In this document: one piece after another, positions 1 to 64,000 of the stretch | How the letters are laid out: each line of letters starts with the position of its first letter | How positions within the stretch are numbered: the stretch's first letter is position 1 | Translations under genes and position numbers: made by a program | Origin: Shigella phage Sf20 | Sequence record: MF327006 | Reading direction: 5' to 3' (one strand) | DNA: 64,000 bases | The notes under the pieces: generated by a model | Databases searched by the model: none | Seen by the model: only the letters and a program-made list of their open reading frames with translations | Told to the model about the DNA's origin: nothing

Positions 1-675
1 ACGCAGCCATTGCAGAGTATCTTCTTCGCAAACATCCTCACGCCCTGAGCATGTAATGATACGATAACCATTATCACGATACAGTTTAAGCATTTCGATC
101 ACTTGCGGACGCGGTTTATCTTCTTTGACCTTTGTCCAGTCAAACGGATGACGACCGCCCTTATCCGCTAATGTCCCATCAATATCAAAGATCACCGCTT
201 TCGGTAGCATGGTATTCGGTTTGTATACTTCTTGACCCATATATTCCTGCATCAGATAAAATTGGTTACGCAAATGAGAAAGTGGAATTGCTTTCTCGCC
301 GCGATAGAAATTACGTTTCTTTAGTGTCTCAAACGGTTCATTGAACACTTGTTCAGTATACACCGCGTTAAATTCTTTTGCAAGTTCTTTGTAGAATACA
401 CGATGTTTTTCTTTCAGGTTGGTATCAGAGATAATGAGACTCAATCCGCGTGATAGAGTCTCACGAGCAATCATTCTCTGAATAGACTCTACCAGCTTTT
501 CTTTTTCCTTAGTATACTTGTATTTCAAAAGTGAGTCAACACCAAACAACATAAGACGAAGATCATCACGATTCACATTACGATAATTACTAAACCGTTT
601 ACATGTTTCCATAGCCCATGTAGTTTTACCGGACCCAGAACAACCAACGGTTAAAATCACTTCACATTTCGGCAT
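1..675 (-). CDS. pseT: polynucleotide 5'-kinase/3'-phosphatase, N-terminal ~225 aa (gene runs past window start)
   Basis: Hand-translated minus strand: MPKCEVILTVGCSGSGKTTW... (P-loop kinase) then ...AVIFDIDGTLADKGG (HAD DxDGT motif), T4 Pnk-like; ATG at 673-675 overlaps upstream stop (TAATG). Confidence 0.85.
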   Translation of the reverse strand, partial: MPKCEVILTVGCSGSGKTTWAMETCKRFSNYRNVNRDDLRLMLFGVDSLLKYKYTKEKEKLVESIQRMIARETLSRGLSLIISDTNLKEKHRVFYKELAKEFNAVYTEQVFNEPFETLKKRNFYRGEKAIPLSHLRNQFYLMQEYMGQEVYKPNTMLPKAVIFDIDGTLADKGGRHPFDWTKVKEDKPRPQVIEMLKLYRDNGYRIITCSGREDVCEEDTLQWLR

Positions 676-1127
676 TATTTCTCCTTCGGTTTGCACCGTT
701 CCTCATTAAGTTCTTTGCGATAATAACACATGATCAACTTACTTTCAAGTGTATATCTCTTGATATCCGCAAGCCAGACTCTGAATTTTTGGGAGTCCTC
801 CCACGACATAGAAACTCTAGGTTTACCGTCTATTGTATCCACTTTCAGGTCAATGTCAACTTTTTCTATTGGTGCTGGTAGTGGTGGATGTAATTTCGGT
901 TCCTGTGAATAATGGTCCATTGTACACGAAGAAAGAGCAAATACAATAGGCACAGCGAAGACATGGATTATGGCGGTCTGAAAATTCTTATGTGCTTTCT
1001 TAAACAACCAGTGTATCACGAAAATTGAAAACACCATAAGGATAATAATGCTTGCACCTATCCCCAGATAATCAACCAGATTAAAATTGCTTATCTGCTC
1101 TTGCGTAGGCAATATTTCTATGCTCAT
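675..1127 (-). CDS. putative o-spanin-like membrane/lipoprotein
   Basis: ORF track; SD AAAGGAGG; hydrophobic segments, lipobox-like FALSSC, Pro-rich region PPLPAP; position next to pseT as T4 pseT.2/pseT.3 spanins. Confidence 0.4.
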   Translation of the reverse strand: MSIEILPTQEQISNFNLVDYLGIGASIIILMVFSIFVIHWLFKKAHKNFQTAIIHVFAVPIVFALSSCTMDHYSQEPKLHPPLPAPIEKVDIDLKVDTIDGKPRVSMSWEDSQKFRVWLADIKRYTLESKLIMCYYRKELNEERCKPKEK

Positions 1128-1447
1128 TTAGTAGCCTCCTTTAATTCTTCGGTAAACTCCTTAAATGAATCATTAAGCTGTTTCTCTACCAACTTGGGTT
1201 TTTGTGCTACTACATATCCTCGTGTAGCGTCTTTCATTGCTTTGTTTTGTTCTTCTGCAAACTTAGTTCTTATTCCGTACATCTCCTTTTGTAGTGAGTC
1301 TACAACCTTCATCTTTTCATCTGTCTTTTTCTTATACTCTGTAAATTCCTGATTCAGTCGATCTACCTCCTTTTTATTTTCCCACCACATATTGCCACCT
1401 ACCCCCAGCAACACAGATATGATAACAATGTATATCAGCTTTGACAT
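1124..1447 (-). CDS. putative i-spanin-like protein (N-terminal TM helix + charged coiled-coil-like periplasmic region)
   Basis: ORF track ORF trimmed to ATG at 1445-1447 (MSKLIYIVIISVLLGVGG...); stop overlaps next start (ATGA). Confidence 0.4.
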   Translation of the reverse strand: MSKLIYIVIISVLLGVGGNMWWENKKEVDRLNQEFTEYKKKTDEKMKVVDSLQKEMYGIRTKFAEEQNKAMKDATRGYVVAQKPKLVEKQLNDSFKEFTEELKEATK

Positions 1448-1457
1448 ATTACCCCCA

Positions 1458-1485
1458 ACGACAAAAGGCGGGGAACTAGCCCCGC
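1458..1485 (-). terminator. candidate intrinsic terminator downstream of rnlA
   Basis: Minus-sense hairpin GCGGGG-CUAGUU-CCCCGC followed by CUUUUGU. Confidence 0.35.
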
Positions 1486-1491
1486 TTATTA

Positions 1492-2661
1492 TTACCAATC
1501 AATCTTATCAGCCGGAATCAGTTTCTTATAATTCCGTAGATAGTAAGTTTTCATTGAAGCCAGAATACGGTCATAATCAAGACCATCAAATGCAATCATC
1601 AGACACATGAAAATATATGCTTGTGCATCACCGTGTTTACGTGATTCGATAGTCGCATTTGATGCATATGTCTTTCTGTCTTCTCCCGCGTGTGCGTTAT
1701 AAAATTCTGTTGCTGTCGTGAAGGCATTGCGAAGAATAGACCTGAATGCTTCCTCGAATAGCTCGATTCGTTCCAGTGCTTCCGGTTCGCCTTCATATGC
1801 AGCACGCAAATCATCGGTTTCGCTTTCTACGACATAGTAGATCAGGTTATTAGGAAACATCGATGTGTTTTTAATGTTATGCACACCAATATACCATTCA
1901 CTCTTCACTTTGAACAGTTGACCGTCTTTAGTGCGTGCAACAATTCCTTCGATACCTTCTGCGGTCCGAACTTCATCAAGAATATTGCTAAAACGCGCTG
2001 AATCAACCTGTAGCGCATTTACCAGATGAGGACGTAGGATTGCGTCAGCAAATAGCATTTGATGCGGTACGTACTCTCCTGTGACGTTATGGCGTACATT
2101 CAGAAGTGTTAGCGACGGTTCAGAATATTCTACAACAATTCGGTTGCTGGGTGCTGTATATTCAAAGTTGAAAGTATAATCAGACCCAATATCAGCAATC
2201 TTAGCGCGTAGATCCGCATACTTCTCTGAATACAGAAGACCGTTTGCTCTCTCTGCCTGGCTTGAGTACAAGGCCGCTTTAGACTTCAACTGAACATAGC
2301 CGTTATCAATGTATGTGCTTACTAGACTACCGTCCATTTTGTCCATGACCATTTCCACATCTTCCGGCTTAAAGCGAGCGCGATCATTCTCACCCAAATT
2401 AAAAAACTTCTCCATAGGACGAGATGCGATGCGGACCGGACGACCTTTATCGTCAATTTCAAACATGATCCCGCGACACTCTAACGCATCTGGTTTATTC
2501 CACATTTCAGGTTTGCTCAAGTACAGATAGCTAAAAATGCGCATACGGGTTTGCATCGCCGTAATTTCATCTTTGTAATAGAACGTATCAGATCCGTCAC
2601 ATAGTGCCATCAGATTTTTGAACAATGCTAAAACTTTTTTGTTGTTTTCTTTTGTTGACAT
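1492..2661 (-). CDS. rnlA: RNA ligase 1
   Basis: 389 aa; NLMALC...RIFSYLY...RPVRIASRPMEKFFNL...FNFEYTAPSNRIV... strongly T4 gp63-like; ATG at 2659-2661. Confidence 0.9.
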   Translation of the reverse strand: MSTKENNKKVLALFKNLMALCDGSDTFYYKDEITAMQTRMRIFSYLYLSKPEMWNKPDALECRGIMFEIDDKGRPVRIASRPMEKFFNLGENDRARFKPEDVEMVMDKMDGSLVSTYIDNGYVQLKSKAALYSSQAERANGLLYSEKYADLRAKIADIGSDYTFNFEYTAPSNRIVVEYSEPSLTLLNVRHNVTGEYVPHQMLFADAILRPHLVNALQVDSARFSNILDEVRTAEGIEGIVARTKDGQLFKVKSEWYIGVHNIKNTSMFPNNLIYYVVESETDDLRAAYEGEPEALERIELFEEAFRSILRNAFTTATEFYNAHAGEDRKTYASNATIESRKHGDAQAYIFMCLMIAFDGLDYDRILASMKTYYLRNYKKLIPADKIDW

Positions 2662-3058
2662 AATTTGTGTTCCATTCTGGTTTAAATTTGGTGATCAAAA
2701 CAGGTTCTTCGATATCGGCAGTGCTTATAATATCTTTACCCGTTGGATTCTCAATATATAACTCAAAGCACTGGCGGTAATAGAATGTTACTGTCTTACC
2801 TTCCTCTAGCGCCTTATGAATATTCTTACTCTTGCGAGTATCCGCTGTTGGTGTTTGTCTGTTAATGCTAGTCCGGTAATAATTGATCCGCTTTCTGAGA
2901 TTGACAGTCTGACCAATATATACCAGTTCATCATCAACAACAATAGCGTAAAGAACATTTAAACGGTTCTTCTGAGGCGGCAGAATCACATCACCATCTT
3001 TACACTCTAAACATGAATATTTAACGAATCCATAGTTTTCTATTAGCTCATTAATCAT
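2597..3058 (-). CDS. denA: endonuclease II (GIY-YIG family)
   Basis: YGFVKYSCLE...NVLYAIVVDDELVYIGQTVNLRKRINYYRT matches T4 EndoII GIY-YIG core; SD GAGGAAAGG; 3' end overlaps rnlA start by ~65 nt. Confidence 0.8.
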   Translation of the reverse strand: MINELIENYGFVKYSCLECKDGDVILPPQKNRLNVLYAIVVDDELVYIGQTVNLRKRINYYRTSINRQTPTADTRKSKNIHKALEEGKTVTFYYRQCFELYIENPTGKDIISTADIEEPVLITKFKPEWNTNYVNKRKQQKSFSIVQKSDGTM

Positions 3059-3108
3059 TATCCTTTCCTCACGTCACAACAAAGGCGGGATTTCTCCCGC
3101 CCACCTTA

Positions 3109-3507
3109 TTAACTTTCCAGAATATCGCGAGCTTCGTTACGATCCTTGATGATTTTCAAGACAAATTCCAGTTTTTCTTTGTTCAGCGTTCCATTTTCCA
3201 TTGCTTCTTTGACGGTAAACACTCCGCCACCTTGCCCGTATACAGTGACAGTGATTTCACCTAACATCGTGGTATGAAAACCGCCAATTTTCGGTGATTC
3301 GAAAGAAACAATTACCTCGCGAACAGTATTACCGTCGTTGATTTCTGAGAGGGTAATGTCGTTTTTGTAGGCGGTTGCTTTAACCATACGGATCAGCATA
3401 GTCTGATCTGGGGAGATGGTCATTTTGTCCATTGCATGTTGCAATGCAGCGTAACCGAAAACTTTAACGAAGTCCAGAACGTCTTTGCGAGTTTGAAATT
3501 TAATCAT
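3109..3507 (-). CDS. hypothetical protein
   Basis: ORF track 132 aa; SD AAGGAG; preceded by promoter+stem-loop cassette. Confidence 0.5.
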   Translation of the reverse strand: MIKFQTRKDVLDFVKVFGYAALQHAMDKMTISPDQTMLIRMVKATAYKNDITLSEINDGNTVREVIVSFESPKIGGFHTTMLGEITVTVYGQGGGVFTVKEAMENGTLNKEKLEFVLKIIKDRNEARDILES

Positions 3508-3540
3508 CTTGATACTCCTTAGTTGTTTTGGTATGGGAGT

Positions 3541-3569
3541 ATCTTACTACTCCCGTGATATGCTGTCAA
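3541..3569 (-). promoter_or_regulatory. sigma70-type early promoter with stem-loop (PeSL-like)
   Basis: Minus sense TTGACA-N17-TAAGAT; -10 lies in hairpin GGGAGTA...TACTCCC. Confidence 0.55.
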
Positions 3570-3577
3570 CTGCTTTT

Positions 3578-3727
3578 TTATGCAACCGCAAACATCAACA
3601 TTTGAACATTCTTGGCTGTCTGGCTTTCAAAGTTCTGACATTCTTTGATAATGTCCTCTACTTTCTCGCCGGAGATCTCCGCGTAAGTTTCGATTGCCAT
3701 TTTCAGTACCGCGTCAAAGTTGTTCAT
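3578..3727 (-). CDS. small hypothetical protein (~49 aa, below ORF-track cutoff)
   Basis: Hand-translated MNNFDAVLKMAIETYAEISGEKVEDIIKECQNFESQTAKNVQMLMFAVA; SD AAGGAG; flanked by promoter cassettes. Confidence 0.35.
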   Translation of the reverse strand: MNNFDAVLKMAIETYAEISGEKVEDIIKECQNFESQTAKNVQMLMFAVA

Positions 3728-3765
3728 TTGATTCTCCTTAAAGTGTATTTCGTTTCGATGGGGGT

Positions 3766-3794
3766 ATATTACTACCCCCGTTTCATGCTGTCAA
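3766..3794 (-). promoter_or_regulatory. sigma70-type early promoter with stem-loop (PeSL-like)
   Basis: Minus sense TTGACA-N17-TAATAT; hairpin GGGGGTAGTAATATACCCC. Confidence 0.55.
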
Positions 3795-4013
3795 CTACTT
3801 TTTAATGACAAGTTCGAATTTTGCTACCTTGCGTCCTCGTTTATTGAAAGCAACCCACGGACGGTTTTCAATGTAGAACAATTCTTCACCAATAATGAAT
3901 ACTGGCTGATTGTAAAGGCGACCCATCAGGTCACGCTGGCGAATGGTAGTAGATTCGTATACTTCGCCTACTACAAAGTGCTTGCTGATAGAGTCGGTGC
4001 AAGTAAATTTCAT
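3795..4013 (-). CDS. hypothetical protein
   Basis: ORF track 72 aa; SD AAGGAG; own promoter cassette. Confidence 0.45.
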   Translation of the reverse strand: MKFTCTDSISKHFVVGEVYESTTIRQRDLMGRLYNQPVFIIGEELFYIENRPWVAFNKRGRKVAKFELVIKK

Positions 4014-4046
4014 TTTGATTCTCCTTTGTTTCGTTTCGATGGGGGT

Positions 4047-4075
4047 ATATTACTACCCCCGTTATTCAGTGTCAA
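4047..4075 (-). promoter_or_regulatory. sigma70-type early promoter with stem-loop (PeSL-like)
   Basis: Minus sense TTGACA-N17-TAATAT; near-identical copy of the 3766-3794 element. Confidence 0.55.
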
Positions 4076-4082
4076 CTACTTT

Positions 4083-4301
4083 TTACTTGTTGTATTCATT
4101 CCACCATTGGGTTAGCTTATCAATTATTTTTGTGTTTCTATCCAACTTCTCCCACCGTTTTCTAGGGTTTATCAACCGGAATAGGTAAGGTGTACTTGTT
4201 AAGTGAACTCGGTCAATGTAGTGATTGATGTACTGCTTTTCGATTCTAAGTTTCATCTTTTTACGATGAAAATATGCAATGACTTGTTCTTCTGTTTCCA
4301 T
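4083..4301 (-). CDS. hypothetical protein
   Basis: ORF track 72 aa; own promoter. Confidence 0.45.
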   Translation of the reverse strand: METEEQVIAYFHRKKMKLRIEKQYINHYIDRVHLTSTPYLFRLINPRKRWEKLDRNTKIIDKLTQWWNEYNK

Positions 4302-4325
4302 ATGTTCCTCCGTTTCGATGTGCGT

Positions 4326-4354
4326 ATTATGCTATGGTAAGATCAGATTGTCAA
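4326..4354 (-). promoter_or_regulatory. sigma70-type early promoter
   Basis: Minus sense TTGACA-N17-CATAAT. Confidence 0.5.
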
Positions 4355-4363
4355 CACCCAATA

Positions 4364-4392
4364 ACAAAAAAAGTCGCCACTATGGGCGACTT
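4364..4392 (-). terminator. intrinsic terminator downstream of the HAD-like gene
   Basis: Minus-sense hairpin AAGUCGCC-CAUAGU-GGCGACUU followed by UUUUUUGUUAUU. Confidence 0.55.
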
Positions 4393-4402
4393 TGAACAAA
4401 CA

Positions 4403-4879
4403 TTAATCATGACCGTGATTTGCAATATCCGCTCGCGTCTTATCTTTGTGATTTCCTACGTCAAAGACACGATAACCATTTTCACGCAAAACTTTAATCA
4501 CTTCTGGGTTATCCTCAAAGACTCCGACAACTTCATCTTTATCAAAGGATTTAATTACCTCTAATTTGATGTGATAGTCTTTACGGGAATCGGTACGGCC
4601 TCTCATAAAGATTTTATCAAAACACACCCCGTTAGAAATCAACCAATCAATTGTTTCCATGTAAGCATGTGAACTTCGTCCGGTGAGGATGTAAATCAAA
4701 TGCCCGTTGTCGGAAAGAGCATTAATAACACGAATTACATCGTAAATGGGGGAATCTCCCCCACATGCCTTGTTATATTCGATCCATGACTCGACTTTAT
4801 CAAGATTTTCGGTTGGCATCTTTGCTAGTCGATGTGTTGGATCTGTGATTGTAAAATCTAAATCGACAAAATATATCAT
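4403..4879 (-). CDS. HAD-superfamily phosphatase-like protein (possible nucleotidase)
   Basis: FVDLDFT (DxDxT), YILTGRS, GVFEDNP motifs; start overlaps nrdB stop (ATGA). Confidence 0.5.
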   Translation of the reverse strand: MIYFVDLDFTITDPTHRLAKMPTENLDKVESWIEYNKACGGDSPIYDVIRVINALSDNGHLIYILTGRSSHAYMETIDWLISNGVCFDKIFMRGRTDSRKDYHIKLEVIKSFDKDEVVGVFEDNPEVIKVLRENGYRVFDVGNHKDKTRADIANHGHD

Positions 4880-6036
4880 AGATATTTCCCGAATCGGTTG
4901 TAGTCATCGTCTGTTAAATCGGTATTAACCTGAGATACCAGATACATAATCTCTACTTCCTGCGCTGCATTCTGTACTTCGTCAGAGTTCAACCATTTAC
5001 GCATCCACGGTAACGGATGACGACGAACACTAAACGGGCTTTTCAGTCCGGCAGCACGCATACGGGAATCTGCCAGGTATTCTACATAGGTTTTCAGAAT
5101 TTCCGGTGACAGGTTAGGAATTGCCCCCATTGCGAATAGGTGGTCTACCCATTCTTTTTCTTGCTCGACAACATCCAGAAAGATTTTCGTTGCTTCGCCT
5201 TCAAGTTCTTCCGCAATCTGTTTCCACTCATCACCATCAACCCCCGTTTGCCATTGACGAATAATGTATTGTGTGCCTTTTAAGTGAAGTTGTTCATCAC
5301 GCGCAATAAATTTCATGATCTTCGCGTTACCTTCCAGTAAACCACGTTCGGCAAAGCTGAAAGTACATGCAAAGGACACATAAAAACGAATTGCTTCCAG
5401 TGCATTGACGCAGTGTGCACACAGATAAATCGAAGCCATCAGATCTCGTTTTGTATCTTCAAAAAATCTTCTTGCATCATCTAATGCTGTCTGGTCGTCT
5501 CGTTCTTCCCAATAGCGGAGATCTTCTTTTGCATTCTCATACTTACGAATCCAATAAAGAACATCATCATAATATTTCCCGATAGATTCCGCTCGCTTCA
5601 TGATAGCAGGGTTATCGATGATCTGGTCGAACTCACTAGCCGGATCAATGAAACAGTTACGCATAATGTGTGTATAGCTTCGGCTATGAATCGTTTCGCT
5701 GAATGTCCATGTTTGCAACCATGTATCGAGAGTTGGATCAGATACAATTGGACCAAATGCTGCGGACGGTGCGCGACCTTGAATAGAATCAAGTAATGTC
5801 TGATACTTCAAGTTTTCAGTAAAGAAACGCTTTTCAACGTCACCCATATTAAGATATTGAATGCGGTCGGTTGCAAGTGAAATTTCTTCTGGACGCCAGA
5901 AAAATGACAATTGCTTTTCGATCAGTTCTTCAAATACTTGATGACGCTGAATATCATAGCGAGCGATACCCAACCCACTACCCAGAAACATTGGTTCGTT
6001 CATAATATCAACATGTTCGCGGTTAAATACGCTCAT
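4876..6036 (-). CDS. nrdB: ribonucleotide reductase beta subunit
   Basis: 386 aa, class Ia R2-like, uninterrupted (no intron); SD GAGGTG. Confidence 0.9.
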   Translation of the reverse strand: MSVFNREHVDIMNEPMFLGSGLGIARYDIQRHQVFEELIEKQLSFFWRPEEISLATDRIQYLNMGDVEKRFFTENLKYQTLLDSIQGRAPSAAFGPIVSDPTLDTWLQTWTFSETIHSRSYTHIMRNCFIDPASEFDQIIDNPAIMKRAESIGKYYDDVLYWIRKYENAKEDLRYWEERDDQTALDDARRFFEDTKRDLMASIYLCAHCVNALEAIRFYVSFACTFSFAERGLLEGNAKIMKFIARDEQLHLKGTQYIIRQWQTGVDGDEWKQIAEELEGEATKIFLDVVEQEKEWVDHLFAMGAIPNLSPEILKTYVEYLADSRMRAAGLKSPFSVRRHPLPWMRKWLNSDEVQNAAQEVEIMYLVSQVNTDLTDDDYNRFGKYL

Positions 6037-6051
6037 TAATTCACCTCACTA

Positions 6052-6219
6052 TCACTTTTTAACACAAAAGAACTTAGTATTTCTGTTTATTTCGTTATCC
6101 TGTTGCAATTCCTGCACGGCTTCAAAACAGCTTTGATGTGATGAAAACTCCACGCTGGTAACAGTTCCTTTATTATATGATCCTACGCTAACGGAAAGCA
6201 ATAACCATAATGTAGCCAT
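6052..6219 (-). CDS. small hypothetical protein (55 aa), paralog of the next gene
   Basis: Hand-translated MATLWLLLSVSVGSYNKGTVTSVEFSSHQSCFEAVQELQQDNEINRNTKFFCVKK; coupled start (TAATG). Confidence 0.35.
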   Translation of the reverse strand: MATLWLLLSVSVGSYNKGTVTSVEFSSHQSCFEAVQELQQDNEINRNTKFFCVKK

Positions 6220-6392
6220 TAGTTCACCTTTTGTTTTTCAACGCAATATAGATTCATAAAGCGTTTATTGTCTTCGCGGATAATCTCGCGAGCTTTAACG
6301 CAATCCTGCTTTGTTGCAAACTCAATGATTGACATATTTCCGTAATTATACATTGAATTGCTTATTGCAATCAATAACCATACAGTAGCCAT
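6219..6392 (-). CDS. small hypothetical protein (57 aa), paralog of the previous gene
   Basis: Hand-translated MATVWLLIAISNSMYNYGNMSIIEFATKQDCVKAREIIREDNKRFMNLYCVEKQKVN; coupled start. Confidence 0.35.
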   Translation of the reverse strand: MATVWLLIAISNSMYNYGNMSIIEFATKQDCVKAREIIREDNKRFMNLYCVEKQKVN

Positions 6393-6559
6393 TATCCTAC
6401 AACCTCAAAACATTTATCATCGGGAAGAATAACCCATTCTACGCCGTATTCATCCTCAACGTAGTAGCAAGTCCCATCATATCGAGCCTCATATACATTA
6501 CCGACAACAAAGCTATCAGCTAGCTCAAAATCTACAGCAACACATTTTAATTTGGTCAT
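6392..6559 (-). CDS. small hypothetical protein
   Basis: ORF track ORF trimmed to ATG at 6557-6559 with SD GAGGA (track start lies inside the promoter). Confidence 0.4.
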   Translation of the reverse strand: MTKLKCVAVDFELADSFVVGNVYEARYDGTCYYVEDEYGVEWVILPDDKCFEVVG

Positions 6560-6590
6560 AATAAAATCCTCACTTGTTTTTGATGGTTGT

Positions 6591-6619
6591 ATTATAGCGG
6601 GGATTTCTCCCCGCGTCAA
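6591..6619 (-). promoter_or_regulatory. sigma70-type early promoter with spacer stem-loop
   Basis: Minus sense TTGACG-N17-TATAAT; spacer forms GCGGGGA-GAAA-TCCCCGC. Confidence 0.55.
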
Positions 6620-6627
6620 CACTTATT

Positions 6628-8871
6628 TTACAGCTTGCAAGATGAGCACTCGCTAGCGTCTTCCGTACCATCTGCACCGTCGCGAACGTTCGCATAATAC
6701 AGGGTTTTCAGACCGTAATATTGAGCAAACAACATATCATCTAACACATCAGCAATATCGACTTTACCAGTCTTATAAGTGCTTGGATCGTATGATGTAT
6801 TGGAACTAATCGCCTGATCCACAAACTTCTGCATGATCGCTGCCAGTGTCAGATAGGGCTTGTTACCTTTCTTGATCAGTGTCCAAAGCAGGTCAATAAC
6901 ATCAGCATTATTCTCTACGTTCGGAATAACCTGATTAAATTGCCCTTCTTTCGATCCTTTAACCGATACAATCCCGCGAGGCGGTTCAATACCGTTTGTG
7001 CTGTTAGATACCTGAGAAGACGACTCACAAGGCATCAGAGCCGAAAGCGTACTATTACGAATGCCATATTTTTTCAGGTCTTCGCGCAGTTCTTCCCAAT
7101 CCATCTCATACACAGGATCAACCAGTTCATCTACTGTCTTTTTGTACCAGTCGATAGGCAGTTCACCGCGTCCATAACGTGTTTCGTGCATCAGTTCGCA
7201 AGCACCCTTCTCTTTAGCCAGTTGCACACTAGCCTTAATCAGAGCATATTGCAAGCGTTCAAACGTTTTATGCGTAAACTCGTTAGCGTCTTCATATGTG
7301 AAGAAATTATCCGCTAGATATGACGCAAAGTTAGTCACACCAACACCCAGAGAGCGACGTTTTTTGGCTGTCAGAGCTTGTTCTACAGGATAATCCTGAT
7401 AATCTAACAGGTTGTCAAGTGCACGCACCATAACCATAGCAATGCGTTCTACTTCTTCCATGTTTTCGATATCGAAATTACCTAAAACATATGCTGCCAA
7501 AGTACATAGGCTAATTTCTGAATCATCACGACCCATCGGTTTTGTAGGCAGAGCAATTTCACAACACAGGTTAGATTGTTTAATCGGTGCTACATTACGA
7601 ATAAACGCCCCGTGATTGTTCATGTTGTCTGTGAACGTTGGGTAGATTCGACCAGTGTTAAAACGTTCAATTGCCACCGCTAAAAACAGGTCTTCGGCTT
7701 TAACACGAGTTTTACGAACACTCGGATCTTTTTCCAGTTTTTCGTAAAGCTGGCGGAAACCTTCCTCATCTCGGAAGTATAGATCCCACAACAAGCCACC
7801 TGCAATATCTGGACTAAACAGAGTAATGTAATCCCGTTTAAGGAATCGCTCTACCATCAGGTTATTAATCTGTACGCCGTAGTCAAGATGGCGAATGCGG
7901 TTATCTTCCACGCCCTTATTGTTCTTTAACACAATCAGACTTTCAAACTCTAAATGCCACATTGGGTAATAGAGTGTCGCTGCCCCGCCACGAATACCGC
8001 CTTGTGAGCATGACTTAACGGCAGTCTGAAAATGTTTCCAGAATGGGATAACGCCAGTATGACGAACTTCACCATGCCCGATCTTAGATCCTTCCGCGCG
8101 AATCATGCCAGCGTTGATACCGATACCAGCACGCTTGCTAATATACTTAATGATTGCATTTGCGGTTTCATTAATACCCTGCAATGAGTCATCACTTTCA
8201 ATCACCACACACGAACTAAATTGGCGTGTTGGAGTACGCACACCCGCCATAATCGGAGTAGGCAGAGAGATTTGCTTATTCGCAACAGCATTATAAAAAT
8301 CAATCACATGTTCAAGTCGATTTTCTGTCTCTTCTTGATGCAAGCACATACCGATCAGCATATACGCAAATTGCGGTGTTTCAATGATTTTCTTAGTGCT
8401 GCGATCCTGAACAAGATATTTCTCTTTTAACTGCATCGCACCAGCATAGGTCATTTTAAAATCAAGTTTATGGTCGATGAATTTCTCCAGATATTCCACT
8501 TCTTCACGGGAATACTTTTGCAGAATTTCGCGATCATATTTTCCGGTTGCAATATTACGCTCAATATGGCTGTAAAAATCAATCGGTTGGAATTGACCGT
8601 ATACTGATTTGCGAAGCGCGAACATTGCAAGGTTACTTGCTACATATTGATAATCGGGTGTTTCTACAGTGATGTTATCTGCGGCGACCTTAATCAATAC
8701 TTTCTGGATATCATTGGTAGACATACCTTCTGTCAGAAGTGGTTCAACCATATCAAACAATTCATATGGATCAACGTTATGACCTTCGGCTGCCGCTTCC
8801 AGAATTTTCATCACTTTTTCTTTTTCAAACGGAACAGTCAGACCGGAAGACTTAACAACATTTTTAATCAT
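6628..8871 (-). CDS. nrdA: ribonucleotide reductase alpha subunit
   Basis: 747 aa; ATP-cone N-terminus, C-terminal CSSCKL-type tail; SD GAGGT. Confidence 0.95.
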   Translation of the reverse strand: MIKNVVKSSGLTVPFEKEKVMKILEAAAEGHNVDPYELFDMVEPLLTEGMSTNDIQKVLIKVAADNITVETPDYQYVASNLAMFALRKSVYGQFQPIDFYSHIERNIATGKYDREILQKYSREEVEYLEKFIDHKLDFKMTYAGAMQLKEKYLVQDRSTKKIIETPQFAYMLIGMCLHQEETENRLEHVIDFYNAVANKQISLPTPIMAGVRTPTRQFSSCVVIESDDSLQGINETANAIIKYISKRAGIGINAGMIRAEGSKIGHGEVRHTGVIPFWKHFQTAVKSCSQGGIRGGAATLYYPMWHLEFESLIVLKNNKGVEDNRIRHLDYGVQINNLMVERFLKRDYITLFSPDIAGGLLWDLYFRDEEGFRQLYEKLEKDPSVRKTRVKAEDLFLAVAIERFNTGRIYPTFTDNMNNHGAFIRNVAPIKQSNLCCEIALPTKPMGRDDSEISLCTLAAYVLGNFDIENMEEVERIAMVMVRALDNLLDYQDYPVEQALTAKKRRSLGVGVTNFASYLADNFFTYEDANEFTHKTFERLQYALIKASVQLAKEKGACELMHETRYGRGELPIDWYKKTVDELVDPVYEMDWEELREDLKKYGIRNSTLSALMPCESSSQVSNSTNGIEPPRGIVSVKGSKEGQFNQVIPNVENNADVIDLLWTLIKKGNKPYLTLAAIMQKFVDQAISSNTSYDPSTYKTGKVDIADVLDDMLFAQYYGLKTLYYANVRDGADGTEDASECSSCKL

Positions 8872-8940
8872 ATTACCTCACTTCATATTTTAGCAGGAAC
8901 AAGTTTATCCTCCATATTGGGGGCTTTCGCCCCCCTTTGT

Positions 8941-10173
8941 TTATACTGCCATTTGAGCGGTGATTGCTGGATGGCTTTGATAGTTGTGAATTTTAAAGTC
9001 TTTCGGAGTCTTTGTCAATACCTCATCTAAAGATTTAAATTCCGGCAACTCAATTGTTGGTTTATCAAACGGAACACGGCTTAACTGTTCCATAACTTGA
9101 TCAAAGTGGTTTTTGTAAATGTGAGTATCTCCACCAGAGAAAATCAGTTCTCCTACCTCAAGATCACACATTTTCGCTATGATGTGAGTTAACAGCGCAT
9201 AGCTGGCGACGTTAAAGGGCAAGCCCAAAAAGCTATCTACGCTTCTCTGAAACCACATGCAAGATAGTTTACCTTCATTGACATAGAATTGCACGAAAGG
9301 ATGACATACACCTAATACAGCATTATGTGTTCCTTGTACGTTCCATGAGTCAATGATGATACGTCGATCCGTTGGATTGTTTTTAATTTGTTCAATCACG
9401 TTTTGTAACTGGTCTTCCCAAATCTTCGGGCGATAGACATATTCTTCATCGTCTTTAGTGCTCGATGTGTCTACGTCCATACTAGCAAAGATCGTGGTAT
9501 CTGGTGCTAAAATATCCCCACCCAGATAATCACTATCAAGCAGATAACCGAAATAACCATCATCTACCCATTCCTGGAATCCCCACAAGCAATATGCATC
9601 ATTAACAAAATTAGATTGAGTCTTCCAGTGATCGGCTACTAAGAATTGATTATATTCAGAATCAAACTCTTCATAACGCATACCACGCCAGATAGCACAT
9701 AAACGGTCTTCTGTGTCATTGGTTGGCGTAAAGTCTTCTACCCACGGGTGTTTAAATGTATGTGTATATTTGCTCTTAACGCGCTTAATTTTGATTTCAC
9801 CATGTGGATGAATCGGTTTGCGTCGCCACGCCATACCATACATATTGCCGACATTATAACCATTGAATCGCAAAGGATTCTTTTCTTTCATATCAAGACA
9901 GTTGCCGCGCCAAATGTCGAAGGCTTCTTCGTCAAACTTGCCGCGTGTAATTTCTTGTAAGCGACGGCGATCAAGTGATCCCTCCATAAACCATAGCAAC
10001 TCGCCAATTACAGAGGCTGTAGCCATCTTTTTAGTGGTCAGTAAGGGGAAACCCTTGCTTAAGTCAATTCGCATTTCTGCACCGAATTTAGAGAGCGTAC
10101 CTACCCCCGTGCGGTCTTCACGAGGCCAGCCATTATCAAGAACATCACGCAACAGTTTCAAATATTCTTTCAT
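8941..10173 (-). CDS. td: thymidylate synthase with ~130-aa internal insertion
   Basis: DRTGVGT, TTKK, ELLWF, RRIIIDSWNV, CHPFVQFY, LGLPFNVASYALL ThyA motifs; 410 aa versus ~265-290 typical. Confidence 0.85.
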   Translation of the reverse strand: MKEYLKLLRDVLDNGWPREDRTGVGTLSKFGAEMRIDLSKGFPLLTTKKMATASVIGELLWFMEGSLDRRRLQEITRGKFDEEAFDIWRGNCLDMKEKNPLRFNGYNVGNMYGMAWRRKPIHPHGEIKIKRVKSKYTHTFKHPWVEDFTPTNDTEDRLCAIWRGMRYEEFDSEYNQFLVADHWKTQSNFVNDAYCLWGFQEWVDDGYFGYLLDSDYLGGDILAPDTTIFASMDVDTSSTKDDEEYVYRPKIWEDQLQNVIEQIKNNPTDRRIIIDSWNVQGTHNAVLGVCHPFVQFYVNEGKLSCMWFQRSVDSFLGLPFNVASYALLTHIIAKMCDLEVGELIFSGGDTHIYKNHFDQVMEQLSRVPFDKPTIELPEFKSLDEVLTKTPKDFKIHNYQSHPAITAQMAV

Positions 10174-10408
10174 CCCACTTCCCCTTTTTCTTTGCTTTCT
10201 TACGCAGTTTTGCTACTGTCTCGCTAATGTTAATAAAAATATCGTCTGGACCGAATACAGTAACAGGTCTTGATATATCGCTATTTTCTTGTACAGGAAA
10301 CCATGACGCTTTCGATTCATCATAGAGATATTGCAACCCGTAAAGATCTTCTGCTACTGCGTAGTTTTCATGGGTTGCCGACCATAATCGAATAATATTG
10401 ATTTTCAT
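10145..10408 (-). CDS. hypothetical protein
   Basis: ORF track ORF trimmed to ATG at 10406-10408 (MKINIIRLW...); 3' end overlaps td start. Confidence 0.4.
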   Translation of the reverse strand: MKINIIRLWSATHENYAVAEDLYGLQYLYDESKASWFPVQENSDISRPVTVFGPDDIFINISETVAKLRKKAKKKGKWDERIFETVA

Positions 10409-10500
10409 TATTGTTCCCGTCCGCAGTGTAAACACCGACTACCAGCAAACATCAAAGATTCACCACAATGTTTGCACTCATAATCTGTCAGAATTTTCAT
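10408..10500 (-). CDS. zinc-ribbon micro-protein (30 aa)
   Basis: Hand-translated MKILTDYECKHCGESLMFAGSRCLHCGREQ (CxxC...CxxC); between frd stop and next start. Confidence 0.25.
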   Translation of the reverse strand: MKILTDYECKHCGESLMFAGSRCLHCGREQ

Positions 10501-10501
10501 G

Positions 10502-11071
10502 TTACGCCTTCTTACGTTCTAAAATTTGTTCGCTGATCAGGTAATCATCAAGGAAGTAATTATGTTCTTCTTTTGTTGCAAAGTCAAAATATAATTCCTG
10601 AATCATTTCCTTAGAGATACCAACATCATATTCGAACGGATCATTAATTCCTGCTCGTTGAACATACGTTAACACAATACGGTCCGCAAAGTCAACCGCT
10701 TTTTCAATCAGGGAAGGTCCGCCGATAACACTTACCAAACCTTGCGTTTTCTCTAGGGCTTTTAACAGATCCTTCAATTCAATTCCAGTATACACATCAG
10801 GTTGGTCGCCGTTTTTAGCTTTCGGTTCTGGCTTGTTGGTATCGGTGCTAACAACCACATTCAAACGTCCCCAAAGTGCTTTAGGCAGACTTTCAAAGGT
10901 ATTGCGTCCCATTACTACCGCAGAAAAATCAACCTCGCCAATAGTGCGCATTTTAAAGTTTTCCATGTCCTTTTTGATTGGACGCCCCCACGGTAAACCG
11001 CCTTTAAAACCAAAAGCCCAATTTTCATCTGACATTTTAGTGTCACCAATCGCAAATACACATTGAATCAT
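10502..11071 (-). CDS. frd: dihydrofolate reductase
   Basis: 189 aa; AFGFKGGLPWGRP...VMGRNTFESLP...VIGG DHFR motifs. Confidence 0.85.
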   Translation of the reverse strand: MIQCVFAIGDTKMSDENWAFGFKGGLPWGRPIKKDMENFKMRTIGEVDFSAVVMGRNTFESLPKALWGRLNVVVSTDTNKPEPKAKNGDQPDVYTGIELKDLLKALEKTQGLVSVIGGPSLIEKAVDFADRIVLTYVQRAGINDPFEYDVGISKEMIQELYFDFATKEEHNYFLDDYLISEQILERKKA

Positions 11072-11086
11072 AATATAAATCTCCCA

Positions 11087-11416
11087 TCAAATCAGTTTGA
11101 AATAGTTTTCGTTTACATTTTCTTCTGTGATTGCTGTCTTAAATTCTTGACCGTTATCCGGTGTGATGAAATAACGGTCAGAATAATCACGAAAACGTTT
11201 TAAGTGAGATACCCCAACATTAACACCATTTTCCCAAAAACGAAAGGTAATCATTTTTGGTTCATATCGATAGTCGCTGGTTAACACAGTACCATCACCG
11301 CGACGGGCTTCATAAACCGTAATACATTCACGATTAGCGGCTTTAAGACATTCTTCAATAGTGCCGCACGAGATAATACTTAATTTTTCATCTACGATTT
11401 GTTCTACAGTCCACAT
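11087..11416 (-). CDS. hypothetical protein
   Basis: ORF trimmed to ATG at 11414-11416 with SD GAGAGGA. Confidence 0.45.
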   Translation of the reverse strand: MWTVEQIVDEKLSIISCGTIEECLKAANRECITVYEARRGDGTVLTSDYRYEPKMITFRFWENGVNVGVSHLKRFRDYSDRYFITPDNGQEFKTAITEENVNENYFKLI

Positions 11417-11447
11417 AATATAATCCTCTCTTTGTTTCGATATGTGC

Positions 11448-11475
11448 ATTATACACTATTGCGTTACGCTGTCAA
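11448..11475 (-). promoter_or_regulatory. sigma70-type early promoter
   Basis: Minus sense TTGACA-N16-TATAAT. Confidence 0.55.
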
Positions 11476-12273
11476 CTCTTTTTCAAAAGATTTTACGATA
11501 TACATTAAATTTCTAATTTCGGACGGTGGGATTGTCTCTGTCCACCCGTCCGGCATAACTTTTTGCGATACGTGGCGTGTTTTATTACTAAGTTTTTGTC
11601 GAACAATACCCTCTAATTTTAGGGGTATGTTTCCATCTTTAGTTGTTAACGTATGGAATATAAAGTGACGAACGGAAGACACGCTGGATTGCTGTTTCAT
11701 CCTTTCCTCGGCTTTTTTGTTAGTGATTCCGAACTTATACCCGACAATACAACCCCAATTATCAACCAGTTTTTGTATATAAAAGGTTCCTGGTTTTCTT
11801 TTATCATAACCTCCTTTTTGAGTGGGACATTTCGGACACTGCATATCATCTAAAGATGCGACATATTTGCCATGAACGCAGCAATCCATACTTAGATTCT
11901 TTTCTCTTGCATTAATATACCCATTAATAAATCCATTGGATTTTACTTTTTCATTATGAGAACAAAATTCATCAATTCGTATATTTGCTGATATAACATT
12001 TTTTCTTCTCATTCGTTCCATCCAACATTCTTGACAACCACCTCCCCCATTTTTAAGTATATCGATAGTGGTTAATTTTTGCTTGTGGTTTGGATTTAAT
12101 CCACAAGCAATTTTAATTTTAGATCGTACACCAGACCACTCATAGAATCCCAAATATATCATATCTCCGCTTTTTATTTTTGGCGAATTTAATGCTTCAT
12201 TTTCAATCTCAATTGGAGATTTTGAATTATAGTAATGGATATATTCTATATCTTTAGCAAATCTGGTGTTCAT
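11464..12273 (-). CDS. Cys-rich protein with possible C-terminal GIY-YIG-like (T5orf172-like) fold
   Basis: ORF trimmed to ATG 12271-12273 with SD GGAGGA; CQEC, CCVHG, CPKCP clusters; C-terminal FYIQKL...VGYKFGIT...ERMKQ. Confidence 0.45.
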   Translation of the reverse strand: MNTRFAKDIEYIHYYNSKSPIEIENEALNSPKIKSGDMIYLGFYEWSGVRSKIKIACGLNPNHKQKLTTIDILKNGGGGCQECWMERMRRKNVISANIRIDEFCSHNEKVKSNGFINGYINAREKNLSMDCCVHGKYVASLDDMQCPKCPTQKGGYDKRKPGTFYIQKLVDNWGCIVGYKFGITNKKAEERMKQQSSVSSVRHFIFHTLTTKDGNIPLKLEGIVRQKLSNKTRHVSQKVMPDGWTETIPPSEIRNLMYIVKSFEKELTA

Positions 12274-12300
12274 TTTGTCCTCCGTTGTTTCTATGCTTGC

Positions 12301-12328
12301 ATTATACATTATCTCGGATCAGTGTCAA
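12301..12328 (-). promoter_or_regulatory. sigma70-type early promoter
   Basis: Minus sense TTGACA-N16-TATAAT. Confidence 0.55.
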
Positions 12329-12342
12329 CACCTTTTTCATAA

Positions 12343-12371
12343 AAATTTAGGCAATAAAAAAGCCTCCCCTT
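12343..12371 (-). terminator. intrinsic terminator downstream of gene 32
   Basis: Minus-sense hairpin GCCUCCCC-GAA-GGGGAGGC followed by UUUUUUAUU. Confidence 0.7.
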
Positions 12372-12391
12372 CGGGGAGGCTATAAAATTCA

Positions 12392-13360
12392 TCACATCGC
12401 TAACAGAGAGTCCAGGTCATCCAGATCAGAAGCGGAGGAAGTACCGCCACCCAGGTCCAGAGATGCCATCAGGTCATCAGCGGAAGAATCTAACGCCGTG
12501 CTAGCTGCATTAATACCAACTACAGTGCTAGCTGCGGTCATACCAGAATCGAATGCATTCATCTGTGCGTCAAAATCGTCAAGCTGGCTGTTAATCGCTG
12601 CCGCAGCACTGGAAGCCGCAGCACCAGCTACCATAGAAACGCCCATAGTTTTCTTAAATTTGGTTTCCAGTTCATCGAACGGTTTAAACTGGCTAGGCGC
12701 TACAATCTCACTCAGATCAACCATGTTTTCCATCAGATATTTCTGATATGCTTCGTCTTCAATTTTCGGAAGCTGTGATTGCTGCATGAAACGAGAATCA
12801 TCATAGTTCTGGTGTTTATCAACCTTCTTAGCTTTCAGGAGGAAGTTAGCACCAGAGAACACACAAGTTACATCGACCGGAACTTCGCCCATATCGGTAT
12901 TCACGTTAACCATTGCAACGATCTTATCATAAATTTTCTGACCGAAGCGGAATTTGAATACCTTACCTTCATTTTCTGGTGCTTGAGGATCTTTCAGTAC
13001 CAGAATATTTGCGTAGTAAGACGCTTTACGCTTAATCAGTTGCCATTCGGTTTTATCGGTATTGTACAGGTCTTTTTCGTTAATATATTTGCACACAGGG
13101 CAAGAATCAAAATCACCGTGGGTGCTGGAGCAGTTTTCCCAATACCATTTACCATTAACTTTGAAGGAATGGTTTACCAGTTTCACAATCGGCAGACCGT
13201 CTTCTGTCTTAGACGGCAGGAAGCGAATCAGTGCTTCACCGTTACCTGCTGCATCAGTCTTAATCTTCCACTCTTTCGGATCTTCTTTGGAGAAACCGTT
13301 GCCACCTTTCAGTGCGGCCAGTTGAGCTTGCAGTTTGGAAGAATCTTGGCGTTTAAACAT
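12392..13360 (-). CDS. 32: single-stranded DNA-binding protein
   Basis: [19 protein letters not shown] zinc site, [18 protein letters not shown], acidic C-terminus DLDDLDSLL; ATG at 13358-13360. Confidence 0.95.
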
Positions 13361-13396
13361 ATTCACTATTCCTTCTTTTGATTGATTTACTAGACT

Positions 13397-13424
13397 ATTA
13401 TACAGATTTAAATTTACTTGTCAA
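13397..13424 (-). promoter_or_regulatory. sigma70-type promoter upstream of gene 32
   Basis: Minus sense TTGACA-N16-TATAAT. Confidence 0.5.
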
Positions 13425-14101
13425 CTATTTGTTTCGGCTTTTAATTGAGATATTTCTTTACACTCTTTAACTACTTTAACAAATAATGCTCTTGCTTTTG
13501 CGGCGTCAATAACAAGTAGTTTCTTGTACGCCTTCATTTTAACACTATAAGTTTGCCAAATCAAGTCTTTGGCTACCTTATCGTGTTCGTCGATTATATT
13601 TAGAAAGCTATCTAACAACATAAACGACTCAAACGATATAATCCGATTTTGCAGTAGTTTAAAAATACCGCTTGTTTCGGTTGCGGGATTATATGTAATT
13701 AGCTCTTTAAGAGTAACCCCGCGTTTCTCGGAGAAGTATACCAGACTTTTAATGTCATCGTCAAATCGTGTTGCTGCATCGGTTATCTTTCCTATGTATT
13801 CCATATAAAAGCCGTATGCGTCAACATCAGTGATTTCACCTACCCATGCATCGGTATTAGCTACCAGATTGCTTAGGAATAGGAAGTATAATTCTCTTAG
13901 ATTGTACTTTTCCGCTAATTTTGCGAAATAATACTTATCTCTGCGTTTATTGAATGCGGCATCAGACAACCGCATCCTCCAATTGTATTTTACGCAATCA
14001 TAACGCCCGTTCATGTGAGCTTTCATCATGCAATATAACATATACACAGATTTAGCATTAATTCGCATATCTGGATCTGGAGGAAGACGGTTTCTGATCA
14101 T
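13421..14101 (-). CDS. 59: helicase loader
   Basis: 226 aa; KSVYMLYCMMKAHMNGRYDCVKYNWRMRLSDAAFNKRRDKYYF... matches T4 gp59. Confidence 0.85.
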   Translation of the reverse strand: MIRNRLPPDPDMRINAKSVYMLYCMMKAHMNGRYDCVKYNWRMRLSDAAFNKRRDKYYFAKLAEKYNLRELYFLFLSNLVANTDAWVGEITDVDAYGFYMEYIGKITDAATRFDDDIKSLVYFSEKRGVTLKELITYNPATETSGIFKLLQNRIISFESFMLLDSFLNIIDEHDKVAKDLIWQTYSVKMKAYKKLLVIDAAKARALFVKVVKECKEISQLKAETNS

Positions 14102-14110
14102 ACATACCCC

Positions 14111-14380
14111 TTAAATATCGAGAGTGTTGGTCGGTTCGTCGATCACTCCCTTCCTGAGCGTTCTATTTACTATACATTCTTGTGTGATCTTGTCAATAAT
14201 GGACACCGGAATATACTTCTGATAGTGACCATATTCTATAGAGTTTTCCTCTACAAACTGAGTTGTCGCTTCAAGATAAGTCAATCCCTCTTCAACAACC
14301 AGTTTTTCGATTGCAAGACCGTTTGCTGTTTTATTCGCGGCTTTTACCGCATGTTCATTAAGCATTGAACACCCGATCAT
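14111..14380 (-). CDS. 33: late transcription co-activator
   Basis: IEKLVVEEGLTYLEATTQFVEENSI...NTLDI resembles T4 gp33; start uncertain (14380 or 14365). Confidence 0.65.
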   Translation of the reverse strand: MIGCSMLNEHAVKAANKTANGLAIEKLVVEEGLTYLEATTQFVEENSIEYGHYQKYIPVSIIDKITQECIVNRTLRKGVIDEPTNTLDI

Positions 14381-14633
14381 AGAGTTCTACCGCTTCATCG
14401 CGTTCTGCTTCGAAGGTTTCGCGCTGTTGCTGGTGATACAGTTTAAACAGAATGCCCCACATTTTACCATCTACGCCTAATTCTTCTTTAGCACGCTGTT
14501 TGATCTCTTTGATCTTATCGCCATATGCTTCTTGAATGGTTTTCTGATCGCTGGCTTCTTTAATCAGTTGTGCCAGGGTGTTTCCGTGCACTGCTTCGTC
14601 AAATACTACTTTTTCTTTTTTCTGTTCAGTCAT
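14358..14633 (-). CDS. dsbA: putative dsDNA-binding protein DsbA
   Basis: 91 aa; positional match between 33 and rnh; SD AGAGGG. Confidence 0.5.
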   Translation of the reverse strand: MTEQKKEKVVFDEAVHGNTLAQLIKEASDQKTIQEAYGDKIKEIKQRAKEELGVDGKMWGILFKLYHQQQRETFEAERDEAVELYDRVFNA

Positions 14634-14637
14634 AATA

Positions 14638-15237
14638 TTAACCCTCTTTAGTCATTAATTGAAAACCACGTTCAGCTTTTGATATTTCGCTAGGACTTAA
14701 ATCGTCACCAACATATCCTAGCATCATTTCTCGGATAATGTCAAGTGCTTTTTCATCACCTGATTTTAACTCGAACTCAAGTTCATAATGAGCAGTGTCG
14801 CCCAATCCTTCGCCTACTTTGCCATAATAGAAAGTGTCTTTGCACATTTCCACTATACCACAACCCATATCTAGAGTCAATGACTTGCGATATGTCATTA
14901 CTTGCATTATTGCAGTGATATAGTCGGAGTTTACCCCTAGACAATCAATAAAATGGACGAACTCATCCCAATTTGAAAATGTCATTTCCTCGCGGTTGAA
15001 TAGTCCAGATTCATTATCACCCATTTTGACCATGATCTCTGATTTTCTACAGTCAAGTCGTGCATAAATTCCTTTTTGACGTAGCGCATGATCTTCGGTA
15101 TCATAATAAAATTCGTGTTTTAATATGTTATCTCGGTCTAATAGATTGTACCCGTCATACATTGCCACCCACAAATCACAGATTGTTTCTACACCATCCT
15201 GTGAATGGGCATAGTATTTTAATTCAAGTTCTTTCAT
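14638..15237 (-). CDS. CYTH-domain protein (triphosphate tunnel metalloenzyme; CyaB/YgiF-like)
   Basis: N-terminal ELELKY (ExExK), EFYYDTEDHALRQKGIYARL, YELEFELKSGD, SKAERGFQLMT; ATG at 15235-15237. Confidence 0.6.
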   Translation of the reverse strand: MKELELKYYAHSQDGVETICDLWVAMYDGYNLLDRDNILKHEFYYDTEDHALRQKGIYARLDCRKSEIMVKMGDNESGLFNREEMTFSNWDEFVHFIDCLGVNSDYITAIMQVMTYRKSLTLDMGCGIVEMCKDTFYYGKVGEGLGDTAHYELEFELKSGDEKALDIIREMMLGYVGDDLSPSEISKAERGFQLMTKEG

Positions 15238-15247
15238 ATGTCAACCC

Positions 15248-16195
15248 TTAGAACTCACCAATTTTCTGCAACATTTTAACTAACGCATTTGTTACAAAAT
15301 AGTTATAAATTTTACCGCGTGGTGCTGGTTTAGATTTCTCCCATGCTAACAAAATTTCATATTCGATGTTATCAGGAATAAATTCAAAATCAATAAGTTC
15401 GCGGTTTTCGTCAAAGCGTCGTGCTTCTTCCTCTGTCATCAAAGACTTTGGATCTTCGGCATCGAAAATTTGCTCTAACCATTTGGTTGCAATTGGTTTA
15501 GCTCTTTCTCCTTCCAGTCGTGAGATAATGAAATCACTACGGCACTTGATCGAAGCCACACCGTCTTTTGCGTCACCCTTAACACATTTTACCATAAGGT
15601 CTTTGTAAGGGCTACCATATTTGCATTTCTTCCATGCTTTCTGTACTGGTGCCCACTGTTTCACATTTTTGTATTTGTGTAACTGTGTGTAGTCACCATC
15701 GCCGGAGTTGATTAGCACCTGGCGACCTTCTACAGAAAACTTTTTAGTTAACACAGCGATTATATCATCCGCTTCAACTTTGTCAACCTTAATAACGTGA
15801 TAAGGCATGTTCTCTTTAAACTCTTCGGTGATCTTATTGATCGCAGCAAAGATCATCTCCCAATCACGCGGATCTGCGTCTCGTTTTTCCTTACGGTTGC
15901 GTTTATAGTAAGGTGCGATATCACGTCGCCAGTAACCTTTGCTTGAATCAAAGGCAAGTACCGTAATTGGGTATTGCTCTTTGAATTTTGTCATATTATA
16001 ACGCATGGTGTCAAGGATAAGATGACGAATCATGCCTTCATTAATAGGATCTTCCGGTTTAAAGGTATGCGAGATAGTAGCAATCATAAGCTGCGACATA
16101 TCAATCAAATGCACACCTTCCGGCAGTTTATCTTCTGGATCATCAAAAAAATCATTAAGTGTAGCGGTAGTTTTTGTAAACGGGTTATACGTCAT
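15248..16195 (-). CDS. rnh: RNase H / 5'-3' exonuclease (FEN-1 family)
   Basis: 315 aa; acidic clusters VEADDIIAVL, NSGDGDYTQL; SD GGAGAG. Confidence 0.9.
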   Translation of the reverse strand: MTYNPFTKTTATLNDFFDDPEDKLPEGVHLIDMSQLMIATISHTFKPEDPINEGMIRHLILDTMRYNMTKFKEQYPITVLAFDSSKGYWRRDIAPYYKRNRKEKRDADPRDWEMIFAAINKITEEFKENMPYHVIKVDKVEADDIIAVLTKKFSVEGRQVLINSGDGDYTQLHKYKNVKQWAPVQKAWKKCKYGSPYKDLMVKCVKGDAKDGVASIKCRSDFIISRLEGERAKPIATKWLEQIFDAEDPKSLMTEEEARRFDENRELIDFEFIPDNIEYEILLAWEKSKPAPRGKIYNYFVTNALVKMLQKIGEF

Positions 16196-16197
16196 AA

Positions 16198-16383
16198 TTA
16201 AGTTCTCTCCACTCTCACAACAACATATTCGCCAAACGAGTTAGATACTTCACGATCATACCCGTATTTCTCCATAACTCGCAGAATTGCATTGTTTAAT
16301 TCGGCACGGAAATAATTATAATCCTTATCAGGGATTCTGTCAACTACCCATTTTGCACCTTCTGACAAATCAACTTTAACCAT
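16198..16383 (-). CDS. hypothetical protein
   Basis: ORF track 61 aa; coupled to rnh. Confidence 0.4.
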   Translation of the reverse strand: MVKVDLSEGAKWVVDRIPDKDYNYFRAELNNAILRVMEKYGYDREVSNSFGEYVVVRVERT

Positions 16384-16421
16384 AATATATCATCCTCTTT
16401 TGTTTCTATCAAGCCTCATTT

Positions 16422-16429
16422 TATAAATA
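16422..16429 (+). promoter_or_regulatory. T4-type late promoter (TATAAATA) for gene 34
   Basis: Exact TATAAATA ~28 nt upstream of the gene 34 ATG. Confidence 0.6.
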
Positions 16430-16457
16430 TGAACATACTATAAAAGGAGACCCAATA

Positions 16458-19400
16458 ATGGCAGATTTTTCTCAACATTTCAAGGCCACATTTGGCTTTG
16501 ACGCTGGTAATGAAAAGGTCGTCAATGTAGCATTGGCTGATAAGAATGTCAACACCGATGCGGTCAACGTTGAATTTTTCAATTACCATAATGGTATTAC
16601 TCAGTATGACACAACTCGCGGTTATGATCAATACGGAACTACAATCTATCAAAACCGTCCGTATTATGCAAAAGAAGATATCACAAAGCCAGCAGGTGAT
16701 TTTGACCCGACTAAATGGCAAGCACTGCGCACGGACCCACGTTGGGATTATATTGCAGCAACTTCCGGTGATACTCCTTTAAAGTCTGGTGATTATATCG
16801 CAGCAGATGGTCAATTTGCAAACTTGACTTTCTCTATGCCAACTAAACCAGCAGAGGGAGACACTATAACAGTAAAAGATATCGGTGGCAAGTGTGGTGT
16901 TAACGAATTATCGTTCTTGAGTTCAGGACATGAGTTTTACCATAACGGTAATGTGTATAACCGAAAATGGTATTGCACTACCCCGTATGCAATGAACTAT
17001 TTCATCTTTGTTCGTAATCGTTGGCATGTTTATCAGACGGGAACAGAGCCGCGCGGTGTGTACGCACAGCCAGCGATTGATGCTATTCAAATGCAGAATG
17101 GTGATCAGGTATTTCGTCGTAGTTCGTTGGGTAATATTACCTTAGTGCTTCCTAAGTTTGCCAACAATGGCGACATGATCCAGACTACAGACCTTGACGG
17201 ATTAACCGCAACCAACCACGTTACGGTTAAAGTTCATGAGCACGCAGAAGAACAATCAATTGGCACGTCCGGTCTAAAAGAGATTATCGGTAAGCGTAGC
17301 GGTCATGGTGTATTCATCTTTGACAAGACGGAAAACTTATGGCGTTTGTGGGATGGTGATCAGTCTGTTCGTCTTAAACCGATCATCGATGACACTCGCT
17401 TGCAACCTAATAGCTATGTTGCTGTATTTGGTGATCGTGATGTTACTCTGACGCTGCCGACCAATGTCGAGCCGGGTGATCGTATTCAAGTTTCTATGCA
17501 GTATATGCACGGAAACCAGAATTGCCGTATTATCACCGCCACAGAGGATACAAAAATCCTTATGCCGAAAAACATGGTTCAGTTTCCGAAGCGTAGCGAG
17601 TACCCATTCAACGGGACCGACACATGGAAGGAAGTGTCTGAATTGTCGTTCAATGCGGCTAGTGATTATGTACCTTATCTGGAGTTCTCTTATTCAGAAG
17701 GTGATGATGGTAAGAAATACTGGTTGGTGGCACATGCTCACCCGATTGTAGAACGAGTAGATCCGACTCGTAAAGATCGTGTTGGTGTAATTGCACTGGC
17801 TACCCAGGATGAAACAAACAAAAACCATGAAGAGAATCCTAGCGACGAAGTTGCGGTAACACCAAAAATGCTGGCTAATAAAACCGCCAACGAAACTCGA
17901 CGCGGTATTGCTCGCATTGCGACTCAAGCGGAAACGCATCAAGATACTGGTTCCAACTTCCTGGATGATGTTATCGTTACGCCTAAAAAGTTAAATGACT
18001 GTGTTGCTACCGAAGCCCGTCGTGGCGTGATGGAAATTGCAACCCAGCACGAAACCAATGAAGGTTTAGACGATACCCGCGCTATTACTCCTAAGAAATT
18101 AGAAGAACGTCGCGCTTCCGAAGATCTCGCTGGTATTGCTGAAATTGTTCAGGCTGGCGGTAGTGCTGCCGCTCGACGTGGCGAAGCTGGTACAGGGATC
18201 TATAACATCAACGACCATGTTAAAATTGTTACGCCACAAAACATCAACGAAGTCAAGGCGACCGAAACTTCCCGTGGTGTTGGCTATCTGGCAACTGACG
18301 CGGAAGTGCAAGGGGCTACAGAATCAACCCCGCAAGATGCTTTACTAATCACGACTCGCACGCTAACGAAACGTACTGCTACCGAATCGCGCACTGGTAT
18401 CGCTGAAATTGCAACTCAGGAAGAAACAAACTTAGGTCAAAGTGATAGCCATATCATCACGCCTAAAAAGCTGCATACTCGCCGCGCAACGGAAACTTTA
18501 CATGGTTTAGCAGAAATTGCAACTCAACCGGAATTTGACGCAGGTCTTGACGATGCTCGCATTTCTACCCCATTGAAGATTAAAACCTTCTTTGAGAATG
18601 CACAGCGTTTGAAAGTAGATCCGACTCAGGGGCTTAACCTTACTGGTGATTTGTGGCAAGGTATCATGATCAGCGGTCTGGATGCAACCGAAGACACAAA
18701 AGGTGTCGCTAAAGTTGCTACTACTCAGCTTACGGATGCTGGTCAAGATGATACTACAATCATCACGCCTAAAAAGCTGCAAGGCAAAAAGGCAACCGAA
18801 GGTAAAGAAGGTATTATCCGAGTTGGTACTCAAGCCGAAACCGTGGCTGGTGCACTGGCTAATGTAGCAATTTCTCCGAAGAACTTCAAATATGTTGTTC
18901 AGACAGAGGATACATGGAAAGCAACCGAATCGCGTCGTGGCTTCTTGAAAGTTGCTACTCAGGAAAACTGTTTTGTTGGTGATAATCTGCAAGGTTCTAC
19001 TCAAGAACTAGGAAACTACCAGCATGACGGAATTGCTGTTACCCCGAAAGGATTAAACTACGCACTTGCTAATTTCTTACCTAAGATGGCAACCGCTCAG
19101 AATAGTTTGAAATTGGGTAACGTAGAGGCCGCTAAATGGGCGCGTAGAGACATTGACCAGACCATAGAGAGCAATTACACGTTTAATAAAAAAGTTAACG
19201 TGAAGGGCGATTTAGAGTGCTTAAAATCAGGTTCCTTTGAAACTCTGTCTGTGACTAAGAACTCGACCGATGTTCCGAGTAATGGTCATCTGGTGTTGGG
19301 TGAGCGTGGAGTTGACGGTCACACCGGAATTACTCTGCATGGCACAACCGCATCGGAAGGCATGAAAAACTCTTGGTCGATTATCGTTGGTGGTACGGGA

Positions 19401-20530
19401 ACAGCGCAAGTTGTTGATAGTGATGCTATCGCTTTCGGTAAAATCAATGATGGTGGAGTCGTTGAGCATTACGCCTTTGCTATGAAACACAATGGCGACG
19501 CGACAGCATATAGAGACTTTATTGCAGGTCGTAACCTGTATGCGAAACAAGGCGGTTTATACATTGTTGACCAGTCTAATCCGGCAATGACTCGTTCCCC
19601 AGATGGTATGCTGAATATCGGTCACGGTGGAAGTGTTAACATCAAGGCAGGTCATCAAACGTTAACTACAGAGATCGCCGGACAGAAATATCAGATCGTA
19701 CACGCAGGAAACGCTGACGAAGTTCTTAACCGTCAGTTTGTTAAGAATGCTGGCGATACAATGGTCGGTAAGCTGACTATGGATAATGCGCCTATTGTTT
19801 CTGTTAAGCATGAAGCTAGCGCGGCAACCGCTCCGGCAATCGGTAACATCGGTTTCTGGAATATGCGAGTTACTACCCAGAACATCAAAGAAACTTATCC
19901 AGAGAAGAAAAACGGTACTCTGATGCAATGGGGTACTGACGCGGACGGGCTTACCCAGCTTTGGTCCCCTGATGGTACTCATAAACATTATATCCGTTCC
20001 GGTACTGGCGGGGACAGAAATATCAGATCGTACACGCAGGAAACGCTGACGAAGTTCTTAACCGTCAGTTTGTTAAGAATGCTGGCGATACAATGGTCGG
20101 TAAGCTGACTATGGATAATGCGCCTATTGTTTCTGTTAAGCATGAAGCTAGCGCGGCAACCGCTCCGGCAATCGGTAACATCGGTTTCTGGAATATGCGA
20201 GTTACTACCCAGAACATCAAAGAAACTTATCCAGAGAAGAAAAACGGTACTCTGATGCAATGGGGTACTGACGCGGACGGGCTTACCCAGCTTTGGTCCC
20301 CTGATGGTACTCATAAACATTATATCCGTTCCGGTACTGGCGGTCAATGGACCGCATGGGGTGAAATTTACACCAAACAGAACAAACCTACCGCTCAGGA
20401 AATCGGGGCAGTAGTTGCAGAAGGTGGTTTAATGAACTCTATGACGGTTCGTGATTGGATCAAAGTTGGTAATGTTAAAATCATCGCCAATAATCTGACT
20501 CGTACCGTAGACTTTATCTGGGAAGACTAA
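16458..20530 (+). pseudogene. 34: long tail fiber proximal subunit, reading frame broken by a 332-bp tandem duplication
   Basis: N-terminus matches T4 gp34; frame 0 stops at 20108 just after the duplication junction; native C-terminus continues in frame +2 to 20530; removing one copy gives a 1246-aa ORF. Confidence 0.85.
19680..20343 (+). repeat. perfect direct tandem duplication, 2 x 332 bp
   Basis: 19680-20011 identical to 20012-20343 by eye; 332 is not a multiple of 3. Confidence 0.85.
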
Positions 20531-20563
20531 TTAAAGGGGGCGAAAGCCCCCTATGGGGTTATT

Positions 20564-21703
20564 ATGACACAAGATATAGAATTACGCAACACTGGAATTA
20601 GGTTTGCGCATTTCGACGAAGACTCTGCGACATTTACCAGCATTTCAGAAAATAACTCTGTGATGTATAAGCTGGAAGTGCGCGGATCTAATGCGGATTC
20701 TACCAAACCAGCAAGGATTAGATTTAATGGAGTGGAGATCGTTGGCGCTGGCTATGAAAATGGCCTAAATTTGAAAGTTCTTACTCCAACTGGACAACTA
20801 CACGAAGAAAAGGTATTCTATGGTCGCGGTGCTGTTTTGGCAATGCGTGATTATCTTTCTTTGCTGAAAGGTGATTATATCATTGCGATGGCAACTCATG
20901 GAGAATTGTTTGCAGATCCGATAAGTGATGTTGTATTTTCTAAGATGGGATCTGTATCATTCCCGAATCACATTTTGTTACAGCAAATGCCTCGTGTATC
21001 ATATGCAGCAATTTATTCTACTAAAATGGGTAAAATTGTGTGCGAAGGGATGCAAGCGACCCACGGGGAAGGACAAGATTCATCTATACAAATTGAGAAG
21101 GTTTATGATACTATAGATGATCTTGCTATAACAGGAACACCACAACGATTTTTAGATTATCCGGTTGAGTATGTTAGCGAAGATGCCGAACATTTCGAGC
21201 TAATACAATGGCCTCATGATGAGATCAGCGCACCACTTGAATATTTTAACATAAAGGCAGGTGACAAACTATCATTATCATTTGAATTGTTCCGTGATAG
21301 TGCCGCAGCCGCAGCCAACGTAACAGCGCGTTTCTATCACAACTATTTTACTGATGGACAATACAAAACTGGCGTTCGATACAATGCCAGCAAAAAAGAT
21401 CAATGGGAAAAGTTTGAAGCCGTCTATACCGTGCCGGAAGGTGTCGATAGTGTAGTAACTGGTTGTATCAGATATCCAACCAACTCAAATGAAGGTATTG
21501 TTAAAATTAGAAACATACTAATAACGCCGATCAGTGGAGTCGTCAAAACTACTGGTCCTACTTCATTTGGTGTTAATGGTGTTAGAACAACTCATATTCA
21601 GGATAACGGTGATTTTACTAACCCTGTAATGAGTCTTCTTAAGCTGCCTAGAGACAATAAACATATCACATCCAACAACTTTAAAGAGTTCGATGTTGAT
21701 TAA
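20564..21703 (+). CDS. 35: long tail fiber hinge connector
   Basis: 379 aa, size and position as T4 gp35. Confidence 0.75.
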   Translation: MTQDIELRNTGIRFAHFDEDSATFTSISENNSVMYKLEVRGSNADSTKPARIRFNGVEIVGAGYENGLNLKVLTPTGQLHEEKVFYGRGAVLAMRDYLSLLKGDYIIAMATHGELFADPISDVVFSKMGSVSFPNHILLQQMPRVSYAAIYSTKMGKIVCEGMQATHGEGQDSSIQIEKVYDTIDDLAITGTPQRFLDYPVEYVSEDAEHFELIQWPHDEISAPLEYFNIKAGDKLSLSFELFRDSAAAAANVTARFYHNYFTDGQYKTGVRYNASKKDQWEKFEAVYTVPEGVDSVVTGCIRYPTNSNEGIVKIRNILITPISGVVKTTGPTSFGVNGVRTTHIQDNGDFTNPVMSLLKLPRDNKHITSNNFKEFDVD

Positions 21704-21713
21704 CATTTTTAAC

Positions 21714-21745
21714 AAGCCGATCCATGTGGTCGGCTTTATTTTTAT
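21714..21745 (+). terminator. intrinsic terminator downstream of gene 35
   Basis: Hairpin AAGCCGAUCC-AUGU-GGUCGGCUU followed by UAUUUUUAU. Confidence 0.55.
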
Positions 21746-21864
21746 ACAGTTGGTTAAATTGTAACCAAAACGAAGAAAGATCTTTAGAATATAGAAAAGT
21801 TTGTTTCGGTTAAAAATTAGTCAGTGCCGTAGGCACGTCGCGAAGCGATATTTTGTTAACATTC

Positions 21865-21872
21865 TATAAATA
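21865..21872 (+). promoter_or_regulatory. T4-type late promoter (TATAAATA) for gene 36
   Basis: Exact TATAAATA 34 nt upstream of the gene 36 ATG. Confidence 0.6.
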
Positions 21873-21905
21873 CTCGGAACTATAACTAATTTTTGAGGTT
21901 ACTTT

Positions 21906-23396
21906 ATGGCAGATTTGAAACATGGATCTACTGTAGGCGGATCTCCCATTTGGACGCAAGGAAACTTGACGATCCAGCCAGCGGGGGATCAGCTTTTCTA
22001 CAAAGGTCATAAAATCTATACCGCTTTTGATAGACCTTCGGCTACCGATTTTGATGCTGTTAGTGCATCCGAAGGTGGCACATTTCAAAAGCAAGTTCAT
22101 TTCGAGGAAGGTTTAAGCGTAGGTAGCGCATCGGCTGGAGAAACCAAAAAGAATGGTATCTTTAAAGGTCAGAGCGACGCTGCTAATTTTGACGGCGTAA
22201 GCTGGGGTTTGCATTCATGGAAGTCAATCGGCTTTGTTAATGCCCGTGATGGCGTTATCATGGCGTATATTGACACCACAACGGGCGAATTTAAGTCTAA
22301 AGGGACTATCGAAGGGACAACCATTAAAGACACAGGTCAACGCGTCTATAGCCCTGTTAATAAACCAACGAATAATGATTTAGATTTGGTGTCTCGTCGC
22401 GGTGATACCCTAACAGGAACATATAATTTAAACACTGTCACTGTTAAACTATCGGTTGATTCGAAATTAATTGCAAGGGAACGTGATTTAATTAATTTTG
22501 ATGCGACTAAGATCTATTATGGTAACGTTCTTGATACGTTGGTCTTCCGAAGTAAAGATGAGCCTACCATTTTTGTTAATGGCAGAGAAGGTCGTTTTTA
22601 TCACACCAACAATAAACCAACTAAAGCCGATGTTGGGCTAGGCAATGTCACCAATGATGCACAGGTTAAACGTGCTGGTGATATTATGGAAGGTAACTTG
22701 CAAGCGCCTAGAATGTTGGCGACAAACGATCCTGCTGGTCCTAATGAATTGGTTCGTTTGAGCTACTTTGAGAGAAAATCAATGGTAGCAAATCCAACCA
22801 TCATTGGAAACGTTGATTGGAACACTCTTATTAATCGCGGTATCTATCGTGTGGAAAATGCTGGGTCGGGTACTAATAAACCGTCTGATAGCTATTATAA
22901 TGGCGTTTTGATGGTATATCGCCCAGAAGATGCGGTCGGTACTCGTCGAATTGTTCAGGTGTATTATCCTGAATCTATTGACCATCCGATGTGCTGGCGT
23001 TCGTGTTCTAATGAATCCTGGACTGCATGGAACTATGTAGATCACCGTAAATTAGCCGATATTCGCTATGTTAACGTAACTGGCGATACCATGACAGGAC
23101 CGTTAACTGTTCCGGCTGCAAATGGCGTTAGAACAGCTAAAACTAACTATAACGGGGATAACTGTTATGCGGCGTTAAGCGGTGCTGATGGCACTGCGAT
23201 GATTCACCGCATTAGTGATATTAAAGGGACCGAAAAGCTGGGGATCACCCACGACTCAAAGGTCGTGTTTTTCCGTTCTAGAAACAATACTCAAACCGTG
23301 GACCGCTATCAGCTTTATCATGAAGGTAATAAACCTACTCCGGCTGATGTTGGAGCGGTTCCACTTAATGCGGTGATTGATTTTGGTACTTTCTAA
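21906..23396 (+). CDS. 36: long tail fiber distal connector (extended form)
   Basis: N-terminus MADLKHGSTVGGSPIWTQGN matches T4 gp36; 496 aa versus ~221 in T4. Confidence 0.8.
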   Translation: MADLKHGSTVGGSPIWTQGNLTIQPAGDQLFYKGHKIYTAFDRPSATDFDAVSASEGGTFQKQVHFEEGLSVGSASAGETKKNGIFKGQSDAANFDGVSWGLHSWKSIGFVNARDGVIMAYIDTTTGEFKSKGTIEGTTIKDTGQRVYSPVNKPTNNDLDLVSRRGDTLTGTYNLNTVTVKLSVDSKLIARERDLINFDATKIYYGNVLDTLVFRSKDEPTIFVNGREGRFYHTNNKPTKADVGLGNVTNDAQVKRAGDIMEGNLQAPRMLATNDPAGPNELVRLSYFERKSMVANPTIIGNVDWNTLINRGIYRVENAGSGTNKPSDSYYNGVLMVYRPEDAVGTRRIVQVYYPESIDHPMCWRSCSNESWTAWNYVDHRKLADIRYVNVTGDTMTGPLTVPAANGVRTAKTNYNGDNCYAALSGADGTAMIHRISDIKGTEKLGITHDSKVVFFRSRNNTQTVDRYQLYHEGNKPTPADVGAVPLNAVIDFGTF

Positions 23397-23401
23397 TTTT
23401 A

Positions 23402-23426
23402 GCGGGGATTATCTCCCCGCTTTTCT
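23402..23426 (+). terminator. intrinsic terminator downstream of gene 36
   Basis: Hairpin GCGGGGA-UUAUC-UCCCCGC followed by UUUUCU. Confidence 0.5.
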
Positions 23427-23466
23427 AAATAATGTTATTCTAATAACCGTTTAAGGATTTTATAAA

Positions 23467-26406
23467 ATGGCAGATTTAAGCAGAATCCAATTTAAACGTA
23501 CTAGCACTAAAGGCCGTCGACCTGATGCTGGTACGATGAATCCGGGGGAATTGGCAATCAACCTTGCGGATCAATATCTTCTTACTAAAAATGATTCCGG
23601 TGCTATTATCAATTTAAGTTGTCCTCCGGTTTATGACCGCGATGTTACAATGGCAGGTAAGGTTAAAGGTAATAATTATATCTTAAGTAAAACCGCCAAC
23701 TATCTGGAAGATCAGACAGCGAGAGACCTTAACTACTTTGGTGCTTTCCGTACCAATGGTCTTGACGGTTTTCTCGAACTCACGCTAAACGTTCCTCATT
23801 CTTCTGGTGTTCAGCATGGTCGAGGATTTACTTTCCAGTATGGACACACAGGAAACCGTGTAGAAACTTATGGTTATAATAAAGAAGGACAAAAAGCATT
23901 TAGCTATAAAATGTATCATGAAGGTGATAAACCTACCCCATCGGAATTGAACGTTTATAGCAAACAAGAAGTTGACCGTATGTTTGTTAAAACCGTTAAA
24001 CTTGCTACAGTTCCTGTTGATATCGTTGACGGTTATTTTAAATTAGCAACTGCAATGATTCCGCAAAACGGTCGTAGTGTATTTTTCCGTATTCATGGTG
24101 GTAACGGATATAACGTTACCGCATACGATCAAGTTGATATTGTAGAAATTGTTATTCGCAGTGGAAATAATCGTCCTAAAGGTGTTAACGTTATTGCATA
24201 CCGACGAAATACAAACAAATCATTTGATGTTTTGGCTGTTAATACTTCTGGTGATAACTATGATATCTACGTGAAATATCAGCGTTACACTGATAACGTT
24301 ATTGTTGAATTTGGTAAAAGTGTTGATGTTGATCTGGTAGTCCATGACGTTCCCGACTTTGTTGTTGATCGTCCTGCTGGCGATAATGTTATTGGCGGTC
24401 GCGCGGTAACTCTTTTCAACACAGAAAATAAACGTGGTGTGTTGAGTTTTGACGATAACACACAAAATAGTTATGATATTGTTCACTTGAGTAATGATAA
24501 AGGTACTGGTCGGAAATATATTCGTAAATTCCGCAGTAACTATAATGAAATGATCTGGCATGAGACGGTTCAAGGTTCTACCTATCGACTCGCCACGGGT
24601 AGTACCGATGCTCAGGAGATTCTAACCGTTGAATCTGTTAGCTCAATTGCTGGAACTCATAAAGGTAATATTATTTCTGGACGTATGCTGTTAAATGGCG
24701 GTAGTAATGTTATTACCTTGCGGCGTCCTGCTGGTCAATCCAACCATATTGCGTTTCAAGATAATCGTACTGGAGATATTACCCGTCAAGGATGGATCGG
24801 TTATGCCAATGCTGATACTAACATTTTTGAATGGTATAGTGATGTAGGTGGCAGTTCTATTCGTCAACATATTGACGGACAGATCGAACTTGCAACCGGT
24901 AACACAAAACGCGTTTATACTAACGCTCAATTCATCTCAATGAATAGCGACGCCTACCGCATGCTCTACGGTAATTATGGTGCATTCTGGCGTAATGACG
25001 GCGTTAAAGTTTATCTTCTTTCTACTGCCGAAAATGATAAATTGGGCGGGTGGAATGCCTATCGTCCATTCATTTATGATTTAACTTCCGGTAACGTTCA
25101 ATTAGGCGGTGATGGTAACGAAGAAGCATTAACGTTAGAACGTGCTTCTCGTGCCGCTCGATTTAGTAATGACGTTTACATTAAGAAAGGGCTTTTGACT
25201 TTCGACGCTGGTCGTGCTGGATCTCGCGATTATATTCGATTTAATCATTGGGGTGATAGCAATAATGCTCGTGATAACGTTTTGTACATAGAAGATAGTC
25301 AAGGCCGACATTTTAGTACAGAACGTGCGATGGGTACTGGTGCTCTTAAAGCATACTTCTTAGGCGATCTTGAAGTCGGTGGTAAGTTTACTTGGGGTAA
25401 AAATACAGCTACATCTAGCTTTAATATCCGTGCATGGGGTGCTGATGCTCGTAAACAGGTATTAGAATGTGCTGATGAAAGCGGTTGGCATTGGTATACC
25501 CAACGACCGGGCGGTCCTGGTACTGATGCAATTGAATTTTCTATTAACGGTACGGTTAAGCCTAAAGCAATTCATACTGGCGGCAATATCACTATCAACG
25601 GTGCTGATATTGAGTTTAAACGCGCTGGCAATAAGCATTTATGGTTTAGAGATCCAAACGGATTAGAATTGGGTTTGATTTATTGTGATGATGCTGGTGT
25701 TATTCGTGTCCGTGGTGAGAAGTCGACCGAAGTGTGGAAATTCTCGGCAAAACAGATTCATTTAGAAACGGGTACTGCTGGTAACGGTGTTGGTTTAATC
25801 CGTGGTGCAGTTGGTGGTGGTGCGTGGACTCAATGGAGAGACCGTGGTACTGGCTTACAGGTTGACTGCCAACAATCAGAAAACTCAGCACACAACATAT
25901 GGCGAGCGACTCATCAAGGTAAGTACCATCTTGCAGCAATGGGTGTTCATGCATCTGGTGGTAGTGTTGCTAATACCGTTGTTCGCTTACATGTTCATGA
26001 CTCAAACTATGATTTCACTGCTGTTGGTGACTTCACCGCAGGTCGTAACGGTTCGTTTAACGATGTGTACATTCGTTCTGATGCTCGCCTTAAAATCAAC
26101 AAGGAAGAGTATAAAGAGAATGCCACCGATAAAGTTAATCGCTTAACTGTATACACCTATGACAAGGTTAAATCTTTAACCGACCGTACTGTCATTGCTC
26201 ATGAAGTTGGCATTATCGCACAGGATCTTGAGAAAGAATTGCCGGAAGCAGTAACAACCTCGAAGATCGGAGACGGTGATACACCAGAAGAGATCTTAAC
26301 AATTTCTAACTCTGCTGTCAACGCTCTTTTAATTAAGGCGTTTCAGGAAATGAGCGAAGAATTGAAAGCCGTTAAAGCTGAACTAGCGGAACTTAAAAAG
26401 AATTAA
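23467..26406 (+). CDS. 37: long tail fiber distal subunit with C-terminal intramolecular chaperone (S74-like) domain
   Basis: N-terminus MADLSRIQFKRTS...GELAINLAD matches gp37; C-terminal SDARLK motif (Ser codon 26077-26079) plus coiled-coil tail. Confidence 0.8.
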   Translation: MADLSRIQFKRTSTKGRRPDAGTMNPGELAINLADQYLLTKNDSGAIINLSCPPVYDRDVTMAGKVKGNNYILSKTANYLEDQTARDLNYFGAFRTNGLDGFLELTLNVPHSSGVQHGRGFTFQYGHTGNRVETYGYNKEGQKAFSYKMYHEGDKPTPSELNVYSKQEVDRMFVKTVKLATVPVDIVDGYFKLATAMIPQNGRSVFFRIHGGNGYNVTAYDQVDIVEIVIRSGNNRPKGVNVIAYRRNTNKSFDVLAVNTSGDNYDIYVKYQRYTDNVIVEFGKSVDVDLVVHDVPDFVVDRPAGDNVIGGRAVTLFNTENKRGVLSFDDNTQNSYDIVHLSNDKGTGRKYIRKFRSNYNEMIWHETVQGSTYRLATGSTDAQEILTVESVSSIAGTHKGNIISGRMLLNGGSNVITLRRPAGQSNHIAFQDNRTGDITRQGWIGYANADTNIFEWYSDVGGSSIRQHIDGQIELATGNTKRVYTNAQFISMNSDAYRMLYGNYGAFWRNDGVKVYLLSTAENDKLGGWNAYRPFIYDLTSGNVQLGGDGNEEALTLERASRAARFSNDVYIKKGLLTFDAGRAGSRDYIRFNHWGDSNNARDNVLYIEDSQGRHFSTERAMGTGALKAYFLGDLEVGGKFTWGKNTATSSFNIRAWGADARKQVLECADESGWHWYTQRPGGPGTDAIEFSINGTVKPKAIHTGGNITINGADIEFKRAGNKHLWFRDPNGLELGLIYCDDAGVIRVRGEKSTEVWKFSAKQIHLETGTAGNGVGLIRGAVGGGAWTQWRDRGTGLQVDCQQSENSAHNIWRATHQGKYHLAAMGVHASGGSVANTVVRLHVHDSNYDFTAVGDFTAGRNGSFNDVYIRSDARLKINKEEYKENATDKVNRLTVYTYDKVKSLTDRTVIAHEVGIIAQDLEKELPEAVTTSKIGDGDTPEEILTISNSAVNALLIKAFQEMSEELKAVKAELAELKKN

Positions 26407-26448
26407 GGAAAACTCCCAGGGAAGGGAAACTACTAAGGAGAAACGGCT

Positions 26449-26688
26449 ATGGTCTATAATATCGTCATTGGTGCTTTGTCTAGTTTCGGAATGAAACTAT
26501 TGTCAAAGTTAATTAGTGAAAAGATGCTCACTAAAATTTTCTTCTATTGCGCTCGTCGTCTTGCGGCCTATACCAATACGCCAATTGATGATCGTTTTGT
26601 GGAAGAACTTTATAAGGAGTTTAATAAAGATCAGTCAGAAGATAGTAACGAGCAAGATAAACCTAGTGATAGTCAACTACCTAAATAA
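26449..26688 (+). CDS. hypothetical small protein in the position of gene 38
   Basis: ORF track 79 aa; SD AAGGAG; hydrophobic N-terminus, acidic C-terminus. Confidence 0.45.
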   Translation: MVYNIVIGALSSFGMKLLSKLISEKMLTKIFFYCARRLAAYTNTPIDDRFVEELYKEFNKDQSEDSNEQDKPSDSQLPK

Positions 26689-26721
26689 GAGTACACTGTC
26701 ATAGTTATCTTAGGGCATTAT

Positions 26722-27378
26722 ATGCAAGTTTCTGAAAAAGGGAAAGACTTTGCTATCTCAAATGTCCTGCGCGCTATTTTCACAACTAAAAGCACGGAGT
26801 TGCTCGTACTTCGTGTTTTTGCTGCCGTCGTGTTGTCCATATTGGCATTTGTCGTTTATAGTAAAAACGAGTTATTTGCGCTTTATAAAGAGACTCGTTA
26901 TGAGACTTATGCTCACATTCTCCAGGTAGAGAAAGACCGCAATTTTGATAATGCAGCACAGGAGCAGTTACAGATAGTTCATGTGTCGGCTGATGCCGAT
27001 TTTTCTGCTGTTTTTAGTTTTCGTCCGAAAAACCTAAACTATTTTGTTGATTTGGTGGCATATGAAGGAAAGCTACCGCATACAATCGATGAAAAGAATT
27101 TAGGCGGATTCCCTATCAATAAAACGAGTGAAGAATATCGTAGACATCTTTTAGGTAAATCATATTTTACCGATAAAGATTTCCAGTATATTCCATCAAG
27201 AGAAAAGAAATTAGAGAATATCGATATAGGTTTCATGTATTCTTGTCCTATATTCAATCTCGATAATGTCTATTCTGGTAGTATCGCCATTTCATGGAAG
27301 AATAAACCGGATATTGACATTGAGAATTTAGATACTCTTTGCAATCAATCTGCCAGAATCCTCGGAAGGATTAGATAA
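26722..27378 (+). CDS. t: holin
   Basis: 218 aa; LQIVHVSADADFSAVFSFRPKNLNYFVDLVAYEGKLP...MYSCPIFNLDNVYSGSI matches T4 holin T. Confidence 0.9.
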   Translation: MQVSEKGKDFAISNVLRAIFTTKSTELLVLRVFAAVVLSILAFVVYSKNELFALYKETRYETYAHILQVEKDRNFDNAAQEQLQIVHVSADADFSAVFSFRPKNLNYFVDLVAYEGKLPHTIDEKNLGGFPINKTSEEYRRHLLGKSYFTDKDFQYIPSREKKLENIDIGFMYSCPIFNLDNVYSGSIAISWKNKPDIDIENLDTLCNQSARILGRIR

Positions 27379-27384
27379 CTTAAA

Positions 27385-27416
27385 GGGGAAGCCTTTCGGC
27401 CTCCCCTTCTTTTTAT
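27385..27416 (+). terminator. intrinsic terminator after the late tail-fiber/holin unit
   Basis: Hairpin GGGGAAGCC-UUUC-GGCCUCCCC (one mismatch) followed by UUCUUUUUAUU. Confidence 0.6.
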
Positions 27417-27661
27417 TGGCGCATAGAAGCCCCTGAATCACATTTTGACGCTGTATGATGAAAACATGTAGCGTACCAGTCATCGGCTTGTTTGTCTTCG
27501 TCAGAAAACGCGTAATTGCGTTGTATGCCGTTTTCTACTTTGACCAGTGCAATAGCTGTTTCTGGAAGATCAATCAATCGGACAAAATCACCGTCTTCCC
27601 ACTCCACACGGGCAATATCATAGCCCATCTCAAAGTATACAATCGCTTGTTCTAATTTCAT
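27413..27661 (-). CDS. DUF2829-like small protein (Tad2-family candidate)
   Basis: 82 aa; N-terminal AIVYFEMGYDIARVEW and C-terminal DEDKQADDWYA resemble the DUF2829 pattern; from memory. Confidence 0.4.
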   Translation of the reverse strand: MKLEQAIVYFEMGYDIARVEWEDGDFVRLIDLPETAIALVKVENGIQRNYAFSDEDKQADDWYATCFHHTASKCDSGASMRQ

Positions 27662-27987
27662 TCTGGAAACTTCCCGTAAACATTCTCTGCCAGCTTACGT
27701 GCATCTTTTACAATATCTTTCATATAATGACTATAATTTTTAGCTAGATCAATGATGCAATCAACAAAGAAGTAATAGCGTCGCAGTGCTACCAGCTCAA
27801 CATCTTCAAGATGACCATTTTCTCCAATCGCTGAAATATGTTTAAATTCCTTTCGGATCGCGTCCATCGCTACATTAACTTCTTTTATAATATCTTTCGT
27901 ATTATATGCACCTCGACTAATCAAAATTTTGGTTAGGTCTTCTGCTTTTTCGTGAAAGTTGTCAATTTCAAACTCGATCATAATCAC
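27658..27987 (-). CDS. hypothetical protein, paralog of 28096-28428
   Basis: ORF track 109 aa; C-terminal ...ENVYGKF shared with the paralog. Confidence 0.5.
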   Translation of the reverse strand: MIMIEFEIDNFHEKAEDLTKILISRGAYNTKDIIKEVNVAMDAIRKEFKHISAIGENGHLEDVELVALRRYYFFVDCIIDLAKNYSHYMKDIVKDARKLAENVYGKFPE

Positions 27988-28095
27988 CTCTCATAATTTC
28001 ACGCTGTTGTTTCAACATTTTTTCGTGGTTTGCTAATTCTATACCTTGTAATAGCATAACCAGTGCAATTTTCAATGATTCATCATCTTTCATAA

Positions 28096-28428
28096 TCAAA
28101 ATTTACCGAAAATATTCTCTGTCATAATTCTTGCTTCGTCGATTATTTTCGTCATGTTCATGGTGTAGTTATGATCATTTAGTGCTTTAATAACAACGAG
28201 CAAGGAATCTAAAAACACTCGATACCGGGTATATTCTACGCTATTTGTGAATACCGATGTTTTCTCTACTTTATCGATCAGATAGCCTAAAGCCGATAGC
28301 GCCTCGTTTACTTCCCTTGTTACTTTATCGGCGCTAAACAACACCGGATAAAGACGCGGTGTGATTAACCGCGCTGCCTCTTTCAATTCGGTCGCTTTCC
28401 ATGATTCATATTTGTCATAGTTAAACAT
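28096..28428 (-). CDS. hypothetical protein, paralog of 27658-27987
   Basis: ORF track 110 aa; C-terminal ...ENIFGKF. Confidence 0.5.
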   Translation of the reverse strand: MFNYDKYESWKATELKEAARLITPRLYPVLFSADKVTREVNEALSALGYLIDKVEKTSVFTNSVEYTRYRVFLDSLLVVIKALNDHNYTMNMTKIIDEARIMTENIFGKF

Positions 28429-28440
28429 TGTATAATCTCC

Positions 28441-28773
28441 TTACAGATGAAAACCTGTTACGATCACCGCATCGATCATACCGTTAGGAATAAACGGTTC
28501 GCCATCTTTTATTTCAACTTTGAATTGATGCCATTTCGCTAATACTTCTTCCGGTACACCCAGCGATTCAGCGTCTGCTTTAGTTTCATCCATAATCCAA
28601 CTAGGCTGCATGAGAGCATAGTTTACATAGTCCATTTCTGGGGTCATGTCATCAATGTTAATATATTTGCAGTTGACGCGTTTCAGAATTTCAAATTCTT
28701 TATTGTCAACCTGTACCATGTATAATTCAGTAGTTTCTGGAATCAGTTCCCACACAATCAGTACATTTTTCAT
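28441..28773 (-). CDS. hypothetical protein
   Basis: ORF track 110 aa. Confidence 0.45.
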   Translation of the reverse strand: MKNVLIVWELIPETTELYMVQVDNKEFEILKRVNCKYINIDDMTPEMDYVNYALMQPSWIMDETKADAESLGVPEEVLAKWHQFKVEIKDGEPFIPNGMIDAVIVTGFHL

Positions 28774-28781
28774 AGTTCACC

Positions 28782-29150
28782 TCACTTAACAAAGATTTTC
28801 TTTAATGCTTTCAGGATCGTTGCTTCCGGCGCTTCTTCCGGTGGAGGAAGCAATTCTACCACTTCCTCTTCCAACTCGATATAGTCTACCAGATATTCTA
28901 CATAGAATGCAAGTGCTTCCATGAAATTAGATGCTACATCCGATTCACCACACGCGCCTACATGCATTGTATAAACATCACTGCGATCAAGTTTGTGGAT
29001 GCTTCCCAGATAGTTTCGGTTATACCAGACTTCCCACACTTTCAACTTTCCGGTTTTTGTTGATGTTTTATAATCGGTTTCGTAATGATGTAATTGACGT
29101 TGCAGATCATTGATAATAACACATTTTTCGTAATTGTTTTGAATTTCCAT
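28782..29150 (-). CDS. hypothetical protein
   Basis: ORF track 122 aa. Confidence 0.45.
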   Translation of the reverse strand: MEIQNNYEKCVIINDLQRQLHHYETDYKTSTKTGKLKVWEVWYNRNYLGSIHKLDRSDVYTMHVGACGESDVASNFMEALAFYVEYLVDYIELEEEVVELLPPPEEAPEATILKALKKIFVK

Positions 29151-29160
29151 GATGCAATCC

Positions 29161-29352
29161 TCACTTATCGTTCAGAAGTTCTAAAACTTTCTGTCGTACT
29201 TTGTCAATATTAGTTGATTCAAAAACTGTACGGTATCCCCAGCTTTGACCGTATGAGCGGTTGCAATCTCCATATCCCCATTGTTCAACCTGATAGTATT
29301 CAAGGAATGGGTGCTGCCGAACTATGATACCATCGCGATTAAAAATTACCAT
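29161..29352 (-). CDS. hypothetical protein
   Basis: ORF track 63 aa. Confidence 0.4.
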   Translation of the reverse strand: MVIFNRDGIIVRQHPFLEYYQVEQWGYGDCNRSYGQSWGYRTVFESTNIDKVRQKVLELLNDK

Positions 29353-29375
29353 AATATAATCCTCACGTCAACAAC

Positions 29376-29663
29376 TTATTTTCGGTTGTGGTCACGATAT
29401 GTTTTAAAATATCCCTCGTACCACGGTAAAATATCTGGATTTTTACCACTATACAGACCTTTAACCATCATGTCAATAAGGCCATCTGGTGTTTGATAGT
29501 TTCCCGCTTTTATAAGCTCTCTGATTAAAATCTCTCTGTATATGTCTTTCGGATCTTCGTAATCAACTTGTATTGTGGTTGTGGTCTCATTCAATTTGGT
29601 TTCTGGAGTATCTCGGATCGCATCCCACCAATCTTTTGTGATCTTCATGTTATTGAATTGCAT
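29376..29663 (-). CDS. hypothetical protein
   Basis: ORF track 95 aa. Confidence 0.45.
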   Translation of the reverse strand: MQFNNMKITKDWWDAIRDTPETKLNETTTTIQVDYEDPKDIYREILIRELIKAGNYQTPDGLIDMMVKGLYSGKNPDILPWYEGYFKTYRDHNRK

Positions 29664-29674
29664 AATTTAACCTC

Positions 29675-30433
29675 TTACTTGCAAACGTATTGATCTACAT
29701 CAATTGCGCCACCGAATGTAGGATGACGTTTTTCGAATCGAATAGTTCCGTCGTTTGGTTCGAAAACGGAGTATTCATATAGATCTTTCTTGCCAACATT
29801 CTTATAAAACCCGCCTTTAGTCATAACGGTTTCTTGTACGTTTGCTTTGTGTACGTTGTATTCATCAATGTATACAAAATCAACCATCTTCCCATTTTTA
29901 ATGGTTACTTTAAGATCTCCTGGTTGGTTTCCATATTTTGCATACAGTGGGGCTTCTTTAATTTTGGTGGAAATTCCATCTTTCATACTCCACTCATAAC
30001 GAACGGTGCATTGATAGGTAAAAGTTTCGACCTTCGGTTCTTCTACCACTTTTGCTTCCTGTTTCGGTTGTTCTTCTTCAACCTTCGCAGAAGTCTCTGA
30101 ATAGCTTTCTGACGCGGTTTCTTCTTTAGGTAATACATTCATCAAGTTTTGGATTTGAGCGTTATATACAGCCTCCAGTGGCTGAATCTGCCCGATATTG
30201 ATCATTGTATCACGAACAGTTTTATTCCAGTTGCGTTGCTCTTGTTTAAGAGACGGATCAATCTTAACAGCCTTAACATACACCTCATGAAGTTTAGAGT
30301 CCAGTGCGGAGATAGACTCATTAGCACAAATAAACTTCTCTGATTTGGTAGTAGCTTTAGCGCAATCAAAGGACGCAGCGTTAGCACCGAAAGCAGTAGC
30401 AGAAAGAACGATAGCAGCGATAATGTTTTTCAT
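29675..30433 (-). CDS. secreted protein with DUF1311/LprI-like (lysozyme-inhibitor-like) N-terminal domain
   Basis: Signal peptide MKNIIAAIVLSATAFGANA; CAKATTKSEKFICANESISALDSKLHEVY...KQEQRNWNKTVRD; C-terminal Cys-flanked domain; own promoter. Confidence 0.55.
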   Translation of the reverse strand: MKNIIAAIVLSATAFGANAASFDCAKATTKSEKFICANESISALDSKLHEVYVKAVKIDPSLKQEQRNWNKTVRDTMINIGQIQPLEAVYNAQIQNLMNVLPKEETASESYSETSAKVEEEQPKQEAKVVEEPKVETFTYQCTVRYEWSMKDGISTKIKEAPLYAKYGNQPGDLKVTIKNGKMVDFVYIDEYNVHKANVQETVMTKGGFYKNVGKKDLYEYSVFEPNDGTIRFEKRHPTFGGAIDVDQYVCK

Positions 30434-30468
30434 AATATATTCCTCAGTGTTTTGTCTTGATGGGAGTA

Positions 30469-30497
30469 TCTTACTACTCCCTTAATCCGGTGTCAAC
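30469..30497 (-). promoter_or_regulatory. sigma70-type early promoter with stem-loop (PeSL-like)
   Basis: Minus sense TTGACA-N17-TAAGAT; hairpin GGGAGTAGTAAGATACTCCC. Confidence 0.55.
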
Positions 30498-30507
30498 TAC
30501 TTTTAAA

Positions 30508-30768
30508 TTATTTTCGCCATTCACCGGAAACAATAAAGTTTGTAAAGTGAACGTGGTCCGTGATAACGTCATTAAGTACCATATGCGGATATGCTTTAGT
30601 GTAATCACGTTTACGATCAGTCATCCAACCAACGAAAGTCGGTGCAAAGTACGGCACACCGTCAGATGATGCCATATTAAACCATTTATCAGCCATAAAT
30701 GCAGCCGCCCTAAGATTTTTAATTGAAGTAGTGCGACTAATTTCAAAAACTTTATCGGTAAAATTCAT
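30508..30768 (-). CDS. hypothetical protein
   Basis: ORF track 86 aa. Confidence 0.45.
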   Translation of the reverse strand: MNFTDKVFEISRTTSIKNLRAAAFMADKWFNMASSDGVPYFAPTFVGWMTDRKRDYTKAYPHMVLNDVITDHVHFTNFIVSGEWRK

Positions 30769-30980
30769 TTTAAGCCCCCCGCTCGTGCATTAATACGCAT
30801 TTTCTGCATAGCCATGATCTGGTTTACTGCTTCTTCTTTACGTTCTTGCGTGATAACGTGACCAGATTCCGTAAACTCTCCCGCAACTTCTTCTACGATC
30901 TCGCGAACTTGAGAACGTCCAAAGATGCGGTTTCCTTCGTAGCTCATAAATTCAGTCACTACTTGCTCGATAGATTTCAT
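30765..30980 (-). CDS. hypothetical protein
   Basis: ORF trimmed to ATG 30978-30980 with SD AAGGAG. Confidence 0.45.
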   Translation of the reverse strand: MKSIEQVVTEFMSYEGNRIFGRSQVREIVEEVAGEFTESGHVITQERKEEAVNQIMAMQKMRINARAGGLK

Positions 30981-31012
30981 GTGATTCTCCTTCTTTCGTT
31001 TGGTATGGGAGT

Positions 31013-31041
31013 ATAATACTACTCCCATTTCTTTACGTCAA
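31013..31041 (-). promoter_or_regulatory. sigma70-type early promoter with stem-loop (PeSL-like)
   Basis: Minus sense TTGACG-N17-TATTAT; hairpin GGGAGTAGTATTATACTCCC. Confidence 0.55.
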
Positions 31042-31044
31042 CAA

Positions 31045-31206
31045 CTATTTTAAATTATTTTCGACCTTCACCCATTCCGCGTATTCTTGCGCGGCTACTT
31101 TCGGATTTAGTCCGTCTTCGTACATTGCATCAAGTAATTCTTTGTCGGTGGGCTTATACCCTAGATAAGCCTCCACCTGATTTTTCCAAATTTTATACCA
31201 GTTCAT
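31045..31206 (-). CDS. small hypothetical protein
   Basis: ORF trimmed to ATG 31204-31206 (MNWYKIWKN...). Confidence 0.35.
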   Translation of the reverse strand: MNWYKIWKNQVEAYLGYKPTDKELLDAMYEDGLNPKVAAQEYAEWVKVENNLK

Positions 31207-31210
31207 ATTA

Positions 31211-31483
31211 TCACCAGTCAAGAGCGCGTGTCTCTGCGTCTTCCCATGCTTGATCCATAACAGCCTTGAAAACATATTCTAAAGTATCATCTTTAGAGAA
31301 TCCGAAGATTTTAGACGGAATATCTTCAATTGCTACTCCCGCAACTTCTGCATTACGCGCTTGACAATAATGCAACTCTAAGTTATCGAGATAGCGACCG
31401 CCTAATTTCTCCATATCATCCCAGCATTTCCAGTAACCTACTTTATTTGCAATTGCTAACACTTTGCTGTTTTCGTTGCTCAT
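31211..31483 (-). CDS. hypothetical protein
   Basis: ORF trimmed to ATG 31481-31483 with SD AAGGAG. Confidence 0.45.
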   Translation of the reverse strand: MSNENSKVLAIANKVGYWKCWDDMEKLGGRYLDNLELHYCQARNAEVAGVAIEDIPSKIFGFSKDDTLEYVFKAVMDQAWEDAETRALDW

Positions 31484-31514
31484 CTTTGATTCTCCTTTTG
31501 TTTGGTATGTGTGT

Positions 31515-31543
31515 ATTATGCGAGGCTGGATTCGTGAAGTCAA
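31515..31543 (-). promoter_or_regulatory. sigma70-type early promoter
   Basis: Minus sense TTGACT-N17-CATAAT. Confidence 0.5.
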
Positions 31544-31550
31544 CAACTTT

Positions 31551-31584
31551 TTAAAATAAAAAAGCCGACCACAAGGATCGGCTT
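31551..31584 (-). terminator. intrinsic terminator
   Basis: Minus-sense hairpin AAGCCGAUCC-UUGU-GGUCGGCUU followed by UUUUUAUUUU; near-identical to the plus-strand terminator at 21714-21736. Confidence 0.6.
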
Positions 31585-31593
31585 AATAATCAG

Positions 31594-31989
31594 TTACTTA
31601 CTAAATTTCTTTTTGGCTTCGTCTACCGCATGAGATGCCAGTACCGCAGCCGCATGTGCGCTTTTATCTGTGTTGCAGAGAACGCCCAGATAAACATCAC
31701 GCCAAAGTTTAATCATCTCGTAGATCATATCAATATCATTTTCTTGTTTGTTGGCGATGCTATTCGTCGTTATCTGGTAAGGTAACGGCTTGATCTGTAC
31801 TGGTTCCGCCATCGGGCTAATCGGTTTCGGATCAGTCATAATAGGTGCTGTTGTGGGTGGTGTTTTCCATACATCATTATTCCACGGTTTAATCGTTGTA
31901 TCGTAAAGTTTATAAGGATTTTTGTCTGGATTAACCATCCAGGCATGATGAGTACCCAAACCATTTGAAGTAATGCGTCGTTCAGTCAT
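31594..31989 (-). CDS. hypothetical protein
   Basis: ORF track 131 aa. Confidence 0.5.
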   Translation of the reverse strand: MTERRITSNGLGTHHAWMVNPDKNPYKLYDTTIKPWNNDVWKTPPTTAPIMTDPKPISPMAEPVQIKPLPYQITTNSIANKQENDIDMIYEMIKLWRDVYLGVLCNTDKSAHAAAVLASHAVDEAKKKFSK

Positions 31990-32191
31990 ACTTTCCCTCC
32001 AAAAATTCTTTCATCAAATAGTCTATCGTTGCTCTGTGTTCTGGTGTGTTTGTTATCTCTGCTAACTTGTTCAGAGATTCAATAGTGATCCGGTTGGCTT
32101 CTTCCATAGTCTCAAAGACCATCGGTACAATCTTTTTATTGTTGTACACGAAAGCCACATAACCGCCTTCTGGATATTCTTTCATAATCAA
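31982..32191 (-). CDS. hypothetical protein
   Basis: ORF track 69 aa; coupled to gene 52. Confidence 0.45.
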   Translation of the reverse strand: MIMKEYPEGGYVAFVYNNKKIVPMVFETMEEANRITIESLNKLAEITNTPEHRATIDYLMKEFLEGKYD

Positions 32192-33552
32192 CCCTTCTTA
32201 AGTTCTTTAAGATCTTTCTTATATTCCTTCATTGCGGTCGTCTTTGTCCAATACTCATATTCACTATGATGTTTATCGGCATCTTTGACCAGTCGATCAT
32301 ACTCTTCTTGAGTAACGCTATACAATGGCATAGAAACTAGCTTATCGGCGTATGGACGCAGTTTTTCATGTCCATTGATGGATTGCATTACCTCGGCCTT
32401 TTTCTTTCCCTGTAGTTCGATTTCGCCCTTAATTACAAGGTCGATAAATTCAGCTTTAGCCATTGCATAATTGTATGCTTCCAGTGTTTCCGCTTGCATC
32501 AATTCAATGCGTTTATCTACATAGCCTAATCGGATTTCGACGAATCGACGGATCAGATCGCTCGCTTTCTCGAATACTTCTACTAAACCACGTTCGTTAA
32601 CTACTACGATATTCTGGGCTACTAACTGCGTTAGTTTAAAATCCTTCATGATTTGCTCATGTCGAGCGGATTCATCTTCGCTTTTGAAATAATCACGTTT
32701 CAGTGTTACCTCAAATCTGAATCCGTCCTTAGAGCAACGGTCATTATACGATACAATCAGATCTTTTTCTTCCAGTGCATCCAGTACCGCTACATATTCT
32801 TCACGGTCGAACTTATAAGGAACTTCTGATATTGTCAGCTTAGTCTTGCCGTTTAGTTCATATGTACCCTCAAGAATAACACCATCGCGGTCATCGCGCG
32901 GGATAACTTTACCCGTGAATTTTGGGAATTGAACACTAGGTTCTTTATCCAGTTTTCCGGCAAGTGCTAGCTCTGTGCATTCAATGAGGCTTTCCAGTGA
33001 ATGCGGTAAAATGTCAGTTTTATACCCTGTAGCAATACCACTAATACCATTAGCCAATACCATTGGCACAACTGGCAAGTAGAACGCTGGCGGGATGTGT
33101 TCCAGATCTTCGTGCTTGGGTGCGCAATTCATATCTTTATAGATTTTAAAGAAGTTTTCATGCACACGAGCAAAGATATAACGTGCCGCACCTGCTTTCT
33201 GGACTAAACGAGATCCGAAGTTACCTTGACCGTCAAGCAGTGGAGTATTATTGCTCCATGTATTCGCCATGAGTGATCCGGCTTCTACGGCATTAGTTTC
33301 CCCGTGGTGATAACCCAACTCAGCAACACCAGATCCAATATCTGCCATCTTACGGAATTTCTTACGGTCGCCTTTACTCTTTTGTAAAGCACATTCCATA
33401 ACAAAGCGTTGCACTGGTTTAAGCCCATCCACTAATTGAGGAATCCCGCGTTCCTCGGCAGAATAGATCGCATATTCCTTAGCTTCATTATGTACAATGC
33501 TTTCAAGGCTGCGGTAAGTAAATGTGTTTACAATTTGACTAATTTTATCCAT
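32188..33552 (-). CDS. 52: DNA topoisomerase II medium subunit
   Basis: GIPQLVDGLKPVQRFV, AELGYHHGE, GNFGS, ARYIFARV motifs; ATG at 33550-33552 preferred over the track GTG start. Confidence 0.9.
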   Translation of the reverse strand: MDKISQIVNTFTYRSLESIVHNEAKEYAIYSAEERGIPQLVDGLKPVQRFVMECALQKSKGDRKKFRKMADIGSGVAELGYHHGETNAVEAGSLMANTWSNNTPLLDGQGNFGSRLVQKAGAARYIFARVHENFFKIYKDMNCAPKHEDLEHIPPAFYLPVVPMVLANGISGIATGYKTDILPHSLESLIECTELALAGKLDKEPSVQFPKFTGKVIPRDDRDGVILEGTYELNGKTKLTISEVPYKFDREEYVAVLDALEEKDLIVSYNDRCSKDGFRFEVTLKRDYFKSEDESARHEQIMKDFKLTQLVAQNIVVVNERGLVEVFEKASDLIRRFVEIRLGYVDKRIELMQAETLEAYNYAMAKAEFIDLVIKGEIELQGKKKAEVMQSINGHEKLRPYADKLVSMPLYSVTQEEYDRLVKDADKHHSEYEYWTKTTAMKEYKKDLKELKKG

Positions 33553-33559
33553 CTTCACC

Positions 33560-33922
33560 TCATACGCGCTTACAAATCACATTCTTTACTTTATCAGATT
33601 TATCAGCCCAATCCAATAGCCATTTTAACGGAAGGATTGAAACAATAAACGGGGCAGCAATCAAAGCAAACATGATACACCTGATAATCAGGAAAACGCA
33701 AGTGACAAAACTAGCGATAGTGATCCCGACAAAACAAAATACCATAGAAAACAGAGTAATGATATAGAAAGGCCAGAATACCCACTCCCGCATCTTAACT
33801 CCTTTGTATTCTCTGAATTGCTTAAAATCTACAAACAACTCTCGGATAGACGCGTACAGGACCGAAAAATCATCTTTCATTGCTCTGAATGAGCAATCTT
33901 CTATTTTAGAATGACCTAGCAT
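33560..33922 (-). CDS. small membrane protein
   Basis: ORF track 120 aa; two hydrophobic helices. Confidence 0.45.
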   Translation of the reverse strand: MLGHSKIEDCSFRAMKDDFSVLYASIRELFVDFKQFREYKGVKMREWVFWPFYIITLFSMVFCFVGITIASFVTCVFLIIRCIMFALIAAPFIVSILPLKWLLDWADKSDKVKNVICKRV

Positions 33923-33924
33923 TA

Positions 33925-34218
33925 TTAACCGCCTTTCATCATTGATACTGGAATTGTTTTCTGATTTGTGTATAATTGGCCTACTTCAATTTTTTCTTGA
34001 ATCACCACGACGTTACAATATCCACTGTCTTTAAGTTTTCTGATAATGACTCGCTTTTGTTCGTCGGTGATAGGGTTGACTGTTCTCACCAATTCACCGC
34101 AAATAATAGCACCATCTTTACAATTGCCAGTAACTTTCATGCTACGACCGTGAACAACAACCACATCACCGTAAATCACATTTTCGTCGTCGTATTTGGT
34201 AATAACCGTGACCGTCAT
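33925..34218 (-). CDS. hypothetical protein
   Basis: ORF track 97 aa. Confidence 0.45.
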   Translation of the reverse strand: MTVTVITKYDDENVIYGDVVVVHGRSMKVTGNCKDGAIICGELVRTVNPITDEQKRVIIRKLKDSGYCNVVVIQEKIEVGQLYTNQKTIPVSMMKGG

Positions 34219-34263
34219 AATGTATTCCCTCTAAGAAAGGCCGCGCAAAGCGGCCTATGTTTA

Positions 34264-34590
34264 TTATTGTTCTACAGTATAACCGTTGTTTTCAAGCCAT
34301 GCAATAACAATCTTTTCGCCAATTTCATCGAGCATTTCATCAGCGCCATATTCTTTGATGAAAATCGATGGATCGTTATTGCTTACTACGTGCTGGATCA
34401 CAACATGTTCAGGAATTGCGTCTAGCAGTTCGCTATGATCATACTCATTAACGATATCTTCAACACTAACATTATTAACCAAATCAACATCATCCATAGT
34501 CACAGTAACGCGGCCTGACGGACGCAATGAATATTGGCTACTTTCAACTTCAACATGTGCACTTTCGCAAGTAACTTTCATATCAACCAT
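34264..34590 (-). CDS. hypothetical acidic protein
   Basis: ORF track 108 aa. Confidence 0.45.
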   Translation of the reverse strand: MVDMKVTCESAHVEVESSQYSLRPSGRVTVTMDDVDLVNNVSVEDIVNEYDHSELLDAIPEHVVIQHVVSNNDPSIFIKEYGADEMLDEIGEKIVIAWLENNGYTVEQ

Positions 34591-34604
34591 AATTAATTCC
34601 TCTG

Positions 34605-35606
34605 TTAGTAATGGCTAAAACCTTCGGTTACATCTTCAACCACATAGTAACGATGACAGCGCATTTTGGCATTCGCATAATCTTTCGGGATACTTACAAC
34701 GTGACGCGGATCAACTTTACATTTAATGATTCGGCCTCGTCCACCGCCATAGTGCGGAATATAGTGTTTAGCTGCAACGTGGAGGCCATTAGAGCAAGTG
34801 CGATCATCATCTGGGTCCACGTCTTTACGCTTCATTTTAACCGTGCGACCTGGGCTATTATCAAACGTATGCGTAAAGAAATCTTTATAATCAACATCAA
34901 CACGTTTCCATGCATAGAAACAACCATCTTCCACGATCTCAATGTCGTTGTGCTCTAAGAAGTCAAACAGACGATCTACGGCCTTACGGCTAGGGTTTTT
35001 CTTGCACTTCTCAAAGAAGTTCAGATAGTGCGTATATGGCTTATTCTCTTTAATCGACTCCACAACTCGACGAGTCAGATTATTATCAAGAACAATATTA
35101 TGATAATACACAATACCATTTTCGATACGGAAAGCGCCGTGATAATATACTTCAACCGCTTTCTTAATGTCAATCAGCGTAATAGCTTTGATGAAATCAT
35201 TATGTTTAATCGCTTCCAGTGCTTCATTAAAGTTAACATGCGACGGATCAGCAGTATAAACAATGTCACCACATGTAATAGTAATAAACTTAGTTGAGGC
35301 TATTGCTACGATTTTTGAGGAAGTAGTCACGGGCTTTTTTGCGCGTTCACCTCCTTTTCCTTTACTGGTTTTACGGCGTGCTTTACGTTTTTCTAGTGCC
35401 TTGCGACCTTCCGCTACTGCGTCTTTCTGAATCAGTAATACACGGGAGGCAGTACGACGAGATACCCCAAATGCTGCCGCAAGTGCTTCGCGGGTAGTAA
35501 ACTTACCTTCGCCCCACTGTTTGGCCAGTTTGATTTGTTTCGCAGAATCCAGGCATTGAACGTTACGGTCAGAGACGGTGATTTTTGCTTTAGTCATAGT
35601 ATTCAT
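34605..35606 (-). CDS. rIIB: rIIB protein
   Basis: N-terminal HTH-like FTTREALAAAFGVSRRTASRVL; SRKAVDRLFDFLEHNDIEIVEDGCFYAWK; DPRHVVSIPKDYANAKMR; resembles T4 rIIB. Confidence 0.8.
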   Translation of the reverse strand: MNTMTKAKITVSDRNVQCLDSAKQIKLAKQWGEGKFTTREALAAAFGVSRRTASRVLLIQKDAVAEGRKALEKRKARRKTSKGKGGERAKKPVTTSSKIVAIASTKFITITCGDIVYTADPSHVNFNEALEAIKHNDFIKAITLIDIKKAVEVYYHGAFRIENGIVYYHNIVLDNNLTRRVVESIKENKPYTHYLNFFEKCKKNPSRKAVDRLFDFLEHNDIEIVEDGCFYAWKRVDVDYKDFFTHTFDNSPGRTVKMKRKDVDPDDDRTCSNGLHVAAKHYIPHYGGGRGRIIKCKVDPRHVVSIPKDYANAKMRCHRYYVVEDVTEGFSHY

Positions 35607-35659
35607 TCCTCTATTAGTTGGGCGACTATCGCCGCCCGATTCACATCATTATACCAGAA

Positions 35660-35790
35660 TTATTTTGCTTCTACAACCTTGCGGATTGTGCGGTCTGATA
35701 CATTATAGATTCGTGCCAGTTCGCCTTTAGTCAAGCCGCGAGCGTATTGTTTACGGATGGTTTCTTTCTGGATAGCGGTCAGTTTAGTCA
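35660..35790 (-). pseudogene. frame-broken HTH minigene (duplicate of the rIIB N-terminal module)
   Basis: ATG 35788-35790 with SD GAGGTGA gives MTKLTAIQKE then stop after 19 codons; -1 frame continues TIRKQYARGLTKGELARIYNVSDRTIRKVVEAK. Confidence 0.35.
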
Positions 35791-35802
35791 TAATATCACC
35801 TC

Positions 35803-37911
35803 TTAAAATTTAACATTCTTAACCAGTTTCATAAAGTCTTGTGCGCGTTTGTCATTATGCAGAATACGATACCAGTTATCGACAATATCATACAGTAACG
35901 GGCTATTCTCTTTAAACTTCGCACAAACTGCTTTAATTCGTTCGTTTGCTACCGTGAATTTTTCATCACAGATCTTTTTAGTTTCTTCGTCCATAATCCA
36001 ACGAGTACGAAGGAGTAACTTGGAAACCTCTTTATTATAATGACGACCGTACAGTCTGTCAATAAATTCTGGAACACAGCGTTCTAGTTCATCGTCATGA
36101 AACAACATAGTGATCACACCCAGATATTCGCCATACCCCAGATGATTGGTCTTAACCTTCTTAGCCAGACCAGCCAGCTTACCGCGAACAAATTCTAGCG
36201 CACATTCCAATTGTTCGTCAACGAGATATTTTTGTGTCTCGTTTCGAGTAATAATATACTTTGTTACCCCGAAGTAGTCAAGCGCCGTATGTAATGTATT
36301 TTCACTATAGATCGATTTACGACTACGGCTTTCGAATGCATCACCTACGCGGAACATGTGCAAGCCTGATAACTCGCGAATCTCTGCCGCTTTCATGTGA
36401 TGGCTGGTTTTGTGCCAACTATCACCAATCTTTTCCATGATATACACGTTAGGCAGCTTGGGAGTAGCTTCACGTTGTGTACGCTCGGTCTTCTCCGGCT
36501 TAACTGCTTTAGCACGCAGATCATCGGCCTCTGATACCTTAATCACGGTCATTTCAGAATCATCATAATACTGTTTGATGTACTCGAAAGTCTCCATATG
36601 TTTTTCGTTGTTCTGACGGAACACCAGTACCTTTTTATTGATTCCGTATTCCTGGACCATGCCGTTAAGAGTCAGTGCACGCAGTTTCGGTTTATCGGTA
36701 TCATCAATAAGACACGTAATATCTTCTTTATGCATCCATACAAAATGCGTAATGTTGTATTGACTGCTAACGAAAGCAGGGCGCAATTTGCTGATTGTGT
36801 GACGAGTACGATACAGAGTATACACCTGACCTTCTACGTCATTTGGCGAATCTTTACCAGCATTCACAAACTTATTATAGATTGCTACCGGATCATCCCA
36901 CTGCCCGATCTTACCCATCTTGCTAATAATATTGCGTTGAGTCGATGAATACTCGCTCATAAATTGCGCAAGTTTACGCTCTGTTTTAATGTTGGCGATC
37001 TTTTCTTTAACCTTTTCCAACATCATTTCATTGATTTCTGCAATGCGTTTTTCGATGTTCGCTTTAGTCTCAATTGACAAGTGAACTTCTTCACGCGATG
37101 GCATAAGGTCCAGATCACCCAACTCAAAATTAATGTAAATGGTCTGGTGCTGGCGGTTTACAGCTTCTAACCATGTTCCGCGAACATATTCATACGGGAT
37201 CGGATACTGGATCTTACCCATGATTGCATATACTACATATGAATCGTTATCACGCCCATTGCAAACATAATAATTATCAAAGCTAGGGAAATAATTAATT
37301 TCGATTGCATTGATATTAGGTTTGTGTTCCCCAAAATGACGAAGTACAAATTGTGCTTCTCGATGCCATGTCTGAATGTCTTTTTCTTTCACCGGAATAG
37401 TGATTTTCAGACCGTTGTCTTCATAGGTCGGTTCGTCGAAAATCTGCACCATTTTCGGCATCGAGTTTTGCACAAATGCCGTAAAGCCATAAGCGCGACC
37501 ATTGTAATAGTTTACGATTGTAAAGGTGTCGGTATAGCTATAAGCAGATTTCGCACCTAAACCAAAAGATCCGATATAATCATTAGTCTGGTCTTTTGTT
37601 GATTCAAAGTAAACCGTAAACAGTTGTTCTAATTCTTTCTTAGACGGAATACCAGTACCATAATCACGCACAGAAAAATACGGTTCGATTGCAGTCGGTA
37701 AATGAATATCAAACGGACGATCTAAGGTTCCGGCTTCTTTGTGAGTGTCGGTAGCATTGCACGAATACTCACGGACGCAAGCACGCTCACAATATTGATA
37801 AGTGTTCTTAGAAAGCACCATAAAAGCCTTGCTACTTGCTTTCAGTGAAAAATCAACCGCACCGCTCAAGTCACTGCCAAATACTTCTTCATTATCAATA
37901 TGCATTTTCAT
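35803..37911 (-). CDS. rIIA: rIIA protein
   Basis: 702 aa; GHKL-ATPase-like DYGTGIP...GSFGLGAKSAYS; position next to rIIB. Confidence 0.8.
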   Translation of the reverse strand: MKMHIDNEEVFGSDLSGAVDFSLKASSKAFMVLSKNTYQYCERACVREYSCNATDTHKEAGTLDRPFDIHLPTAIEPYFSVRDYGTGIPSKKELEQLFTVYFESTKDQTNDYIGSFGLGAKSAYSYTDTFTIVNYYNGRAYGFTAFVQNSMPKMVQIFDEPTYEDNGLKITIPVKEKDIQTWHREAQFVLRHFGEHKPNINAIEINYFPSFDNYYVCNGRDNDSYVVYAIMGKIQYPIPYEYVRGTWLEAVNRQHQTIYINFELGDLDLMPSREEVHLSIETKANIEKRIAEINEMMLEKVKEKIANIKTERKLAQFMSEYSSTQRNIISKMGKIGQWDDPVAIYNKFVNAGKDSPNDVEGQVYTLYRTRHTISKLRPAFVSSQYNITHFVWMHKEDITCLIDDTDKPKLRALTLNGMVQEYGINKKVLVFRQNNEKHMETFEYIKQYYDDSEMTVIKVSEADDLRAKAVKPEKTERTQREATPKLPNVYIMEKIGDSWHKTSHHMKAAEIRELSGLHMFRVGDAFESRSRKSIYSENTLHTALDYFGVTKYIITRNETQKYLVDEQLECALEFVRGKLAGLAKKVKTNHLGYGEYLGVITMLFHDDELERCVPEFIDRLYGRHYNKEVSKLLLRTRWIMDEETKKICDEKFTVANERIKAVCAKFKENSPLLYDIVDNWYRILHNDKRAQDFMKLVKNVKF

Positions 37912-37925
37912 AATATGATCCTCAC

Positions 37926-38183
37926 TTAATTAAAATCTTCTTTGTCCATCTCTGCGTAGATTACATCCCACGCCCATAAATCAATAAACGCATTATATGT
38001 CACGGTGCAATCGTTGTCAATCACTTCTTTCGCATATTTCTTGATGTTTTCGTAGGAAACTTGCGGATCAATTTTGTGTTTACGAAGGTGTGCATATTCA
38101 TACCTCAAACATTTCATAAACAGGTCCATCGATTTCTTTTCTCGATGACACTTGGCGATCAGAAAATCAAAACTTCGACTCAT
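37926..38183 (-). CDS. hypothetical protein
   Basis: ORF track 85 aa. Confidence 0.45.
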   Translation of the reverse strand: MSRSFDFLIAKCHREKKSMDLFMKCLRYEYAHLRKHKIDPQVSYENIKKYAKEVIDNDCTVTYNAFIDLWAWDVIYAEMDKEDFN

Positions 38184-38193
38184 TTTCTACTCC

Positions 38194-38388
38194 TTATACA
38201 TTTTCAATCACCCATTGCAGATGGGCTTCTGCGTCAACCAGTTCAGCGCGGCTTTTCTCTAAGCACTTGCTGTATTCTTTACGTTCCCAATCAGCAATTT
38301 TGTTTTTCAGGACTTCTTCATAGTAAGCAATTACGCCTTTCAGATCGGAAACTCTACGGCTTGCCAGTTCGATGTAATGGTTACGCAT
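38194..38388 (-). CDS. hypothetical protein
   Basis: ORF track 64 aa. Confidence 0.4.
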   Translation of the reverse strand: MRNHYIELASRRVSDLKGVIAYYEEVLKNKIADWERKEYSKCLEKSRAELVDAEAHLQWVIENV

Positions 38389-38575
38389 TTTGATTCTCCT
38401 TTGTTACTAGATAACGAATTTGGTCTTGCATTGCGATCAGTTCCCAGCGTGCTACTTTCATCATGGAAACCGACTCTTTGAACATAATATTAGCTTTTTC
38501 CTTATTCCCTGTCAAGTAGATTTCTGCAATTTTTTCACAAAATTTTTGAGTTTCTTCATTCTTAAACGGTTTCAT
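38381..38575 (-). CDS. hypothetical protein
   Basis: ORF trimmed to ATG 38573-38575. Confidence 0.4.
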   Translation of the reverse strand: MKPFKNEETQKFCEKIAEIYLTGNKEKANIMFKESVSMMKVARWELIAMQDQIRYLVTKENQNA

Positions 38576-38605
38576 ATAAGTCAACCTTTTGTTTTCGATG
38601 GGGAC

Positions 38606-38634
38606 ATTATGATATATCCCCGAACCAGTGTCAA
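38606..38634 (-). promoter_or_regulatory. sigma70-type early promoter with stem-loop
   Basis: Minus sense TTGACA-N17-CATAAT; GGGGA...TCCCC hairpin. Confidence 0.5.
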
Positions 38635-38641
38635 CAGATTT

Positions 38642-38941
38642 TTAATCTTTTTTCAATGCATCCATTACTCGCTCTGCGATCAGTTCTCGTAAGCACTGAT
38701 AACCATGATATTTGATGGCAATGTCACGCAGATCATTAACCAGTTCCCGTACTTCATGGTCTTTCAGATCGTCTCTGTATTTCGATTTAACCGTGTCTTT
38801 AGGTGGATTGTGGATAACCTGAAAACCTTGTTCTGCAATCACTGCGGCTTCGCGCTGGCGTTCATGCTGTACTGTATTTTTGATCAGGTCTGCTTCCATG
38901 AACTTTGCCATACTCATCATCATGTTATTCTTTTTGCTCAT
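38642..38941 (-). CDS. hypothetical protein
   Basis: ORF trimmed to ATG 38939-38941 with SD GAGGA. Confidence 0.45.
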   Translation of the reverse strand: MSKKNNMMMSMAKFMEADLIKNTVQHERQREAAVIAEQGFQVIHNPPKDTVKSKYRDDLKDHEVRELVNDLRDIAIKYHGYQCLRELIAERVMDALKKD

Positions 38942-38975
38942 TATTAAATCCTCATAAAAGAAAAGGGAGACTCCC

Positions 38976-39003
38976 ATTATAGAGAATCTCCCTTGTATGT
39001 CAA
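38976..39003 (-). promoter_or_regulatory. sigma70-type early promoter with stem-loop
   Basis: Minus sense TTGACA-N16-TATAAT, then GGGAGUCUCCC hairpin; overlaps the 3' end of gene 39. Confidence 0.5.
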
Positions 39004-39006
39004 GTG

Positions 39007-40830
39007 TTATGATTGCATCCAAATTTTGCGCTGATCTGCATCTTCACTATAGAGCAAATCGAATAGCTCTTTATAGTTTTCCGGTAACGTGATGATCTCC
39101 ATGACAGGATCGTTGATCACGCGATGATAGTCTGATTCTGTGAGCGATGCTAAACCTTTGATATATCGAATGTTGTAACCTTTGATATTATCTCGGTCGT
39201 TCTCGAAATCTTCTAGGTCATAATACCATCGAACATCATCACCTTTCTTTGGTTCAGCAATGATAATAGGTGTTTTGATAAACCGGATTCGTCCATCTTC
39301 GAACAATTCAGGCCAACGTGCAAAGAAAGAGATCAGACTAGGTTTAATAGACCCGATCCCGTCAGTATCAGCGTCGGTCATAATCGCAATATTTTTGTAT
39401 TGCATAACTTCCAATGCATCAACACCAAATTGCAAGCCAGTGATCGCCATGATGTTAAAAATTTCGGCGTTCTTAACGATCTTTGCCTCCGGTTGTTCCC
39501 ACGTTGTAAGAGTTTTGCCTCGCAACGGGAAACCGCCATGTAAATCTTGATCACGTACAGAGATCAGATAGTTGATCGCGGAATCACCTTCCGTCAAAAA
39601 CAGGGTAGTTTCTGCGTCAGTTCCAATAAGGTTAGCTTTAACGTGTTTTGCTACCTTAGCCCGTTTTGCTGCCTTTGCTGCCTTAGTCGCTGCCGCTTTA
39701 TCTGCTGCCTCTTTGCGTGCCAGGACTACAGCAATAATAGGCATGATAATGTTTTCTTTCTTCGCAATGACTTTAGCCAGCTTTTTAAAATCAAGATCAA
39801 TATGACGCTTGATATCACCAGTCGGGTTAGTCAAGCGTTCTTTTGTCTGTGAATCAAAACGAAGGTTAGGCAATTCACGAACAATAAGAATACAGGTCAA
39901 TCCAGATTTAACCGCAGCTTTAGTAACATCAACCTTATATTCTTTCTTGATTCGTTTTACAATCTCTTCACAAAGATCATCTGTCACATAATCAACGTGT
40001 GTTCCCCCGTTTTTGGTAAACAGACCGTTAGCAAAGGATACTGATTTAAAACCTTCTCCCTCGACCGCAGGAACTAGGGCAAGTGAAAAGTTTTTATCTT
40101 CAATGACAAACGGATCATCATTGTATAGTTTAGCATAATCCTTGAACTTACTAACAATACGTTTACCATTAAACTTAAACGTGATCTTAGGAAAGATTAC
40201 GCTCAATGATTGCAGACGATCATGAACAATATCTAAAACAGAGTTGTCCATCATATAACCTTCGAAGTGGTCGAAGTCTGGGCAAAATGTAACCTTTGTT
40301 CCCTTCAATTTTGATGGTTTTGATGACCATGTGATATTTTCAGCACCGTTTGTGCACTGTACGGTCATTTCTGTTTCGCCGTCACAGGTCACACCAGTAA
40401 ACCAATCGCTAAAGAAATTTGACAACGACGACCCCACACCGTTCATCCCTTGCGTTAATCGATTTGTATCATCAAAGTTAGACCCTGCTTTTGTTCGTGT
40501 CCATGCGGCTACAGGTTGCGGAATCTGCGTACCCTCTGGGGTAGTAACCATATGTTGAGGAATACCGCGACCATTGTCTGTTACCGTAACAATATTGTTT
40601 TGGATATCGACGCTAATCACATTGGCAAATTCAAAGTTAGTGCGGATCGCCTCGTCTACAGAGTTGTCGATGATCTCATCAATGATTTTAACCAGTCCAG
40701 GAACGTATGAAATTTTTGTCCATTTACCGAACAGGAAACGTTGATGTTCTTCGTAAGTTGTTGATCCTATATACATTCCTGCACGCTTAAGGACATGTTC
40801 ACGATCAGATAAAATGCGAAACTCACTCAT
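39007..40830 (-). CDS. 39: DNA topoisomerase II large (ATPase) subunit, unsplit 39+60 form
   Basis: 607 aa; GHKL ATPase N-terminus IDEIIDNSVDEA...TDNGRGIP; single continuous ORF. Confidence 0.85.
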   Translation of the reverse strand: MSEFRILSDREHVLKRAGMYIGSTTYEEHQRFLFGKWTKISYVPGLVKIIDEIIDNSVDEAIRTNFEFANVISVDIQNNIVTVTDNGRGIPQHMVTTPEGTQIPQPVAAWTRTKAGSNFDDTNRLTQGMNGVGSSLSNFFSDWFTGVTCDGETEMTVQCTNGAENITWSSKPSKLKGTKVTFCPDFDHFEGYMMDNSVLDIVHDRLQSLSVIFPKITFKFNGKRIVSKFKDYAKLYNDDPFVIEDKNFSLALVPAVEGEGFKSVSFANGLFTKNGGTHVDYVTDDLCEEIVKRIKKEYKVDVTKAAVKSGLTCILIVRELPNLRFDSQTKERLTNPTGDIKRHIDLDFKKLAKVIAKKENIIMPIIAVVLARKEAADKAAATKAAKAAKRAKVAKHVKANLIGTDAETTLFLTEGDSAINYLISVRDQDLHGGFPLRGKTLTTWEQPEAKIVKNAEIFNIMAITGLQFGVDALEVMQYKNIAIMTDADTDGIGSIKPSLISFFARWPELFEDGRIRFIKTPIIIAEPKKGDDVRWYYDLEDFENDRDNIKGYNIRYIKGLASLTESDYHRVINDPVMEIITLPENYKELFDLLYSEDADQRKIWMQS

Positions 40831-40929
40831 TATTAAACCTCTTCATAACATAACCATAACTTACTGCAACCGCCACAAAGACGGCTGCAACAATCATATT
40901 AAAAATTGAGTGATTGTCAAGTATATGAC

Positions 40930-41103
40930 TCATGACACGCGCACATTTTTATCATAGTACCCGCCATTAATCCCGCGCGGGGCAGTTAATCCCTGTTTGC
41001 ATTCTTTACCACATTCAGGGCATTCTGCCTTTTCACGCTCGGAAATTTTGCGGATTTTCTGAAATTGACCGTGTTCTTCACAAGAATAATCGTATAATGG
41101 CAT
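40930..41103 (-). CDS. FmdB-like zinc-ribbon small protein
   Basis: ORF trimmed to ATG 41101-41103: MPLYDYSCEEHGQFQ...CPECGKEC; coupled to dexA stop. Confidence 0.4.
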   Translation of the reverse strand: MPLYDYSCEEHGQFQKIRKISEREKAECPECGKECKQGLTAPRGINGGYYDKNVRVS

Positions 41104-41104
41104 A

Positions 41105-41773
41105 TTATCCCCTTTGTTTCTTAACTGAATTTGGATCTGGATTTTCTGGTAGGTCTTCCAGACCCATAGCATAACGTTGTGCATAGATTAGCATAAGAAT
41201 ATCGCGAGCGCAATCATGAATTGCATCATGTGCGATAAAACCATCTAGCGTACCCATTGGTAACGGACACTCACACATCCCGCGATGCATCAATGTACGC
41301 TCAATGGCGGTGCGAACATCTCGGATATTCCAGAATCGCACAGGTTCAAGGCTGAACGTCTCTCGTGTATTGTGTGCACGGCGGATCATATCAACTAGTA
41401 ACGGAATATCAAACGCATTACCGCGTGACCACAATACGGATTTAACCGGATCTACTCCTACGGCTTCACAGAATGCGTTAAAACGCGCTAAACCTTCTTT
41501 AGTTGATACTTCCGTACCATTTGTGATTAATTGCTTTCTCATGCCTTCTGAGGCGGTATTCTTCCACCATTCAACCACACCATGATCAAACACCCTTACA
41601 CCTTTCTGGGAAGGAATATCAAATTTTACCAGAAAGGAATTGTCAACCAGTTCTTTAAATGTAGGTGGATTGTGCGGATCTTCTTTAAATCCGATTGCCG
41701 CCATATTGATAACCGCCCCATCAGGCGGATAACCTAAACTTTCAAAGTCAATCATTAAATCCACTGGAAGCAT
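41105..41773 (-). CDS. dexA: exonuclease A (DEDDh 3'-5' exonuclease)
   Basis: ATG 41771-41773 with SD GGAGGA; MIDFESLG, HNTRETFSLEP, AHDAIHDCARD motifs. Confidence 0.8.
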   Translation of the reverse strand: MLPVDLMIDFESLGYPPDGAVINMAAIGFKEDPHNPPTFKELVDNSFLVKFDIPSQKGVRVFDHGVVEWWKNTASEGMRKQLITNGTEVSTKEGLARFNAFCEAVGVDPVKSVLWSRGNAFDIPLLVDMIRRAHNTRETFSLEPVRFWNIRDVRTAIERTLMHRGMCECPLPMGTLDGFIAHDAIHDCARDILMLIYAQRYAMGLEDLPENPDPNSVKKQRG

Positions 41774-41774
41774 T

Positions 41775-42017
41775 TTAAATATCCTCCGCGATATGCCGGA
41801 ACAACTCCAGATCGTTTTTATCCAGAATGAAACCGCTACAATCAATAATCCCGTTACCGTAATTATCGGTTAACAGTCGTTCCGTTGCCATGTATGCGCG
41901 TACTTTGTTGTTAAAATTCATTACATGTTGTGCATAGTCACAATGAATCTTTTGACGGTTCCACGCGACAATTGATTGTAGATGTATTACATTAGCCACA
42001 TTATTAATAACAACCAT
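41775..42017 (-). CDS. hypothetical protein
   Basis: ORF track 80 aa. Confidence 0.45.
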   Translation of the reverse strand: MVVINNVANVIHLQSIVAWNRQKIHCDYAQHVMNFNNKVRAYMATERLLTDNYGNGIIDCSGFILDKNDLELFRHIAEDI

Positions 42018-42196
42018 ATCAAAACCCTCGCTTAGTGAAATATTCGATCATTTTATTGATACATTCAGCTTCACTGTCGCCGGATACGTTCCATCCATAA
42101 TGACCCCAACTAAAACACATGGTAACAGTTCCATTGTGACGGCGTACCGTCACATCGTCAAATTCTGGGATACTTCGCATAATCATAATAATTTCC

Positions 42197-43588
42197 TCAA
42201 ATATAGTCTACTCGATACCGCGCACGGGTAACACCAACATATAATAACTGCATTGCCAATTCAAAGTCAACATTGTCTGTACACATGCAAGGGGTATACA
42301 GGAACACGCGGTCTACGCTGATCCCTTGTGACTTATGAATGGTGCAAGCTGGTAATGCTTTTACATTCAAGAACATACGCTTCATCGTCCAGAAGGAATC
42401 CCAATCTGGTTTAAATTTTGGATTCTCTTTCTTCATTTCGCGATATTGTCCGGCGACCGTATTCAGATAGATAGAGAAAATGTTCTTCTGACGTTGTTCT
42501 GTCAGAATGTTGATTTCTACTAAATCTGGTTTATCTGTAGTGATTCCGACTGCATCTAAACCGACTTTCTGATTTAGGATTTCTTTGTCTTCGTCATCAT
42601 CGACGCTTTCCACTTTCAGAGTATATCCTAAAACTGGTTGTGGATCTACCCCCGTGCAACGTAATGTAAATTCACGCGGTATAACCTCTTTAACCCGGAT
42701 CATCTCACCATTGTTAAAAATAACATTGGGAATTTTCTTCCCGCGTTCATCTCGCAGATATTCGATCAATGGTTCCTGAGTAACCAGAATTTCATCTACA
42801 ATCACTGGTTCATCGGTGTTATAAACGCGCTTACGCACAATTTCATTGAGTTTTTCGACGCTCTTGTTAGTGTAGGCCAGAATACGGTTTTCTAGAAGGT
42901 CTTCCGGCGTTTTAACAGCTTCAAAATAATGTTTCATGAACTCTGGCAGCGTTGAGCTATGGAATACACCCTCGTTGTCGCACTGCTTTTCAAATACCCA
43001 TTTACCATTACGGACAGCGGTCGCCACATCAATTATTGGCGCATTAGATCGTTTAATCTCTGTAAGTTCTACATTCTGAAACCTTTCATCGGTGAAGAAA
43101 GGAGAGATCGACGTTGCACCGCTCGGATCAACTGGTCGTAACTGGTACAGATCACCAACGGCAATAATAACAATTCGACCGTTGATACTCTTCATGAGAA
43201 TATCAAATAGTTTCTTATCGACCATACTCGCTTCATCAACAATGATGATCTGAACATCATCTAGCTTAGGAGTATCTTTTTGCTCAAATACTTGAGTATC
43301 TTCATAGTTGGTCGGGTTTAGTCGCAGTAGTGCATGTAAAGTAAATGCTTGACGACCTACCGCTTTACTCAAAACTTTTTTAGCCTGGTGGGTAGGCGTT
43401 GCCAAAACCACACCAGTTACCCCACGACGGACCATTTCCTGAACAATGAATTTCATCATTGCGGTTTTACCAGTACCCGCCGCACCACGGACAGTTGTAT
43501 GCTTCTTTTGTTCAATGCGTTTCATTAGAACATCAAAAGCATGTTTTTGCCCGTCTGTTAACATATCGAAAGTTAATACTCTGCTCAT
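42197..43588 (-). CDS. dda: Dda DNA helicase (SF1B)
   Basis: 463 aa; Walker A GAAGTGKT; IIVDEASMV; RPVD motifs. Confidence 0.85.
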   Translation of the reverse strand: MSRVLTFDMLTDGQKHAFDVLMKRIEQKKHTTVRGAAGTGKTAMMKFIVQEMVRRGVTGVVLATPTHQAKKVLSKAVGRQAFTLHALLRLNPTNYEDTQVFEQKDTPKLDDVQIIIVDEASMVDKKLFDILMKSINGRIVIIAVGDLYQLRPVDPSGATSISPFFTDERFQNVELTEIKRSNAPIIDVATAVRNGKWVFEKQCDNEGVFHSSTLPEFMKHYFEAVKTPEDLLENRILAYTNKSVEKLNEIVRKRVYNTDEPVIVDEILVTQEPLIEYLRDERGKKIPNVIFNNGEMIRVKEVIPREFTLRCTGVDPQPVLGYTLKVESVDDDEDKEILNQKVGLDAVGITTDKPDLVEINILTEQRQKNIFSIYLNTVAGQYREMKKENPKFKPDWDSFWTMKRMFLNVKALPACTIHKSQGISVDRVFLYTPCMCTDNVDFELAMQLLYVGVTRARYRVDYI

Positions 43589-43902
43589 TATCCTAAAATC
43601 CTCACCTTGCGAACACAGATAGTATTGAGTTCTCGCCGTACCCGTTCTTTTTCATATTCAGGAATTTTATATTCGATACCATCCCGAACAATTTCAGAAG
43701 ACCGGATTATGCCAAATTTTCGTTTAGGTACAACCTTGTATTTCGGTTCACCCGCCAATAGACTCTCACAATAATCTATCTGATCACACATTGACGCTAA
43801 CGCAGCATCATGTGTTTCGCAAGTTAGGACGCGACCTTTCGCGTCCACTGAGTATTGAAAGAATCCGTCTTTATCACGATAACATACAGCAAATACATGC
43901 AT
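43588..43902 (-). CDS. hypothetical protein
   Basis: ORF track 104 aa; coupled. Confidence 0.45.
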   Translation of the reverse strand: MHVFAVCYRDKDGFFQYSVDAKGRVLTCETHDAALASMCDQIDYCESLLAGEPKYKVVPKRKFGIIRSSEIVRDGIEYKIPEYEKERVRRELNTICVRKVRILG

Positions 43903-44657
43903 TATAAACCTACCTTCGCTTTCATCAATTCAATCCACGACGCATCAATCGGAAGCCCGTATTTCACGCGTTCTTTTTGTGCTGGCGTTAAGTTCTCATA
44001 CTTAGAAAGAGATTCAATCAAAACGCTGGTATATTTTAGCACGACTTCGGTATTGTTTGCAATAGCCTTAAGTTTTTCTTCTTTCTTGTTGATTTCGCTA
44101 AGGGCTTGCTTGAGATCTGCAATTTTCTGATAACGTTCTTCCATACGGAAGAGAGTATTTTTAATCGCTCGCTCGGCTGCCTCTGCTTTCTCCGGTTCGT
44201 TGTGCTTTTTGTGGCGCTCGATTGCTAACTTCTTTTCTTCGATGGCTATTTCCTGATTTTTGATGCGATTCTCGTTAAGTTCGATCCACTCGATGTACTT
44301 CGCACGTAGGGCAATTTCATCATCAGAAAGTTTACCGTTAGTTCCTAGTTCCTGGATCTCTTTAAGAGATTCGATAGTGTGATTGCCACGGAAAGAATTG
44401 TATTTCAGTTTAACCGGAATTACATTGCCATCAACATATCCCAGATTGCAATCAATGCGCTCTAAGGAGAGTCCATCATCACCTTCACCGAAAGCCTCAC
44501 CGGAATAGGCGCAATGAGTCTGTCGGTAAATGTTACGCACAGTGACTAAGCTCATAGAGAAGTCTTTGTTGCGACGTGAAGCACCAGCCATGATAGAGTT
44601 CAGCCGGAAAACAACCAGCGCCAATTCTTCGTTAGATTTAAAAGCAAACAGTTTCAT
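43902..44657 (-). CDS. HNH_3-like (possibly degenerate) endonuclease-fold protein with C-terminal coiled coil
   Basis: CAYSGEAFGEGDDGLSLERIDCNLGYVDGNVIPV...NSFRGN resembles the HNH_3 core with His replaced; SD AAGGAG. Confidence 0.4.
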   Translation of the reverse strand: MKLFAFKSNEELALVVFRLNSIMAGASRRNKDFSMSLVTVRNIYRQTHCAYSGEAFGEGDDGLSLERIDCNLGYVDGNVIPVKLKYNSFRGNHTIESLKEIQELGTNGKLSDDEIALRAKYIEWIELNENRIKNQEIAIEEKKLAIERHKKHNEPEKAEAAERAIKNTLFRMEERYQKIADLKQALSEINKKEEKLKAIANNTEVVLKYTSVLIESLSKYENLTPAQKERVKYGLPIDASWIELMKAKVGL

Positions 44658-44686
44658 AATTGATTCTCCTTAGTTGGCATGTGTGT

Positions 44687-44714
44687 ATTATTGTCTATCT
44701 GGTTTGTGCTGTCA
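44687..44714 (-). promoter_or_regulatory. sigma70-type early promoter (weak -10)
   Basis: Minus sense TTGACA-N17-AATAAT. Confidence 0.4.
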
Positions 44715-44718
44715 ACAC

Positions 44719-45222
44719 TTAAATTAAAGAAAATTTGTAAATCTCTATCAGATCGCCATTACACGCGTAAACTTCCTCGATCTCATCAAGGATCATGGTC
44801 GTCCCTGTCTTGTATATACACTCGCGCTCATCTGCCAACATAGCATACAAAGACAGTCGAGTAGTCGGATTGTCATACTCTTTAGACACCACTCGGTCAA
44901 TAGCATGTTCGTAATAATTCATGCAAGGCTTGGTAGGTTTTATTGCAATAATCTTTCCTGTTGCATAAACATCGGTTGCAAAGTCCTCTGCTGTTGATTG
45001 CAGTGGCGTAAAGCTCATAGGACGCTCTACAACGAAAGAATCACCAACAATTAAGGTATCCAGCTTACGGCCTTCTCTTTTGCTCACACCGCGATACAAG
45101 GCTTCATGATGCACTAACCGCTCAGTCTTTTCGATCAATCCATTAAGGATCGACATATCGATATTTTCTTTAGAGTTCATCACTTCATCAATGATGTTAA
45201 GTTCTTCTGGTGTAAATTGCAT
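44719..45222 (-). CDS. mono-ADP-ribosyltransferase (ModA/ModB-like)
   Basis: 167 aa; R-S-ExE signature: ALYRGVS, FTPLQST, ADERECI. Confidence 0.6.
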   Translation of the reverse strand: MQFTPEELNIIDEVMNSKENIDMSILNGLIEKTERLVHHEALYRGVSKREGRKLDTLIVGDSFVVERPMSFTPLQSTAEDFATDVYATGKIIAIKPTKPCMNYYEHAIDRVVSKEYDNPTTRLSLYAMLADERECIYKTGTTMILDEIEEVYACNGDLIEIYKFSLI

Positions 45223-45255
45223 AATAAAAAAGCCTCCAATCTTTCGACGGGAGGC

Positions 45256-45284
45256 ATAATAAAACCATTATAGAGTAGTGTCAA
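45256..45284 (-). promoter_or_regulatory. sigma70-type early promoter
   Basis: Minus sense TTGACA-N17-TATTAT. Confidence 0.4.
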
Positions 45285-45291
45285 CTAATTT

Positions 45292-45810
45292 TTAGTAGCC
45301 GCGTTCTTGACGGGCGAAGTTTTCAGCATTTTTCAGATAGTACAGAATAAAGAGTTCTTGAGCGTCAATACCCAGCGGGATCATCTTTGACAGAATGAAG
45401 TGGATCGCGTCCACAAATTCAAATTTCACTTCAAGCTGATCTTCTGGTGACAGTTCAGAGAATTTACGCGCTCGCGCTTCCCCGTGGTTCTTTTTCCACA
45501 TTTTCCAGATTGCACTTGCATCTTTACCATTGGACATTCCACCCAGCGATGTGTAAAGCTCTCGTGTTTCGTCTGCGATAGCGTCATCCATCCGTTGCAT
45601 CCAATCCAGCATTTCACCGCAAGTCTCTAGCTTAGTTGGATTTGGGACCCAATCAAATTTTTCGGATAGTGCAACCTGCAAACCAGTTTGCATTTCTAGC
45701 ATCACCTGAAACGGATCTTTACCTTCTGCAATCGCGTGATGATATGCGGCGATAGCCGCGTTAATATCTTTTTCGTTAACCAGACCAGCACAAGAATTAA
45801 ATTCTGACAT
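45292..45810 (-). CDS. 56: dCTPase/dUTPase (MazG-like)
   Basis: ATG 45808-45810 with SD GAGGTGA; ...FARQERGY C-terminus matches T4 gp56. Confidence 0.8.
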   Translation of the reverse strand: MSEFNSCAGLVNEKDINAAIAAYHHAIAEGKDPFQVMLEMQTGLQVALSEKFDWVPNPTKLETCGEMLDWMQRMDDAIADETRELYTSLGGMSNGKDASAIWKMWKKNHGEARARKFSELSPEDQLEVKFEFVDAIHFILSKMIPLGIDAQELFILYYLKNAENFARQERGY

Positions 45811-45824
45811 ATTCACCTCATTAA

Positions 45825-46853
45825 TTAAAATTTACAATATTTCATAAACCGCATTTTAGCCATCAGACCTTGTACGGTGTTCTCTTTGATATATTCCATG
45901 ATCTGGTCGCGTGTAGCGCCCTCGTCCTGAATCATGGCGTTAACGTCTTTAGAATGCCACGGGCAACGGTCCCACAATACAATCTTTTCCCCTGCATTGA
46001 TAAACTTTTCCAGTCGGTGCATTGTATCGGCAGACCGTGGTTCCGCATCAAGTACAAACACTCGCTGGTCTGGGAAAGGGATTTCATCTAATCCCAAAGT
46101 ACCGCCAGTAATTGCACACCCGTTATCAATAAACAATGAATCGATCGGACCTTCTAAGAAATACACTGGTTTACTCGGATCGGCGCGTTCAAGACCATAG
46201 ACCTTACTCGCTAACTCGTGAGTTTTAATCGTCATATATTTGGTCTTTCCGTAATCCTTTCTCAATGCTCGCCCCTGAATGGATTCTATCTTGTTCTCGC
46301 GGTTAAAGATAGGAATCACTAAACGTGGTTCAGGTTGTGGATTCTTGAAAGTATCAGCCTTAATGTGATTTGCTACCTTTTGCCATTCTCTCGTGAAATA
46401 CAGAAGATCCCATTTATCGTGAGGGATGCAACGATCACTGACATACTTTATTATAGGATGATTAGCCGGAAGAGTATCTAATCTCTCGCAGAAAGGCAAT
46501 GTTTGCACTTTCTTAATCTCCGGCTTTTCTACCTTTTTCAGTGGCTTGAACGTGGTGTTCTTGTGGTCGCCTTGTTCCTTCCGTCGTTCCATAAGCCATT
46601 CCCTGAATAGGTCCGGCTTATACTGTTTGAGAAATTCACCTAACGGCTGATTGTAGTTACAGTTGAAACAGCCGCAACGCAAACTATCCTTATAGGTATA
46701 GATACGGAATCGCGCTTGAGTATGATTTTTCTTTGAGTCACCGCAGATCGGACAACTACAGACCAGCGTAAATGAGCTAGTATGCAACCGTTTAAAATTT
46801 CGTTCGCCGTATATGGCTTTTTCCGCTATTTCATAATCTGCGTAGTAAATCAT
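45825..46853 (-). CDS. 61: DNA primase
   Basis: 342 aa; zinc ribbon CSCPICGDSKKN...CGCFNC; TOPRIM-like core. Confidence 0.85.
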   Translation of the reverse strand: MIYYADYEIAEKAIYGERNFKRLHTSSFTLVCSCPICGDSKKNHTQARFRIYTYKDSLRCGCFNCNYNQPLGEFLKQYKPDLFREWLMERRKEQGDHKNTTFKPLKKVEKPEIKKVQTLPFCERLDTLPANHPIIKYVSDRCIPHDKWDLLYFTREWQKVANHIKADTFKNPQPEPRLVIPIFNRENKIESIQGRALRKDYGKTKYMTIKTHELASKVYGLERADPSKPVYFLEGPIDSLFIDNGCAITGGTLGLDEIPFPDQRVFVLDAEPRSADTMHRLEKFINAGEKIVLWDRCPWHSKDVNAMIQDEGATRDQIMEYIKENTVQGLMAKMRFMKYCKF

Positions 46854-46862
46854 AATAACCTC

Positions 46863-47066
46863 TTATAGCTCAAATTTCATGAAAGTTCCTACACTTTCAT
46901 TTTCATTCTCTCCGTTTTCATCTAAGCCAAATTTGTAGACACTACCATCTGGCGATGTGTAAGAGAATACACGAAAACGGCCTACCGAATCAAGTTCTGT
47001 AAATTCATATTCTTTTCCGGCTTCAAAAAGTGCATATGTGCTTTTAAGACATTTCATCGTAATCAT
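46863..47066 (-). CDS. hypothetical protein
   Basis: ORF track 67 aa. Confidence 0.45.
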   Translation of the reverse strand: MITMKCLKSTYALFEAGKEYEFTELDSVGRFRVFSYTSPDGSVYKFGLDENGENENESVGTFMKFEL

Positions 47067-47214
47067 TTAAGCGCCACCGACAACAGGATGAGAACTACAC
47101 CAACATACATTGTGATCTCGGATAACTTTTCTGTTTTTGTTTTGTGTCCAGATAATCCGAAAACAACAACACCGACAATAGCGGACAGCAAGCCAACGAT
47201 AAACATGATGATAC

Positions 47215-47390
47215 TAAGCACCGTCTTTCTCCTTTTTGCGTTTTTCTTTACCCGCTACACTAGGTCCACGATTGGTAATAGATCCGCTCGTTTCACCTGC
47301 TGCGATCTTCTCAGGATTGCCGCCAGCATCGCCAGCGGTCATATCTTCTTTGAGTTTATTTTCTTCAACAAACTGTTTAAATCCAATCAT
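47215..47390 (-). CDS. small hypothetical protein (~58 aa, below ORF-track cutoff)
   Basis: Hand-translated MIGFKQFVEENKLKEDMTAGDAGG...; start overlaps upstream stop (ATGA); coordinates approximate. Confidence 0.25.
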
Positions 47391-47764
47391 AGAATAATCT
47401 CTTTCAGTAAGTCAACAATCTGGTCTTTCGTCAGTTTATCCTGATTCTCTACAATCTTGATAACACAAGCATTAACATCTTTTCGAGTCACGCGGGAGAT
47501 CGTTTTAATACGATGAAACGGTTCGTAGAAATATACTGCTTCATTATAGAGCGCAGCAATTTTTCGACGCATTTGATCTTTATCTGACAAGAAAACAAGT
47601 GCTGTTTTATGACCTTCTACACCAGCCACGTTATATAGTTCAGCAACACCCCAGCGACCTTCCGGTTCAATCATTCCGGCGTGTTTACCGTCGATAAAAA
47701 TAAGAATATCTCCGTTGAATGCGGTTTTGAATGCTACATCTTCCGGCGTAATCATATTTTTCAT
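47387..47764 (-). CDS. hypothetical protein
   Basis: ORF track 125 aa. Confidence 0.5.
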   Translation of the reverse strand: MKNMITPEDVAFKTAFNGDILIFIDGKHAGMIEPEGRWGVAELYNVAGVEGHKTALVFLSDKDQMRRKIAALYNEAVYFYEPFHRIKTISRVTRKDVNACVIKIVENQDKLTKDQIVDLLKEIIL

Positions 47765-47794
47765 AATATAGTCTCCTTAGAGTTTCATTATAGA

Positions 47795-48430
47795 TCAAGC
47801 GAATGTAGAAAGCAAACGTTTTGTTTCTTTCAGTTGTCGTTCAAGATCTTTGCGTTTCTCTTTAAGTTGCATTTTAGCATTATTTCGCTGTTTTTCAACA
47901 TCTTTATCAATATGCTTAGTCCAATTATCAATATCAGAATAAGTTGGCATACCCAATTCTAGACCTAATGCGGTTGGATACAGGGTAACAGTCCATAAAC
48001 CGCTAATCTTCTTAAATAGGTCGGGGTGTAGTGTACTATCTACATCTTCCGGTGTCAACTCTTTTTCTTCTTTCAGTGGTGGGATCTCGTCATATGGTTC
48101 CAGTGCATTTACTTTAATATCAGATACCTCATCAAAGAATCCGCGTACATCCGCAGGAAATACACAAGCAATTTCCCAACCGTGATCACGCAGAGAAGTA
48201 ATATTTTTCACTCCCCCACCATGTGTGATGATTGATGTGACATTGCCATCAAGGTCCACCGAATTTACGAGAAATGGCTTATCGTCTGTCAGATCATTAT
48301 AAAACTGTGCTTCGGCTGTAGTCATCTCCAGAAACAGATCTCGGATCGGACGACCATCAGGTGCGTTACCTTCCTTGAGAGTATAAAAGCGACTTACGAT
48401 CCATTTTGGCGGTAAAGCATTAGCGATCAT
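47795..48430 (-). CDS. hypothetical protein
   Basis: ORF track 211 aa. Confidence 0.5.
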   Translation of the reverse strand: MIANALPPKWIVSRFYTLKEGNAPDGRPIRDLFLEMTTAEAQFYNDLTDDKPFLVNSVDLDGNVTSIITHGGGVKNITSLRDHGWEIACVFPADVRGFFDEVSDIKVNALEPYDEIPPLKEEKELTPEDVDSTLHPDLFKKISGLWTVTLYPTALGLELGMPTYSDIDNWTKHIDKDVEKQRNNAKMQLKEKRKDLERQLKETKRLLSTFA

Positions 48431-48480
48431 GTTATATCTCCTATCAAATCATTCACCAGCGCCCCGTAGGGCGCATTTTA

Positions 48481-49893
48481 TTAGAAAGTCATGTTATTTG
48501 CTAGCTCGTCGAGTTTTTCTCGTTTCTCGGCTTGCTGTGCGCTTTGTGGTTTAACTTGTGCATTCTCCTGATCTGCGATCTGGTTTGGAACTTCATACCA
48601 ACGCTGATTGCCTTTTTTCACACCAACGTTAAACCGTGAATAATAGTTCTTATCACCGTAACGAGACTTGATCTGCTTCATGAGTTGAACGCCCATTTTA
48701 GCAAGGTCTTCGGTCTCGATAACACCCAACATAAAATCGGCTGTAGCCGGAAGACCTGCTGATTCAGCGGTATCACTCATGTTAAGGTCTGACGCATCCC
48801 AACCCGCGCGGGTAGTCTGTGCCGCAGTCCAACCAACAACATCCCACTTAACAAAAAATCCTCGCAGTTCTTCCGCAATCGCCTTAACTAGTGTGTAACT
48901 ATTTTCAGAGTATACACGCAAGCGAGACGATGCGCAAATCCCCAGATAGTCAACAATCACAACATCAGGTTTAAACTGTTTCTTGAGTCGCAATTCATTC
49001 ATTAACGCCTCAAAGTGATTGGAGTTCGCGCCACCAGTAGGATACTGCTTGATCATCAATTTTCCAACCGGACGATCTCCGATCTTCTTATTCTTAACAC
49101 GCTTCATACGTGCGGAATATTCCGCAAAAGAAACATTACCATTATCCAATTCATCTAATGTAATGTCAAGCAAGTTTGCGTCGATACGTTTGGCTACGAC
49201 ATGCTCTGCCATCTCCATTGAGATATACAATACATCATAACCACATTCCATATAATCCGCAGCAAGAGAACACAAGCCCAATGATTTGCCAACGTTTACA
49301 CCAGCAAGCAACACATTTAGCGTTTTTCTTTCCGCACCTCCTTTCGTGATTTTATTCAACATCGGCAGCTTAAACGGGATCTTATTCGCCTTAGTCTGAT
49401 ATAGCAAGAATCGTTTTTCGAAGTCATTAAACCAGTCATGACCTACATCAGAATCAAACGTAATGGATAGTGCTTCCTGCATGATCTCAGGAATAGCGCC
49501 CTCACCAGGCAATTTCTTATTCTGTTTCTCTTTTGGTAATTGTGCGTTCGCCTGAATCTCTAGCGCCCGTGACATTGCATTATACATGGCACGGTCACGA
49601 ATAAATTTTTCGGTTTCCTTCATTAACCAATCAAGGTCTTCCGGTGTATTCTCAAGCGAATCAAGAAGAGTTTTAGCCCCTTCATATGTTGTCTGATTGC
49701 CTCTCTCCTTGTCTAAAGCAATCTGTAATGCAGTTGGCGTAGGAATATTGGAATATTCGTCTACGTGCTTTTTAATCAGTTTATAAATCAGTTTTTCTTC
49801 GTCTTCGGTGAAGTAGTCCGCTTTAAGATGAGGCCATACATTCGTAAAGAATGTGCCATTGTAAATCAACTGTGAAAAGATAGTTTTAATCAT
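48481..49893 (-). CDS. 41: replicative DNA helicase (DnaB-like)
   Basis: 470 aa; Walker A GVNVGKS; start overlaps upstream stop (ATGA). Confidence 0.9.
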   Translation of the reverse strand: MIKTIFSQLIYNGTFFTNVWPHLKADYFTEDEEKLIYKLIKKHVDEYSNIPTPTALQIALDKERGNQTTYEGAKTLLDSLENTPEDLDWLMKETEKFIRDRAMYNAMSRALEIQANAQLPKEKQNKKLPGEGAIPEIMQEALSITFDSDVGHDWFNDFEKRFLLYQTKANKIPFKLPMLNKITKGGAERKTLNVLLAGVNVGKSLGLCSLAADYMECGYDVLYISMEMAEHVVAKRIDANLLDITLDELDNGNVSFAEYSARMKRVKNKKIGDRPVGKLMIKQYPTGGANSNHFEALMNELRLKKQFKPDVVIVDYLGICASSRLRVYSENSYTLVKAIAEELRGFFVKWDVVGWTAAQTTRAGWDASDLNMSDTAESAGLPATADFMLGVIETEDLAKMGVQLMKQIKSRYGDKNYYSRFNVGVKKGNQRWYEVPNQIADQENAQVKPQSAQQAEKREKLDELANNMTF

Positions 49894-50207
49894 ACGTAGC
49901 CCCCAACTACACGCATAACAAAGGTCTTGAGTTTATACCAGAAAGTTTCTTTTTTCAACTTTTCTTCTGCTTCTTTGATCTGCGCGGTTAACGCCTTGAT
50001 GACGTGAGGATATACCACATCACGATCTGACGGCGTGGAGTAGTCGACCACAATACCTTTAGTGTCTGGATCGTATTCAACATTATGAATATAGACAATA
50101 TGATGCTCTCCCTCTTCATCAACAATTATCAGTTCCTGAATAACTGTCTTCATTGCTTCTTGAATCAAGCCGTGTGCTTCTTCTAAACTCGTTGGTTTCT
50201 TATCCAT
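49890..50207 (-). CDS. hypothetical protein (gene 40 position)
   Basis: ORF track 105 aa; hydrophobic C-terminus. Confidence 0.45.
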   Translation of the reverse strand: MDKKPTSLEEAHGLIQEAMKTVIQELIIVDEEGEHHIVYIHNVEYDPDTKGIVVDYSTPSDRDVVYPHVIKALTAQIKEAEEKLKKETFWYKLKTFVMRVVGGYV

Positions 50208-50233
50208 AATATAATCCTCTCAGTAAAAATATC

Positions 50234-50262
50234 ATTTTACTACTTTAATTATTCTATGTCAA
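50234..50262 (-). promoter_or_regulatory. sigma70-type early promoter
   Basis: Minus sense TTGACA-N17-TAAAAT; overlaps the 3' end of the HNH gene. Confidence 0.5.
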
Positions 50263-50998
50263 CAAATTTCCAATTTGGAAAGTCTGGACTCATACAACGA
50301 CGCCGAACGGTTCCGCGCTCGTTTCCTAGTACCTTAGACACTTCCGATACGGATTTATATATCACACCATCAACAGATACAGCCTTTCGGTCTTTCCTGT
50401 TTTGGTTTTTGCTCTTTTCTCTTCTGGCTTCTACGTTCTCCGAATCATTCCATTGTCTCTTTGCTGTCTCACGGGAAGATATTGCCTTTTGTTCTTTAAC
50501 AATATCTTTAACGAGTTGTTCTTGTCCTGTTATCTTCGCCCACACATTAACAGACTGAATAGCATTAGCCTCACTCATTCCCCAGCGTTTACCGGATATA
50601 TTCTTACGACGCACGCGTAGAAATTCGTTAAAGACTTCTTCGCATTGGTGCATATAATCACGAAATCCATATTTCTTAGCCCATGCCTCTTTAATTGCAT
50701 CAGACATATTTTCGGCAATACGTCTACGCACCCATGCATACTCCTTATTATTTCGACCGTGACTGGTCATGCACATCATACGTGCAGCCATAAGAAGACC
50801 AACATTCTTAGGATACATTTTAGCTAACAATAAGTGAGCGGTAAAATGTTCCTCCGGTGTCAATGGAACGAGATTTTCTCGGTCATCCGTACCACCCATA
50901 CAACGCGGTTTAACGTGATGGATCTCTATGTATCCGGTCGGCTTCTCGCGGGTTCTTGCTCGTTCAATCAATCTTTCGTAATGTGCTTTGTAGTTCAT
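50249..50998 (-). CDS. HNH homing-endonuclease-like protein
   Basis: ATG 50996-50998 with SD GGAGGA; IEIHHVKPRCMGGTDDRENLVPLTPEEHFTAH; basic C-terminus. Confidence 0.7.
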   Translation of the reverse strand: MNYKAHYERLIERARTREKPTGYIEIHHVKPRCMGGTDDRENLVPLTPEEHFTAHLLLAKMYPKNVGLLMAARMMCMTSHGRNNKEYAWVRRRIAENMSDAIKEAWAKKYGFRDYMHQCEEVFNEFLRVRRKNISGKRWGMSEANAIQSVNVWAKITGQEQLVKDIVKEQKAISSRETAKRQWNDSENVEARREKSKNQNRKDRKAVSVDGVIYKSVSEVSKVLGNERGTVRRRCMSPDFPNWKFVDIE

Positions 50999-51009
50999 GT
51001 GATCCTCCA

Positions 51010-51035
51010 TATGAAAAAGGGGCATAAAGCCCCTT
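51010..51035 (-). terminator. candidate intrinsic terminator downstream of uvsX
   Basis: Minus-sense hairpin AAGGGGC-UUUAU-GCCCCUU then UUUCAU. Confidence 0.4.
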
Positions 51036-51049
51036 AACCGCCACTGATA

Positions 51050-52120
51050 TTATGCTAACATATCTTCTACTTCTTTGTCAACAGCTTCATCACTGATAAC
51101 TTGACCTAACTGATAGTGATCATTGATCGCTTTCTGGAAGTGTTCATTGGTCAGAAGTGGTTTCCAAAAATCAACACTATCCGTTTCTTTCGCTCGGAAC
51201 TTGCGTTCTTCGGTTTCCATTTCTCCTGTTTCAGCATTCAGGATTGAACGAGAATACCAACCATTCGACGGTTTAACAATCCAACCCAACTCGATAGCCA
51301 GTTCAAGTAATCCAGAGTAAGGATCAATACCACCGCTAAAGGTTACGCTAATAGGGAACTTCGATTTTTCTTTAACGGTTCGTGATTTTTCCGCATTCAG
51401 GATAAAATCATAACCAGTAATTTCGGTTCCTTCTTTCTGCTGACGACGGCTAATAATGAACACTTCGTTTGCACTGTACATACCACCAGTACCACCAGAC
51501 ATAATCTCTTTCGGATACAGAGACATTTCAGAGTAAGTATGGTTAATAGCGATGCACGGGATATCATTCATAGTCAGATAAGGTGTCATCATACGGAACA
51601 AGCCTTTAAGTGCTTTAGCTCGCGTCATATCCTGTGCGGATTTCTCATTAATCGCGTCTTCAACTTCTTTTTTACTTGCTAAGTTACCGATTGAGTCAAT
51701 AAAGATGATCACTTTATCTTCACGGGTAATTTGCTCAAGCTGGTTCATGATCTCAAATTTAAGTTCTTCGATGTTCTTGATTGGAACGTGCACCACGCGA
51801 TCAGGATCTACACCCATAGATGACAGATATGCGGAAGTAATACCAAACTCAGAATCAAAGAACAAGCAAGCCGCATCGGGATTCTGTTTCATGTATGCAC
51901 TAACACAAGTTAATCCCATGTTTGATTTAAAGTGCTTAGATGGACCAGCAAAGAAAATCAGACCAGATTGAAAGCCTTTTTTAAGATCGCCAGAAAACGC
52001 AATATTCAGCATCGGGATCTTAGTGCGAGTATTTGTTTTTTCGTTAAAGAAGCTGGATTTAGACAGTACCGCAGTAGTTTTCAGGGTAGAGTTCTTTTTC
52101 AGTTTTTCCAGTACAGACAT
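51050..52120 (-). CDS. uvsX: UvsX recombinase (RecA-like)
   Basis: 356 aa; FFNEKTNTRTKIPMLNIAFSG; Walker A GPSKHFKS. Confidence 0.9.
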   Translation of the reverse strand: MSVLEKLKKNSTLKTTAVLSKSSFFNEKTNTRTKIPMLNIAFSGDLKKGFQSGLIFFAGPSKHFKSNMGLTCVSAYMKQNPDAACLFFDSEFGITSAYLSSMGVDPDRVVHVPIKNIEELKFEIMNQLEQITREDKVIIFIDSIGNLASKKEVEDAINEKSAQDMTRAKALKGLFRMMTPYLTMNDIPCIAINHTYSEMSLYPKEIMSGGTGGMYSANEVFIISRRQQKEGTEITGYDFILNAEKSRTVKEKSKFPISVTFSGGIDPYSGLLELAIELGWIVKPSNGWYSRSILNAETGEMETEERKFRAKETDSVDFWKPLLTNEHFQKAINDHYQLGQVISDEAVDKEVEDMLA

Positions 52121-52131
52121 TATTAATACCT

Positions 52132-52359
52132 CTATTCAGTTAATCCGTAATACTTTAATTGCTTCATTGTTATTCGATCTTTGTAGTGCTCTTGAATTAA
52201 CTTTTTCATCGCATCAACATCGATCGTCACAAATACTTCGTTGCTGTGATTTCCGTGAACTTTCTTGAAATGCTCTATGCCTTCCTCACGTTCACGTTTA
52301 ATCTTTTCAATGTCTCTCATAATATATTTCTCACATTGGCGGGTATCGTAACCCAACAC
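52132..52359 (-). CDS. hypothetical protein
   Basis: ORF track 75 aa; only ORF between uvsX and 43. Confidence 0.4.
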   Translation of the reverse strand: MLGYDTRQCEKYIMRDIEKIKREREEGIEHFKKVHGNHSNEVFVTIDVDAMKKLIQEHYKDRITMKQLKYYGLTE

Positions 52360-52381
52360 CCGCCATTATACACACTTTATC

Positions 52382-55060
52382 TTAAATGTCAAACAGGTCC
52401 GTAAGCGATGCCACCTTTTCATATTGCAGCTTTGCAGCCGTGGTAATGTTCTCCAGTGGTTTGACGAAAGTCTTATTAAACAACAAAGGCCAGTCCAACC
52501 ACTTCAACACCTCTGATTCAATTTCTGGAGGAATACGAGTACCAGACAACCAACCAAAACAGATTTCTCCAAACGGATTTCGATCTTTCAGCGGTACAAT
52601 CATAACCTTCTCGCCTTCACGAATCGGATCTAGTCCGAATTTTCGAGCATTACGATTATAACACAATACACTCTTAACCGCATACGGACAACCCTTAATC
52701 GGATACCCGTTTGAATCGCTGTATTTCTGTAGGTTGTTTGCAGATGATACCGCAGCAACATCAAGATAGTCAAGTTTTCTAAATTCTTGCTCAAAAATAC
52801 CGTAGTATTCCTGCAATGACTCTTCACCTTCCTGCAACATACGGCGAATACATTCTTTCAGTGATTTCTGACATGCTTTAGGGGTGGAGCTACGTTGCGT
52901 TTCCAAGCCCATGATTTTTAGCTTAGGTTCAGCAAAGCGCGTTCCTTCCATATCCCAAACATTAAGAGCATAACGCTTTTTACCAGTCCAGAATCCACCG
53001 ATACCCGCAGATTTCAACGGAGGACCAGCAATTGCCTCTCGGTCCATAAACATCAAGTGCTCATAATTGTTCATGTACTCGCACAACTCGCGATATCCTT
53101 TGTCGATAATCGGTTCCATTCGATGTTTACCGAAATTATCAAGGAAGTCAACAAGTTTTTCGGTATCGTCGAAACGGTCTTCCCCGCCAACCTTATCAAC
53201 AACATTGTTAACCAGCACATAAACGGAGTCAGTATCACAATAACGAACATATGCAAAATCGGTTGTTCCGCAAAGCTCGTTTAAGTATTCGTTAATCTTA
53301 CGCTCAATCCACTGAATTGCAAGCTGACCGAACAGTGTGATCGCACTAGCGTTACGGAGATCATAAAAACGGAATTTAGGATTCCCCAACGCACCATAAA
53401 GGGAGTTGATCAAAACTTTTCGAGAAAGCTGGTTTGTATTGCACAAGATCGACTCGTCTTTACATTCTTCCAGCAATTTCTCTAAGGTATCTTTGCTTAA
53501 TTCAGAAAGCATCGATTTAAACGCTTCATCAAAGTCGTGACGCACTTCAACGCTATAGCTAATGGTTCCCCCATAAACATGATTTTCATCGTGTAGAATC
53601 GCTTTACATAGTTCAGCATTGCGATCACATGCCAACATCATGTTTTTGTACTGCTTACGCTGATCGAATACCTTTTTAATCTCAATCGGTACGATACCAT
53701 GAATATCTTTTCGATACATCCATCCGTTAGGCGAGCAAGAATACTCATCACTAGGACGTGGTGCAGTTTTATTGATATACTCGTGCATCGGTGCAGCATC
53801 AAAAGATCCGGCGATTGTTTCAGGCGAAATATTAACCTGTCGAATAATAGATGGATACAGACTTGTTAAGTCAAAGCTCATCATCCAACGGTAAGCATTA
53901 GGTACTGGCTCTTTTACAAATGCGCCCGGATAAGTCTGCTTAGGCTGTATCTTGTTCTCCGGTACTACTTTACCCTCAGCTTTCAGAGATCCGAAAATAA
54001 TAGCATCCCATACTTTCATCGGGTTATAAACATGGTTAAATTTAATCTTTGCATAGAAACATAGACTATACACAAGATCGATAAATCCACGCTTTTTATC
54101 AATCGCCAGCACACGATCAACGTCGCCGATGTTATAATCGATGTAAAGTTGATGGTTATCATCACGCAATTTCTTTAACGGACCATCATAATCAACCTTA
54201 CCGATTCCTGTCTCATATTCAGCAACATAATCTAACGCATATGTTGGTTGAGTCGTAAAGCTAAATTTCTTGTACAGGTCAATATAATCAAGGCTTTCGA
54301 TCCCCATGATCGTAAATGCTTCACGCTCGTTACCAAAATCATCCTGTGAGATTCGGGATTTAATCTTACCGCACGGGCTTAGACGGTTAGCGGTTCTACT
54401 TCCGAACTTATTACTGATACGTTTAATGATATATGGAATATCGAATGTTTCTGTGTTCCAGCCAGTGAAACCAACGGGTCGGTTTTCCTCAAAGAATCGG
54501 ATGTATTCTAACAGCAATTCATCTTCTGTGTCATAGAAGTTATAAACAACGCGCTCTACAATATCAGGTCGAAGAATAGACTTGCTAGATTCCCAGATTT
54601 CACCGTTTTTTCCTTTCAAATCAAATACAAAGAAACGATCATGTACGGAATCATAATGCGTAATTGCATCGATAGGATATTTCGCTTCTTCTGGTTTAGG
54701 AAATTCTGGGGCAGTGACCTCAATATCAACCCATGCTACACGGATTTTATTTCGGTCATATCGAATCTCGCCTTTATATGTATCGGACAGATAGGAGATG
54801 ATAAAATCATCCATCCCTAGTGCCTCCTGCCCCATTTCTCCCATCTTTTTACGCCATTTGTTGGCCTCGTTCATAGATGGGAATTTTTTAGCAATGCAAG
54901 GCTTGCCGTAGATATCTTTATAATTCGTAACCATACCAGGAGCGGCATGATGAAATAAAGTTGGCGTATATTCAACGTAACGCTCTTGTTCTTGTCCAGC
55001 ATCATCAATATAACGCTCGTAGATCTTATCACCCACTCGCTCACATGACAGAAAATACAT
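52382..55060 (-). CDS. 43: DNA polymerase (family B)
   Basis: ATG 55058-55060 with SD AAGGAG (track GTG extension rejected); DIEV exo motif, SLYPSII, YCDTDS. Confidence 0.95.
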   Translation of the reverse strand: MYFLSCERVGDKIYERYIDDAGQEQERYVEYTPTLFHHAAPGMVTNYKDIYGKPCIAKKFPSMNEANKWRKKMGEMGQEALGMDDFIISYLSDTYKGEIRYDRNKIRVAWVDIEVTAPEFPKPEEAKYPIDAITHYDSVHDRFFVFDLKGKNGEIWESSKSILRPDIVERVVYNFYDTEDELLLEYIRFFEENRPVGFTGWNTETFDIPYIIKRISNKFGSRTANRLSPCGKIKSRISQDDFGNEREAFTIMGIESLDYIDLYKKFSFTTQPTYALDYVAEYETGIGKVDYDGPLKKLRDDNHQLYIDYNIGDVDRVLAIDKKRGFIDLVYSLCFYAKIKFNHVYNPMKVWDAIIFGSLKAEGKVVPENKIQPKQTYPGAFVKEPVPNAYRWMMSFDLTSLYPSIIRQVNISPETIAGSFDAAPMHEYINKTAPRPSDEYSCSPNGWMYRKDIHGIVPIEIKKVFDQRKQYKNMMLACDRNAELCKAILHDENHVYGGTISYSVEVRHDFDEAFKSMLSELSKDTLEKLLEECKDESILCNTNQLSRKVLINSLYGALGNPKFRFYDLRNASAITLFGQLAIQWIERKINEYLNELCGTTDFAYVRYCDTDSVYVLVNNVVDKVGGEDRFDDTEKLVDFLDNFGKHRMEPIIDKGYRELCEYMNNYEHLMFMDREAIAGPPLKSAGIGGFWTGKKRYALNVWDMEGTRFAEPKLKIMGLETQRSSTPKACQKSLKECIRRMLQEGEESLQEYYGIFEQEFRKLDYLDVAAVSSANNLQKYSDSNGYPIKGCPYAVKSVLCYNRNARKFGLDPIREGEKVMIVPLKDRNPFGEICFGWLSGTRIPPEIESEVLKWLDWPLLFNKTFVKPLENITTAAKLQYEKVASLTDLFDI

Positions 55061-55092
55061 AATATAAACTCCTTCACTTACGAAAGACACTC

Positions 55093-55121
55093 ATTATAGG
55101 GGAATCGACTTAGTTTGTCAA
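55093..55121 (-). promoter_or_regulatory. sigma70-type promoter upstream of gene 43
   Basis: Minus sense TTGACA-N17-TATAAT, flanked by TAGGGG/CCCCTA inverted repeat. Confidence 0.5.
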
Positions 55122-55142
55122 TACCCCTATCCCATCAGTATC

Positions 55143-55505
55143 TTAGCGTCCGATCTGATATTTCTCGATCAGCGTCCACTCTTCTTTCTGTTTGAAAGAC
55201 AGTACACGGAAATTATTAACTTCGGTAGTTTCAAAATCACTATCAATCAGGGTACACAGATTCCACTGCGCCAGAAGTTTTGCAATGTTATTACGGCGTA
55301 ATTCATCTTCCCACGTCATTTTAACACTACGACCATCTAATTTCAACAACTCCTTGAAATGAACGATGTAATAGCGCCCCTTCTTCTGGAGAATATGACA
55401 AGACTGATACAGTGTCTTGTCTCGATTGTTGGCAATGCCGCAGCGGGTTAAAGTCTCCTTAATTTTAAGGAAGTTTTCGGGACTAATCAAATTAATTTCA
55501 ATCAT
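55143..55505 (-). CDS. regA: translational repressor RegA
   Basis: 120 aa; ETLTRCGIANNRDKTLYQSCHILQKKGRYYIVHFKE nearly identical in pattern to T4 RegA. Confidence 0.9.
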   Translation of the reverse strand: MIEINLISPENFLKIKETLTRCGIANNRDKTLYQSCHILQKKGRYYIVHFKELLKLDGRSVKMTWEDELRRNNIAKLLAQWNLCTLIDSDFETTEVNNFRVLSFKQKEEWTLIEKYQIGR

Positions 55506-55506
55506 T

Positions 55507-56085
55507 TTACCACCTTTCTATAATCTTTTTAAGTCGTTTCCTTTCTGTCTGATTCTTAGTAACACCCGCCAAAAGTTCATCGGTCGCATACGGTTTAATG
55601 TGCTTCAATAACTTGTCCATATATCCCTTTTCATTAGCCAAATCGAGATAAAACCGGGCGTCATCCATATTTACACAATATGCTTTCGCCACTGCCATTA
55701 AAACCAATTTTTGGTCCAATTCTTCTGTTAGTTTAGCCCATTTACCGTATCGTTTCCCCTTAGAAATACTCTGTAAGAGATAATCAAAATGCATTTGATC
55801 TGGGAGGCCATGACCGATTAAATTCATCACATACGCGCTATATAGGCAATCTGCGTGCTGGGAAAGAGCGGTGTTAATCCATCTCTGGTTATATGCAGAA
55901 TTGTTTCCCACATTAACGCGCTGTTTATCTAAGGTGATATGATCCATCAGAGCAAATAATGCATTGTCGGTTTTCTCGGTGAATGTGTCAGCTAATTCAG
56001 ACACCTTTTCCCAATCACGAGAGCGCCATGCAATTTCATGCTCGTTTAATTGTGTATCATCTTCACCGAAAAATTGACCTAACAT
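55507..56085 (-). CDS. 62: clamp loader small subunit
   Basis: 192 aa; QLNEHEIAWRSRDW...KRYGKWAKL matches gp62; coupled (TAATG). Confidence 0.85.
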   Translation of the reverse strand: MLGQFFGEDDTQLNEHEIAWRSRDWEKVSELADTFTEKTDNALFALMDHITLDKQRVNVGNNSAYNQRWINTALSQHADCLYSAYVMNLIGHGLPDQMHFDYLLQSISKGKRYGKWAKLTEELDQKLVLMAVAKAYCVNMDDARFYLDLANEKGYMDKLLKHIKPYATDELLAGVTKNQTERKRLKKIIERW

Positions 56086-57059
56086 TATACGAACTCCAAT
56101 TCAACCATTAATTGCATTAACAAAAAGACAATGTGAATCTCTTTATCAGCCGCGTGCGCAAACATCTGATTATTTTCACCGATAATCTCAGTGAGACGAA
56201 TAATAGAAGCTGGCTTAACTTGAGTATACAACTCATTATAAAGTTTCTTGACAAATTGAGCGTATGTATTGGTATAGCGTGGCGCGAGTTTACGCACATT
56301 AGCAAACTGTTTAGTTTTAAGTGCTTCCACCACATCGGTTACTTCGGTATTGCTACTTTCGATAACCATGCTCAATACGCCAGCATCAATTTTACCATGT
56401 TTAGCGTAGCGATCCAAAAGTTTCATTACGCGTCGGAAGTCTGGGAAGTTCTGCTTAACCAATTCCGCTAATACGCGCATTTCTTCTACTGGTATACCTT
56501 CTTTATCAAGAATTGCTTTACACCGGACGATCATTTCTTTCATCATGCGAAGCTGATCATCTTTAGTCGGAGATCCAAACGTGATGGGGTCAAAACGAGA
56601 TCGTAACGCTGGGATAATACCTTCTAGATCGTTTGCTGTGATAATGAATGTTACATTGTTTGAGTATGCCTCAGAGAAACTACGCAAGTGTCTTTGAGCG
56701 TCAGCCAACCCCGCTCGGTCATACTCATCGATAATAACAACTTTGCCTTTTTCTCGTTTTTCTTCATCGAGTGATACACTCTGCGCAAAGCGTGTAATCT
56801 CATCGCGGATAAAATCAATCTTACAATCTGCGCCGTTAACAAACAGATAATCAACACCCACATCTTCGCAAAGCGCCTTAGCAACGGTTGTTTTACCAGT
56901 ACCCGGCGATGGGCTATGCAGAATCATTGAAGGGATTCGGCCTTGCTTAACAATCTGCGCGAAGATCTTTTTATCTGCTTCCGGCAGAATACATTCAGAA
57001 ATTGATTTCGGACGGTATTTCTGTTCCCACTGAAACTCATTTTCATTAACACTCAGCAT
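56085..57059 (-). CDS. 44: clamp loader large subunit (AAA+)
   Basis: ATG 57057-57059 with SD GAGAGGTGA; EQKYRP, Walker A SPSPGTGKTT, IIDEYDR. Confidence 0.9.
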   Translation of the reverse strand: MLSVNENEFQWEQKYRPKSISECILPEADKKIFAQIVKQGRIPSMILHSPSPGTGKTTVAKALCEDVGVDYLFVNGADCKIDFIRDEITRFAQSVSLDEEKREKGKVVIIDEYDRAGLADAQRHLRSFSEAYSNNVTFIITANDLEGIIPALRSRFDPITFGSPTKDDQLRMMKEMIVRCKAILDKEGIPVEEMRVLAELVKQNFPDFRRVMKLLDRYAKHGKIDAGVLSMVIESSNTEVTDVVEALKTKQFANVRKLAPRYTNTYAQFVKKLYNELYTQVKPASIIRLTEIIGENNQMFAHAADKEIHIVFLLMQLMVELEFV

Positions 57060-57124
57060 ATAATCACCTCTCACAAATTACATCATTAAAACGGGGAGTA
57101 TTTACACTCCCCACAAACATTATA

Positions 57125-57811
57125 TTAGTCGGTGTAGCTGGAGTCAAGGTCACACGCGATCATATAAGATACGGTTTCACTTGCCAGCCATACAGCCTTA
57201 CGGCGAGTGAAGCTCAGTTTGTAATCGCCGAAGTCAGTAGCAACCAGTTTCATGTTATCTTTACGAATAAAGAAATGGAAGTCTGCGGTTCCGGTATATT
57301 CGCCCATATCAAGACAAAACATCTCATTAGGATTATTTTTGTCAATCTCTTCCCAACCTTTGATCATCAGACGACCATCAATCGGAAGAAATTCAAGGCG
57401 GTCCACTTTAAGCTGATTGCTCATTTTCATAAGCTGTTTCAGATCGTCGTTGCTCAGTTCGTAATCTACATCGCTTGCAGGTGGAGTAACTCGGCCTTTC
57501 GGTGATACGATAGCAGCAGCACTAGCACCAGGATAATTAATTTTCAGACGATCATTAGACACACGAATGTTTCCGGTGCGGTCATCAACCGTAATATCTG
57601 CTTCATCGCCCACCAGATTCAGAATGCCCAGGAAAGAGTTAAGATCATAGATCCCGATTTCGTGTTCCAGTTCTTGATTCAGAGTCGCTTCACCATATAC
57701 AACGTTTGTCATGTTTTTGGTGATTAGGACGTTTCCTTTTTTCAGGATGATACCTGGGTTAATAGCGGAAAAGTTTTTCAGGGTAGCAATGGTTTCTTTA
57801 GTCAGTTTCAT
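57125..57811 (-). CDS. 45: sliding clamp
   Basis: ATG 57809-57811 with SD AAAGGTGA; MKLTKETIATLKNFSAINPGI matches gp45. Confidence 0.9.
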   Translation of the reverse strand: MKLTKETIATLKNFSAINPGIILKKGNVLITKNMTNVVYGEATLNQELEHEIGIYDLNSFLGILNLVGDEADITVDDRTGNIRVSNDRLKINYPGASAAAIVSPKGRVTPPASDVDYELSNDDLKQLMKMSNQLKVDRLEFLPIDGRLMIKGWEEIDKNNPNEMFCLDMGEYTGTADFHFFIRKDNMKLVATDFGDYKLSFTRRKAVWLASETVSYMIACDLDSSYTD

Positions 57812-57841
57812 CAAATCACCTTTATCATGTTAATCAATTAA

Positions 57842-58219
57842 TTACGGGTTTACTTCGTGCTCATTTTGAATCTTTAGCATTCTTTCGATAAATTTTTTCT
57901 CGGCTTCCTTATCGGATGAGTGAGTATACTTCAATCCAATGTAAGCTGTCAAGTATTGTTGCAGAGCATAGACAGTAACAGGATTCTTTGCGGTCTTTTT
58001 GCCGTCGAGATATACCAGATCACCACGAACATCAAACGCAAGTTTACGACGAATCACATCATCAACAAATTTATCTAGGACAAAATACCACTCAATACAC
58101 TCTATCCCGTGACGGTAGTTCATTACATCATTATCTTTGATATAGTCAAACGGAATATGACATAATTTACTATTTTGTAGGATGAATAGCATTTGTTCTT
58201 TTAAGCTCATACGTTTCAT
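57842..58219 (-). CDS. hypothetical protein
   Basis: ORF track ORF; start uncertain (58219 or 58210). Confidence 0.4.
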   Translation of the reverse strand: MKRMSLKEQMLFILQNSKLCHIPFDYIKDNDVMNYRHGIECIEWYFVLDKFVDDVIRRKLAFDVRGDLVYLDGKKTAKNPVTVYALQQYLTAYIGLKYTHSSDKEAEKKFIERMLKIQNEHEVNP

Positions 58220-58223
58220 TCTA

Positions 58224-58601
58224 TCACTTCCCATCAGCAATTGCGATCAGACGAGTTACTACTACGCTAGCGGCTTCAATCAGCAGTTCATCAGTGTCAA
58301 TCTGATAACCCTTTTCGAGAATATCTTTACCACGAATGGTTTTAGCTCCTTTAGCAATTGAATCCTCGTAATACTTGCGCATTGCCGCGATCCATTCTTT
58401 TTGCACCATATCATCAATATGCGCGTATAGTTCAAAGCGTGCTTGCTGCGGGATAACCTTCATTTTAGCTTTCTCGCTTTCCGGCATTTGTAGTACCCAC
58501 GCTTTACGGATCTTGTTCATTGCTCGGTCAAATTCGAGGCTGGTTTTCTTGTTCTGAATGTCTGCTACAGTAATTTTAGCCAGGTTTGCGGAAGTAGTCA
58601 T
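58224..58601 (-). CDS. hypothetical protein (rpbA/45.2 neighbourhood)
   Basis: ORF trimmed to ATG 58599-58601 with SD GGAGA; identity by position only. Confidence 0.4.
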   Translation of the reverse strand: MTTSANLAKITVADIQNKKTSLEFDRAMNKIRKAWVLQMPESEKAKMKVIPQQARFELYAHIDDMVQKEWIAAMRKYYEDSIAKGAKTIRGKDILEKGYQIDTDELLIEAASVVVTRLIAIADGK

Positions 58602-58632
58602 AATATTAATCTCCAAAAATAAAATCAGTATA

Positions 58633-58863
58633 TCACGTTCTAAAGTTTGTTGCAACCCCAGCATCAGGGTAATCAAGTTTATCTAAGTTGGGGACCAGCA
58701 TAAACTCATGATGACGACAAGACAACATTTTTGTTATGTCTTCATCGCTGTATATGCTGTTTTTCATATCCCCCATACTAACTACATATTCTTCACCGGA
58801 ATATAGATTGATTAAGGTATACAATTCTAATTCCGGCTGCGTTACTCTGTCAAATGTTAACAT
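58633..58863 (-). CDS. hypothetical protein
   Basis: ORF track 76 aa. Confidence 0.4.
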   Translation of the reverse strand: MLTFDRVTQPELELYTLINLYSGEEYVVSMGDMKNSIYSDEDITKMLSCRHHEFMLVPNLDKLDYPDAGVATNFRT

Positions 58864-60532
58864 TCATTTCAGTGAATCGCCCACGTTTAACCATCTTGAG
58901 ATGACGGCTAAAATCATCAGGGTTATGGTCACGATGGCTGATAATATACACGTTATCATCTAACTTGTCAATGATGGAATCAAGTGCTTTTACGCCTTGA
59001 ACGTCCGTAGCCCCATCATAAATTTCGTCGAGTACCAACAAAGAAATATTAGTACCAGATACTTTACCAGCAACATCACGCCATGTAAAGAGCATCGCAA
59101 GGTCAATACGTGCTTTTTCGCCTTGACTGAATGATGTATACGAAAACGATTCACGCCCCCGTGATTTGATTGTTTCGTTAAACTCTTCATCTAGCGTAAA
59201 GATATAATCCGCTTCCATAATATCAAGATAATACGCAATCCGATCATTGAAATATGGAATATATTTCTTGACGATAGACGCCTTAACACCGGAATCCTTC
59301 AACATTTCTGTTACAAATCCACGGTGATATTTTTCAAGAACTAGCTTTGATTTTTCATTAGTAATCTCTACCAGTTCGTGTTCCAGTTTAGCAAGTTCTT
59401 CGGAATTGTCAACCCTTTCTTTTTGTAATTCCTGAATTGCTTTCTGGATCTGTTTAGCCCGACCTACAGATGCCGTTAAATTCGCTCTCTGTGACTCTAT
59501 AGCGCGTTTAATTTCCAAGACCTTAGTTTGTGCTGTCTGGAAAGAATTGGCCTTCTCCGCGTATTCTACGCGTTTCTCGTCAATCAGAGACAGTTTATGT
59601 TCTGCTTGTGCTTTTTGTTCGCGTACAGCTTGATCATTACCTTGAATGATCGGTTGTGTGCACGTAGGACAGACCCCGCCTTTCTCATGCATATGAATAA
59701 CACGGTCAAAGTTCTGGATCTGCGCACCAATCTGTGCGATAGCCGTATTAATTTTAGCCAATGCCGCGCTAGGATCTTCCGGCATAACAACAGCCAATAG
59801 CTCATCGGTCAAGCGCGTTTCTTCGGCTTTAAATGCTTTAGCCGATTCTACCTCTTTATCATACATATTCTGTAAACGCTGGATATTCTCGGCACTCGCC
59901 TTGCTAGCGTCTTCTATGTACTTTTTATGAGTGTTGATTTGTTGCTGAACGTGATTAGCTTTCATTTCCTGCATTTGGATATTCTGGGTAATCTCGCGCA
60001 CATACGCTTTATTCAGTTTATCCATTTCGCCTAGCGTAGCAATATCAAGCAAATCCTCTACCAGTTTACGGCGACCCGCTGCCGGAAGACTCATAAACGG
60101 AACATAACCAGCAGTGCCTAAAACAACGATCTGTTTGAAGCTGGCTAGGTTCATGCCTATGATACCTTCAAAATATTCCTGAAAGTCTTTGGTGCTTGCG
60201 CTCTCGTCGATCTTTTGACCGTCGCGATGCACTTCGAATACTTCCGGCTTTTGACCACGTTTGATATAAAACTCTTTCCCGTCCAGTTCAAACCAGACTT
60301 CGACTAACAGTTTCTTTTTGTTGACGCTGTTAATCAATTGGCCTTTCTTGATACTACGAAACGGTTTACCGAACAACACAAAGCAAAGCGCCTCGATCAT
60401 TGTTGATTTACCAGCACCGTTAACACCAGTGATTAGTGTCTTTTTGAATCCGTCTAGCTGAATCTCAACAGGTTCAGCACCCACGCTCATTATATTTTGA
60501 TAGCGCAAGGTTTTAAAATTTAACTTTGCCAT
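58850..60532 (-). CDS. 46: recombination nuclease ATPase subunit (Rad50/SbcC-like)
   Basis: ATG 60530-60532; Walker A GVNGAGKST; CPTC zinc hook; LVLDEIYDG; matches gp46. Confidence 0.9.
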   Translation of the reverse strand: MAKLNFKTLRYQNIMSVGAEPVEIQLDGFKKTLITGVNGAGKSTMIEALCFVLFGKPFRSIKKGQLINSVNKKKLLVEVWFELDGKEFYIKRGQKPEVFEVHRDGQKIDESASTKDFQEYFEGIIGMNLASFKQIVVLGTAGYVPFMSLPAAGRRKLVEDLLDIATLGEMDKLNKAYVREITQNIQMQEMKANHVQQQINTHKKYIEDASKASAENIQRLQNMYDKEVESAKAFKAEETRLTDELLAVVMPEDPSAALAKINTAIAQIGAQIQNFDRVIHMHEKGGVCPTCTQPIIQGNDQAVREQKAQAEHKLSLIDEKRVEYAEKANSFQTAQTKVLEIKRAIESQRANLTASVGRAKQIQKAIQELQKERVDNSEELAKLEHELVEITNEKSKLVLEKYHRGFVTEMLKDSGVKASIVKKYIPYFNDRIAYYLDIMEADYIFTLDEEFNETIKSRGRESFSYTSFSQGEKARIDLAMLFTWRDVAGKVSGTNISLLVLDEIYDGATDVQGVKALDSIIDKLDDNVYIISHRDHNPDDFSRHLKMVKRGRFTEMNVNI

Positions 60533-60776
60533 TAATCCACTCCGCAATCACACATTCCATAATATTAAATGCTAACACATCTTCATCAATGTTGTAAACA
60601 CTTGCCGCCTTCACTTTAACTAGTGTGTCTCTGCGATCTGGCAGCATGATCACATAATCCAGTGTCGCAGGATCATATGTCATAAAGGGATCAACATAAA
60701 TCCCTTTATTCAATGCCAGATATTCGCGAAGACCTTCTATAACCCTGTGTCTAAGGTAGGTCATCGATAGAATCAT
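60513..60776 (-). CDS. hypothetical protein
   Basis: ORF track 87 aa. Confidence 0.4.
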   Translation of the reverse strand: MILSMTYLRHRVIEGLREYLALNKGIYVDPFMTYDPATLDYVIMLPDRRDTLVKVKAASVYNIDEDVLAFNIMECVIAEWINGKVKF

Positions 60777-61369
60777 TTTAGTTTATGTTCCTCTAAAAAT
60801 TCTTCAATTTCACCTTGCAGGTCTTCCGCTTGTTGTTCCAGAATATCGCGAAATTCACCTACAGTCAAGCGGTAATCACACTTCACCAGTCGATGTGGGA
60901 GAATATACCCTTTATACATCGTCTCTGACGCTTCCAGGAATACCCCACTATGCATGACAGAGATCCAACCTGTTAGCGTCAATGGAGTATTCGGAAAATA
61001 ATATTTGCTGGATTGTTTCCACTGGACGAAAGCACCATATACAATCGGATTATATTCACCAACCACACTCTTAATAATGGATTCTACTTTGTCTTTTACA
61101 AAGTCGCCAATGTCCATAGTTACCATCAAATCCTGTGGATGAATCACTTTAAGGTAACGACGATAACCGTCATCATACCACATCTTAACCACTGGCTGAC
61201 CCCACATTTTAGCAATACGCGCTTTCAGATAGCCATAGATCGGATTCTTGCAATGTGATTGTTTTAGTGTGTATGTGTGCACCAATTTAATAAAATGTTC
61301 CATTACCAACAAATCAGAATCAGCCGCGACCATAGTCGTATTCATAATATGTTCCTCGTTCAATCTCAT
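60773..61369 (-). CDS. hypothetical protein
   Basis: ORF track 198 aa. Confidence 0.5.
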   Translation of the reverse strand: MRLNEEHIMNTTMVAADSDLLVMEHFIKLVHTYTLKQSHCKNPIYGYLKARIAKMWGQPVVKMWYDDGYRRYLKVIHPQDLMVTMDIGDFVKDKVESIIKSVVGEYNPIVYGAFVQWKQSSKYYFPNTPLTLTGWISVMHSGVFLEASETMYKGYILPHRLVKCDYRLTVGEFRDILEQQAEDLQGEIEEFLEEHKLK

Positions 61370-61637
61370 ATTGTTTCAGGTCTTCTAAAAGTTCATCCAC
61401 TGCTTGTTTCAGCACATGACGCAGCGTAAAGTAATAGCTTTCATCAAATTCTATTTCCGCGCGAGGAATAGAGCGAAACTTACACTTAACGGTAGTATCG
61501 GTGAGTCGCTTTTCGACCATCATCCGAACTTCTTCATGCTCTTTGGAATACCATACATCAACGGAGATCCCCTTGCGTCGAGCAAACATAGGCAACGCTG
61601 CATTAAATTCCATTACTTTTTGTGCAAGTGTTTTCAT
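61320..61637 (-). CDS. hypothetical protein
   Basis: ORF track 105 aa. Confidence 0.4.
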   Translation of the reverse strand: MKTLAQKVMEFNAALPMFARRKGISVDVWYSKEHEEVRMMVEKRLTDTTVKCKFRSIPRAEIEFDESYYFTLRHVLKQAVDELLEDLKQYEIERGTYYEYDYGRG

Positions 61638-61897
61638 CGTACAGACCCCATAGATCCACGCGCAATAACATTCTGGGTAATATCAGCAACCTTACGGGAT
61701 ATGATGTTTGTTAGCCCCTCTTTGGTGATATTTTCACGATCAAATGGGATTTCGTCATGAGTCCATAAACCATAGTTAGACCGAAATGATAGCATATACT
61801 GACCATCTCGCACAACCTCAAATACATGGATCTTAGTGAATTTCGACAAACCTTCGTTGATTTCTTTCAGTGCATTAGTAATCATAACAACCTCCAA
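61634..61897 (-). CDS. hypothetical protein
   Basis: ORF track 87 aa; SD GGAGG. Confidence 0.45.
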   Translation of the reverse strand: MEVVMITNALKEINEGLSKFTKIHVFEVVRDGQYMLSFRSNYGLWTHDEIPFDRENITKEGLTNIISRKVADITQNVIARGSMGSVR

Positions 61898-61911
61898 TCA
61901 ATTTTTTAGAG

Positions 61912-61940
61912 AGTATAACGGGGATTTCTCCCCGCGTCAA
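61912..61940 (-). promoter_or_regulatory. sigma70-type early promoter with spacer stem-loop
   Basis: Minus sense TTGACG-N17-TATACT; same GCGGGGA-GAAA-TCCCCG hairpin as at 6597-6614. Confidence 0.5.
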
Positions 61941-62966
61941 CTAACTTTTTGCGTTATTTACTTCGGCTAAAAGTTCATCAGAAATACGCTTGACCGCCGC
62001 AAGTTCTTCCGGTTCTAGGTTTTGTTCTTCCAGATATTCATAGACCATCTGAATAGTGCTTTTAACTTCAATAACACTTGTTTCCTGTGATGCGCTACTC
62101 TCCAGTTTATGGACCACTTTTAGCTTGTGTACAACGGCCTCTAACGCGCTTTCTAACTTAGTTAATCCATTATCAGCGACCGTTGCGATAAGACGCACAC
62201 TAAGCCCCTTAAAGCGTTCTACATCGATTTTATCATCTGACGGGTAAGTGATACGCACATGATAAGTTTTGTCATTCTGGATAAACTCTTTTTTGTGTGT
62301 ATCGGTATCGAATACCCAAAAACCACGCGGATCGTTTTCGTCACCAGCCGTTAGTGTGTATGGTGTACCAATATACGTTACGTTACCGCCATCGCTGATA
62401 GTATGAAAATGACCAGAAAACACTTCACGGTATTTCTTGAGGAAGTCCGCGCTATAACCTTCGGATTTTAGCCCTTTATAGAAATAGTAACCGGACAATT
62501 CCCAATGGCCTACACAATATTCGCTGAATGAGTTTTGAATAAACTCTAAAATCTCTGATTTATTGTCATCACAAAACCACGGGAACAGATCAAATGATAC
62601 ACCATCAAAGGTAACTGTTTCCGGTTTATCGATAACCTTAATGCAATCATACTGGCTTAACACTTCACGCGGTGCGTTAGGCTGGATCTTGTTTCGTTTA
62701 AACATATCATGATTCCCGACCGTGGTATAACAAGTAATATCAGCCTCTTCCAGTAACGGGATGACCTTAGTACGGTTAAATTTCATGGTTTCATGGGTAA
62801 TTGCTTTTCGGCAATCAAACCAATCCCCTGTTTGAATCCATGTCTTAATATTATGCTCTTTGGAGTATTCAACCGCTTTCTTGATGGTATCAAGAATATA
62901 CTCATGCACCCACGGATCATCGCCACCGATACCAGTATGCAGATCACCTAAAAGCAAAATTTTCAT
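61941..62966 (-). CDS. 47: recombination nuclease subunit (Mre11/SbcD-like)
   Basis: 341 aa; LLGDLH, GDWFD, GNHD, GHFH phosphoesterase motifs. Confidence 0.9.
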   Translation of the reverse strand: MKILLLGDLHTGIGGDDPWVHEYILDTIKKAVEYSKEHNIKTWIQTGDWFDCRKAITHETMKFNRTKVIPLLEEADITCYTTVGNHDMFKRNKIQPNAPREVLSQYDCIKVIDKPETVTFDGVSFDLFPWFCDDNKSEILEFIQNSFSEYCVGHWELSGYYFYKGLKSEGYSADFLKKYREVFSGHFHTISDGGNVTYIGTPYTLTAGDENDPRGFWVFDTDTHKKEFIQNDKTYHVRITYPSDDKIDVERFKGLSVRLIATVADNGLTKLESALEAVVHKLKVVHKLESSASQETSVIEVKSTIQMVYEYLEEQNLEPEELAAVKRISDELLAEVNNAKS

Positions 62967-63010
62967 AGTCTCTTCCTCTCTTCGTTTTCGATGCTCTCAC
63001 TATATCACAG

Positions 63011-63034
63011 AAAAATAAAAAGGGAAACCCCTTT
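63011..63034 (-). terminator. candidate intrinsic terminator
   Basis: Minus-sense hairpin AAAGGG-GUUU-CCCUUU followed by UUAUUUUU. Confidence 0.4.
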
Positions 63035-63056
63035 CAGAGTCTCCCTTATAAAGCCA

Positions 63057-63344
63057 TTACAGCATACTTAATACCGTTTGCCGTGTACTAACCCACATAG
63101 CAGAAAGCAGTTCTGGCGTGTGTGGCTGTTTGTAGATATCACGTAATTTTCCGATCGCGTAGATATACGCATCACGATTATCATCGATGATAGCTTGTTC
63201 AGCCCACCGCTTAAGGCGTGCAATCTCTCGCGAGTTCTTACGCAAGATCTTTTCCGCTTTCTTAGCGGCTTTAGCCTCTAGTTCTGCTTGTACTTTGTCT
63301 ACTTCATTCACTGCAATCTGGTCATGCTGTTCATCGTAAGTCAT
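63057..63344 (-). CDS. hypothetical protein
   Basis: ORF track 95 aa. Confidence 0.45.
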   Translation of the reverse strand: MTYDEQHDQIAVNEVDKVQAELEAKAAKKAEKILRKNSREIARLKRWAEQAIIDDNRDAYIYAIGKLRDIYKQPHTPELLSAMWVSTRQTVLSML

Positions 63345-63345
63345 G

Positions 63346-63579
63346 TTATTTTACCTCTGGGATATAATCAATTATTAAAGAAAATTCATCTTCTGATACA
63401 TTATAGCTATGTGAGATTGTACCCGTAAAGACCTCAAGATCCGGTGATTTGATATTGCACGGATCGATAATCACCGGAACGCCGCAATCTCTCAAAAATA
63501 ATTTGGCGAAATACGGCACGAGGTCAGTTTCAAACTCTGCTTCTTCCAGCAAACGGGAAATGTTAATTTTCAATCTCAT
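63346..63579 (-). CDS. hypothetical protein
   Basis: ORF track 77 aa. Confidence 0.45.
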
Positions 63580-64000
63580 AAAATTGGTCCAGGCTAGGCA
63601 ATTCCTCGGTCAATACATCTTCAACCTTTGGCGCTTTCGGTTTATTGACCGATTCCTCGTAGTTGTTGATTTTATCGTAAATGTCCTGTATGAATGCCTC
63701 ATCAGCAATCTGGCACATATCAGCGTCGCGTTCGTCATATACATGATGCACAAAATATTTGTATTTTGCGGCTGTCGCTGTTCTCTCTTTTTTAATGCGC
63801 TGTACAAAAGCATTAAAGCACGCTTGCGTGATGTAAGCATGAGGATTTTTATACTTTGTCTCGTCAAAATTAATCAAACCCTTGACCGCCGCTTCGATTC
63901 CGTCGTCGATCATTTCTTCGCGCCATGTTTGACTATAACCAGAAAAGTTAAAACGACGTGATAGATTTTTAGAGATTTGCATAATTGCAAGGCCGATTTG
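63563..64000 (-). CDS. 55: late-promoter sigma factor, C-terminal ~145 aa (N-terminus beyond window end)
   Basis: [25 protein letters not shown]...[30 protein letters not shown] matches T4 gp55; frame stays open to 64000. Confidence 0.85.

What the first reader, a model, noticed from the sequence alone, without database searches (positions are those of the whole stretch)
16458..20530. Long tail fiber gene 34 broken by a perfect 332-bp tandem duplication
Positions 19680-20011 and 20012-20343 are identical by eye. Because 332 is not a multiple of 3, frame 0 stops at 20108 after 31 junk residues and the true C-terminus is stranded in frame +2. Removing one copy restores a 1246-aa ORF. This is either an assembly artefact, a real null allele, or a heteroplasmic duplication variant.
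Basis: seen in the sequence. Interest (0 to 1): 0.75.

Follow-up and report, generated by a model that had tools for sequence, protein, structure and literature searches.

The report
Tail-fibre gene duplication, likely assembly error
The public genome of Shigella phage Sf20 contains an exact 332-base back-to-back repeat that breaks its essential long-tail-fibre gene 34. All the comparative evidence points to a sequence-assembly mistake rather than real biology.

Summary
Window 19680-20011 and 20012-20343 are identical, and this is the only tandem repeat in the 64 kb. The repeat shifts gene 34 out of frame: 1185 genuine residues, 31 junk residues, then a stop at 20108. The true C-terminus is left in ORF 20093-20530. 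Deleting one copy gives a 1246-aa gp34.

The broken 1216-aa product is exactly AUV63935.1 of Shigella phage Sf20, so the repeat is in the deposited GenBank record.

No other sequence has it:
- All 58 Krischvirus (RB49-like) genomes in the phage collection have one copy.
- Three IMG/VR contigs that encode gp35 were fetched; two aligned across this region, both as a single copy.
- Eleven further genome or metagenome loci encode a 1246-aa gp34.
- Two independent Logan contigs match Sf20 base for base over window 14170-23122, and the one that crosses the repeat carries one copy.
- The junction sequence is absent from IMG/VR and JGI metagenome contigs.

The junction has 0 bp of microhomology, whereas real T4 amplifications have 2-10 bp. 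The lost segment is the conserved C-terminal cap, which in T4 joins the distal half-fibre. No other gene in the window is broken.

Best reading: an unmerged overlap or loop misassembly (about 0.7). A real minority variant is the main rival. Only reads or PCR can decide. Interest is low.

The parts
16458..20108 (+). Gene 34 as it stands in the record: a 1216-aa truncated long-tail-fibre proximal subunit (1185 genuine residues plus 31 out-of-frame residues plus TGA).
   Evidence: ORF list and translation. The sequence is exactly AUV63935.1, 'long tail fiber subunit, proximal [Shigella phage Sf20]'. The DNA is 98.7% identical to RB49 gene 34.
19680..20011 (+). Copy 1 of the 332-bp unit. It is read in the correct frame and encodes gp34 residues 1075-1185.
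   Evidence: The unit aligns roughly to T4 gp34 residues 1110-1229, which span the end of the triple beta-helix and most of the P5 domain. The ~1110 end is extrapolated, because the T4 alignment only begins at Sf20 residue 1149.
20012..20343 (+). Copy 2 of the 332-bp unit, 100% identical to copy 1. The incoming ribosome reads it out of frame.
   Evidence: It is absent from all 58 relatives and from the Logan contigs L001 and L018.
20001..20024 (+). The novel junction GGTACTGGCGG|GGACAGAAATATC, with 0 bp of microhomology.
   Evidence: Left and right extension are both 0. The junction is unique in the window. A 40-mer is absent from IMG/VR viral contigs and a 24-mer is absent from JGI metagenome contigs.
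20012..20108 (+). The out-of-frame tail: 31 junk codons and the premature TGA at 20106-20108.
20093..20530 (+). The stranded 3' end of gene 34: a 145-aa ORF equal to residues 1102-1246 of intact gp34. There is no recognisable Shine-Dalgarno sequence upstream of its ATG. It is not annotated in the record.
   Evidence: It matches phrog_972 positions 1077-1246. It aligns to T4 gp34 residues 1186-1288 at E = 1.7e-10. The upstream sequence was read. gp34 and gp35 have consecutive accessions, AUV63935 and AUV63936.
20564..21703 (+). Gene 35 (hinge, proximal connector), intact at 379 aa.
   Evidence: Exactly AUV63936.1. It has the same length as the RB49 homologue.
21906..26406 (+). Genes 36 (496 aa) and 37 (979 aa), the distal half-fibre genes, both intact.
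   Evidence: No gene other than 34 is broken relative to RB49.

Best explanation
The second 332-bp copy is an assembly or finishing artefact in the deposited Shigella phage Sf20 genome. The most likely causes are two overlapping sequence ends (contig ends, or the ends of a circularly permuted assembly) that were concatenated rather than merged, or an assembler that went twice round a spurious loop. The living phage carries a normal single-copy gene 34 encoding the 1246-aa proximal long-tail-fibre subunit.

Shown here: the repeat exists, it breaks the gene, it is unique to this record, and a base-for-base identical natural sequence lacks it. Inferred: that the cause lies in the computer rather than in the phage.
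For: - **Identical copies, arbitrary boundaries.** The copies are 100% identical and the boundaries share 0 bp of microhomology. That is what end-to-end concatenation of an overlap produces.
- **Contrast with real T4 events.** Documented tandem amplifications in T4 have junctions at short microhomologies, typically 6-10 bp and cited as 2-10 bp (PMC9391042).
- **Absent from all relatives.** All 58 Krischvirus genomes in the phage collection span 966-973 bp where the window spans 1301, which is one copy. Two IMG/VR contigs also align as a single copy. Eleven further genome or metagenome loci encode a 1246-aa gp34.
- **Truncated length is unique.** Among the 15 listed members of the 236-member 90%-identity cluster, 13 are 1246 aa. 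The other two are a partial 1244-aa entry and the 1216-aa Sf20 entry.
- **Near-isogenic comparators.** Logan contig L019 is 100% identical to window 14170-19792. L001 is 100% identical to the window with one copy removed, from 19396 to 23122. So the duplication is the only difference over about 9 kb. The exact restored 1246-aa protein exists in Logan contig L018.
- **The junction is found nowhere else.** It is absent from IMG/VR and JGI metagenome contigs.
- **The allele should be lethal.** The truncation removes the homologue of T4 gp34 residues ~1230-1289. [quoted passage not shown] T4 needs at least three long tail fibres to be infectious (PMC3004832). Yet Sf20 is a named phage isolate with a deposited genome, which implies it could be propagated.
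- **The rest of the window is clean.** No other gene is broken relative to RB49 among 144 ORF matches.
- **A recognised class of error.** The Phage Annotation Guide warns of duplicated regions and of contigs that extend beyond 100% of the genome (PMC8785237).
Against: - No reads are available. The Sf20 paper (PMC5874400) is not held, so the assembler and finishing steps are unknown.
- No Logan assembly carries Sf20's own gp37, so the raw reads appear not to be public.
- The window runs without a break across the point where RB49-convention records start, between rIIB and rIIA. So the Sf20 record was not rotated to that convention. That makes the specific route 'untrimmed circular ends followed by rotation' less obvious.
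- Illegitimate recombination without microhomology is not impossible in T4-type phages.
Confidence: 0.7

Rival explanations
1. The duplication is a real but minority (heteroplasmic) variant. A spontaneous tandem duplication arose in the sequenced lysate and was carried along by co-infection with wild-type genomes, which supply functional fibres. Its junction reads created a loop in the assembly graph, and the assembler traversed that loop.
For: T4-type phages generate tandem duplications readily. Headful packaging tolerates an extra 332 bp (established knowledge of T4 packaging). Identical copies fit a very recent event. The variant's absence from every other sequence is also expected under this reading.
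Against: The junction has 0 bp of microhomology, against the 2-10 bp typical of real T4 events. A null mutation in an essential gene has no selective route to high frequency. A 332-bp direct repeat would be collapsed quickly by the very active homologous recombination of T4-type phages (established knowledge, not tested here).
Confidence: 0.17
2. The duplication is a real, fixed null or hypomorphic allele. Sf20 as propagated carries it and infects Shigella without complete long tail fibres, for example through a compensating baseplate change of the kind known in T4 gene 9 fibre-independent mutants.
For: The sequence is what was deposited and annotated. Fibre-independent T4 mutants exist (recalled from the literature, not checked here).
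Against: Natural sequences identical at every other base carry one copy. Genes 35, 36 and 37 are intact. The C-terminus is conserved all the way to T4. The T4 requirement for fibres is stated. The repeat would revert rapidly by recombination under strong selection.
Confidence: 0.05
3. The broken gene is still expressed as a functional product. This could be by translational bypass or frameshifting over the second copy, or by re-initiation at ATG 20093 so that the 1216-aa and 145-aa fragments assemble together.
For: ATG 20093 lies 13 nt upstream of the premature TGA, so termination-reinitiation is conceivable. The two fragments overlap by 84 residues (1102-1185) and together contain every residue of gp34.
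Against: A bypass of 332 nt would be far beyond the 50-nt T4 gene 60 case (recalled from the literature). There is no Shine-Dalgarno sequence before ATG 20093. No relative has this arrangement, so nothing could have selected for it. T4 gp34 chains are extensively intertwined in the trimer, which makes assembly from split chains unlikely.
Confidence: 0.02

Closest known systems
Gene 34 of Escherichia phage RB49 and other Krischvirus genomes (NP_891819.1, 1246 aa)
   Same: The DNA is about 98-99% identical. The synteny is the same: rnh, a 61-aa ORF, then genes 34, 35, 36 and 37. The restored product has the same 1246-aa length.
   Different: The window has a second copy of 332 bp that none of the relatives carries, and it truncates the ORF to 1216 aa.
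T4 gp34, the proximal long-tail-fibre subunit (PDB 9x3r, 5nxf/5nxh, 4uxe)
   Same: Homology runs the full length at E = 1e-239. It includes the seven quasi-repeats and the C-terminal P5 and cap region, which aligns up to the second-to-last residue of both proteins.
   Different: The central part of the C-terminal half is divergent. The record's product lacks the homologue of T4 residues ~1230-1289.
Tandem segmental amplifications in T4 (rII duplications, Hp17, dmd-tifA)
   Same: All are head-to-tail direct duplications in a T4-type genome.
   Different: The T4 events are typically kilobases long and arise at 2-10 bp microhomologies. They are selected for a gene-dosage benefit and are confirmed by PCR or reads. 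Here the unit is 332 bp, the junction has 0 bp of microhomology, and the event frameshifts an essential gene.
Duplicated-region assembly errors described in the Phage Annotation Guide (PMC8785237)
   Same: A perfect duplicate in a circularly permuted phage genome, with contigs that extend beyond 100% of the genome, and a resulting frameshifted gene.
   Different: The duplicate lies inside the record rather than at its ends. The step that produced it cannot be identified from the sequence.

Membership tests
T4-type long-tail-fibre proximal subunit gp34 (phrog_972) | Full-length sequence homology to gp34 | tested here: met
   The restored protein matches phrog_972 positions 1-1246 of 1246 at E = 0. 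It matches T4 gp34 chain 9x3r_M at E = 1e-239.
T4-type long-tail-fibre proximal subunit gp34 (phrog_972) | Position in the conserved tail-fibre gene cluster (rnh ... 34-35-36-37) | tested here: met
   The gene order in the window equals that of RB49 and of 11 other genome or metagenome loci that encode a 1246-aa gp34.
T4-type long-tail-fibre proximal subunit gp34 (phrog_972) | Uninterrupted ORF through the conserved C-terminal cap that joins the distal half-fibre | tested here: not met
   As written, the ORF ends at 20108 after 31 junk residues and the cap is left in ORF 20093-20530. The feature is met only after one copy is deleted.
Assembly or finishing artefact (unmerged overlap, or a loop traversed twice) | Copies 100% identical with arbitrary boundaries and no microhomology | tested here: met
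   332/332 identical, with left and right extension both 0.
Assembly or finishing artefact (unmerged overlap, or a loop traversed twice) | Absent from all relatives, including otherwise identical sequences | tested here: met
   All 58 genomes in the phage collection have one copy. L001 and L019 are identical to the window apart from the extra copy. The junction is absent from two large contig collections.
Assembly or finishing artefact (unmerged overlap, or a loop traversed twice) | No reads span the junction, and read depth over the unit is half that of the flanks when mapped to the two-copy sequence | not testable with these tools
   Raw reads are not available. No Logan assembly carries Sf20's own gp37, and the paper is not held.
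Genuine microhomology-mediated tandem duplication of T4-type phages | Short (2-10 bp) homology retained once at the junction | tested here: not met
   The junction has 0 bp. The expectation comes from PMC9391042.
Genuine microhomology-mediated tandem duplication of T4-type phages | Compatible with phage viability, or selected for | tested here: not met
   The duplication frameshifts gene 34 and removes the cap that binds gp35/gp36. T4 requires long tail fibres for infectivity. The effect in Sf20 itself is inferred.
Programmed translational bypass or recoding (T4 gene 60 type) | A short conserved coding gap with matched take-off and landing codons, present in relatives | tested here: not met
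   The gap would be 332 nt, and no relative has it.

The most novel reading that the evidence does not exclude
The duplication is physically present at appreciable frequency in Sf20 stocks. On this reading it is a reversible, recombination-collapsible frameshift in gene 34 that creates a mixed population of fibre-competent and fibre-null genomes. Phenotypic mixing during co-infection would maintain the null genomes.
Probability: 0.1. Interest if true: 0.4.

Novelty: not a real feature. Interest (0 to 1): 0.12.

Why it matters
The main value is in data curation. GenBank and UniProt carry a truncated gp34 for Shigella phage Sf20 (AUV63935.1, A0A2K9VNJ5; genome accession given as MF327006 in PMC12533011). 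Its 31 C-terminal residues are junk, and 61 genuine C-terminal residues are missing from any annotated protein. Anyone who uses this record for tail-fibre phylogeny, host-range prediction or receptor-binding-protein engineering would be misled. The genome length is probably overstated by 332 bp.

If the duplication proved real, it would be a small but neat example of an unstable null duplication in an essential gene of a T4-type phage. It would not be a new mechanism.

Tried and rejected
- **Junction elsewhere.** I searched for the junction in other data and found no match. The 40-mer is absent from IMG/VR and the 24-mer is absent from JGI metagenome contigs.
- **Source record and reads.** The exact truncated protein and Sf20's own gp37 are not in the gene-position index. 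MF327006 is not in the phage collection. The Doore et al. 2018 paper could not be opened by DOI or by PMC id. The sequencing and assembly method therefore remains unknown.
- **P0001 look-up.** I reached the same contig through a neighbouring protein instead.
- **Translational bypass, frameshifting or split-protein rescue.** Rejected. The gap is 332 nt, there is no Shine-Dalgarno sequence before ATG 20093, and no relative shares the arrangement.
- **Recombination at the mobile PeSL promoter cassettes of RB49-type phages.** Rejected. The PeSL copies lie at 3.5-4.1 kb and 30.4-31.1 kb, not at the repeat boundaries.
- **Untrimmed circular ends followed by rotation to the rIIA start.** Not supported as such. 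The window runs continuously across the rIIB|rIIA point.
- **A generally poor assembly.** Rejected. No other gene is broken relative to RB49.
- **The Logan contig break at window 19792.** It lies inside the unit but not at a unit boundary, so it is not a signature of the duplication.

Full report
**Observation.** The repeat finder, Tandem Repeats Finder and a direct string comparison agree that window 19680-20011 and 20012-20343 are identical at 332 of 332 bases. The identity stops exactly at both outer boundaries: extension is 0 on the left and 0 on the right. It is the only tandem repeat reported in the 64 kb window. The junction 24-mer is unique in the window and never appears in shuffled sequence.

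The ORF that starts at 16458 ends at 20108 and encodes 1216 aa. The unit starts on a codon boundary, and 332 = 3 x 110 + 2. Residues 1-1185 are therefore genuine, the next 31 are out-of-frame junk, and a TGA at 20106-20108 ends the protein. ORF 20093-20530 (145 aa) carries the true C-terminus. Deleting either copy restores a 1246-aa ORF.

**What the gene is and where the window comes from.** The region is 98-99% identical to gene 34 of RB49 and 57 other Krischvirus genome records. The restored protein matches PHROG 972, 'tail fiber protein proximal subunit', over its whole length. It matches T4 gp34 at E = 1e-239. The surrounding order (rnh, a 61-aa ORF, then genes 34, 35, 36 and 37) is that of RB49.

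An exact-sequence look-up shows that the truncated 1216-aa product is AUV63935.1, 'long tail fiber subunit, proximal [Shigella phage Sf20]', on a 163,982-bp contig. The next two genes are AUV63936.1 and AUV63937.1. The window is therefore part of the deposited Sf20 genome; a later paper gives its accession as MF327006. The duplication is in the public record, and the depositors annotated the truncated ORF. The 145-aa remnant has no accession of its own.

**Is the duplication found anywhere else?** No.
- All 58 relatives in the phage collection cover the 1301-base query 19400-20700 with 966-973 bases, which is one copy.
- Three IMG/VR contigs that encode gp35 were fetched. Two of them aligned across this region, both as a single copy; the third gave no alignment.
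- Eleven further genome or metagenome loci were retrieved through neighbouring proteins, and each encodes a 1246-aa gp34.
- In the 236-member 90%-identity protein cluster, 13 of the 15 listed members are 1246 aa. The other two are a partial 1244-aa entry and the 1216-aa Sf20 entry.
- The junction sequence is absent from IMG/VR and from the JGI metagenome contigs.

The most telling evidence comes from Logan assemblies of three runs with neighbouring accession numbers. Contig L019 (SRR17241521) is 100% identical to window 14170-19792. Contig L001 (SRR17241499) is 100% identical to the window with one copy removed, from 19396 up to 23122. Contig L018 (SRR17241506) encodes exactly the restored 1246-aa protein. 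So sequences that match Sf20 at every base over about 9 kb exist in other samples, and the contig that crosses the repeat carries one copy. The extra 332 bp is the sole difference. The event is therefore either extremely recent or not biological.

**What the truncation would do.** The last ~100 residues of the restored protein align to the C-terminal region of T4 gp34, residues 1186-1288 of 1289, at E = 1.7e-10. The middle of the C-terminal half is too divergent to align. The C-terminus is therefore under strong constraint.

The junction maps to about T4 residue 1229. In the T4 crystal structure, residues 1146-1238 form the P5 domain, which the authors propose as the site where trimerisation starts. 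The remaining residues form the cap that most likely binds gp35/gp36 (PMC5537660). The Sf20 product as written lacks the end of P5 and the entire cap, and carries 31 unrelated residues instead.

In T4 the C-terminal end of gp34 joins the distal half-fibre, and a particle needs at least three long fibres to be infectious (PMC3004832). By inference, this allele should be null or nearly so. Yet Sf20 is a named phage isolate with a deposited genome, which implies it could be propagated. Nothing else in the window is damaged. A stop-to-stop ORF comparison with RB49 gave 144 matches, and the few length differences it flagged were antisense ORFs, window edges or upstream non-coding stretches, not broken genes.

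**Artefact or real?** Real tandem amplifications in T4 arise by recombination between short homologies, typically 6-10 bp and cited as 2-10 bp, and one copy of the homology remains at the junction (PMC9391042). Here there is none. A junction with no shared bases is the most likely outcome when two overlapping sequence ends are pasted together instead of merged.

The Phage Annotation Guide lists duplicated regions, contigs longer than the genome and frameshift assembly errors as recurrent faults in phage submissions (PMC8785237). A frameshifting duplication in an essential gene has no route to fixation in a plaque-purified stock. A 332-bp direct repeat would also be collapsed quickly by the very active recombination of T4-type phages. 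That last point is established knowledge and was not tested here.

I therefore put about 0.7 on an assembly or finishing artefact. I put about 0.17 on a genuine minority variant whose junction reads led the assembler round a loop. A fixed real allele, with or without some rescue, gets a few per cent.

One caveat applies. The window runs without a break across the rIIB|rIIA point where RB49-convention records begin. The simple story of 'circular contig ends left untrimmed, then rotated to the rIIA start' is therefore not demonstrated. The exact faulty step cannot be recovered from the sequence.

**Rejected functional readings.**
- A gene-60-like translational bypass would have to skip 332 nt, and no relative has the arrangement.
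- Re-initiation at ATG 20093 is conceivable, because it lies 13 nt upstream of the premature stop. But no Shine-Dalgarno sequence precedes it, and the intertwined trimer architecture seen in T4 gp34 makes assembly from split chains improbable.

**What could not be done.** The original paper (PMC5874400) is not held. The Sf20 record is not in the searchable collections. No public read set appears to exist. The decisive tests are read mapping or PCR across 19600-20420, and virion mass spectrometry for peptides beyond residue 1185.

**Verdict.** The feature is most likely an error in a public genome record rather than biology. Interest is low, apart from the need to correct the record.

Noticed in passing
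window 3501-4086 and 30428-31052: There are five copies of a 71-79-nt repeat in intergenic positions. Each contains a GGGAGTA...TACTCCC hairpin next to TGTCAAC (TTGACA on the gene strand). They look like the PeSL (promoter-early stem-loop) mobile regulatory cassettes described for RB49 and phi1 (PMC2839356 found).
   Followed up: partly
window 17886-18965: Seven diverged copies of a 45-nt unit lie inside gene 34, encoding the motif ATE..G.AEIATQ. They match the 'seven quasi-repeats' of T4 gp34 that are also shared with gp12.
   Followed up: partly
window 16384-16457; compare L005 9243-9806 and L007 9243-9806: Some relatives carry a 187-aa HNH_3/AP2 endonuclease gene between gene 34 and the 61-aa ORF. 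The window and most other relatives do not. This is a presence/absence polymorphism of a probable homing endonuclease right next to gene 34.
   Followed up: no
window 11087-12309 (minus strand): The slot between gene 32 and frd is hypervariable. The window has 281-aa and 120-aa ORFs with no Pfam hit. Relatives have CapR-domain ORFs of 162-541 aa, two 109-aa ORFs, or a 485-aa 'endonuclease' in RB49.
   Followed up: partly
window 23123-23210 versus L001: L001 is identical to the one-copy window up to 23122. It then shows 21 mismatches within 88 bp at the 3' end of gene 36. That is a sharp mosaic boundary and suggests recombination near the gene 36/37 junction.
   Followed up: no
proteins P0008 and P0025: Short contigs of a Bacillus atrophaeus assembly (MCG8398965.1, MCG8399039.1) encode Krischvirus gp34 and gp35 that fall in the same 90%-identity clusters. 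This is almost certainly coliphage contamination of that assembly.
   Followed up: no
PMC12533011, Table 2: The table lists Sf20 (MF327006) as 169,232 bp, the same figure as phage Brandy. The contig that carries AUV63935.1 is 163,982 bp. This is probably a copying error in that table.
   Followed up: no
L019 end, equal to window 19792: The 100%-identical Logan contig stops 113 bases into the repeat unit rather than at a unit boundary. The contig break is therefore unrelated to the duplication.
   Followed up: partly

What the first reader, a model, noticed from the sequence alone, without database searches (positions are those of the whole stretch)
23467..26721. gp37 carries a self-cleaving C-terminal chaperone domain and lacks a gp38-type partner
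The last ~109 residues of gp37 (from SDARLK) match the intramolecular-chaperone/S74 module of T5 pb1 and endosialidases. Where gene 38 sits in T4 there is only a 79-aa ORF with a hydrophobic N-terminus. The receptor-binding tip upstream of the cleavage site is therefore the likely host-range determinant.
Basis: partly seen in the sequence, partly recalled or inferred. Interest (0 to 1): 0.45.

Follow-up and report, generated by a model that had tools for sequence, protein, structure and literature searches.

The report
RB49-type tail fibre; gp38 encoded elsewhere
This is the ordinary, already described distal tail-fibre gene of an RB49-like (Krischvirus) coliphage: it does carry a self-cleaving chaperone, but in this group the gp38 adhesin is encoded about 55 kb away, outside the window. 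The small ORF in the gp38 slot is a homologue of a known lysis protein.

Summary
gp37 (23467-26406, 979 aa) ends in a Peptidase_S74 intramolecular chaperone that starts exactly at S871 (SDARLK, 109 residues). The only gene between g37 and holin t is a 79-aa ORF. No gp38 of either type lies anywhere in the 64-kb window.

The interpretation does not hold. The window is a Krischvirus (RB49-like). In RB49 and in all 30 closest records, a T2-type gp38 adhesin gene lies about 54.7 kb downstream of g37. That would be about 17 kb past the window end. This displacement was published (Trojet 2011), and RB49 host-range mutations map to gp38 (Efimov 2022).

An S74 chaperone marks the gp38-capped fibre type. 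The best solved-structure match is S16 gp37, which is capped by gp38. The pre-cleavage strand DVYIR is the published gp38 docking motif.

The 79-aa ORF (RB49 'Dc5') belongs to the PM2 gp l/P18 family, an outer-membrane-disruption lysis factor. This homology was published in 2007. One related contig carries both g38 and this ORF, so the ORF does not replace gp38.

Verdict: already known; low interest. A frame-breaking 332-bp tandem duplication in g34 was noticed in passing.

The parts
21865..21872 (+). T4-type late promoter motif TATAAATA upstream of g36. It probably starts the late transcription unit g36-g37-orf79-t.
   Evidence: Only two exact matches occur in the window, at 16422 (before g34) and 21865 (before g36). 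That this is one transcription unit is inferred.
23467..26406 (+). Gene 37, the long tail fibre distal subunit precursor (979 aa, 108.5 kDa).
   Evidence: ORF. It matches phrog_1699 'long tail fiber protein distal subunit' at E=7e-190. The g37-t stretch (23467-27378) is 91-92% identical at the DNA level to E26, ECD7 and Phi1.
24787..25077 (+). Gp34_trimer-like domain inside gp37 (residues 441-537).
   Evidence: Pfam PF21446, E=9.9e-24. phmmer matches the T4 gp34 structures 4UXE and 5NXF.
25567..26076 (+). Distal tip of mature gp37 (residues 701-870). It is variable and mosaic among Krischvirus, and it ends in the conserved strand DVYIR (26062-26076), the predicted gp38 docking surface.
   Evidence: Regional identities to other Krischvirus gp37 range from 11 to 92%, and DVYIR is conserved in every row, including T-even RB32. 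The last 279 aa are 55.7% identical to RB32 gp37. DVYIR is described as the gp38 docking strand in PMC7917993.
26074..26079 (+). Predicted autocleavage site R870|S871.
   Evidence: By alignment to S16 (DLNVS^SDRRIKK) and the fPS phages (DVYIR^SDGRLKI) (PMC7917993), and to T5 pb1 T1263|S1264 (PMC4690869). Cleavage itself was not tested.
26077..26403 (+). C-terminal intramolecular chaperone / Peptidase_S74 domain (residues 871-979, 12.1 kDa), released after the trimer folds.
   Evidence: PF13884, E=1.3e-11. S871 and K876 are conserved. The AF2 model plus Foldseek finds 7DC3, 3GW6 and 3GUD. The domain is 96-100% identical across Krischvirus.
26449..26688 (+). orf79 (RB49 'Dc5' / RB49p252). It is a homologue of corticovirus PM2 gp l (P18), a lysis factor needed for outer-membrane disruption. 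It is not a gp38 substitute.
   Evidence: It matches phrog_402 at E=5.5e-20, and PM2 gp l matches the same phrog at 8.2e-14. hhalign of the family profile against PM2 gp l gives E=5.6e-6, probability 85.6%. The precomputed Pfam assignment is PF26925 Phage_PM2_Gpl. The RB49 and Felix O1 homologues were reported in PMC1950889. A Shine-Dalgarno AAGGAG lies upstream.
26722..27378 (+). Gene t, the T4-type holin.
   Evidence: PF11031, E=4.5e-61. It is 48.5% identical to T4 T.
675..1390 (-). Canonical T4-type spanin pair: the PseT.2 homologue at 675-1127 with lipobox ALSSC, and the PseT.3 homologue at 1124-1390. They show that the phage does not depend on orf79 alone for outer-membrane disruption.
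   Evidence: phrog_812 at E=1.5e-32 and phrog_739 at E=4.4e-21, both 'Rz-like spanin'. RB49 annotates pseT.2 and pseT.3 at the syntenic place.

Best explanation
The region is the distal end of the long-tail-fibre operon of an RB49-like Krischvirus, and it works as a T2/S16-type fibre rather than a T5-type fibre.

1. **Folding and cleavage.** gp37 (979 aa) trimerises with the help of its own C-terminal S74 intramolecular chaperone, residues 871-979. Once the triple beta-structure is correct, the S871/K876 dyad cuts the chain between R870 and S871. The 12-kDa chaperone leaves, giving a 96.4-kDa mature gp37 whose new C-terminus is the strand DVYIR.
2. **Capping.** This surface is then capped by a gp38 adhesin: an N-terminal tryptophan-bearing attachment domain followed by a polyglycine-rich receptor-binding domain. 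gp38 is the main host-range determinant.
3. **Where g38 is.** In Krischvirus the g38 gene has been moved about 54.7 kb downstream of g37, so it lies outside this window.
4. **The 79-aa ORF.** The ORF in the old g38 slot is an unrelated gene. It is a homologue of the PM2 lysis protein gp l/P18. It is co-transcribed late with g37 and sits directly upstream of holin t. It most likely acts as an accessory lysis or envelope-disruption factor alongside holin T and the PseT.3/PseT.2 spanins.

**Shown here:** the domain identities, the conserved catalytic residues, the homologies and the gene positions in relatives.

**Taken from the literature:** autocleavage in S16 and T5, gp38 capping, host-range mapping to gp38, and P18 function in PM2.

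**Inferred:** that this particular phage carries g38 (about 0.97), and that orf79 acts in lysis (about 0.5).
For: - **Taxon.** The window is 97-98.5% identical to Krischvirus genomes.
- **S74 domain.**
- **Fibre type.** The best PDB sequence match of the last 279 aa is 6F45_A, which is S16 gp37, a gp38-capped fibre. The match runs over the chaperone, E=1.5e-4.
- **Relative with adjacent g38.** The last 279 aa are 55.7% identical over 262 aa to RB32 gp37. In RB32, g37 is followed directly by g38 and then t.
- **Docking and cleavage motif.** NDVYIR|SD.RLKIN is conserved from Krischvirus to RB32. PMC7917993 describes DVYIR as the gp38 docking strand that the chaperone cleavage exposes.
- **RB49 g38.** It lies at 45367-46143 and matches Pfam GP38 at 7e-72 plus Gp38_N. 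The window end maps to RB49 27968.
- **Other relatives.** 30 of the 30 top g37-matching genomes have g38 at the displaced locus.
- **Literature.** The displaced g38 with a small ORF in its place is in PMC3157838. The self-cleaving chaperone followed by a gp38 monomer, and the gp38 mutations E230K/Y231S that change host range, are in PMC9569957.
- **orf79.** PMC1950889 reports P18 homologues in RB49 and Felix O1. PMC9502842 states that P18 is required for outer-membrane disruption.
- **orf79 context.** It lies next to holin t here, and directly after a GH108 endolysin in Vibrio phage 1.144.O.
- **orf79 coexists with g38.** Contig L014 has the order g37-g38-orf79-t.
Against: - g38 cannot be shown for this genome, because no gp38 lies in the 64 kb available and the exact gp37 is not on record elsewhere.
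- The distal 270 residues of mature gp37 are variable and mosaic among Krischvirus, so gp37 may add something to specificity.
- The AF2 monomer model of residues 600-979 gave only generic fibre matches and did not recover the S16 tip.
- Evidence for orf79 function is weaker. Pairwise BLAST to PM2 gp l is not significant (E=0.27).
- In Felixounavirus and phiEco32-like phages the orf79 homologue sits in structural or fibre modules rather than next to recognised lysis genes.
- The phage already has canonical spanins.
Confidence: 0.85

Rival explanations
1. The fibre is T5-pb1-like: after the chaperone is cut off, the gp37 tip binds the receptor directly, the phage has no gp38, and gp37 residues ~600-870 set the host range.
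For: No gp38 of either type lies in the window. gp37 residues 601-870 are variable and mosaic among relatives. T5 pb1 shows that an S74-bearing fibre can bind its receptor directly (PMC4690869).
Against: Every close relative checked has a GP38-family gene about 54.7 kb downstream of g37, which is beyond the window end. The DVYIR docking strand is conserved (PMC7917993). The closest solved and sequenced relatives, S16 and RB32, are gp38-capped. RB49 host-range mutations map to gp38 (PMC9569957). Foldseek did not find the pb1 bullet domain.
Confidence: 0.04
2. The 79-aa ORF is a tail-fibre assembly factor or chaperone that functionally replaces gp38 at the g37 locus.
For: It sits directly downstream of fibre or spike-like genes in Krischvirus, Felixounavirus VpaE1 and Aeromonas phage LAh_6. 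Trojet et al. left open that small ORFs after g37 in other phages could be chaperones (PMC3157838).
Against: It is homologous to PM2 gp l/P18, a lysis factor of a tailless phage (PMC1950889, PMC9502842). It coexists with an adjacent g38 in contig L014. The Felixounavirus fibre upstream of its homologue has a T4-type gp37 tip with no S74 domain, so the ORF does not track one fibre type. In a Vibrio phage it follows the endolysin. gp37 already carries its own chaperone.
Confidence: 0.1
3. The S74 module is a relic. gp37 stays uncleaved and the chaperone remains on the fibre.
For: Cleavage was not tested here.
Against: S871 and K876 are kept with the correct spacing, and the domain is 96-100% identical across Krischvirus, which implies strong purifying selection. 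The model folds confidently into the chaperone fold. An uncleaved chaperone would mask the tip, as shown for T5 (PMC4690869).
Confidence: 0.03

Closest known systems
Escherichia phage RB49 and other Krischvirus (Phi1, JSE, ECD7, E26, GEC-3S): g37 / Dc5 / t locus with a displaced g38
   Same: Same gene order g34-g35-g36-g37-79-aa ORF-t. gp37 has the same length as in RB49 (979 aa). The chaperone is 96-100% identical. The same orf79 is 100% identical in FL37.
   Different: This gp37 is a new mosaic allele. The best match to its last 380 aa in a 5.8-billion-protein library is 83%, and different segments are closest to different Krischvirus. The window also has a 332-bp duplication in g34 that relatives lack.
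Salmonella phage S16 gp37-gp38 fibre tip (PDB 6F45) and the T2/T6/RB32-type long tail fibres
   Same: The C-terminal chaperone is cleaved at a conserved S-D-x-R-x-K site. The short strand before the cut (DVYIR, or DLNVS in S16) forms the docking surface. A GP38-family adhesin with polyglycine motifs is present in relatives (PMC7917993).
   Different: In T2, S16 and RB32, g38 lies directly after g37. In Krischvirus it lies about 54.7 kb away, on the opposite strand in RB49 coordinates. Upstream of the last few residues, the tip is not detectably similar to S16 by sequence.
T5 L-shaped tail fibre pb1 and K1F endosialidase (founding Peptidase_S74 / CIMCD members)
   Same: Same Pfam family and Ser/Lys dyad, with cleavage on the N-terminal side of the serine. 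The fold matches 3GW6 and 3GUD (PMC4690869).
   Different: pb1 and the endosialidase bind or cleave their ligand themselves and need no separate adhesin. Here the matured tip serves as a docking platform for gp38.
T4 gp37 with the T4-type gp38 chaperone
   Same: The gp37 N-terminus is homologous (46% over 71 aa) and the flanking genes g36 and t are the same.
   Different: T4 gp37 has no S74 domain or SD.R.K motif. It needs the unrelated T4 gp38 as a trans chaperone that is not in the virion. No T4-gp38 homologue lies in the window.
Corticovirus PM2 gp l (P18) lysis factor; Pfam PF26925, phrog_402
   Same: orf79 and PM2 gp l match the same PHROG, and the family profile aligns over 42 of PM2's 51 residues. 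Both are small proteins with a weakly hydrophobic N-terminal helix. Both are encoded late, beside a holin.
   Different: orf79 has an extra acidic C-terminal tail. Its phage also has a lysozyme-type lysis system with holin T and spanins, whereas PM2 is reported to lack spanins (PMC9502842). The function in tailed phages is untested.

Membership tests
Peptidase_S74 / C-terminal intramolecular chaperone domain (gp37 residues 871-979) | Match to the family HMM above the curated threshold | tested here: met
   PF13884: 45 bits against a cut-off of 22, E=1.3e-11, residues 871-930.
Peptidase_S74 / C-terminal intramolecular chaperone domain (gp37 residues 871-979) | Catalytic Ser and Lys five residues apart at the start of the domain | tested here: met
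   S871 and K876 in SDARLK. S is at least 90% conserved and K is invariant in 43- and 57-sequence alignments. They correspond to S1264/K1269 of T5 pb1 (PMC4690869).
Peptidase_S74 / C-terminal intramolecular chaperone domain (gp37 residues 871-979) | Chaperone fold: a mixed alpha/beta body plus a long C-terminal coiled-coil helix | tested here: met
   AF2 model with pLDDT 85.8 and a helix at model residues 109-139. The top 11 Foldseek PDB hits are 7DC3, 3GW6 and 3GUD.
Peptidase_S74 / C-terminal intramolecular chaperone domain (gp37 residues 871-979) | Autoproteolytic release after trimer folding | not testable with these tools
   Needs virion protein mass determination or an S871A mutant.
T2/S16-type long tail fibre (gp37 capped by a GP38 adhesin) | gp37 ends, after cleavage, in the conserved docking strand | tested here: met
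   ...FNDVYIR|SDARLK is identical to the DVYIR^SD motif of the fPS phages and RB32 (PMC7917993).
T2/S16-type long tail fibre (gp37 capped by a GP38 adhesin) | A GP38-family adhesin gene (PF05268 + PF21721) in the genome | tested here: inconclusive
   Absent from the 64-kb window. Present in RB49 and in all 30 closest genomes, at a locus that would lie about 17 kb beyond the window end.
T2/S16-type long tail fibre (gp37 capped by a GP38 adhesin) | g38 immediately downstream of g37 | tested here: not met
   orf79 occupies the slot. The displacement is a known Krischvirus trait (PMC3157838). One related contig, L014, does have g38 in the slot.
T5 pb1-type self-sufficient receptor-binding fibre | No separate adhesin; the receptor-binding domain lies directly upstream of the chaperone | tested here: not met
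   Relatives encode gp38. Foldseek on the 600-979 model returned T4 gp34 and Mu fibre shafts, not pb1. That model was a monomer with pTM 0.38, so the fold part of this test is weak.
T4-type gp38 trans chaperone | A homologue of T4 gp38 next to g37 | tested here: not met
   tblastn of T4 gp38 against the window gave a best E of 1.2.
PM2 gp l / P18 lysis factor family (PF26925, phrog_402), for orf79 | Profile-level sequence membership together with PM2 gp l | tested here: met
   orf79 matches phrog_402 at 5.5e-20 and PM2 gp l matches phrog_402 at 8.2e-14. hhalign gives E=5.6e-6. Identical and closely related proteins from other contigs carry the precomputed PF26925 assignment. Pairwise BLAST alone is not significant.
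PM2 gp l / P18 lysis factor family (PF26925, phrog_402), for orf79 | Encoded with other lysis genes | tested here: met
   It lies directly upstream of holin t. A homologue follows the GH108 endolysin in Vibrio phage 1.144.O. This does not hold in phiEco32-like phages.
PM2 gp l / P18 lysis factor family (PF26925, phrog_402), for orf79 | Required for outer-membrane disruption at lysis | not testable with these tools
   Known only for PM2 (PMC9502842, PMC6356626). Untested in any tailed phage, as far as the papers read here show.

The most novel reading that the evidence does not exclude
The P18-like orf79 is a working third outer-membrane or envelope-disruption factor in a T4-like phage that already has holin T and a spanin pair. 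For example, it could be needed on hosts or in media with a cation-stiffened outer membrane. If so, the PM2-type lysis module would be a widely shared accessory of tailed phages (Krischvirus, Felixounavirus, phiEco32-like). A far less likely alternative (about 2%) is that this particular phage has really lost gp38 and binds through the bare DVYIR tip.
Probability: 0.4. Interest if true: 0.3.

Novelty: already known. Interest (0 to 1): 0.1.

Why it matters
It matters little beyond correct annotation. The case shows that a gene missing from a window is not a gene missing from the genome. In RB49-like phages, which are used in phage-therapy cocktails, host range should be read from the displaced gp38 gene and not from the gp37 tip. 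The only open biology is the untested role of the PM2-P18-like 79-aa protein next to holin t in tailed phages.

Tried and rejected
- **AF2 model of gp37 600-979.** The monomer model had pLDDT 74 and pTM 0.38. Foldseek against the PDB returned only generic fibre shafts (T4 gp34, Mu fibre) at TM ~0.19. It says nothing about the tip fold.
- **Finding the source genome.** An exact-sequence look-up of gp37 to check for g38 directly found no record. The closest genomes are only 97-98% identical.
- **NCBIfam.** Nothing for orf79, gp37 or gp38.
- **Local Pfam copy.** It lacks PF26925, so orf79 gave only a spurious TPR hit.
- **Pairwise BLAST of orf79 against PM2 gp l.** Not significant, E=0.27. Only profile methods show the relation.
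- **Full-text search for 'gp l'/'gp k'.** It returned irrelevant P-glycoprotein papers. Desplats 2002 and Hyman & van Raaij 2018 are not held.
- **g34 duplication junction.** No hit in IMG/VR. The undisrupted junction also gave no hit, and neither 20-mer occurs in the fetched loci. These negatives are therefore uninformative.
- **gp37-tip / gp38 co-variation test.** Considered and dropped. L014 and RB32 share a nearly identical gp38 N-domain but have different gp37 tips, so no clean signal was expected.
- **Late promoter for RB49 g38.** No TATAAATA lies in the 117 nt read upstream (46144-46260). A terminator-like hairpin precedes the gene.
Full report
**What is at the coordinates.** The + strand carries a T4-like long-tail-fibre operon:

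- g34 starts at 16458.
- g35 is 20564-21703.
- g36 is 21906-23396.
- g37 is 23467-26406 (979 aa).
- A 79-aa ORF is 26449-26688.
- A 218-aa ORF is 26722-27378.

The 218-aa ORF is the T4 holin T: Pfam Phage_holin_T at E=4.5e-61, and 48.5% identical to T4 T. Exact T4 late-promoter motifs (TATAAATA) occur only before g34 and before g36. So g36-g37-orf79-t is probably one late transcription unit.

**Which phage it is.** The window is a Krischvirus, an RB49-like 'pseudo-T-even' coliphage.

- The g34-g37 stretch is 98.5% identical to RB49.
- Downstream DNA is 96.5-97.7% identical to JEP8, KFS-EC, kaaroe and Delraymugoa.
- The g37-t stretch is 91-92% identical to E26, ECD7 and Phi1.
- No record is identical, and the exact gp37 is not on record elsewhere.

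**Checking the observation.**

- gp37 matches Pfam Peptidase_S74 at residues 871-930, E=1.3e-11.
- S871 is at least 90% conserved, and D872 and K876 are invariant, across 43 and 57 homologues. These residues correspond to the S1264/K1269 dyad of T5 pb1, where the T1263-S1264 bond is cut (PMC4690869).
- An AF2 model of residues 840-979 is confident, with pLDDT 85.8. Its top 11 PDB matches are all intramolecular chaperones: MyRF ICA 7DC3, K1F endosialidase 3GW6 and GA-1 3GUD.
- The 79-aa ORF really is the only gene between g37 and t. Its residues 5-23 are moderately hydrophobic.
- Neither T2-type nor T4-type gp38 gives any tblastn hit in the whole window, while the positive controls score strongly.

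RB49 itself has the same g37-79-aa ORF-t arrangement, yet it encodes a gp38.

- RB49 g38 lies at 45367-46143 on the other strand.
- The 258-aa product matches Pfam GP38 at 7e-72 and Gp38_N at 6e-18.
- The window end aligns to RB49 position 27968. The g38 locus is 54.7 kb downstream of the end of g37, so it would fall about 17 kb past the end of the window.
- All 30 best g37-matching genomes also appear in the g38 hit list at that displaced position.

This is published. Trojet et al. [quoted passage not shown] Efimov et al. 2022 state that RB49 gp37 carries a self-cleaving chaperone, after whose removal a gp38 monomer attaches. They also show that host-range mutants carry E230K or E230K+Y231S in gp38 (PMC9569957).

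**The S74 module marks the gp38-capped fibre type.**

- The best solved-structure match of the last 279 residues is 6F45_A, which is S16 gp37, aligned over S16's own chaperone. In that entry gp37 was crystallised with its gp38 adhesin (PMC7917993).
- The same 279 residues are 55.7% identical over 262 residues to RB32 gp37. In RB32, g37 is followed directly by g38 and t.
- The residues before the cut, FNDVYIR|SD, are conserved in all Krischvirus compared and in RB32.
- Salem et al. 2021 describe DVYIR as the strand that forms the flat tip on which the gp38 tryptophans dock once the chaperone has left (PMC7917993).
- RB49 gp38 begins MAIKAGWVGSSAVSETGQRWM, which contains such tryptophans.

**Variation in gp37.** Mature gp37 is mosaic:

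- Residues 1-510 are closest to JK32 and L015 (90-97%).
- Residues 511-600 are closest to RB49 (93%).
- Residues 701-870 are closest to Delraymugoa and FL37 (81-92%).
- The chaperone is 96-100% identical throughout Krischvirus.

The last 380 residues are at most 83% identical to anything in the large protein library. So this is a new allele of a known gene. Some contribution of the gp37 shaft or tip to specificity cannot be excluded. The experimentally mapped determinant in this genus is gp38.

**The 79-aa ORF.**

- It is RB49p252/'Dc5' and is 100% identical in phage FL37.
- It matches phrog_402 at 5.5e-20.
- Identical and closely related proteins from other contigs are precomputed as Pfam PF26925 'Phage_PM2_Gpl'.
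- PM2 gp l (L016:9922-10077) matches the same PHROG at 8.2e-14.
- PM2 gp l aligns to the orf79 family profile with hhalign E=5.6e-6. Pairwise BLAST is not significant.
- Krupovic and Bamford reported in 2007 that P18 homologues occur in RB49 and Felix O1 (PMC1950889).
- P18 is required for disruption of the outer membrane in PM2 (PMC9502842, PMC6356626).
- That gp l is P18 follows from those homologues, and from memory of Krupovic et al. 2007 (Mol Microbiol 64:1635), which could not be read here.

Gene context is mixed:

- In Krischvirus it lies next to holin t.
- In Vibrio phage 1.144.O it lies directly after a GH108 endolysin.
- In Felixounavirus it lies after a T4-type tail fibre and before a protein with a transmembrane segment and a coiled coil.
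- In phiEco32-like phages it lies inside the structural module.

Contig L014 has a Krischvirus backbone with the order g37-g38-orf79-t. So orf79 is not a stand-in for gp38. The window also encodes canonical spanins at 675-1390, so any lysis role of orf79 is accessory. I put about 0.5 on a lysis or envelope role and about 0.1 on a fibre-assembly role.

**Verdict.** The sequence facts are right. The S74 call is right. The central inference, no gp38 partner and hence gp37 as the host-range determinant, is an artefact of the window boundary and contradicts published work on this genus. Every element is already described: the gp37 chaperone, the displaced g38, and the Dc5/P18 homologue. Novelty is 'already known' and interest is low.

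**Noticed in passing.**

- g34 carries a perfect 332-bp tandem duplication, 19680-20011 = 20012-20343. It breaks the reading frame. Removing either copy restores a 1246-aa gp34 like that of RB49 and four other relatives. It is probably an assembly artefact or a defective allele.
- An 82-aa Tad2-like protein lies just after t on the other strand.

Noticed in passing
window 19680-20343 (gene 34): A perfect 332-bp tandem duplication (19680-20011 = 20012-20343) shifts the frame of g34 and splits it into 16458-20108 and 20093-20530. Deleting either copy restores a 1246-aa gp34 equal in length to that of RB49 and of four other relatives. It is probably an assembly artefact or a defective allele. Junction searches were uninformative.
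   Followed up: partly
L014 1654-6234 (Logan SRR30616768_14090): A contig with a Krischvirus backbone has g38 (260 aa, Gp38_N + GP38) in the canonical slot, in the order g37(922 aa)-g38-orf79-t. Its gp38 is 71% identical to RB32 gp38, with a nearly identical N-terminal domain. Its distal gp37 is very unlike other Krischvirus. This looks like an imported T-even distal-g37 + g38 cassette.
   Followed up: partly
window 27413-27661 (-): The 82-aa ORF directly after holin t, on the opposite strand, matches the Pfam Tad2-like domain (Thoeris anti-defence 2-like) above threshold: 27.9 bits against 25, E=3.4e-6.
   Followed up: no
window 29675-30433 (-): A 252-aa ORF with an apparent N-terminal signal-peptide-like stretch (judged by eye from the translation) has an LprI (lysozyme inhibitor) domain: 25.1 bits against 22.
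   Followed up: no
window 23467-26076: gp37 is a recombination mosaic. Residues 1-510 resemble JK32 and L015, 511-600 resemble RB49, and 701-870 resemble Delraymugoa and FL37, while the chaperone is nearly invariant. The last 380 aa are at most 83% identical to any protein in the large library.
   Followed up: yes
L003 5187-5558 (Escherichia phage VpaE1 ORF077): The gene after the P18 homologue encodes an N-terminal transmembrane segment plus a coiled coil, which is i-spanin-like (weak phrog_739 hit, E=0.0099). Another reading frame inside it contains a lipobox-like stretch, LLLVFLVLLGC, which could be an embedded o-spanin. The start codon was not checked.
   Followed up: partly
L002 46144-46260 (upstream of RB49 g38): The displaced g38 of RB49 is preceded by a terminator-like hairpin (GCCCCTTAATTGGGGC followed by a T-run) and a Shine-Dalgarno sequence. 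No TATAAATA late promoter lies in the 117 nt read upstream. How it is expressed late is not evident from the sequence.
   Followed up: no
protein P0062 (E. coli contig): A 303-aa predicted protein carries Peptidase_S74, GP38 and Gp38_N Pfam hits together. It is either a g37-3'/g38 fusion or a gene-calling artefact.
   Followed up: no
window 21906-23396: gp36 is 496 aa here, against 221 aa in T4 (666-nt CDS), and gives only a weak Phage_T4_gp36 match, E=2.6e-4. The hinge-distal connector is much longer in Krischvirus.
   Followed up: no

What the first reader, a model, noticed from the sequence alone, without database searches (positions are those of the whole stretch)
27379..32187. Accessory region of 17 small genes between t and 52, without asiA or motA
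This stretch holds small ORFs of 53-252 aa organised in promoter-flanked cassettes. None matches AsiA or MotA from memory, consistent with a phage lacking the T4 middle-mode apparatus. It is the most likely place for host-takeover and anti-defence genes.
Basis: inference. Interest (0 to 1): 0.4.

Follow-up and report, generated by a model that had tools for sequence, protein, structure and literature searches.

The report
Accessory early-gene region of RB49-like phage
This is the already described variable "accessory gene" region between the holin and topoisomerase genes of an RB49-type T4-like coliphage; most of its 15 small genes remain unknown, but one looks like a Tad2 immune-signal sponge and one is a secreted protein partly shared with E. 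coli prophages.

Summary
The window is a Krischvirus (RB49-like) genome, 96-98% identical to RB49 in this interval. Between t and gene 52 I count 15 leftward ORFs of 41-252 aa, not 17. Fourteen show purifying selection and one (41 aa) is doubtful. No AsiA or MotA relative exists anywhere in the 64-kb window, which agrees with published work on RB49. "Promoter-flanked cassettes" applies only to the gene-52-proximal third. There, sigma-70 promoter/stem-loop units (the published PeSLs) bound gene cassettes that come and go among relatives. The other nine genes form one tightly packed operon.

- **ORF1 (82 aa)** passes Pfam's Tad2-like threshold. Its predicted fold matches solved Tad2 structures best. 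Three of the five mutationally validated ligand-binding residues are kept, and the variable insertion is absent.
- **ORF9 (252 aa)** is a secreted protein with an LprI/DUF1311 domain and a beta-barrel. Its first 408 nt are 94-96% identical to an E. coli prophage gene, and its C-terminal domain is polymorphic.
- **ORF6** is the only gene shared with T4's asiA-motA interval (arn.4).

The remaining ORFs have no assignable function. The region is ordinary and largely known; the two candidate functions are modest leads.

The parts
27383..27408 (.). Bidirectional intrinsic terminator shared by t (rightward) and the ORF9-ORF1 operon (leftward)
   Evidence: Hairpin of -16.8 kcal/mol on the + strand and -23.2 kcal/mol on the - strand (z -3.4 and -5.2), with a T-run on the t side and a shorter run of U on the other. 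GEC-3S annotates a terminator on both strands at the same place.
27413..27661 (-). ORF1, 82 aa: Tad2-like domain protein (candidate immune-signal sponge), last gene of the operon
   Evidence: Pfam PF11195 at 27.9 bits against a cutoff of 25, E 3.4e-6. AF2 model has pLDDT 74. The ten best Foldseek PDB hits are all Tad2 structures, TM 0.48-0.61. Aligned to SPO1 Tad2, W21, S53, D56 and D61-W62 are conserved, N26 becomes E22, W73 becomes Y50, and the beta2-beta3 insertion is deleted. pN/pS is 0.03. Present in 58 Krischvirus records at 95% identity or more.
27658..27981 (-). ORF2, 107 aa: unknown function, paralogue of ORF4
   Evidence: phrog_9457 E 8e-57. BLASTP against ORF4 gives E 7e-8, 37% identity over the C-terminal 43 aa. 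pN/pS 0.03.
27968..28093 (-). ORF3, 41 aa: doubtful gene lying between the two paralogues
   Evidence: phrog_17009 and annotated as RB49p256.1. It shows 0 synonymous and 9 non-synonymous differences against relatives.
28096..28428 (-). ORF4, 110 aa: unknown function, paralogue of ORF2
   Evidence: phrog_9457 E 1.6e-43. pN/pS 0.09.
28441..28773 (-). ORF5, 110 aa: unknown function
   Evidence: phrog_4658. A 52%-identical homologue sits in the divergent metagenomic contig L005. pN/pS 0.16.
28782..29150 (-). ORF6, 122 aa: homologue of T4 arn.4 (long form, Pfam 'Phage_T4_Y16F'). It is the only gene shared with T4's asiA-motA interval.
   Evidence: BLASTP against the extended T4 arn.4 ORF gives E 3e-9, 29% identity over 62 aa. 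The 58%-identical homologue in L005 carries a precomputed PF26821 hit. RB49's annotation note says the same.
29161..29352 (-). ORF7, 63 aa: unknown function
   Evidence: phrog_6957. pN/pS 0.10.
29360..29381 (-). PeSL relic: AT-rich stretch plus GTTGTTGACG (-35 box) fused directly to the ORF7 ribosome-binding site, with no usable -10 box
   Evidence: Repeat family D4. The exact 9-mer GTTGTTGAC occurs three times in the 64-kb window, all inside this interval. Sequence read; the relic is conserved in all relatives examined.
29376..29663 (-). ORF8, 95 aa: unknown function. It contains an internal sigma-70 promoter at 29476-29448.
   Evidence: phrog_15915. TTGACA-N17-TATAGT matches 11 of 12 consensus positions. 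Both hexamers are conserved in SSG23, although ORF8 there is only 49% identical.
29675..30433 (-). ORF9, 252 aa: secreted two-domain protein. It has a signal peptide, an LprI/DUF1311 helical domain, an E/K/P-rich linker and an 8-stranded beta-barrel with a conserved Cys pair.
   Evidence: Pfam PF07007 at 25.1 bits against a cutoff of 22. AF2 model described. Nucleotides 1-408 are 94-96% identical to a chromosomal E. coli gene in 26 of 5426 genomes, located at a prophage end. The C-terminal domain is polymorphic. UniProt names the RB49 copy 'LprI-like N-terminal domain-containing protein'.
30434..30507 (-). PeSL driving ORF9: TTGACA-N17-TAAGAT, with the hairpin GGGAGTAGTAAGATACTCCC overlapping the -10 box
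   Evidence: Hairpin energy is -11.9 kcal/mol. The same hairpin recurs at 3535-3554 in the window.
30508..30768 (-). ORF10, 86 aa: variable cassette gene, absent from RB49, TB34, FL04 and SSG23
   Evidence: phrog_19692. Present at 83-84% identity only in kaaroe and Delraymugoa; RB49 has a PeSL-bounded 51-aa gene in this position instead.
30765..30980 (-). ORF11, 71 aa: unknown function; its stop overlaps the ORF10 start
   Evidence: phrog_14966. Start codon fixed from the sequence and the RB49 annotation.
30981..31044 (-). PeSL driving ORF11-ORF10: TTGACG-N17-TATTAT, with a 9-bp hairpin at 31028-31005 overlapping the -10 box
   Evidence: Hairpin energy is -14.1 kcal/mol, z -3.7.
31045..31206 (-). 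ORF12, 53 aa: unknown function
   Evidence: phrog_8655. pN/pS 0.17.
31211..31483 (-). ORF13, 90 aa: unknown function; a promiscuous accessory gene
   Evidence: phrog_7287. It is 98% identical in contig L005, whose other matched genes outside this cassette block are 35-63% identical. Homologues at 38-46% identity occur in siphophages of about 45-50 kb.
31484..31593 (-). Intrinsic terminator (31584-31562) followed by promoter TTGACT-N17-CATAAT (31543-31515). It ends the gene 52 unit and starts ORF13-ORF12.
   Evidence: Terminator energy is -12.7 kcal/mol, z -4.0; the promoter segment itself forms no hairpin. GEC-3S and TB34 annotate a terminator and promoter here.
31594..31989 (-). ORF14, 131 aa: unknown function, co-transcribed with gene 52
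   Evidence: phrog_15644 E 4e-92. pN/pS 0.09.
31982..32185 (-). ORF15, 67 aa: unknown function; its start lies two bases after the gene 52 stop codon (TGATTATG)
   Evidence: phrog_15105. Junction sequence read.

Best explanation
The interval is the t-to-gene-52 hyperplastic region of an RB49-type (Krischvirus) T4-like coliphage. It is a block of non-essential early genes that occupies the place where T4 carries asiA, arn and motA.

Transcription runs leftward in four inferred units:
1. Gene 52, ORF15 and ORF14, ending at an intrinsic terminator.
2. A sigma-70 promoter driving ORF13 and ORF12.
3. A PeSL (promoter with a stem-loop over the -10 box) driving ORF11 and ORF10.
4. A PeSL driving ORF9 through ORF1, probably boosted by a promoter inside ORF8, and ending at a bidirectional terminator shared with t.

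The repeated PeSL units also act as recombination sites. As a result, single-gene cassettes between ORF14 and ORF9 are gained, lost or swapped among relatives.

Inferred functions, with my estimates:
- ORF1 has the Tad2 fold (about 0.85). It may sequester a TIR-derived nucleotide immune signal, which would protect the phage from Thoeris-type defence (about 0.4). It lacks the insertion that some Tad2 proteins use to bind cyclic dinucleotides.
- ORF9 is exported to the periplasm. I think it most likely binds or inhibits a cell-wall hydrolase or an envelope component, for example to exclude superinfecting phages (about 0.25).
- ORF6 is an arn.4 homologue of unknown role.
- The other 12 ORFs have no assignable function.

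Shown directly: gene structure, conservation, promoter, hairpin and terminator sequences, cassette polymorphism, domain and fold matches. Inferred: transcription units, timing of expression, and all biochemical activities. The confidence given below is for the regional architecture; the per-gene functional estimates are the ones stated above.
For: Identity and synteny: 96-98% nucleotide identity to RB49 and more than 45 other Krischvirus genomes, with the same gene order.

Real genes: pN/pS is 0.03-0.57 for 14 ORFs.

Early promoters only: four sigma-70 matches of 10-11 out of 12 on the coding strand, and no T4-type late promoter TATAAATA in the interval.

PeSL identity: the hairpin GGGAGTAGTAnnATACTCCC occurs five times in the window against zero expected, and two copies carry compensatory GGGGG/CCCCC stem changes. 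The sequences fit the published PeSL description (PMC2839356).

Cassette polymorphism bounded by these promoters was seen in six relatives.

No AsiA or MotA: and PMC1524935.

ORF1. A 49%-identical relative sits next to t in a divergent metagenomic T4-like contig.

ORF9.

ORF6.
Against: No transcript data were available, so the units and early timing are inferred from sequence alone. In raw count, promoter-like sites are not enriched over shuffles (14 found against 17 expected); only the high-scoring, repeated ones stand out.

ORF1:
- Pairwise sequence evidence is weak. hhalign against SPO1 Tad2 gives 1.6% probability, and profile and single-sequence searches of PDB sequences find nothing.
- The AF2 model rests on only four sequences.
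- Two validated ligand-contact positions carry acidic residues (N26 becomes E22, T78 becomes E55), which might disfavour a diphosphate ligand.
- The region deleted in ORF1 contributes to dimer packing in SPO1 Tad2, so tetramer formation is uncertain.

ORF9:
- The Pfam match covers only positions 1-71 of the 106-position profile.
- The LprI domain itself has no demonstrated lysozyme-inhibitor activity; Salmonella ScwA, which carries it, does not inhibit lysozyme (PMC7933661).
- The barrel gives only weak, generic fold hits.
- There is no significant match to MliC.
Confidence: 0.85

Rival explanations
1. The interval hides functional analogues of the T4 middle-mode apparatus. One or two of the small proteins, for example the ORF2/ORF4 paralogues, would be diverged or non-homologous anti-sigma or activator proteins occupying the ancestral asiA/motA position.
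For: The position is syntenic with T4 asiA-arn-motA, and the arn.4 homologue ORF6 shows that the region shares ancestry with T4. ORF2 and ORF4 are of AsiA-like size and are conserved. The literature notes AsiA homologues in phages that lack MotA (PMC1524935).
Against: tblastn and profile comparisons of all 15 ORF families against AsiA, MotA and their neighbours are negative. Earlier searches found no middle-promoter consensus in RB49 (PMC1524935).
Confidence: 0.05
2. ORF1 merely shares the small alpha/beta DUF2829 fold. It does something unrelated to immune-signal sequestration, or it binds a signal other than the Thoeris one.
For: Only 3 of the 5 mutationally validated ligand residues are kept, and two pocket positions are acidic. 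The insertion is deleted. The ORF1 clade is tiny and isolated: four clusters among 5.8 billion proteins.
Against: The Pfam score is above the curated threshold for three clade members. The ten best structural matches are exclusively Tad2. The most buried motif residues (W21, S53, D56, D61-W62) are conserved across the clade and in SPO1 Tad2. Purifying selection is very strong.
Confidence: 0.45
3. Many of the ORFs are chance or decaying reading frames in a recombination-prone spacer region rather than functional genes.
For: ORF3 has 0 synonymous and 9 non-synonymous differences. ORF10 and ORF11 have the highest pN/pS, at 0.39 and 0.57. All products are annotated 'hypothetical'. Cassettes are dispensable among relatives.
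Against: Fourteen ORFs show an excess of synonymous change. Coding density is 93% on one strand. Every ORF matches a PHROG family. Homologues at about 50% identity persist in a divergent phage in the same order.
Confidence: 0.05

Closest known systems
Hyperplastic regions with PeSL (promoter-early stem-loop) cassettes of phages RB49, phi1 and JSE (Arbiol et al. 2010, PMC2839356; Comeau et al. 2014, PMC4122927)
   Same: The phage genus and the locus are the same. Shared features are a sigma-70 consensus promoter with an AT-rich upstream stretch, a stem-loop overlapping the -10 box, a position directly upstream of ORFans, and cassette gain and loss between PeSLs among close relatives. phi1's unique ORFan 263.1, to judge by its number, lies in this very region.
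   Different: Nothing essential differs. This genome has its own cassette combination: the ORF11-ORF10 pair is present and the RB49 ORF263-type cassette is absent. One junction (ORF8/ORF7) keeps only the -35 half of a PeSL.
T4 t-asiA-arn-motA-52 region
   Same: The flanking genes are the same: t at 49% and gp52 at 51% amino-acid identity. Orientation is the same, the genes are small early genes, and an arn.4 homologue (ORF6) is retained.
   Different: AsiA, AsiA.1, Arn, Arn.1-3, MotA and MotA.1 have no detectable counterpart. Fourteen unrelated genes take their place.
Tad2 (Thoeris anti-defence 2, DUF2829/PF11195; SPO1 gp34.65, PDB 8SME/8SMF)
   Same: ORF1 scores above the Pfam threshold. Its predicted alpha1 plus antiparallel-sheet fold is closest to Tad2 crystal structures. 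The W of the W-N-G loop, the S-x-x-D motif and the C-terminal D-W are conserved. It is a small phage protein encoded among early genes.
   Different: Identity is only 15-18%. The beta2-beta3 insertion (SPO1 residues 36-59) is missing. N26 is E, T78 is E and W73 is Y. A disordered tail of about 17 residues is added. Oligomeric state and ligand are untested.
LprI/DUF1311 periplasmic proteins (M. tuberculosis LprI, which is LprI plus MliC; Salmonella ScwA) and the E. coli prophage 'lysozyme inhibitor LprI family protein'
   Same: ORF9 has a signal peptide, an N-terminal helical DUF1311 domain with a Cys pair, and then a second domain. The order of helical domain followed by an 8-stranded barrel mirrors M. 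tuberculosis LprI. The N-terminal 136 codons are 94-96% identical at the DNA level to the E. coli prophage gene.
   Different: There is no lipobox, so the protein is soluble rather than a lipoprotein. The barrel gives no significant MliC match. The C-terminal domain differs from the prophage version and varies within the genus. No activity is known.

Membership tests
PeSL-organised hyperplastic region (RB49/phi1 type) | Near-consensus sigma-70 -35 and -10 boxes preceded by an AT-rich stretch, located in intergenic DNA directly upstream of an ORFan | tested here: met
   Sites at 31543-31515, 31041-31013 and 30496-30468 match 10 of 12 consensus positions. Sequences were read.
PeSL-organised hyperplastic region (RB49/phi1 type) | Stable stem-loop within or next to the promoter | tested here: met
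   Hairpins over the -10 box at 31028-31005 (-14.1 kcal/mol) and 30481-30462 (-11.9 kcal/mol). The third unit has a separate upstream terminator hairpin instead. Compensatory stem changes occur in copies elsewhere in the window.
PeSL-organised hyperplastic region (RB49/phi1 type) | Insertions, deletions and replacements of ORFans between close relatives are bounded by these motifs | tested here: met
   Five variable cassette families (F16, F17, F18, F19 which is ORF10, and F25) lie between promoter motifs in six relatives.
PeSL-organised hyperplastic region (RB49/phi1 type) | Promoter and terminator activity in vivo; formation of mini-circles | not testable with these tools
   Shown experimentally for other PeSLs in PMC2839356, but not for these copies.
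Tad2 (PF11195) | Sequence match to the family profile above the curated threshold | tested here: met
   27.9 bits against a cutoff of 25, E 3.4e-6, covering profile positions 1-71 of 73. Relatives P0004 and P0005 also pass.
Tad2 (PF11195) | [quoted passage not shown] | tested here: met
   The AF2 model has H3-11 followed by five strands and a short helix. The ten best Foldseek PDB hits are all Tad2, with probability 1.00 and TM 0.48-0.61. The model is of medium confidence (pLDDT 74, four sequences).
Tad2 (PF11195) | Conservation of the gcADPR-contact residues (SPO1 W25, N26, W73, S76, T78, D79) | tested here: inconclusive
   W21, S53 and D56 are conserved, Y50 replaces W73, E22 replaces N26 and E55 replaces T78.
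Tad2 (PF11195) | Homotetramer with two inter-dimer ligand pockets | not testable with these tools
   Only a monomer could be modelled. The region deleted in ORF1 contributes to dimer packing in SPO1 Tad2.
Tad2 (PF11195) | Binds 1''-3' gcADPR and rescues phage from Thoeris | not testable with these tools
   Requires biochemistry and plaque assays.
LprI/DUF1311 (PF07007) | Profile match above threshold, with the conserved Cys pair and an export signal | tested here: met
   25.1 bits against a cutoff of 22, residues 24-76 on profile positions 1-71 of 106. C24 and C36 are invariant in 20 homologues. The N-terminal hydrophobic segment ending A-N-A is read from the sequence.
LprI/DUF1311 (PF07007) | MliC-type lysozyme-inhibitor domain, as in M. 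tuberculosis LprI | tested here: not met
   No Pfam MliC hit at E of 0.1 or better. hhalign of the C-terminal domain against E. coli MliC gives about 1% probability. Foldseek finds only generic lipocalin-like and NHBA-like barrels at E of 8e-3 or worse.
T4 middle-mode apparatus (AsiA and MotA) | A homologue of AsiA or MotA is encoded | tested here: not met
   tblastn of the 64-kb window gives best E of 1.2 for AsiA and 0.23 for MotA. hhalign probabilities are 1.5% or less. The literature reports none for RB49.
T4 Arn.4 / Pfam Phage_T4_Y16F | Sequence homology to the T4 arn.4 reading frame | tested here: met
   ORF6 against the extended T4 ORF gives BLASTP E 3e-9 and tblastn E 3.6e-7. PF26821 is recorded for a 58%-identical homologue; that model is evidently absent from the local Pfam copy.

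The most novel reading that the evidence does not exclude
Two of the genes could be new variants of counter-defence or competition tools.

First, ORF1 could be a minimal Tad2 without the insertion. Its acidified pocket (E22, E55) might sequester a TIR-derived signal other than 1''-3' gcADPR. To my knowledge, that would make it the first signal sponge of this family shown in a T4-like coliphage.

Second, ORF9 could be a periplasmic protein with a conserved LprI 'handle' and an exchangeable beta-barrel 'warhead'. Virulent Krischviruses and E. coli prophages would be swapping it (95% DNA identity over the handle), and it might block incoming phages' cell-wall hydrolases or receptors.
Probability: 0.2. 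Interest if true: 0.6.

Novelty: new member of a known kind. Interest (0 to 1): 0.3.

Why it matters
The region as a whole adds nothing new. Its architecture, its plasticity and the lack of MotA are already published for RB49 and phi1.

The value lies in two testable leads inside a block that every deposited genome examined labels 'hypothetical':
- A strongly conserved Tad2-like gene is present in all Krischvirus genomes. If it is active, it would extend nucleotide-signal sponges to T4-like coliphages, which are used in therapy collections.
- A secreted, domain-shuffled gene shows recent DNA exchange between virulent phages and E. coli prophages. That is direct evidence for gene flow across phage lifestyles.

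Tried and rejected
- **PDB sequence searches.** Single-sequence searches for ORF1, ORF5, ORF6, ORF9, ORF13 and ORF14, and for the Klebsiella phage ORF1 relative, found nothing significant. A profile search for the ORF1 family also found nothing.
- **PADLOC and NCBIfam.** No hits.
- **Exhaustive phmmer for ORF1.** It returned three long repetitive proteins (P0003, P0007, P0008). The two I inspected (P0007, P0008) are repeat proteins and I rejected all three as spurious.
- **ORF6 against T4 Arn.2 and Arn.3.** hhalign was negative. The true T4 counterpart turned out to be the upstream-extended arn.4 frame.
- **ORF9 barrel as an MliC domain.** Not supported: hhalign probability about 1%. A local 'YQC...FVY...C' resemblance is only a lead.
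- **Co-variation of the ORF9 C-terminal domain with the gp37 tail fibre (receptor masking).** Only two variant phages were examined. Both have divergent gp37, but RB49, which has the same ORF9 allele, also differs. The result is inconclusive.
- **Rfam and tRNA scans of the interval.** Empty.
- **Base composition.** The interval does not differ from its flanks, so there is no sign of a compositionally foreign island.

Full report
**What the window is.** The interval 27379-32187 is 96-98% identical in DNA to positions 155629-160403 of phage RB49. It matches more than 45 other Krischvirus genomes over at least 80% of its length. It is bounded on the left by the holin gene t (26722-27378, + strand; 49% identical to T4 t). 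It is bounded on the right by gene 52, the topoisomerase II medium subunit (32188-33558, - strand; 51% identical to T4 gp52).

**Checking the observation.** On the minus strand there is an uninterrupted array of 15 ORFs of 41-252 aa. They cover about 93% of the interval, and GC skew is negative throughout. RB49 itself has 15 annotated CDS here. Relatives carry 13-18 because some cassettes vary.

Against six relatives, 14 ORFs have an excess of synonymous change, with pN/pS of 0.03-0.57. The 41-aa ORF3 has 0 synonymous and 9 non-synonymous differences, so I regard it as doubtful. Every ORF matches a PHROG family of unknown function. None matches a structural or replication family, a defence-system model or an NCBIfam model.

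**AsiA and MotA.** I took the T4 proteins from the T4 record and searched the whole 64-kb window. AsiA, AsiA.1, Arn, Arn.1-4, MotA and MotA.1 gave no hit better than E = 0.16. The controls gp52 and t scored 5e-146 and 2e-67. Profile comparisons of all 15 ORF families with AsiA, MotA, Arn, Arn.2, Arn.3 and AsiA.1 gave probabilities of 7.4% or less.

This agrees with the literature. No motA orthologue or middle-promoter consensus could be found in RB49, and AsiA orthologues are listed only for other phages (PMC1524935). That part of the finding is correct but already known.

**Promoter-flanked cassettes.** On the coding strand there are four strong sigma-70 matches. Three of them sit in intergenic DNA behind the shared motif (A/T-rich)-GTTGTTGAC. 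The exact 9-mer occurs three times in the 64-kb window, all inside this interval.

Two of the promoters carry the hairpin GGGAGTAGTAnnATACTCCC over the -10 box, with energies of -14.1 and -11.9 kcal/mol. The hairpin occurs five times in the window against zero expected. Two distant copies (3760, 4041) have compensatory GGGGG/CCCCC stems. The third promoter has no hairpin of its own but is preceded by a classical terminator at 31584-31562.

These are the PeSL elements described for RB49 and phi1. Such elements have been shown to act as strong early promoters and terminators, and they are proposed to mediate cassette shuffling (PMC2839356).

Comparison with six relatives shows exactly that. Between ORF14 and ORF9, five gene families are variably present, each bounded by these promoters. 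ORF10 (86 aa) is one such cassette. It is absent from RB49, TB34, FL04 and SSG23, which carry a 51-62-aa gene (51 aa as annotated) between two PeSLs in its place.

By contrast, ORF9 to ORF1 (about 3 kb, nine genes) are tightly packed and conserved in all relatives, with no PeSL between them. Two features do occur inside this stretch:
- A relic at the ORF8/ORF7 junction, where the -35 half is fused to the ribosome-binding site.
- An 11-of-12 promoter inside ORF8, whose hexamers persist in SSG23 although ORF8 there is only 49% identical.

'Cassettes' therefore describes roughly one third of the interval.

**Inferred transcription.** The ORF15 start codon lies two bases after the gene 52 stop. 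No promoter intervenes, so ORF15 and ORF14 belong to the gene 52 unit, which ends at the 31584-31562 terminator. Three promoter units follow. The last runs into a bidirectional terminator shared with t, with energies of -23.2 and -16.8 kcal/mol. GEC-3S annotates that terminator on both strands. No T4-type late promoter occurs in the interval. Early expression is thus inferred, not shown.

**ORF1 (27413-27661).** It scores 27.9 bits on Pfam PF11195 'Tad2-like', against a curated cutoff of 25. Its clade is very small. Word-indexed and exhaustive searches found only four clusters. One of them sits beside t in a divergent metagenomic T4-like contig, in the same gene order.

An AlphaFold model (pLDDT 74) shows an N-terminal helix followed by an antiparallel sheet. 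Its ten best matches among solved structures are all Tad2, from SPO1 and a Myroides phage, with probability 1.00 and TM 0.48-0.61.

I recovered SPO1 Tad2 (gp34.65) from the SPO1 genome and aligned it. The comparison gives:
- W25 is kept as W21.
- S76 and D79 are kept as S53 and D56.
- The C-terminal D-W is kept.
- W73 is Y50.
- N26 is E22. N26 binds the diphosphate.
- T78 is E55. T78 contacts adenine.
- SPO1 residues of about 40-58, part of the insertion at 36-59, are missing.

The residue roles come from the Tad2 papers. In some Tad2 proteins that insertion binds cyclic dinucleotides.

ORF1 is the most constrained gene in the block, with 50 synonymous against 5 non-synonymous differences. It is present in 58 Krischvirus records.

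I conclude that it belongs to the Tad2 fold family (about 0.85). Signal sequestration is plausible but unproven (about 0.4). I found no paper linking Tad2 to Krischvirus.

**ORF9 (29675-30433).** The sequence starts with a signal peptide ending A-N-A. It is followed by an LprI/DUF1311 match above threshold. The model shows a four-helix domain (30-98), a disordered E/K/P-rich linker (104-131) and an eight-stranded barrel (135-251). Two cysteines in the helical domain and two in the barrel are invariant among 20 homologues.

The first 408 nt are 94-96% identical to a chromosomal gene found in 26 of 5426 complete E. coli genomes. In strain H2 that gene lies at the end of a prophage, next to hicAB. 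The C-terminal domains differ.

Within Krischvirus the N-terminal domain is 91-99% conserved. The C-terminal domain occurs in several forms that are only 36-37% identical to each other.

Fold searches give only weak, generic barrel matches. They also find phage 'lipoproteins' and RB49's own entry, which is already named as LprI-like. No MliC relationship could be shown. The LprI domain itself has no proven lysozyme-inhibitor activity (PMC7933661). A periplasmic role against cell-wall hydrolases or in exclusion of other phages is my best guess, at low confidence.

**ORF6 and the link to T4.** ORF6 matches the T4 arn.4 reading frame (tblastn E 3.6e-7, BLASTP E 3e-9). The match begins upstream of T4's annotated arn.4 start codon. 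This explains RB49's old note about a '12.8 kD T4 protein in the AsiA-MotA region'. It also explains the Pfam 'Phage_T4_Y16F' hit on a homologue. ORF6 is the only gene this interval shares with T4's.

**Other ORFs.** ORF2 and ORF4 are diverged paralogues. ORF13 is 98% identical in the divergent metagenomic contig, whose other matched genes outside the ORF11-ORF13 block are 35-63% identical. It also has homologues at 38-46% identity in unrelated siphophages. Both facts point to lateral movement. The rest have no leads.

**Verdict.** This is a known hyperplastic region of a known phage group, and the absence of the middle-mode genes is published. What the tools add is a credible Tad2-like gene, a mosaic secreted gene shared with prophages, and the arn.4 link to T4.

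Noticed in passing
L004 (T4 NC_000866) 3335-3397, minus strand, upstream of arn.4: The reading frame of T4 arn.4 stays open for 42 codons upstream of its annotated ATG. That stretch holds the motif W-D-I-W-Y-x3-Y-L-G-T-I, which is conserved in ORF6 of this phage. The annotated T4 start (68 aa) may therefore be too far downstream, with a non-ATG start for a protein of about 110 aa.
   Followed up: partly
window 29448-29476 (minus strand, inside ORF8): A near-consensus promoter, TTGACA-N17-TATAGT, lies within the coding sequence. Both hexamers are identical in phage SSG23, even though the spacer has diverged and ORF8 is only 49% identical there. This suggests a functional internal promoter for ORF7-ORF1.
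   Followed up: partly
window 3535-3554, 3760-3779, 4041-4060 (minus strand): Three more copies of the PeSL hairpin lie in a second region of the window. Two have GGGGG...CCCCC stems, that is, compensatory changes relative to GGGAG...CTCCC. -35-like boxes (GTAGTTGAC) lie nearby at 3790 and 4071. This is probably another hyperplastic region.
   Followed up: no
window 27968-28093 (ORF3): This 41-aa ORF, annotated in RB49 as p256.1, shows only non-synonymous differences (9 against 0 synonymous) among relatives. It lies between two paralogous genes. It may be a spacer or a decayed remnant rather than a gene.
   Followed up: partly
window 31211-31483 (ORF13); L005 1863-2135: ORF13 is 98% identical in a metagenomic T4-like contig whose other matched genes outside the ORF11-ORF13 block are 35-63% identical, and ORF11 and ORF12 are 83-93% identical. 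This indicates recent transfer of this cassette block between diverged phages. Distant homologues occur in siphophages of about 45-50 kb infecting Salmonella, Citrobacter, Escherichia and Vibrio.
   Followed up: partly
window 30026-30433; L006 8001-8408 (E. coli H2 chromosome): There is 94-96% DNA identity between the 5' half of a gene in a virulent phage and a prophage-end gene found in 26 of 5426 complete E. coli genomes. The identity stops at the linker that precedes the C-terminal domain.
   Followed up: partly
window 26449-26688 (+ strand), between gene 37 and t: Where T4 has gene 38, this phage has only a 79-aa ORF (RB49p252, overlapping the annotated dc5). Its homologue in L005 carries a precomputed Pfam hit to PF26925 'Phage_PM2_Gpl', while L005 itself does have a gp38-type gene. 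The C-terminal end of the 979-aa gp37 looks, from memory only, like a self-cleaving intramolecular chaperone domain. I did not test this.
   Followed up: no
L014 (phage UPWr_E1) 9239-10139: This relative has three extra genes of about 100 aa between the dc5-like ORF and a very different distal tail fibre (30% identity). It also carries an alternative ORF9 C-terminal domain.
   Followed up: no
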